Part shown: piece by piece, positions 1 through 32,000 of the stretch
How the letters are laid out: every line of letters begins with the position of its first letter
Numbering within the stretch: position 1 is the stretch's first letter
Source of the DNA: Demequinaceae bacterium
GTDB lineage: Bacteria > Actinomycetota > Actinomycetes > Actinomycetales > Demequinaceae
Direction of reading: 5' to 3'
Assembly (NCBI GenBank): GCA_965250005.1
Contig: OZ252279.1
Coordinates: 1,800,001-1,832,000, forward strand
Length of the DNA stretch: 32,000 bases
The notes under the pieces: model-generated
What the model was told of the DNA's origin: nothing
The model's database searches: none
What the model saw: only the letters and a program-made list of their open reading frames with translations
Position numbers and translations under genes: made by a program

Positions 1-386
1 TGTCCACCGGAGCCGTCTACGCGGAGTACGATCGCGCACTGGCCGACGGCGATCGCCTGGGTGTGCAGCCGCGTATCGATGAGGAGCTTATGGTGGCGCT
101 TCGCGCAGGGGACGCTGCTGGCGTGGGGGAGCGGCTCCACAACGATTTGCAGGATTCGGCGCTCGCGTTGGCCCCGCATCTGTCGGCGACGCTTGACTCC
201 GCGTTGAGCGCGGGTGCGCTTGGGGCGATCGTCTCGGGTTCTGGGCCCACGGTGGCTGCGCTGGCGCGTTCGCGGCAGCACGCACTCGGGGTCGCTGCGG
301 GGATTTCGGCAGCCGGAACCGCGGACGCGGTGCTGTGTGTTGAGGGCCCCGTCAATGGTGCGACCATCGTCGCAATGGACGTTTAG
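1..386 (+). CDS. ispE: 4-diphosphocytidyl-2-C-methyl-D-erythritol kinase, C-terminal part (5' end lies outside the window)
   Basis: This reading frame is open from the window edge (STGAVYAEYD...). The translation ...LHNDLQDSALALAPHL...GALGAIVSGSGPTVAAL... matches the conserved HNDLQ / VSGSGPT region of actinobacterial IspE (GHMP kinase). Stop codon at 384-386. Confidence 0.85.
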   Translation, partial: STGAVYAEYDRALADGDRLGVQPRIDEELMVALRAGDAAGVGERLHNDLQDSALALAPHLSATLDSALSAGALGAIVSGSGPTVAALARSRQHALGVAAGISAAGTADAVLCVEGPVNGATIVAMDV

Positions 387-511
387 CCGCCCGAATTGGC
401 TCGTTCGTCCCAAGAATCCACCGCCAATGTTCCGTTCCGCTTGCGGGTGGCTGGTGAGGGTTATACGTTTGCCAACCAATAGCGGCCACGGTTGGCTGGG
501 CGAGTTATCCC

Positions 512-519
512 GAGGGGGA
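512..519 (+). promoter_or_regulatory. Shine-Dalgarno-like site for the rhs gene
   Basis: GAGGGGGA lies 4 nt upstream of the GTG at 524. Confidence 0.5.
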
Positions 520-523
520 TCCC

Positions 524-598
524 GTGCAAGTCCGAAGTCTGATTGTTGGCGCCGTCGTTGTCGCGCTTTCTGCATCCATGGCTCAGCCAGCTTCTGCG
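524..598 (+). other. Predicted Sec signal peptide
   Basis: MQVRSLIVGAVVVALSASMAQPASA|FEA has a basic n-region, a hydrophobic core and an AxA-type cleavage motif. Judged by eye only. Confidence 0.65.
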
Positions 599-3500
599 TT
601 CGAGGCCGTTGTTGCGCCCGTGCCTGCCGCTCAGTTCAGCTCCGAGACCCCTGCGCCGGCTCCGGATTGCCAGCTCTATCCGCTTGCGCTCTCTACAGAG
701 GTACTCGCGGAAGCCGAGGTGGGCATCAACTTTTTGCGTGTGCCGCTTGGTAATGGTACGGGCAACTTTTCGTTCTTGAGTTGGGCAGGCGTGAACGACG
801 CCGACGTGTTTGCCGCCGCGATCGCCGCTGACGGCGGCGCCGCTGGTTACGTGAACCCAGAGGACCCGGCAGACTCGCAGCTTGACTTGGGCGACTGGGT
901 GCAGGGACTGCCTGGTGTCAAGAACAGTTCTGGAGTGCGCGCCAACTTGGACGCTCTGATTGGCGCAGAGATCGCGGTGCCAACGTGGAGCGAACTACGC
1001 GGCGAGGGCGACGAGCTTGACTACAGCGTCGATGGTTTCGCGCGAATCAAGCTCCTCAGTTACAAGCTTTCCGGCAAGGGCTGGATTAGTTTCGAATACG
1101 TGGGTGACACCCAGTGTTACATCGAACCAGAAACGAACCAACTGCCGCTTGCTGAGGCTCAGGCTCTCGACACGGACAGCGAGACCCCAATTTTGATCGT
1201 GCTCGAAGGTAGCGACGCAGACGGCGATGCCATCACGTTTGACCTCGCGAGCCAGCCGGCGAATGGCGCACTCTGGGGCACCGCTCCGCAACTTACCTAC
1301 GTATCAGACGCCGACTACATTGGGCCAGATAGCTTCGAATTCACAGTGAATGACGGCTCTGACGATTCGCAGTTGGCAACCGTAAGTATCGATGTCGCGC
1401 GTCCCAACGACGCGCCCGTCATCACCTCGACGCCCTCACTCTCAGGACAGTTGGGCGACCCATACGATTACGCGGTCGCTGCCGTCGACCCGGACGGGGA
1501 CGCGCTCGCCTACACGCTCGCTACGACAGAACCCGGCTTGACCGTCGACCCGGCAACTGGCCTGGTGTCGGGACTGCCCCAGTCCTCCGCATGGCTCGAG
1601 GCTGTTGGCGGACCCGACCCTGCTTGCAAATCCTTCGACAGGAGTGTCTCCGAGCTCAACATGGAGCTTGGCTGGCATTGGAGAAGCCCAATCAATGGGC
1701 TGTCGAGCACTGTCATGGGTACTCCCGTGGTCGCCAGGATCGTTGACATTAATGGCGACGGTGTAGTGGATGAACTTGATCCGCCCACGGTTGTGTTCGC
1801 GGCGTTCCTCCGCACCTGGTCGGATGGTGCGTACGTAGTTGCAGTCAATGGGGAGACTGGCGCAACGCTGTGGATCAGTTCCCGGCGCAGGGTTTCCGGA
1901 TTCTCGTCGCCGGCAGTGGGAGACATCGACGGCGACGGCCGACTCGACATCGTCTATGTTGGCGCGCACGATCGCACGGAGTTGGTTGCATTCGACCACA
2001 CGGGCGCCCTGAAATGGATCGCCCCGACGGGGCCGGTCAGCCCCCATTTGCCCCTGCGCAACGCGTGGGACTGGGTTTCTCTTGCTGACCTTGACGCCGA
2101 TGGCGACGTCGAGGTGGTGCACGGAAACCGCGTGTTCGATGGTGCTGGCAACCTGCTGTGGATAGGCGCGGACACCACGGGTGGACACTCGGCTGGCGGA
2201 GTCGGATCGATTGTCGCTGACCTCGACCAAGACGGATTCCAGGAGGTCATCGCGGGCCGAACCGTCTACACCCATGACGGCCAAATAAAGAGCACCAATC
2301 CGGACTTGCCAGAGTTTGCATTTAATGCGATTGGTGACTTTGACGGTGACGGTGACCCGGAGATAGTCGTCAACGGCACGGGCGGCTCGAGCGGGATCTT
2401 TCTGGTCGACCACGAGATGAATGTCATCTGGGGGCCTGTTGAGCACCCGGGCGCATCGAGCAGGGTAGGTGGCCCGCCCACCGTGGCCGACTTTGACGGC
2501 GACGGCCACATTGACATCGGCATCGCCGGAGAATCTCGGTACGCCACGTTCGACCGCAACGGGGATGTGGTGTGGTCGCAGATTATCCAGGACTATTCGT
2601 CTGCCGTGACCGGGTCTTCGGTATTCGATTTCGACGGCGACGGACGGGCGTCGGTGGTGTTTGCGGATGAGTACCACTTGTACGTGCTTGATGGCCCTAC
2701 TGGCGTTCCGGAGGCCACTTTCTCCAACCGATCGGGCACGGCGCACGAGTTCCCCATCGTTGTTGACTCGACCGGCGACGGGCTCGCGAACATCATTGTG
2801 CCCGCGACTCAGACGCGTTTGAGCGTGGGCGGCGTCCGCATGTACCAGTCGGCTGATTTGTCGTGGATGCCTACGCGCTCCATCTGGAATCAGCATGCGT
2901 ACTCGATCGGAAACGTCAACGACGACGGGACCATCCCCGCCCACCCTGAACCCAGCTGGCAGACGCACAACACGTTCCGTCTCAACAGCCAACCTGATCG
3001 CACCGCGTACGGACTTTCGGACATCTCACTGGGTGGGCTCTCGCTGACGGGCGGCCCCACGTATCACACGCTCAACGTCACCGTTGAGAGCCGCGGACTC
3101 GCGGACTACCCCGGACAGAGCTCCGTTGAGTTCTTCGCGGTCGATGCCGCGGGCGTCGAGGTCAGTTTGGGCGAGGTTGCTGTGCCCGAACTGGTGCGCG
3201 GAAGCTCGCACGTTGCGCACCTCGTGGGAGTCAACGCAGCCGACGTCGAAGGCAAAGTGGTCAAGGCGGTTCTTCGCGAGCCTGCCGGGATGACGCAGTG
3301 CGACAACTCGAACGACTGGGCCGCCGCGCAGGCGGTCACGGTCACCGCAGAGGACCCGTTTGGGCTGGCGGACTCGCAGATTTACTTGCTCAAGCTCCAC
3401 GGGGCGAACACGGCGCCCACAATTTCGAGCGCGGCAGTTCAAGCCGTTGAGGCGCGCACGCTCTACGAGTACCCGGTGGTGGCGACCGATGCCGACCGCG

Positions 3501-6500
3501 GCGACAGTATCCACTACACGCTTCTCGATTCGCCCACCGGAATGTGGATCAATGGCGTGACCGGCCAGATTGTCTGGAAGACCGGCGATGAAGGGGTGGG
3601 CGATCACCTGGTCACCGTTCAGGTTGAGGACATTGCGGGCGCCATCGATGTGCAGACGTTCACGCTGACCGTCGGCCCGAGCCTCAACCCGCAGCTTCCG
3701 CCCTCCATCGTGAGCGACGCACCCACGCGCGCAACGGTGAACGGCGAGTACCGGTACCAGGTGCAGGCACCTTCGCCTGATGGTCTGCCGGTGGAGTTCT
3801 CGCTTGCGGTCCGGCCGGTGGGCATGACCATCGATTCGGTTACTGGCGAGATCGTGTGGACACCGTCGGCGTTCCAATCTGGCGAGGCCTTCGTTGTGGT
3901 CCGCGCGATTGACTCGAACCTCCACTTCGACTTGCAGGAATTCGTTCTCATCATCGCGTCTTCGGACACCAACGAGGCCCCACACATTACGAGCGCCACC
4001 GGCGATTTTGTGCTCGCGGGAGAAGTGTTCTCGTACCAGGCTCAGGCCGTCGACTTCGACGGTGACACGGTGGCGTTCGCAGTTCAGGGCGCGCCCGCAG
4101 GTCTCGCGATCAACGCCACGACTGGGCTCGTCACGTGGAACACCGCGGGCGTTACCTCGGCGCAGTATTCGTTCACGCTTGTGGCGTCGGACGCGCGCGG
4201 CGGCATCGACTATCAAGTGGTCACCGTGTCCGTGAACTCCGGTGCGAACGTTGCGCCTGAGGCCACGAGCACGCCGAACACCATTGTTGGGCTGGGCGAG
4301 ACCTGGACCTACACGTTTGCCGCGATCGACGGCGACGCCGATGTTCTCACGTACAGCGTCGAGGAAGGGCCAACTGGCCTCACGATCGACGCCGTCACTG
4401 GCGAGGCGCTTTGGGATGCATCCGGAGCTCAGCCCGGTGAACACCCGGTTGCTCTCCAAGCCACCGACGGTCGCGGCGGGTTCGCGACGCAGACGTTCAT
4501 TTTGCAGTTGGGCGACCTCACCGAAAACTTCCCCCCCACCATTGCCAGCATGCCAGCTGTCAGCCTGATCGTGGGCAGCGAATGGCAATATACGGTGCTC
4601 GCATCCGACACCGACGGCGACGCGGTCACCGTGATCGTCACCGAGGGCCCCGTGGGAATGGCCGTTGAAGGCGCAAACACCGTCACGTGGACGCCAGGCG
4701 AAACTGACGCGGGCGCGCACACCGTCACCATCGAAGCGCACGACGGGCTCGGCGGCGTGGCACGCCAATTCTTCACGGTCTATGTTGCGCCCGTAGGCAT
4801 CAGCATTGACCTGGCCCCGCCCACCATCAGCGTTGGCTCGGTATACGTGGAGCCGGGAACGCTCGTACAGCTCCCCGTGTCCGCCTCAGATGCCTCAAGC
4901 ATTTTGTCGCTGTTCTTGACGGTCGACGGCATCCCGATCGACATTTCTGCCGCTGGTATCGCAGAGTTTGTCGCCGGCGAGGCAGGCGCGTACCCCATGG
5001 TTGTCAGCGCGACGGACGGCGCATTCAACTCTGCGGTCGTATCGACGTGGATGATCGTGGGCGGCGTCGCTGACGGCGTGGCCCCCGAGGCGTTCTTCGG
5101 CGGCCCCGAGACGGGCGAAGAACTACGCACAGCCACCTCGCTGGTGGGTACAGCAAACGATGCAAACCTGCTCCGTTGGGAACTCACGGCGACCCCCGTG
5201 TCTCCCGCAGGCTCCGCGTCGATCATCATTGGCAGCGGGACGGACCCGGTAGTGGACGGCGAACTGGGCGTCTTCGACCCGTCGGCCCTCGCGGGCGGCG
5301 AGTGGTACCTCCAACTGGAGGTGTTCGATCAGGGCGGCCTCATCTCGACCATCGGCTACGTGGTGTCCTCGGTCAACGAAGCCAAGTACGGCCTGTTCTC
5401 CATGACGTTCACGGACGCCGTGGTGCCGGTGGCGGGAATGCCCATCACCATTCAGCGCACATACAACTCGGGCGCATCGACCCGGCCGGGCGACTTTGGA
5501 TTCGGCTGGGACCTGAGCCTGCAGACGCTCATGCTGGAGACCGACTACGCCCCGGGCGTGGGCTGGGACCGCGAGAACCAGGGCACGATCCTGCCCAACT
5601 GGGTGCTGCTGCCCGCCACATCCCACACAGTCACCATTCTCGATGGCGCCAGCGAGTCAATCGTCTTTGACTTCACGCCACGATTCCTCGACCCCGTATT
5701 CGATGGACGGTATGTTTCTGCCGAGTGGACCGAGCGGACGTCCACGGGCGCCACGCTCACCCCGCTCGACTCCACCGAACTGTTCCAGAACGACGGCAGG
5801 CTACTGTCCCTCGACAACCTCGAAACCTTCGTGCCTGAGGGTTACCGCGTGACCATGGCCGACGGCAGGGAGTTCACCTTCTCGCTGGAGGACGGCCTCA
5901 CCAACGTTCGTGACGCGAACGGAAACACGCTCACGATAAGCGACTCGGGCATCACGTCTTCTGCCGGCGCGAGCATTGCACTTGCCCGCGACCCGCAAGG
6001 CAGGATCACCTCGGTGACCACTCCCGGCGGACTAGTGACGCAGTACCGCTACGACGGTGCTGGCGACCTGGTCGCGGTCACGGACCCCGAGGGCTACGTC
6101 ACCAACTACGCGTACAACTCGAAGCACTACCTGACCGGAATCATCGACCCGCTGGGTCGCGTCCCGGCCCGCAACGAGTACGACGAGGACGGCCGCCTGG
6201 TCGCGATCGTCGACGCACAGGGCAACCGCATCGAAATCAACGCGGACCCGGACGCGCGCACCCAGACGGTCACCGACCGCCTGGGCAACGTGACGGTTCA
6301 GACGTTCGACGCGGGCGGCTACCTGATCGGCCAAGTGTTCGCGGACGGCACCACCGAGAGCTACGCTAACGACGCACTGGGCAACCGCACGTCTCGCACG
6401 GACGGTCTGGGCAACACATGGACTGCCACGTATGACGCAAGCCAAAACCGCACGTCCGTCACGGACCCGCTGGGCAACACCAAGACGTGGACCTACGACG

Positions 6501-9500
6501 CATCCAACCGCCTGATCAGTGCCACGGACGCGCTGGGCCGCACCACCGCAGTCACATACGACGCGCGTGGCAACGCCACCACGGTGACGTACCCGGACGG
6601 CACCCAGGTGACGTTCACGTACGACGCTGCTGGCAACCCCTTGACGGAGACGGACGAGTCCGGCCGCGTGACCACCAACGGGTACGACGCGACGGGACGC
6701 ATGACATCCACGACGTCCCCGGGCGGCTCGGTCACCAGCTACACATACGACGCGGATGGTCGTGTCAGTACTGTTACGGACGCCGAGGGTGGAGTGACCG
6801 CGCGCACCTACGACGGTCGCGGTCTGATAACCGGCTCCACGGATGCGTTGGGTGCGCTCAGCCAGTCCGGGTTTGACGCACTAGGTCAGCGGACCTCGTA
6901 TGTGGATGCGGTGGGCGGTACGTCGTCCATGGCTTATGACGAGCTGGGGCGGATGACGTCCCGCACGTCCCCCACGGCAGACGTGTCCACCTACGTCTAC
7001 GACGCTGAGGGCCGCATGGTTGGCTCCACCAGCCCTGACGGCGTGGTGCGCACCACCGCATACGATGTGCTCGGGCGAGTGTTGAACTCGAAGGTGGATG
7101 GCGTGACGGTGTCGAGCCGCACGTATGACGCCGCGGGGCGAGTTGTTACGGCGACCAACGCGACGGGCGCGACCACCACGTACACGTATGACGCGGCGGG
7201 CCGCTCCGTCGGTGCGACGTATGCGGATGGCACGGCAACCGCGACGGTGTTTGATGCGGCCGGTCAGGTGCTGTCGATGACATCGACGGCTGGCACGGTG
7301 TCGTATGCGTATGACTCGCGTGGGCGGGCAACATCAGTGACGGCCACCGATGGTGCCGTCACGGGCTACTCGTATGACGCTGCGGGCCGGGTGTTGACGC
7401 AGACGGCCCCGGATGGCGCTGTCACCACGTTTACGTATGACGCGGACGGGCGTATGGCGTCCGCGAGCGACCCACTGGGTAACACCGCACAGGTGTCGTA
7501 TGACGGCAACGGCCAGCGCGTGTCTGTGGTGGATCCGTTGGGTCGGACCCGGGTGTGGACTCTGGATGCGGTAGGGCGTCTGCTGACGTATTCGGTTGCA
7601 GGCCAGAGCCAACTGACGCAGATCTTTGATGCGGCAGGCAGGTTGACATCACGCACCCTCGGCGACGGCACCATCACCGCCTACACGTATGACGCTGCGG
7701 GCCGGTTGACGGTCATCGATTATGCGGACCGGGTGGACGCGACGTTCACGTATACGGATGCCGGACGCCGGGCGACGGTCACGGACCAGCGCGGCACGAC
7801 GTCCTATGGGTACGACTCACAGGGTCGCCTGACGTCGGTGGCCTCCCCGGAGGGCAACATCGGCTACGGGTATGACGCCGCCAGCCGGTTGACGTCCATC
7901 ACCACAGCCGCGGGCACCACCAGTTACACGCGCGACGCTTTGGGGCGTATCAGCGGCGTCACTGACCCTGACGGTGGCGTCTATCTGATTGCCCGCGACA
8001 GTGCGGGCCGGGTCAGTGCGGTCACATATCCCAACGGTGTCACGGAATCCTTCACGCGGGACGATGCGGGCAGGGCGATGGCTGTCACTGTCACCGACGC
8101 GCTTGGCACCGTGCTGGCCTCGCACACCGCGACCCGGGACGTTGCCGGCCGGATCACCGCGTTGGATGACGTATTCGACGCTGGTGTGGGCGCAGCGAAC
8201 GTATCCAGGGCCTTCGGATACGACGCAGCAGGCCGCCTCACGCAAGTCATCTCAGATGCCACAGGTAGCTCTTCGACCGTTGACTACACGTTGGATGGTT
8301 TAGGTAACCGGGCGTCCACATCCACGGACGGCACTGTCGTTGCCTCCACCGTGAACGACCTGGATCAGCTGACCTCCCAGGGCAGCAACGCGTTCACGTA
8401 TGACGACGCGAGCAGGCTCACCTCAGCCACAGGCCCGGGAGGTGCGTCCACGTATGCGTGGTCATCGCAGGGTGAACTACTCAACGCAGCCACTCCGGCC
8501 GGCACCATCAACTACGTCTATGACACCGATGGCAACGTCACCACCCGCACCGAAACCGGTGTGGCTGTGGACTTCGTGTATGACACCGTCAGCGGCCTAC
8601 CTCGGGCCGTCAGCGCCTCCGACGGCACCTGGTGGATATACGCAGACGGCATGATCCTCGCCCAACACACCGCTACTGGACCAACGACACCCGGCACCAC
8701 CGCCTATTTGCACAGTGACGTCCGTGGAGACGTGCGCACCGCCACCAATACTGCCGGCACCATCACCGACACCTTCACCTGGACCGTCGACGGGCAGCAG
8801 ACCACCCGCACCGGCACCACCACCGTCACCGTCGGCTGGCGTTCCGAGACCGTCGACACCACCACCGGGCTCATCTGGCTACGGGCCCGCTGGTATGACC
8901 CAACAACAGCCCGCTTCCTCAGCGCAGACCCGTGGCACGGCAACCCCGCCAACCCCATCAGCCTCAACCGCTACCTCTACGCCAACGCCGACCCCGTCAA
9001 CATGCACGACCCGACAGGGATGTTCACAACGACGGAGCAAACGTCTGCTGTGATCCCGACGCAAGGAGTCCTGTACGGGATACGCGGCATGAGCGTCACA
9101 CGTGCGCGTGCGATCGTACAGGCCGTTGTCGACTCCCTAGCTGCCTCAATAACACTGGCCTGGTCCGCGTACGCGGTGTTCGGGATTGACGACCCTGCGG
9201 CAGGCGAAGACGTCGACCGAAGCGGATCACGCGACGAGCCACTACCCGACATCGAGATATTCGAACGCGACTCTAACGACCCTGAACTCCAGCCCGCTGC
9301 AGATGGGGCGGGGGCGCAGAAACCACCCAAGAACTGTATGCCGCGGTCGACTCCGACGGGCGTCGATGAACTAGTCGAAGACGCGGCTGAATGGTTGGGG
9401 GCGGGGGCGCGCGTAATCACCAACGCGGCGGGCGATAAGATCTTCTTGTCGGCGGATGGGTTGCGAAGGATAAGGTTTGACATCAACCGTCCGTCTCCGC

Positions 9501-9592
9501 ACTTGTCTCCACACGCGCATGTCGAGGAGAAACTTGGCGGCAAGTGGACCGGGTCAGGCCAGTTGTATCCGTGTGACGTGGCGAGGAGGTAG
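524..9592 (+). CDS. Full-length secreted RHS/YD-repeat polymorphic toxin (WapA/teneurin-like architecture), 3022 aa
   Basis: Single uninterrupted 9-kb ORF with GTG start and an SD site. N-terminal signal-peptide-like segment. Cadherin-like and FG-GAP repeats. Dozens of YD repeats (Y.YD..GR/N). Core end motif RARWYDPTTARFLSADPWHGNPANPISLNRYLYANADPVNMHDPTGM, followed by a non-repetitive ~190-aa tail. Confidence 0.93.
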   Translation: MQVRSLIVGAVVVALSASMAQPASAFEAVVAPVPAAQFSSETPAPAPDCQLYPLALSTEVLAEAEVGINFLRVPLGNGTGNFSFLSWAGVNDADVFAAAIAADGGAAGYVNPEDPADSQLDLGDWVQGLPGVKNSSGVRANLDALIGAEIAVPTWSELRGEGDELDYSVDGFARIKLLSYKLSGKGWISFEYVGDTQCYIEPETNQLPLAEAQALDTDSETPILIVLEGSDADGDAITFDLASQPANGALWGTAPQLTYVSDADYIGPDSFEFTVNDGSDDSQLATVSIDVARPNDAPVITSTPSLSGQLGDPYDYAVAAVDPDGDALAYTLATTEPGLTVDPATGLVSGLPQSSAWLEAVGGPDPACKSFDRSVSELNMELGWHWRSPINGLSSTVMGTPVVARIVDINGDGVVDELDPPTVVFAAFLRTWSDGAYVVAVNGETGATLWISSRRRVSGFSSPAVGDIDGDGRLDIVYVGAHDRTELVAFDHTGALKWIAPTGPVSPHLPLRNAWDWVSLADLDADGDVEVVHGNRVFDGAGNLLWIGADTTGGHSAGGVGSIVADLDQDGFQEVIAGRTVYTHDGQIKSTNPDLPEFAFNAIGDFDGDGDPEIVVNGTGGSSGIFLVDHEMNVIWGPVEHPGASSRVGGPPTVADFDGDGHIDIGIAGESRYATFDRNGDVVWSQIIQDYSSAVTGSSVFDFDGDGRASVVFADEYHLYVLDGPTGVPEATFSNRSGTAHEFPIVVDSTGDGLANIIVPATQTRLSVGGVRMYQSADLSWMPTRSIWNQHAYSIGNVNDDGTIPAHPEPSWQTHNTFRLNSQPDRTAYGLSDISLGGLSLTGGPTYHTLNVTVESRGLADYPGQSSVEFFAVDAAGVEVSLGEVAVPELVRGSSHVAHLVGVNAADVEGKVVKAVLREPAGMTQCDNSNDWAAAQAVTVTAEDPFGLADSQIYLLKLHGANTAPTISSAAVQAVEARTLYEYPVVATDADRGDSIHYTLLDSPTGMWINGVTGQIVWKTGDEGVGDHLVTVQVEDIAGAIDVQTFTLTVGPSLNPQLPPSIVSDAPTRATVNGEYRYQVQAPSPDGLPVEFSLAVRPVGMTIDSVTGEIVWTPSAFQSGEAFVVVRAIDSNLHFDLQEFVLIIASSDTNEAPHITSATGDFVLAGEVFSYQAQAVDFDGDTVAFAVQGAPAGLAINATTGLVTWNTAGVTSAQYSFTLVASDARGGIDYQVVTVSVNSGANVAPEATSTPNTIVGLGETWTYTFAAIDGDADVLTYSVEEGPTGLTIDAVTGEALWDASGAQPGEHPVALQATDGRGGFATQTFILQLGDLTENFPPTIASMPAVSLIVGSEWQYTVLASDTDGDAVTVIVTEGPVGMAVEGANTVTWTPGETDAGAHTVTIEAHDGLGGVARQFFTVYVAPVGISIDLAPPTISVGSVYVEPGTLVQLPVSASDASSILSLFLTVDGIPIDISAAGIAEFVAGEAGAYPMVVSATDGAFNSAVVSTWMIVGGVADGVAPEAFFGGPETGEELRTATSLVGTANDANLLRWELTATPVSPAGSASIIIGSGTDPVVDGELGVFDPSALAGGEWYLQLEVFDQGGLISTIGYVVSSVNEAKYGLFSMTFTDAVVPVAGMPITIQRTYNSGASTRPGDFGFGWDLSLQTLMLETDYAPGVGWDRENQGTILPNWVLLPATSHTVTILDGASESIVFDFTPRFLDPVFDGRYVSAEWTERTSTGATLTPLDSTELFQNDGRLLSLDNLETFVPEGYRVTMADGREFTFSLEDGLTNVRDANGNTLTISDSGITSSAGASIALARDPQGRITSVTTPGGLVTQYRYDGAGDLVAVTDPEGYVTNYAYNSKHYLTGIIDPLGRVPARNEYDEDGRLVAIVDAQGNRIEINADPDARTQTVTDRLGNVTVQTFDAGGYLIGQVFADGTTESYANDALGNRTSRTDGLGNTWTATYDASQNRTSVTDPLGNTKTWTYDASNRLISATDALGRTTAVTYDARGNATTVTYPDGTQVTFTYDAAGNPLTETDESGRVTTNGYDATGRMTSTTSPGGSVTSYTYDADGRVSTVTDAEGGVTARTYDGRGLITGSTDALGALSQSGFDALGQRTSYVDAVGGTSSMAYDELGRMTSRTSPTADVSTYVYDAEGRMVGSTSPDGVVRTTAYDVLGRVLNSKVDGVTVSSRTYDAAGRVVTATNATGATTTYTYDAAGRSVGATYADGTATATVFDAAGQVLSMTSTAGTVSYAYDSRGRATSVTATDGAVTGYSYDAAGRVLTQTAPDGAVTTFTYDADGRMASASDPLGNTAQVSYDGNGQRVSVVDPLGRTRVWTLDAVGRLLTYSVAGQSQLTQIFDAAGRLTSRTLGDGTITAYTYDAAGRLTVIDYADRVDATFTYTDAGRRATVTDQRGTTSYGYDSQGRLTSVASPEGNIGYGYDAASRLTSITTAAGTTSYTRDALGRISGVTDPDGGVYLIARDSAGRVSAVTYPNGVTESFTRDDAGRAMAVTVTDALGTVLASHTATRDVAGRITALDDVFDAGVGAANVSRAFGYDAAGRLTQVISDATGSSSTVDYTLDGLGNRASTSTDGTVVASTVNDLDQLTSQGSNAFTYDDASRLTSATGPGGASTYAWSSQGELLNAATPAGTINYVYDTDGNVTTRTETGVAVDFVYDTVSGLPRAVSASDGTWWIYADGMILAQHTATGPTTPGTTAYLHSDVRGDVRTATNTAGTITDTFTWTVDGQQTTRTGTTTVTVGWRSETVDTTTGLIWLRARWYDPTTARFLSADPWHGNPANPISLNRYLYANADPVNMHDPTGMFTTTEQTSAVIPTQGVLYGIRGMSVTRARAIVQAVVDSLAASITLAWSAYAVFGIDDPAAGEDVDRSGSRDEPLPDIEIFERDSNDPELQPAADGAGAQKPPKNCMPRSTPTGVDELVEDAAEWLGAGARVITNAAGDKIFLSADGLRRIRFDINRPSPHLSPHAHVEEKLGGKWTGSGQLYPCDVARR
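1130..1585 (+). other. Two cadherin-like / Ig-like domains in the N-terminal region
   Basis: The patterns ...GSDADGDAITFDLASQPANGAL...YVSDADYIGPDSFEFTVNDGSDDS..NDAP and VITSTP..YDYAVAAVDPDGDALAYTL...PGLTVDPATGLVSG are typical of bacterial cadherin-like / putative Ig (dystroglycan-type) domains. Confidence 0.55.
1680..2960 (+). other. Eight FG-GAP/VCBS-type repeats (probable beta-propeller)
   Basis: Eight regularly spaced Ca-binding-like motifs: DINGDGVVDE, GDIDGDGRLDIV, ADLDADGDVEVV, ADLDQDGFQEVI, GDFDGDGDPEIV, ADFDGDGHIDIG, FDFDGDGRASVV, VDSTGDGLANII. Confidence 0.75.
3408..4790 (+). repeat. Five tandem ~95-aa cadherin-like (putative Ig / dystroglycan-type) domain repeats
   Basis: Five units begin NTAPTISS, LPPSIVSD, NEAPHITS, NVAPEATS and NFPPTIAS. 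Each contains Y.Y.V.A.D.DGD..(Y/F).. ..P.G(M/L).I(D/N)..TG...W followed by ..D..GG...Q.F.L.V. Confidence 0.7.
5385..9022 (+). other. YD-repeat shell and RHS core of the main gene
   Basis: Starts near YGLFSMTFTDAVVPVAGMPITIQRTYNS. Continuous YD repeats run to the DPxGM motif at 9008-9022. Confidence 0.9.
5984..9022 (+). repeat. ~3.0-kb direct repeat shared with orphan cassette 2 (16097-19135)
   Basis: The coordinate offset is +10113 at both ends (gcccgcgac at 5984 vs 16097; gacccgaca at 9008 vs 19121), so there is no net indel. Long near-identical stretches are visible, e.g. ~6040-6440 vs ~16150-16550. Confidence 0.9.
9023..9589 (+). other. Variable C-terminal toxin region CT-0 (linker plus ~84-aa tip)
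   Basis: Non-repetitive sequence after DPTGM. The first ~105 aa are shared with cassette 4. The tip is unique: ...GDKIFLSADGLRRIRFDINRPSPHLSPHAHVEEKLGGKW... Confidence 0.7.
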
Positions 9593-9597
9593 TTGGG

Positions 9598-9792
9598 ATG
9601 CAGATTCAAGATGAGGGCGGCAAGATCATCGCAACGTACGCCTGCCTGCAGTTGACAGTCCCCGAAGCGGAAGAACTCCGCGACAAGATCGAGTTGCTCC
9701 TCGATGATCAGAGTGCGGATCGACACGAACACGTCTCGAGCGCCGACTTCCAGACAGAGATAACCGTGTGGCTCGATCGCGGCGAGGCCTGA
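9598..9792 (+). CDS. Putative cognate immunity protein for CT-0 (64 aa, acidic)
   Basis: ATG lies 5 nt after the rhs stop codon. GAGGAGG (9583-9589) sits 8 nt upstream. Its position is typical of Rhs immunity genes. No recognisable family. Confidence 0.55.
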   Translation: MQIQDEGGKIIATYACLQLTVPEAEELRDKIELLLDDQSADRHEHVSSADFQTEITVWLDRGEA

Positions 9793-10237
9793 CCGAGGGC
9801 AAGTCAGGTAGCGGATTCGTAAGCCGGACGGTTCATCCAGTCGACGTGACGGAACTGCGACGGCTAGCGATCAGCGGCCGCACCAAACGAGTTCCTCGTG
9901 ATTCTGGACTTTGGCGGGAGTGACCTTTGGGCGTTTGTCTCCGCTCCGTCCACCGTAGGCCGCGAACGGCTTCCGGTGCTCTGCATCTCCGGGGGAAGCC
10001 CGGCGGAGACTACGGAGTTCTGGATTTCCGGGATGAAGGAATCGAGCCCCGGACGCCCCGGGGATTTCGCGGAGCCAGCGTTTTTGATTCTCGAGCTTGC
10101 GTTACTCGCTGACGGTGCAAAACTGGAGTAGGCGGCGCCCCACGGGGTGACACCGCAAGGTGTGCCTCCGTGCCCCAGTTCAATGCGGACCGCCTGCGCA
10201 CCGCGTATGTGAATTCCGCGGGGGCGGCACCTCCTCA

Positions 10238-10534
<297 letters not shown>

Positions 10535-10552
10535 TGTATCGCCCCGGGTTTG

Positions 10553-11470
10553 TTAGAGACTCGTGAATGCCCGCTCCGGGTTCGGCGCGGGGTTGTTCTG
10601 TGAAGCGTAGTGGGCTTGCTCGTATTCGACTGGTGGGACGTGTCCAATCTCGCCGTGGAGGCGTCGGTGGTTGAACCAGTCGATATATTCGACGACCGCG
10701 ATCTCGAGGTCGGTGATGGATCTCCAGGGCCCCCGGTTTCGGACCAGCTCGGCTTTGAATAGCGAGTTGAAGGCTTCCGCGAGGGCGTTGTCGTAGGAGT
10801 CGCCGCGGGAACCGACGGAAGCGACGACACCCGCCTCGCAGAGGCGTTGCGTGTAGCGGATAGCTCGATATTGAACGCCCCTGTCACTGTGATGAATCAG
10901 AGCAGTCACGTCTCGCCCGTCACGATGCCGCGACCACAACCTCATCTCTAAGGCATCCAAAGCCAGGTCGGTGCGTAGCGACGTAGACAGTTGCCAGCCG
11001 ACGACCCGTCGGGAGCACACATCGATCACGAACGCTGCGTAAGCCCAGCCACTGAAGGTGCGAATGTAGGTGATGTCCGCGACCCACAACTGGTCAGGAC
11101 GTTCGGCCCTGAACTGGCGATCCACGAGGTCCAAGGGACGTTCCGTTTCGCCCCCAGGGATCGTCGTGCGAGGAGACTTCACCCGGGCAATGCCTCGTAA
11201 ACCCTCCCGACGCATGAGACGTTCTACGGTGCACCGAGCAACCCGGTGACCTCGCCGAACCAGTTCACCATGGACTTTCCGTACCCCATAGACACCGTAG
11301 TTCTCGGCATGGATTTCACGGATCAAGACGAGAAGACCCGCGTCCCGGACGGCTCTGACCGACGGCGGCCGCGACCGGGCCGCATAGTACGTCGCTGGGG
11401 CGATCGGCAACTGTGCACAGATCGGCTCGACCCCGAAGACATCCTTGTTCTCGTCAATGTAGGTGATCAT
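10553..11470 (-). CDS. IS3-family transposase OrfB (DDE integrase core)
   Basis: 305 aa with the DDE triad context WVADITYI ... HSDRGVQY ... DNALAEAFN. It lies in the -1 frame relative to orfA, with an ATGA start/stop overlap. Confidence 0.9.
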   Translation of the reverse strand: MITYIDENKDVFGVEPICAQLPIAPATYYAARSRPPSVRAVRDAGLLVLIREIHAENYGVYGVRKVHGELVRRGHRVARCTVERLMRREGLRGIARVKSPRTTIPGGETERPLDLVDRQFRAERPDQLWVADITYIRTFSGWAYAAFVIDVCSRRVVGWQLSTSLRTDLALDALEMRLWSRHRDGRDVTALIHHSDRGVQYRAIRYTQRLCEAGVVASVGSRGDSYDNALAEAFNSLFKAELVRNRGPWRSITDLEIAVVEYIDWFNHRRLHGEIGHVPPVEYEQAHYASQNNPAPNPERAFTSL

Positions 11471-11787
11471 CGTGTCGGTGGGCGGTCGAGCTCCGCCGCG
11501 AAGAAAGCCGAAGCACTCTTCAAGATCGCATTCGCTCGACGTAACTCTCGAACCTCACGCTCCAACACCGCGATCCTCGACGCATCATCGGTCGTGGTCC
11601 CCGGACGATGCCCCCCATCCACCTCCGCGCGCCTCACCCACGTCCGCAACGACTCCCGATGGATCCCCAACTGGTCAGCAATCCTCGCCATCGACCCCCG
11701 GCTCGTCGCCGGGTCCCGTCTCGCATCAAGCGCCAACCGTGTCGCCCGCTCCCTAAGTTCCGGCGAATACTTCCTCGGTGCTCCCAT
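11467..11787 (-). CDS. IS3-family transposase OrfA (helix-turn-helix)
   Basis: MGAPRKYSPELRERATRLALDARRD...IADQLGIHRESLRTWVRRAE... plus a leucine-zipper-like tail (REVRELRRANAILKSASAFFAAELD). The ATG at 11787 has a GGATGAGGA SD site. The longer track ORF reaching 11844 is probably an over-extension. Confidence 0.8.
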   Translation of the reverse strand: MGAPRKYSPELRERATRLALDARRDPATSRGSMARIADQLGIHRESLRTWVRRAEVDGGHRPGTTTDDASRIAVLEREVRELRRANAILKSASAFFAAELDRPPTR

Positions 11788-11839
11788 AGTCCTCATCCTT
11801 CCCTGCAATGAAAGCCTCCACCAAACCCGGGGCGATACA

Positions 11840-13825
11840 TACACCTATGACGCGTCAGGACGGTTGACCGCGATCGATTATGCGGACCGCGCGGATGCAA
11901 CATTCACGTATACGGATGCTGGTCGTCGGGCGACGGTCACAGATCACCGGGGCACCACCACGTACGCGTACGACTTGCAGGGGCGTCTCACATCGGTGGC
12001 CTCCCCTGAGGGCAGTGTTGGTTACGGATATGACGCCGCCAGCCGGTTGACGTCGTTGACGACCGCCGCGGGCACCACGGCGTATGTGCGCGACGCTCTG
12101 GGACGTATCAGCCAAGTCACCGACCCTGACGGCGGCATCTATGCGATTGCTCGAGATTCTGCGGGCCGAGTCAGTGCGCTCACGTATCCCAACGGTGTCA
12201 TCGAGACGTTCACGCGGGATGCTGCAGGCAGGGCAATGTCCGTCACCGTCGCGGACGCCCTCGGCACCGTGTTGGCCTCCCACACCGCACAACGGGACGT
12301 AGCAGGCCGCATCACTGTCCTGGATGACGTATTCGACGGTGTGGTCGGTGCAGCAGACGTATCACGAGACTTCGGGTACGACGCAGCGGGTCGCCTGACG
12401 CAAGTCATCTCAAATGCAACCGGCAGCTCATCGACCGTTGACTACACGCTCGATGGTCTAGGCAACCGGGCATCCACATCCACAGACGGCACTGTCGTGG
12501 CGTCCACCGTCAATGATCTGGACCAGCTGACCACCCAGGGCAGCAACGCGTTCACCTATGACGACGCGGGCAGGCTCACCGCGGCCACCGGCCCCGCTGG
12601 CACGTCAACGTTTGCGTGGTCCTCCCAGGGTGAACTGCTGTCTGCGGCCACTCCGGCCGGAACCGTCGACTACGCCTACGACACCGATGGCAACGTCACC
12701 ACCCGCACCGAAACCGGCGTGGCTGTGGACTTCGTGTATGACACCGTCAGCGGCCTACCTCGGGCCGTCAGCGCCTCCGACGGCACCTGGTGGGTGTATG
12801 CGGACGGCATGATCCTGGCCCAACACACCGGAACTGGATCAACGGCACCCGGCACCACGGCCTATCTGCACAGTGACGTGCGCGGTGACGTGCGCACCGC
12901 AACCGACGCAACCGGCACAGTCACCGACACATGGACGTGGACCGTCGACGGGCAGCTGACCGCCCGCACCGGCACCACCACCGTCACCGTCGGTTGGCGC
13001 GGCGAAACCGTAGACACCACCACTGGGCTCATCTGGCTCAGAGCCCGCTGGTACGACCCAACAACAGCCCGCTTCCTATCGGCAGACCCATGGCACGGCA
13101 ACCCCGCCAACCCCATCAGCCTCAACCGGTATGCGTACGCCAACGCCGACCCCGTCAACATGCACGACCCGACGGGGCTGTCAGTAGAGACTGGCGTGGC
13201 CCCGCTCACCGCCGCGGCCGCGACAAACTCGACGCTGCTAGCGATCTCGATCTACGCGGGCGCGATAGTGCTGGCGAACGTGCTTGGCGTTGTTGCCGGT
13301 CGTGGCCTGACTGCGCTACTTGGCGACGGTCAAGGCCCAGTACTCGACCTTGACGGCCCCGACGACGAGCGCAGAATCGAAGGGACCCCTGAGACTCAGC
13401 TCGAGCCCGATGCTTCGCCGTTTACGCAACCAAACCCGGGTTCGTCTTCGGACGGCAAGGTAGCTGTCTATCGTGTATTCGGAGGACCGTCGGGTGTGAA
13501 TGGAAACTCGTGGACGACGGTTAACCCTGTGGCGTTTGAACATGCGAATGGCGAGGGCTCCTTTCGAGAATTCTCAGGGTTGCCGCCGTTCAACACAGGC
13601 GAGAACCTCGTGAGCGGTTTGATCGATGCTGAGTATCTTGCGGGGCTAGGTGGTCGCTATGGCCTACCGTGGGATCAGGAAAACTATTCCGTTCTTGGGG
13701 AGGGAGTCCCTGAAGTGCTGATTCTAGGTGGATGTAGCAACCCCGCACTCACGTGCTCGGCGCCAGTGCGAGTTCATCCGATGTTTCGGATACTTGACCA
13801 GCACTACAACGGCGGCGTGGGGTAG
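11840..13825 (+). pseudogene. Orphan rhs cassette 1, 3' piece with toxin region CT-1
   Basis: Resumes in frame at YTYDASGRLTAIDY (main equivalent 7682, offset +4158). YD repeats run to RYAYANADPVNMHDPTGL (13166-13180), followed by a distinct ~215-aa CT. The track ORF 11246-13825 owes its N-terminus to IS antisense sequence. Confidence 0.85.
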
Positions 13826-13830
13826 GCGCT

Positions 13831-14565
13831 GTGACTGCAGGCACCGAGTTTGCGATTGAGTTTGAGGAGGGGACAGCGCGGCTACCTGATCGAATTGTGA
13901 TCGCGCGCGAACTTCGACTTGGCGAAGTGCCACAGATGGTGGCGAGCCAACTGGGAACAGCGTTTGAAGTCCGGGACCCGGGTGCCGCGGGATACCCCGC
14001 CGGCAGGCAATTTGTCGTCTTGCGCGCCGATCCCCGTCGAGCGCAGCCGCTGGGTAGCCACCGCAACGTCGAATACTGCCGGGCGGACTTCTTCAATTCA
14101 GACGACGCCGCGGTCGGCGGGGCAGTCCAAGCGGGAATAGCCAACGTGTTGGTTCGATCGCTTGCTGCGTTCCCGTACCTGAGCGAAGGGTTTCCTTGTA
14201 GCGATGCTGGCACGCCTAGTCTCGAGACGAGCCTGCGGCTCAAGGTGGACTGGTGGGAAGAAGTCCGCGGACCGGAAATTGTAGGCGTCGTCCCCGCCTT
14301 GGACCGGCCGGCGCCTGCTTGGCTCAAGGGCTTTGGCGGTCAAGTGGTGAGCCTCGATGCGCCGGTGTCCTGGACCCCTACTGCGGGTATGAACATGAAC
14401 GGGGTTGCGTCGCTCGAGGTTTCGACCGCCCTCGTACACCGCGCCCTCGGCGGCGCGACTGACAATGGCGCACACCTATACGTGAGCCCGTTCTGGGACG
14501 GTGAACTGCATCGCGCGACGATTAGCACGGTCTTCTCTGCGAGTTCCGCGTCCGCAGTGGGCTAG
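13831..14565 (+). CDS. Putative immunity protein for CT-1 (244 aa)
   Basis: GTG lies 5 nt after the cassette 1 stop codon, on the same strand. No recognisable family. The assignment is positional only. Confidence 0.5.
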   Translation: MTAGTEFAIEFEEGTARLPDRIVIARELRLGEVPQMVASQLGTAFEVRDPGAAGYPAGRQFVVLRADPRRAQPLGSHRNVEYCRADFFNSDDAAVGGAVQAGIANVLVRSLAAFPYLSEGFPCSDAGTPSLETSLRLKVDWWEEVRGPEIVGVVPALDRPAPAWLKGFGGQVVSLDAPVSWTPTAGMNMNGVASLEVSTALVHRALGGATDNGAHLYVSPFWDGELHRATISTVFSASSASAVG

Positions 14566-14730
14566 GCAGTTGAGTTCGACCGCAAGAAAGGACGACTTCG
14601 CGCCGAAGCGCCGTACGTGCATCCCGATTGAAAGGGCAACGGAGCGGGAAGTCGCCCCGAGAAGAGCGGATTCTGGTCCGATTTATGACGGTCGTTCGAT
14701 AATGATCCTTGACGGAGGGAGTGGTATCTG

Positions 14731-14994
14731 GTGGGAGAGTCCGTGAATGAGGTAGATGTTTGGCGTGGCAAGGAGCACTTGGTCGACGCTCTCAATGAGA
14801 TTTATGCCGACTTGACTTCCCCGACTGGCCCGGAGGAGCCATGGGAGAACCCAACTCTCGAAAGCTTCCTAGAGTCATTCATCGCCCAAATGGATAATCT
14901 TGGCGACAGCCGTAAGTACCGGAAGGAGGGCGTTCCTGATAACGCGTGGGAAATCATCGGGGATACGTTCCGGTGGGATCGGTATTACGAGTGA
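14731..14994 (+). CDS. Hypothetical small acidic protein (87 aa), possible orphan immunity gene
   Basis: GTG start with GGAGGGAG 10 nt upstream. Sequence ...EEPWENPTLESFLESFIAQMDNL...W..IGDTFRWDRYYE. The leader resembles the leaders of the cassette 2 and 3 immunity genes. Confidence 0.4.
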   Translation: MGESVNEVDVWRGKEHLVDALNEIYADLTSPTGPEEPWENPTLESFLESFIAQMDNLGDSRKYRKEGVPDNAWEIIGDTFRWDRYYE

Positions 14995-15156
14995 ACCCGG
15001 TCGGTCTGGCGCCTTCCGTGAGCAGGTACCTGCTTTCAAATCATCCCGCCCATTGGAGAAGCCATTATCATGCATGGCGCCTCGAAGGCCCGCGAATCTG
15101 ACCGCACGTCGAGTCCCGCAGGCCGTTGTGTCTCATTAGGGACCAGGCACTGATCT

Positions 15157-16053
15157 GTGGCCTATGAGAATTCGAATAGCGGCGACGTTGGAGTTCTCGA
15201 TACCGTTGTGAACATGGCCGATACGGATGATGATGGCGAGACCGCGTGGCGAGCACGCATCGAGAGGGTGTTCGCGCTGTCCCCCGAGTATCGGCGGGTT
15301 CTTGAATCTGGACTGCCGGAGATCCCGGGAAGTGCACTCGCTCTGGATCGCTCGGCGCTCCCTGTGTATGCGACCGCGACGCTTGCGTGGACAGGTATCG
15401 CATCGGCGCTGGAACACCTCGTCGCCGCCGCTCACTTGTGGGTATCGCTCGGACGCAACACTGCGCCGCGAGCGTTCTACACGCTGTTGAGGCCCGCTCT
15501 CGTTGGCGCCGCGCAAGCGCATTGGTTGCTGTCTCCCGATGATCGCAACACGCGGCTCATGCGGGCTCGATTGCTCACGATCGAAACGCACAAGCGCGAA
15601 CGCCAGTTCTATGAAGGACTACGCGAGCTTGTCCCGCTCGCAGGCAACCCCGGTGAAGCTGGTCTTGAGCTTGAGAGCAAGGTGAATTCCCTCTCCGGCA
15701 GAATCAAAGCGGTGCAGTCTGACCTGCCGGACGAACGGGACAACTCCTCGGTCACGGCGATCGTGGAGAGCCTCTCCAAGGAGATCTACGAATCCCAACC
15801 GGAGATGCGCGTCGGTGTCCTCGCACTGTGGAGGCGATCGAGCGGTGATGCCCACGCGTTGCCATGGACCGCACAGCATCGAGAGGGCTGGAGGGAGCGC
15901 GTTCAACCTCCCAGGAGTGCTGATCCAGCAGACACGAGAAGCGTGCGAGACGAAGCTACGTGCTCGGATGTGGGCCAAATGGTCGCTACTGCGCACCTGC
16001 TAGTCGACGAAGCGCTCACACTGTACAACTCGCGTCGTCGCAAGAGTTCCTAG
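15157..16053 (+). CDS. Hypothetical protein (298 aa; true start uncertain)
   Basis: Long ORF in an rhs-free interval. The 5' part is visibly AT-richer than its surroundings. No motif I can name. Confidence 0.45.
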   Translation: MAYENSNSGDVGVLDTVVNMADTDDDGETAWRARIERVFALSPEYRRVLESGLPEIPGSALALDRSALPVYATATLAWTGIASALEHLVAAAHLWVSLGRNTAPRAFYTLLRPALVGAAQAHWLLSPDDRNTRLMRARLLTIETHKRERQFYEGLRELVPLAGNPGEAGLELESKVNSLSGRIKAVQSDLPDERDNSSVTAIVESLSKEIYESQPEMRVGVLALWRRSSGDAHALPWTAQHREGWRERVQPPRSADPADTRSVRDEATCSDVGQMVATAHLLVDEALTLYNSRRRKSS

Positions 16054-16063
16054 CGCCAACTTC

Positions 16064-26189: not shown

Positions 26190-26996
26190 CTAGAGGTAGT
26201 CGTACGCCCGTCGGACACCAAGGAGAGAGGCGAAGTGATGAGCAATAACCTGGTTTCGAACCCAGTTGTAGATCAACTCCATGACGGCGGGAACACCGAG
26301 GAGCCCGCGAAGCCCGGTGGCTGGGTCGAAACGTACATGGAGGGTCAGGTGCGGATCGAACTCCGCATCCGCCTCGCGTCCAGCGAAGTCGAACCACGCC
26401 ACTGGATCGCCGTGATTCAACGGTTCGAGGTTGAAGCGATACGTCGGTCCCTCGCCACCATCTGGGAGGTCCCAACTCATGCCGTCATGGTTGAGGGTGA
26501 CGTCGACGGCCAAGAGCAGGCGGTGCTTGTCGATGTTGACCAACTTGTTCAGCAGGTAGAGCGGGTTGGCGCTGGCAACTCCGTGCCAGCGCTTGTCGCC
26601 GTGTGGTTGTACGGATTCGACAGCATCGAGGATGCTTGGGCTCGTGACCCCCACAATGCCCGCCGCCTTGGGTTGGGAATTATTCACGGGAGGATCAAGG
26701 ATGGGGAAGCAAGTGTTCTTGGTCGCGGTTCCATTGTCGAGTTCCACGAGATCGTGCGCAAGGTAGTCGAGGGACGCACGCGCGTTCGTAAGGAAGTCCC
26801 CGAGAATTGCGCTCCACTCGGGCTCCACGACGGGAAGGCGATCTACCCGGTAGACGTACTTCGAGGGGTCACCGTCACTCTCGCGGACAAAGAACTCGCG
26901 GGCGGGGTCGAGGGCGACCTCAAGTCGTTGATTCAAGTCCTCGGCGTGAACGCGCGCCCGGTCCAACTTCACATAAGACCCTTCAAGAGGACCCAC
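26190..26996 (-). CDS. Hypothetical protein (268 aa)
   Basis: Third-position G/C is strongly enriched on the minus strand (e.g. cgG gcG taC gaC taC ctC at the 3' end). The overlapping plus-strand ORF has mixed third positions. Contains LGDFLTNARASLDYLAHDL and LNKLVNIDKHRLL motifs. Family not identified. Confidence 0.6.
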   Translation of the reverse strand: MGPLEGSYVKLDRARVHAEDLNQRLEVALDPAREFFVRESDGDPSKYVYRVDRLPVVEPEWSAILGDFLTNARASLDYLAHDLVELDNGTATKNTCFPILDPPVNNSQPKAAGIVGVTSPSILDAVESVQPHGDKRWHGVASANPLYLLNKLVNIDKHRLLLAVDVTLNHDGMSWDLPDGGEGPTYRFNLEPLNHGDPVAWFDFAGREADAEFDPHLTLHVRFDPATGLRGLLGVPAVMELIYNWVRNQVIAHHFASLLGVRRAYDYL

Positions 26997-27293
26997 AACA
27001 CACCCCCGACGATTTCTGGGCCTTCAACAGAGCCCGTCAATGAGCAATGTACCTGGGCTACCTCGTGGGAATAGTTGACGCCGTGCAGAGGCACGTACCC
27101 AGTGAAGCTGGGGACAACATGACTACGCTGGATATGTGGACAAATTCTGGGTCGTCACTGCGGGCACCATTGTTGCTGCGGCACTTGGCTGGTTCGGCAA
27201 GTGGGTTGTGATGAGCATTAAGCGTGCGGGGCTACGACGTGACAAAGCCTCTGGGAGCCGACCCCGCTTTTCCGGACACGGGGTGTGTGTTGA

Positions 27294-28190
27294 TTATGCC
27301 GCTATTTGGGCACGGGTGTGAAGTGCTTCAAACGTGGCGGGGCTGACGGAGCGTCCGCGGTGATCGGTCAGGGCGGTGTGGCGTCGGCGGGGGTTGTAGA
27401 ACCCTTCGATCCATTCGAAAATTGCTGCAGCCAGTTCGATACGACTGTCCCAGGACTGGCGGTCGAGTAGTTCGCGTTGCATGGTTGACCAGAATGATTC
27501 GATGAGGGCGTTGTCCACGCTGGAGGCGACTCGTCCCATGGAACCCAGGAGCCCCGCTTCACGTAATCGGTGTCCGAAGATCCAACTCGTGTATTGCGCT
27601 CCGCGATCGGCGTGAACAATAGTTCCGGGCCGGGGTCGGCGTTGCCAGCGGGCCATTTCCAGGGCGTCCGTGACGAGTTCGGCGGTGGGTCGGTCAGCAA
27701 TAGACCAGCCCACGACACGGCGGGAGAAAGCATCAACAACGGCGCAGCAGTAAACCCAACCATCACGCGCGCGATGCTGCGTGATGTCCGTAAACCAGAT
27801 CCGGTCAGGCTGATCGGCTCGGAACTGGCGTTTGACAAGGTCGTCATGGGTGGCTGCTGCTGGGGCCCATCCACGCCGTTTACGCCCGTGTGACACGCCT
27901 CGCAGGCCCGCTTCACGCAACAGTAGGGCCACCCGTTTACGGCTGCAGGCCACACCGTGCTCGATTGAAAGTTCGTCGTGGATACGTTTCGCACCATACG
28001 TGCCCCGCGAGTCACGATGGATCCGACAAATCACCTCCGTGAGTGTCCGATCCGCGACCGCACGCCGTGACGGGGCCCTGCCTAACCACTCGTAGTAGCC
28101 GGCACGAGAAACGCCAAGCTTCCGGCACGCCACCGCGACGGGTATCCCGTCGCGGCTGAGTTCGTGGACGAGCCGGAAACCTATTTTGGG
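27294..28190 (-). CDS. IS3-family transposase OrfB region (expressed as an OrfAB fusion by -1 frameshifting)
   Basis: DDE context WFTDITQH ... HADRGAQYTS ... DNALIESFW. The -1 frame is open from the heptamer at 28190 (PKIGFRLVHELSRDGIPVAVACRKLGVSRAGYYEW...). Confidence 0.85.
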   Translation of the reverse strand, partial: PKIGFRLVHELSRDGIPVAVACRKLGVSRAGYYEWLGRAPSRRAVADRTLTEVICRIHRDSRGTYGAKRIHDELSIEHGVACSRKRVALLLREAGLRGVSHGRKRRGWAPAAATHDDLVKRQFRADQPDRIWFTDITQHRARDGWVYCCAVVDAFSRRVVGWSIADRPTAELVTDALEMARWQRRPRPGTIVHADRGAQYTSWIFGHRLREAGLLGSMGRVASSVDNALIESFWSTMQRELLDRQSWDSRIELAAAIFEWIEGFYNPRRRHTALTDHRGRSVSPATFEALHTRAQIAA

Positions 28191-28465
28191 AGCACGTTCT
28201 CCCGCGCAAAATATGCAGAAGCACGCTTCAAGATTTCGTTCTCCATCTGAAGCACCCGATTCTTGCGGCGCAACTGCACCAACTCGCGTCGCTCCTCAGT
28301 CGTGAGACCTTCAACACGGCCCGCGTTAATGTCGTCTTGCTTCATCCACCGCCGCAAACACGACTCACTGATCCCAAGCCCGCTCGCAACCTGCGCGACC
28401 GGCTCTCCCTGACGCACCAAATCCAATGCTCGACGCCTAAACTCCGGCGGTTTCGCTTGTGGCAT
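28181..28465 (-). CDS. IS3-family transposase OrfA (HTH)
   Basis: MPQAKPPEFRRRALDLVRQGEPVAQVASGLGISESCLRRWMKQD... followed by a zipper-like tail ..LQMENEILKRASAYFARE. Confidence 0.85.
   Translation of the reverse strand: MPQAKPPEFRRRALDLVRQGEPVAQVASGLGISESCLRRWMKQDDINAGRVEGLTTEERRELVQLRRKNRVLQMENEILKRASAYFARENVLPK
28184..28190 (-). promoter_or_regulatory. Programmed -1 ribosomal frameshift heptamer C CCA AAA (X XXY YYZ)
   Basis: On the minus strand, orfA reads ctc cca aaa tag. Slipping to ccc aaa a enters the open orfB frame. Confidence 0.6.
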
Positions 28466-28546
28466 TCCGAACTCCTCTCGGGAACATCATCCCAAGTCAT
28501 GTGTCCGGAAAAGCGGGGTCGGCTCCGTTTGATGCTGCTGGCAGGG

Positions 28547-29185
28547 CTACGGGCGCTCGTCCGTCAGTTTCGGGTTGGGCTCAAGCGCGGACAGTCCGTT
28601 CCACGCCAGATTTAGCAGGTGCGCAGCCACGACCTTCTTGGAGGGCTCCCGCACGTCGGACCAGTGCTGCCCGGTCAGAGCGACCATGCCCACCAGCATG
28701 CGCGCGTAGATGGGGGCGATCTTCGCGTCCAGCCCGCGCGCCACGAACTGATCGCCCAGGATGCCCTCGACCTGTGTAGCGACGTCGCCGATCAGGCTGG
28801 AGAACGTGCCGGTGGCTTGCGCCACCGGGGAGTCACGGGTGAGGATGCGGAACCCGTCGGGGGAGTCCTCGATGTAGCCCAGCAGCGCCATCGCGGCGCG
28901 CTCCACCAGTTGCTTGGGGTGGCCGCGGCGCTCGAGCGCGCCCGTGAGCGCACCGAGCAGTGCCTGCACCTCGCGGTCAACGACCACCGCGTACAAGCCC
29001 TCTTTGCCGCCAAAGTGTTCGTACACAACCGGCTTCGACACGTCCGCGCGCAAGGCGATTTCTTCGACAGACGTGCCCTCGAAACCTTTTTCTGCGAAGA
29101 GGGCTCGACCCACCGCGAGCAGCTGCTCCCGGCGCTCTCGGCCCGTCATGCGTGCGCGGGGAATGCGCTTCGGTTCGGCAGCCAC
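28547..29185 (-). CDS. TetR/AcrR-family transcriptional regulator
   Basis: N-terminal HTH: RREQLLAVGRALFAEKGFEGTSVEEIALRADVSKPVVYEHFGGKEGLY. Start is the GTG at 29185 or the ATG at 29149. The 431-aa track ORF is an upstream over-extension. Confidence 0.85.
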   Translation of the reverse strand: MAAEPKRIPRARMTGRERREQLLAVGRALFAEKGFEGTSVEEIALRADVSKPVVYEHFGGKEGLYAVVVDREVQALLGALTGALERRGHPKQLVERAAMALLGYIEDSPDGFRILTRDSPVAQATGTFSSLIGDVATQVEGILGDQFVARGLDAKIAPIYARMLVGMVALTGQHWSDVREPSKKVVAAHLLNLAWNGLSALEPNPKLTDERP

Positions 29186-29244
29186 GGTTCTAGTCTGCCG
29201 TGAATCCTGGCACACTGTTCCTCTGGGGCCCACGAGCCTCAAAA

Positions 29245-29316
29245 TCCGCCCTAGTGTAACGGCAGCATGCAGGCCTTTGGAGCCTTGCGGTTCAGGTTCG
29301 AATCCTGAGGGCGGAA
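29245..29316 (+). tRNA. tRNA-Gln (anticodon UUG)
   Basis: Manual cloverleaf fold. The acceptor stem TCCGCCC/GGGCGGA has 7 perfect pairs, including U1-A72. The T arm is TCAGG-TTCGAAT-CCTGA. The anticodon loop is CUUUGGA with U33 and UUG at positions 34-36. The variable loop is 5 nt, and the total length is 72 nt with no encoded CCA. Confidence 0.85.
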
Positions 29317-29404
29317 CCCCTCTGCCTCCGGCCCAGTGGTGCGCCCGGTAGAGTGGGCACTGCAGGTGTTGGCGCCCACCACGGGCACTACCTAGGGGAG
29401 CCGC

Positions 29405-30976
29405 GTGACCAACGTGCAACCGGCCGCTGTACTCGTGTTGGCTGCGGGTGCGGGGACGCGCATGAAGTCCTCCACGCCCAAGGTTTTGCATCGCGTCGCG
29501 GGGCGCAGTTTGGTTGCCCACGCGATTGCCGCAGCCGCCGGAGTTGAGCCCGACCGCGTCGTCGTGGTGGTACGTCATGATCGCGACACCGTCGCCCACC
29601 ACATCAGCGAGATTGCCTCCGAAGCGCTGATCGCAGATCAAGACGACGTTCCCGGCACCGGCCGCGCCGTCTACTGCGGGTTGTCCATGCTTGACGAGAC
29701 GATCAAGGCCGGGCTCGTGGCCGAGGGTGCAACCAAGGCCAAGAATGTCCGTAAAGCCGGGGCAACCGGAACAGTGCTGGTGACGTCGGGCGACGTGCCG
29801 CTGATCGCCGCGGGCACCCTGCGCGAACTGGCCGCAGCCCACGCAGCGGATGGCAACGCCGTCACCGTACTCACCGCCACCATCGACAAGCCCACGGGCT
29901 ACGGGCGCATTATTCGCGACGCCTCGTCAGGTGAGGTTCTTGAAATTGTCGAAGAGGCCGATGCCACCGAGGCGCAGCGCGAGATCGCCGAAATCAACAC
30001 GGGCATCTACGCGTTCGATGCCGATGCGTTGCGAGAGGCGCTCGCTCAGCTACGCCAGGACAACGACCAGGGCGAGATGTACCTCACCGATGTGATTCGT
30101 CTGGCCCGCGAGGCTAACGGAAAGGTGCGTGCCATCATGACCGATGACCCTACGGAAGCCGAGGGGATCAACGACAAGGTGCAGCTCGCTGTTGCTGCGG
30201 CGCTCCTCAATCGATCCATCGTCGAGAAATGGATGCGCGCGGGCGTGACCATCGTTGACCCGTCCACTACGTGGATCGACGCCGACGTCACGCTGGCCCC
30301 CGACGTCACCATCCTGCCGGGTACGCAATTGCATGGTGCGACGGCCATCGCCACCGGCGCGACCGTGGGGCCCGACACCACACTCGATAGTGTGACCGTA
30401 GGCGAAGGCGCTACCGTGATCCGCACCCATGGTTCTGACTCCGTGATTGGCCAGGGTGCCATCGTGGGGCCATTCGCGTACCTACGCCCAGGCACCATCT
30501 TGGGCGACGCCGCCAAGATCGGTACGTTCGTGGAGACCAAGAACGCGCGGATCGGCGACGGCGCGAAGGTGCCGCACCTGAGTTACGTGGGTGACGCGAC
30601 GGTGGGCGAAGGGTCGAACATTGGTGCGGCGACCATCTTTGTGAATTACGACGGCGTGACCAAGTCACACACCACCGTGGGTAAGCACGTGAAGATTGGA
30701 TCGGACAACATGTTGGTCGCTCCCGTCAGCGTGGGCGACGGCGCTTACACGGGCGCTGGCTCGGTCATTCGGGACGACGTCCCCCCGGGAGCGCTGGGAA
30801 TCAACACGGCTCCGCAGCGAAACATCGCCGGCTGGGTGGAGCGCAGGCGGCCCGGAACTCCGTCGGCTCTGGCTGCCGCCGCCGCGTCTGATGGAGTGGC
30901 GGCGCCCGAGGCGCTATCGTCACAAGCAAAGAAGGAATTGGCCGCCGCCGAGCAAGTAGACGACCAGGGAGAATAA
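29405..30976 (+). CDS. glmU: Bifunctional UDP-N-acetylglucosamine pyrophosphorylase / glucosamine-1-phosphate N-acetyltransferase
   Basis: N-terminal LAAGAGTRMKSSTPKVLH signature, a left-handed beta-helix hexapeptide region (..IGDGAKVPHLSYVGDATVGEGSNIGAATIFVNYDG..) and an extended actinobacterial C-terminal tail. GTG start with a GGGGAG SD site. Confidence 0.93.
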   Translation: MTNVQPAAVLVLAAGAGTRMKSSTPKVLHRVAGRSLVAHAIAAAAGVEPDRVVVVVRHDRDTVAHHISEIASEALIADQDDVPGTGRAVYCGLSMLDETIKAGLVAEGATKAKNVRKAGATGTVLVTSGDVPLIAAGTLRELAAAHAADGNAVTVLTATIDKPTGYGRIIRDASSGEVLEIVEEADATEAQREIAEINTGIYAFDADALREALAQLRQDNDQGEMYLTDVIRLAREANGKVRAIMTDDPTEAEGINDKVQLAVAAALLNRSIVEKWMRAGVTIVDPSTTWIDADVTLAPDVTILPGTQLHGATAIATGATVGPDTTLDSVTVGEGATVIRTHGSDSVIGQGAIVGPFAYLRPGTILGDAAKIGTFVETKNARIGDGAKVPHLSYVGDATVGEGSNIGAATIFVNYDGVTKSHTTVGKHVKIGSDNMLVAPVSVGDGAYTGAGSVIRDDVPPGALGINTAPQRNIAGWVERRRPGTPSALAAAAASDGVAAPEALSSQAKKELAAAEQVDDQGE

Positions 30977-31956
30977 TGACCGCGCCCATCACCCGCACCA
31001 ACGAACGTCGCATGGTGATCGCATCCGGACGGGCGCACCCCGAGCTCGCGGCAGCGGTCGCGGAAGAGCTCGAAACGGAGCTTCTTCCCACCGATGCTTA
31101 CACGTTCGCGAACGGCGAATTGTATGTGCGGTTTGGCGACAGCGTGCGGGGCACGGACGCGTTCGTGCTTCAATCTCACGCGGCGCCCATCAACGAGGCG
31201 ATCATGGAGCACCTCATTATGGTCGACGCCCTGAAGCGCGCGTCGGCCAAGCGCATCACTGTTGTGATGCCCTGCTACGGCTACGCACGTCAGGACAAGA
31301 AGCACCGTGGCCGCGAGCCCATTAGCGCTCGCCTCATGGCGGACCTCTTCAAATCCGCAGGTGCGGATCGCATCATGTCGGTGGACTTACACACGTCCCA
31401 GATCCAAGGGTTCTTTGACGGCCCCGTCGACCACCTGTGGGCGATGCCGCTGCTGGCCACCTACATGCGTACGCGCATCGCACCGGACAACCTCACCATC
31501 GTCTCCCCGGATGCCGGCCGCGTCCGCCTCGCAGACCAATGGTCAGATCACCTGGGCGCGCCCCTCGCGATCATTCACAAGCGCCGCGACCCCAGCGTGC
31601 CCAACCAGACCAAGGTCCATGAGTTGGTCGGTGAGGTCGAAGGCCGCACCTGTGTGCTGGTTGACGACATGATCGACACCGGCGGCACCATTGTTCAGGC
31701 AGCCGAAGCGCTGTTTGAGAACGGCGCCAAGGACGTGATCGTGGCCGCGACGCACGGGCTGCTCTCCGGCCCCGCCATGGAGCGCTTGCGCGACTCGCAG
31801 ATTTCCGAAGTGGTCATCACAGACACCTTGCCCATCAGTGAGGACAAGACGTTCGACGGACTCACGGTGCTGTCGATCGCGCCACTGCTCGCCCGCGCGG
31901 TCCGCGAAGTGTTTGACGACGGATCGGTCACCAGCCTGTTCGCTGGCAACTCCTAG
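30976..31956 (+). CDS. prs: Ribose-phosphate pyrophosphokinase
   Basis: GELYVRFGDSVRGTDAFVLQSH, YGYARQDKK and VLVDDMIDTGGT motifs. The ATG overlaps the glmU stop codon (TAATG). Confidence 0.93.
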   Translation: MTAPITRTNERRMVIASGRAHPELAAAVAEELETELLPTDAYTFANGELYVRFGDSVRGTDAFVLQSHAAPINEAIMEHLIMVDALKRASAKRITVVMPCYGYARQDKKHRGREPISARLMADLFKSAGADRIMSVDLHTSQIQGFFDGPVDHLWAMPLLATYMRTRIAPDNLTIVSPDAGRVRLADQWSDHLGAPLAIIHKRRDPSVPNQTKVHELVGEVEGRTCVLVDDMIDTGGTIVQAAEALFENGAKDVIVAATHGLLSGPAMERLRDSQISEVVITDTLPISEDKTFDGLTVLSIAPLLARAVREVFDDGSVTSLFAGNS

Positions 31957-32000
31957 AAATCGAGAGCCCGCGCGAGAACCTACGCAGCCGGGCTAGGGGA

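What the first reader, a model, noticed from the sequence alone, without database searches (positions are those of the whole stretch)
9023..9592. Bipartite CT: CT-0 and CT-4 share a ~105-aa linker and switch to unrelated toxin tips right after a conserved KPPK.C
After DPTGM, the main gene (9023-9337) and cassette 4 (24795-25109) encode almost the same sequence: FTTTEQTSAVIPTQGVLYGIRGMS..RARAIVQAVVDSLAASITLAWSAYAVFGIDDPAAGEDVDRSGSRDEPLPDIEIFERDSN.PELQPAA...KPPK.C. The offset stays +15772, so there is no indel. Immediately after the Cys codon (9335-9337 vs 25107-25109) the sequences become unrelated: an 84-aa tip versus a 95-aa tip. This implies a second recombination/modularity boundary inside the CT, with a conserved entry or translocation module carrying exchangeable catalytic tips. 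That is analogous to the two-domain organisation known for CdiA-CT regions.
Basis: seen in the sequence. Interest (0 to 1): 0.65.

Follow-up and report, generated by a model that had tools for sequence, protein, structure and literature searches.

The report
Shared pre-toxin module, swappable Rhs tips
The cargo of this actinobacterial Rhs "warfare" toxin has two parts, a conserved 105-residue leader that no database names and an exchangeable toxic tip joined at one invariant cysteine; this is a new variant of a known design and a testable lead on how such toxins are packed or delivered.

Summary
After the Rhs core end (DPTGM, 9008-9022), the main gene (9023-9337) and orphan cassette 4 (24795-25109) encode the same 105-residue segment. 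98 of 105 residues match, the offset is +15772, and there is no indel. Directly after the Cys codon the sequences become unrelated: an 84-aa tip versus a 95-aa tip.

One refinement: the DNA shows two steps, not one. Identity is 95% up to 9277. It is 70% over the last 20 codons, where 15 of 20 residues are still identical. It falls to chance level from 9338.

The segment belongs to a small family with no Pfam or NCBIfam match. I found 8 copies:
- three in this genome
- four in three related genomes
- one in a metagenomic protein

All follow an Rhs core end and all end in ...PELQP..G....PPxxC. They carry six different tip types, including Ntox24 and Ntox16. Linkers group by genome, while tips group by type.

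The modular boundary is therefore real. The proposed entry or translocation role is not shown. The helix in CT-0 and CT-4 is only moderately hydrophobic, and a packing role inside the Rhs shell is a serious rival. Two-part cargo is already described as pre-toxin domains and PreT-CT in WapA. Other windows of this scan noted similar spacers in other Rhs lineages of this genome.

Verdict: a new variant of a known kind, of moderate interest.

The parts
524..9592 (+). Main rhs gene (3022 aa from GTG 524). Domains: Big_9, FG-GAP, He_PIG, DUF6531 and 20 RHS repeats. No PAAR, VENN or LXG domain.
524..598 (+). Sec-type signal peptide read from the sequence (MQVRSLIVGAVVVALSASMAQPASA|FEAV). It exists only if translation starts at GTG 524. 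The database gene call starts 18 codons later.
   Evidence: inference from sequence, no predictor was run
8927..9022 (+). Rhs core end with two DPxG motifs (DPWHG ... DPTGM, 22 residues apart). This is the presumed aspartyl autoproteolysis site, with cleavage after DPTGM.
   Evidence: motif role from PMC8636562; cleavage not tested here
9023..9337 (+). CT-0 pre-toxin module (the 'linker'): 105 aa, 11 kDa, pI 4.2
9059..9181 (+). Predicted helical part of the module (residues 13-53), including the moderately hydrophobic helix VVDSLAASITLAWSAYAVF
   Evidence: low-confidence models; hydropathy
9182..9337 (+). Acidic spacer rich in Pro and Gly, predicted disordered (14 D+E against 5 K+R in 52 aa). 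It ends in the conserved junction motif PELQP(9281-9295)...KPPKNC.
9278..9337 (+). Last 20 linker codons: 70% nt identity but 15 of 20 aa identical to cassette 4. This is old divergence under protein-level constraint. The recent conversion tract ends at about 9277.
9335..9337 (+). Junction Cys (residue 2938), invariant in all 8 family members. The only other Cys downstream of residue 926 is Cys3017, in tip A.
9338..9589 (+). Tip A (84 aa, 9.1 kDa). No Pfam, NCBIfam or PDB relative. Predicted layout is one helix followed by strands. It contains a D-x14-ExK pattern and a short SADGLRxIRF match to the tail of another Rhs in this genome.
9598..9792 (+). Candidate immunity gene for tip A (64 aa, pI 4.2). 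GAGGAGG lies 8 nt upstream of the ATG.
   Evidence: inferred from position
23912..24794 (+). Cassette 4: orphan rhs core fragment homologous to main 8140-9022 (93.5% nt)
24795..25109 (+). CT-4 pre-toxin module (105 aa), 93% identical to that of CT-0. Junction Cys codon at 25107-25109.
25110..25394 (+). Tip B (95 aa, 10.4 kDa), ending in Cys. It has no named family. It carries an H-x3-R-x3-R motif and a weak match (E 0.001) to the tail of the Rhs at G000:909364-917739.
25397..25600 (+). Candidate immunity gene for tip B (67 aa, pI 4.2). Its ATG overlaps the stop codon (TGATG).
   Evidence: inferred from position
13181..13825 (+). CT-1, for comparison. It diverges from CT-0 directly at DPTGL but has the same layout: hydrophobic helix, acidic spacer, tip.
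19136..19780 (+). CT-2, for comparison. Its tip is homologous to that of CT-1. CT-3 at 22353-22997 is 78-79% identical to CT-2.

Best explanation
The region after the Rhs core end is a two-part cargo.

Part 1 (105 aa) is a lineage-restricted pre-toxin module that no database names. It has a short helix, a long moderately hydrophobic helix, and an acidic spacer rich in Pro and Gly. The spacer ends in PELQP..G....PPxxC.

Part 2 is a small exchangeable toxin domain, followed by its own small immunity gene.

Shown:
- The module is homologous in 8 cargos and carries 6 tip types.
- It is under purifying selection.
- Homology stops at one invariant Cys.
- Within a genome, linkers are kept alike by recombination tracts that run from the Rhs core into the module. 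The module therefore serves as extra 5' homology for installing a tip and its immunity gene from an orphan cassette.

Inferred:
- The protein is exported by Sec.
- The shell cleaves itself after DPTGM, so module and tip are released as one 20-21 kDa piece.
- After release, the module acts as a common delivery adaptor for unrelated tips. The helix would engage the target cell's membrane or a membrane protein, and the spacer would hold the tip away from it.
- The junction Cys probably pairs with the single Cys at or near the C-terminus of tips A, B and C.
For: Junction and no-indel offset:
-.

Purifying selection:
- 9 synonymous against 2 non-synonymous codon differences in codons 1-85.
- 8 synonymous differences in the last 20 codons, with 15 of 20 residues kept.

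Family members, all found after an Rhs core end:
- a second full-length Rhs in the own genome
- two cassettes in a same-genus MAG
- two genomes of another genus in the same family
- the metagenomic protein P0009

Invariant positions, from the alignment:
- L17, D65, P75, Q90, G95, PP and C.

Tips:
- Ntox24 in three members (E 4.5e-8 to 2.8e-11).
- Ntox16 (E 1.5e-16), starting at residue 2 after the Cys.
- A weak GIY-YIG match.

Discordance between linkers and tips:
- The three Ntox24 tips are 57-63% identical, but their linkers are only 26-32% identical.
- Linkers within one genome are 93%, 59% and 38-41% identical despite carrying unrelated tips.

Other genomes:
- In G402 the two linkers are anciently diverged (55-70% nt) yet homologous, and they carry unrelated tips.
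- The Ntox24 tip travels with a homologous immunity gene (61% identity).
- Ntox24 also sits behind a different pre-toxin region in another Rhs lineage, and there it has no C-terminal Cys.

Cys distribution:
- There is none in the Rhs shell.
- The cargo holds only the junction Cys and one tip Cys.

Secondary structure:
- helix 13-20, helix 25-53, then coil to the tip.
Against: - No experiment and no confident structure: pLDDT is 47 and 40.
- The helix of CT-0 and CT-4 is only marginally hydrophobic. The Kyte-Doolittle 19-residue mean is 1.46, and the approximate insertion energy is +5. Only two family members reach values typical of membrane helices.
- The family is tiny and confined to one actinobacterial family. 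The conservation could therefore partly reflect shared descent.
- Cys pairing does not hold for all members: tip D has no Cys, and the Ntox16 cargo has an odd number.
- Autocleavage, Sec export and immunity function are inferred from motifs and position only.
- The faster divergence of linkers than of Ntox24 tips could partly reflect different rates of change rather than reassortment.
Confidence: 0.55

Rival explanations
1. Packing adaptor only. The module lines the inside of the Rhs barrel next to the C-terminal plug. It helps load the tip and keep it unfolded, and it has no role in the target cell.
For: - The N-terminal part of the released WapA fragment (PreT, carrying a PT-TG motif) was inferred to aid encapsulation by contacting the barrel's inner surface (PMC12704120).
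- Cargo density inside Rhs shells is disordered (PMC8636562, PMC10684867).
- Linkers group with their own genome's Rhs core rather than with the tip, as expected if they co-evolve with the shell.
- The helix is only moderately hydrophobic.
Against: - CT-1, CT-2 and CT-3 use the same shell (the core sequence up to DPxGL is nearly the same). Their N-terminal regions differ in sequence and align with the CT-0 family not at all or only weakly. The shell therefore does not require this particular module.
- The invariant PELQP...PPxxC motif lies at the tip-proximal end, far from the cleavage site.
Confidence: 0.28
2. A passive constant region. The shared segment is only a footprint of recent recombination between the main gene and cassette 4, with no function of its own.
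For: - Identity in 9023-9277 (95%) matches that of the adjacent core (93.5%), as expected for one conversion tract.
- Orphan cassettes are known substrates for such exchange (Koskiniemi et al. 2014, cited in PMC12704120).
Against: - Synonymous changes dominate.
- The last 20 codons are old at the DNA level but conserved as protein.
- Homologues at 21-41% identity in other genera keep the same layout and the invariant junction motif, with other tips.
- In G402 the linkers are anciently diverged yet retained.
Confidence: 0.06
3. The module is itself the membrane-damaging toxin (a pore former or ionophore), and the tips are accessory.
For: - Rhs and CdiA cargos that act on membranes exist (Tse5, PMC10684867; CDI ionophores, PMC11630599).
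- Every CT type in the array begins with a hydrophobic helix.
Against: - There is only one helix, and it is weakly hydrophobic in CT-0 and CT-4.
- The tips include recognised enzymatic toxin families, Ntox24 and Ntox16.
- Each tip type has its own downstream gene. The immunity candidates are small, acidic and apparently soluble, and they follow the tip rather than the module.
Confidence: 0.04

Closest known systems
Pre-toxin (PT) domains of polymorphic toxins, such as PT-TG (PF14449), and the 'PreT-CT' fragment of Streptococcus suis WapA (PMC3482391, PMC13483458, PMC12704120)
   Same: - A conserved segment lies between the trafficking/Rhs part and a variable toxin domain.
- It is released together with the toxin after the Rhs core end.
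- It combines with many toxin families.
- Its function is unknown; proposals are a linker, envelope interaction, or help with encapsulation.
   Different: - No match to PT-TG or to any other Pfam or NCBIfam model.
- A different make-up: a helix pair, an acidic disordered spacer and an invariant terminal Cys.
- Found in only one actinobacterial family.
[quoted passage not shown]
   Same: - The released C-terminal region is bipartite.
- The N-terminal part is shared by unrelated toxins and reassorts with them.
- Cysteines occur in the delivery part.
   Different: - No CdiA, FHA or VENN context.
- The producer is a Sec-exporting actinobacterium, and its targets presumably lack an outer membrane.
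- The module is mostly one helix plus a disordered spacer, not a folded entry domain.
- No receptor or entry function has been shown.
Enterobacterial and Bacillus rhs/wapA loci with orphan CT/immunity cassettes
   Same: - A full-length gene is followed by co-oriented 3' fragments, each with a tip and a small downstream gene.
- Exchange occurs by homologous recombination in the conserved core.
   Different: In those loci the variable part classically starts at the PxxxxDPxGL boundary. Here one cassette shares a further 105 codons, so there is a second boundary downstream.
prePAAR/TMD regions of T6SS Rhs effectors (discussed in 10.1101/2025.10.28.685041)
   Same: A hydrophobic helix in an Rhs effector is proposed to help the cargo cross the target's cytoplasmic membrane.
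   Different: - Those helices lie at the N-terminus, outside the shell, and need Eag chaperones.
- Here the helix is the first part of the encapsulated cargo.
- There is no PAAR domain.

Membership tests
Rhs/YD-repeat polymorphic toxin (Sec-dependent, WapA-like) | RHS/YD repeats forming the shell | tested here: met
   PF05593, E 7.9e-135, 20 stretches; DUF6531 plug
Rhs/YD-repeat polymorphic toxin (Sec-dependent, WapA-like) | Core end with two DPxG-type motifs before the variable C-terminus | tested here: met
   DPWHG (8927-8941) and DPTGM (9008-9022), 22 residues apart. The canonical spacing is 17 (PMC8636562).
Rhs/YD-repeat polymorphic toxin (Sec-dependent, WapA-like) | Autoproteolytic release of the C-terminal cargo | not testable with these tools
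   Needs protein chemistry
Rhs/YD-repeat polymorphic toxin (Sec-dependent, WapA-like) | Variable toxin followed by a cognate immunity gene, plus orphan cassettes | tested here: met
   - Five CTs in the window, each with a downstream ORF.
- The Ntox24 tip and its downstream gene travel together between genomes.
- Immunity function itself was not tested.
Rhs/YD-repeat polymorphic toxin (Sec-dependent, WapA-like) | N-terminal Sec signal and no T6SS or T7SS targeting domain | tested here: inconclusive
   - A signal-like N-terminus exists only with the GTG 524 start.
- No PAAR, LXG or WXG domain in Pfam.
- No signal-peptide predictor was available.
CdiA-CT (entry domain plus toxin) | CdiA/FHA filament, a VENN (PT-VENN) boundary and a CdiB partner | tested here: not met
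   No such Pfam domains in the 3022-aa protein or in the CTs. The resemblance is by analogy only.
PT-TG / PT-HINT pre-toxin domains | Match to the Pfam pre-toxin models | tested here: not met
   No Pfam family at E <= 1 for any CT and none in NCBIfam
Ntox24 (PF15529), for the tips on homologous linkers | Score above the gathering cut-off of 24 bits | tested here: met
   33.7, 36.8 and 44 bits for the tips in G000 L003, G402 and G419. This does not apply to tips A and B.
Ntox16 (PF15523), for the tip in G403 | Score above the gathering cut-off of 25 bits | tested here: met
   60.9 bits, profile positions 7-84 of 85, starting at tip residue 2
DUF4258-like / PD-(D/E)xK nuclease, for tips B and A | Profile or fold match | tested here: not met
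   Only motifs are present (H-x3-R-x3-R; D-x14-ExK). There is no Pfam, PDB or fold match. These remain leads, not assignments.

The most novel reading that the evidence does not exclude
The module is a self-contained delivery device for Rhs toxins aimed at cells without an outer membrane.
- Its helix inserts into, or docks on, the target's cytoplasmic membrane.
- The acidic spacer threads the tip across.
- The invariant junction Cys forms a disulfide with the tip's C-terminal Cys. This keeps the tip closed and inactive outside the cell until it is reduced in the target cytoplasm.

That would be a redox-gated entry module embedded in the cargo, the Gram-positive counterpart of CdiA-CT entry domains.
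Probability: 0.15. Interest if true: 0.75.

Novelty: new variant of a known kind. Interest (0 to 1): 0.45.

Why it matters
How Rhs/WapA cargos leave the shell and cross the target membrane is described as undefined or enigmatic (10.1101/2025.10.28.685041; PMC12704120). This is especially so for Sec-exported toxins of Gram-positive bacteria, which lack the N-terminal transmembrane region of T6SS Rhs effectors.

This locus offers a natural experiment. One shell and one 105-residue leader carry two unrelated tips, and the same leader family carries Ntox24, Ntox16 and other tips in relatives. Domain swaps, helix deletions and Cys-to-Ser changes could separate three roles: packing, entry and toxicity.

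The module also matters for annotation. Toxin-domain boundaries in actinobacterial Rhs proteins should be set at the junction motif, not at DPxGL.

The family is narrow and the general idea of pre-toxin modules is established, so the gain is incremental.

Tried and rejected
- Pfam and NCBIfam on all five window CTs and on the immunity candidates: no family.
- phmmer of the linker against 1.84 billion representative proteins: only two real hits, P0007 and P0009. The other two were low-complexity repeat proteins.
- Word-indexed searches of 5.8 billion proteins with the linker (in short and full-length context) and with tip B: only the query itself.
- Profile search of 400 genomes of the class: nothing outside the family.
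- Genome-contig scan: only the same-genus MAG.
- Metagenome scan: none.
- PDB sequence searches for tips A, B, C and the CT-2 tip: nothing significant.
- AlphaFold2 of CT-0 and CT-4 with the 7-row linker alignment: pLDDT 47 and 40, used only for secondary structure.
- Foldseek search of the CT-0 model: no match at E <= 0.001.
- Tip A against 400 genomes of the order: two hits near E 1e-3, both in spurious high-G+C frames, rejected.
- hhalign of tip A against the Ntox24 tips: no relation.
- CT-1 versus CT-2 as 'same tip, different linker': rejected as evidence. BLASTP aligns the whole CTs weakly, so they may simply be diverged homologues.
Full report
**1. Setting**

The nearest public record is a MAG titled 'uncultured Actinomycetota bacterium'.

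ORF 524-9592 encodes a 3022-aa protein. It has Big_9, FG-GAP and He_PIG adhesin-type domains, a DUF6531 plug and 20 RHS-repeat stretches. It has no PAAR, LXG or VENN domain.

If translation starts at GTG 524, the N-terminus reads as a Sec signal...SASMAQPASA|FEAV. This is an inference. The database gene call starts 18 codons later.

The core ends with two DPxG motifs, DPWHG and DPTGM. In studied Rhs proteins, cleavage follows the second such motif (PMC8636562).

Downstream on the same strand lie four orphan 3' fragments, each ending in its own CT and each followed by a small ORF. An IS integrase gene lies on the other strand at 10553-11470.

**2. The observation**

Main and cassette 4 align without gaps at offset +15772 from about 8140 to 9337. 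The identity profile falls in steps:

| Segment | Coordinates | nt identity | Codon differences |
|---|---|---|---|
| Core 3' part | 8140-9022 | 93.5% | 35 synonymous, 14 non-synonymous |
| Linker codons 1-85 | 9023-9277 | 95.3% | 9 synonymous, 2 non-synonymous |
| Linker codons 86-105 | 9278-9337 | 70% | 13 of 20 differ (8 synonymous); 15 of 20 residues identical |
| After the Cys | 9338-9592 | 30.6% (chance) | not comparable |

- The step at 9277/9278 is significant (Fisher p = 1.6e-7).
- The tips (84 and 95 aa) are 15% identical in a global alignment, with a negative score.
- So the recent conversion tract ends about 60 nt before the Cys.
- The junction motif (D/A)PELQPAA.G.GA.KPPK.C is older DNA kept alike by selection.
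- The Cys is the true limit of homology.

**3. Is the linker a module?**

The own genome has a second full-length Rhs (314640-323852, minus strand). Its CT begins with a 41%-identical linker ending DGAGARKPPPPC, followed by a third, unrelated tip.

A profile of the linkers found further copies only in the same taxonomic family:
- two cassettes in a same-genus MAG (G402)
- one copy each in two genomes of a neighbouring genus (G419, G403)
- no copy in 400 genomes sampled across the class

phmmer against 1.84 billion representative proteins added one metagenomic Rhs fragment, P0009. Word-indexed searches of 5.8 billion proteins and a metagenome scan added nothing.

All 8 copies follow an Rhs core end. 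The alignment shows invariant L17, D65, P75, Q90, G95, PP and the terminal C.

The tips behind them fall into six types:
- A and B, in this window, with no named family.
- Ntox24 in three members (33.7-44 bits against a cut-off of 24).
- An unnamed type D.
- A weak GIY-YIG-like type E.
- Ntox16 (60.9 bits), whose Pfam match starts at the second residue after the Cys.

Discordance between linker and tip:
- The three Ntox24 tips are 57-63% identical, while their linkers are 26-32% identical.
- Linkers within one genome are 93% (CT-0/CT-4), 59% (G402 a/b) and 38-41% (CT-0 and CT-4 against the second Rhs) identical despite unrelated tips.

Supporting points from other genomes:
- In G402 the two cassettes are 90-97% identical at the DNA level through the core end and the first ~17 linker codons. 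They are then 55-70% identical across the rest of the linker and unalignable after the Cys. The linker-tip junction is therefore old, not a by-product of one recent event.
- The Ntox24 tip carries its downstream gene with it (61% identity between genomes).
- Ntox24 also occurs behind an unrelated pre-toxin region in a different Rhs lineage of the same order.

Divergence is not gradual, and the linker is found with other tips.

**4. Anatomy of the module**

The AlphaFold2 models are of low confidence (pLDDT 47 and 40) and are used only for secondary structure. Both give helix 13-17/20, a long helix 25-52/53, and coil up to the tip. The tips are predicted as one helix followed by strands.

The long helix is only moderately hydrophobic in CT-0 and CT-4:
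- The Kyte-Doolittle 19-residue mean is 1.46.
- The approximate summed insertion energy is +5, using scale values recalled from Hessa et al. 2005.
- P0009 and G419 reach values typical of membrane helices (about 0).

The spacer is acidic: 14 D+E against 5 K+R in 52 residues, and the module's pI is 4.2.

The other CT families in the array (CT-1, CT-2/3) diverge from CT-0 directly at DPxGL. They still show the same order of parts: hydrophobic helix, acidic Pro-rich spacer, tip.

The whole cargo is 20-21 kDa. This fits within the limit of under 25 kDa estimated for Rhs shells (PMC8636562).

**5. The cysteine**

The main protein has six Cys, at residues 49, 198, 368, 926, 2938 and 3017. There are none in the roughly 2000-residue shell.

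The cargo therefore holds exactly two: the junction Cys and one near the end of tip A. Tip B and all three Ntox24 tips end in Cys, whereas the Ntox24 tip behind a different pre-toxin region does not.

This suggests a disulfide that ties the two ends of the tip together. It is an inference only, and there are exceptions: tip D has no Cys, and the Ntox16 cargo has nine.

**6. Mechanism**

Shown:
- A conserved, selected, reassorting module.
- A fixed junction.
- Tips that are recognised toxin families in relatives.
- Recombination tracts that run from the core into the module, so the module adds homology for tip exchange.

Inferred:
- Sec export.
- Cleavage after DPTGM.
- Release of module and tip together.
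- A role for the module as a shared adaptor.

I favour a delivery role, meaning engagement with the target membrane or a membrane protein. My reasons are these:
- The same shell accepts CTs with quite different N-terminal sequences.
- All of those CTs keep the helix-spacer layout.
- The most conserved motif lies at the tip-proximal end.

The main rival is a packing role inside the barrel, as proposed for the PreT part of S. suis WapA (PMC12704120). That linkers group with their own genome's core fits this rival as well. A passive recombination footprint and a membrane-toxin role are unlikely, for the reasons given under the rival explanations.

**7. Comparison with what is known**

Pre-toxin domains between the trafficking and toxin parts were defined by Zhang et al. 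(PMC3482391). PT-TG is still described as a predicted linker or envelope-interaction domain (PMC13483458). WapA's released fragment is called PreT-CT (PMC12704120). CdiA-CT regions have entry and toxin domains (PMC9424206).

The present module matches none of the catalogued models and has its own make-up. It is therefore an uncatalogued, narrowly distributed variant of a known design.

It works like a pre-toxin or CdiA-CT-type two-part cargo, but it is not a member of those families.

Earlier notes of this scan (e1-2554796, e1-2554863) describe other conserved helical spacers in other Rhs lineages of the same genome. One search shows their long post-core regions. Two-part or multi-part cargo thus seems to be the rule in this organism.

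**8. Limits**

- The tips A and B have no relatives or fold assignment. The H-x3-R-x3-R and D-x14-ExK patterns are leads only.

Noticed in passing
window 10553-11470 (-): An IS-type transposase gene (rve integrase core plus HTH_21) lies between the main rhs gene's immunity region and cassette 1. The long 'ORF' 11246-13825 reads through its antisense strand before entering the rhs fragment.
   Followed up: partly
G000:C1, whole genome: A 2.0-Mb genome carries at least seven full-length Rhs ORFs of 2750-3090 aa, from at least three lineages with different post-core regions, plus several orphan fragments. That is an unusually high load for so small a genome.
   Followed up: partly
window 524-580: The database gene call for the main protein (3004 aa) starts 18 codons after GTG 524. 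With that start the protein would have no signal peptide. The GTG start gives a typical Sec signal ending ASA.
   Followed up: partly
window 3302-9334 (residues 927-2937): The whole Rhs shell contains no cysteine. The six Cys of the protein sit in the N-terminal adhesin part (4) and the cargo (2).
   Followed up: partly
window 9446-9478 and G000:C1:805231-813495: Tip A shares the stretch SADGLR(R/S)IRF, followed by an H-x-H-(x)-EE pattern, with the C-terminal domain of another Rhs lineage in the same genome (BLASTP E 4e-4 for the short segment). This may be a distant common toxin family sitting behind quite different pre-toxin regions.
   Followed up: partly
window 13181-13825, 19136-19780, 22353-22997: CT-1 and CT-2/3 carry homologous tips of no named family (VxVYRVxGG...SWTTV...PEV(L/I)I.GGC.NP...C; E 2e-21 over the aligned CTs). 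The ORFs that follow (244-281 aa) also have no family.
   Followed up: partly
G000:C1:311131-313278 (-): An orphan rhs fragment downstream of the second Rhs gene stops inside the core-end motif (...LNRYLYANAN*). It lacks any CT.
   Followed up: no
window 25788-26183 (+): A further short RHS-repeat fragment (131 aa, PF05593) lies after cassette 4's immunity gene. It may be a fifth, truncated cassette.
   Followed up: no
L014 (G546:C23:637-2217, -): An Ntox24-tipped Rhs in another family of the same order has a roughly 250-aa pre-toxin region with a C-x7-C pair and a Gly/Ala-rich hydrophobic stretch. This is another uncatalogued pre-toxin type.
   Followed up: no
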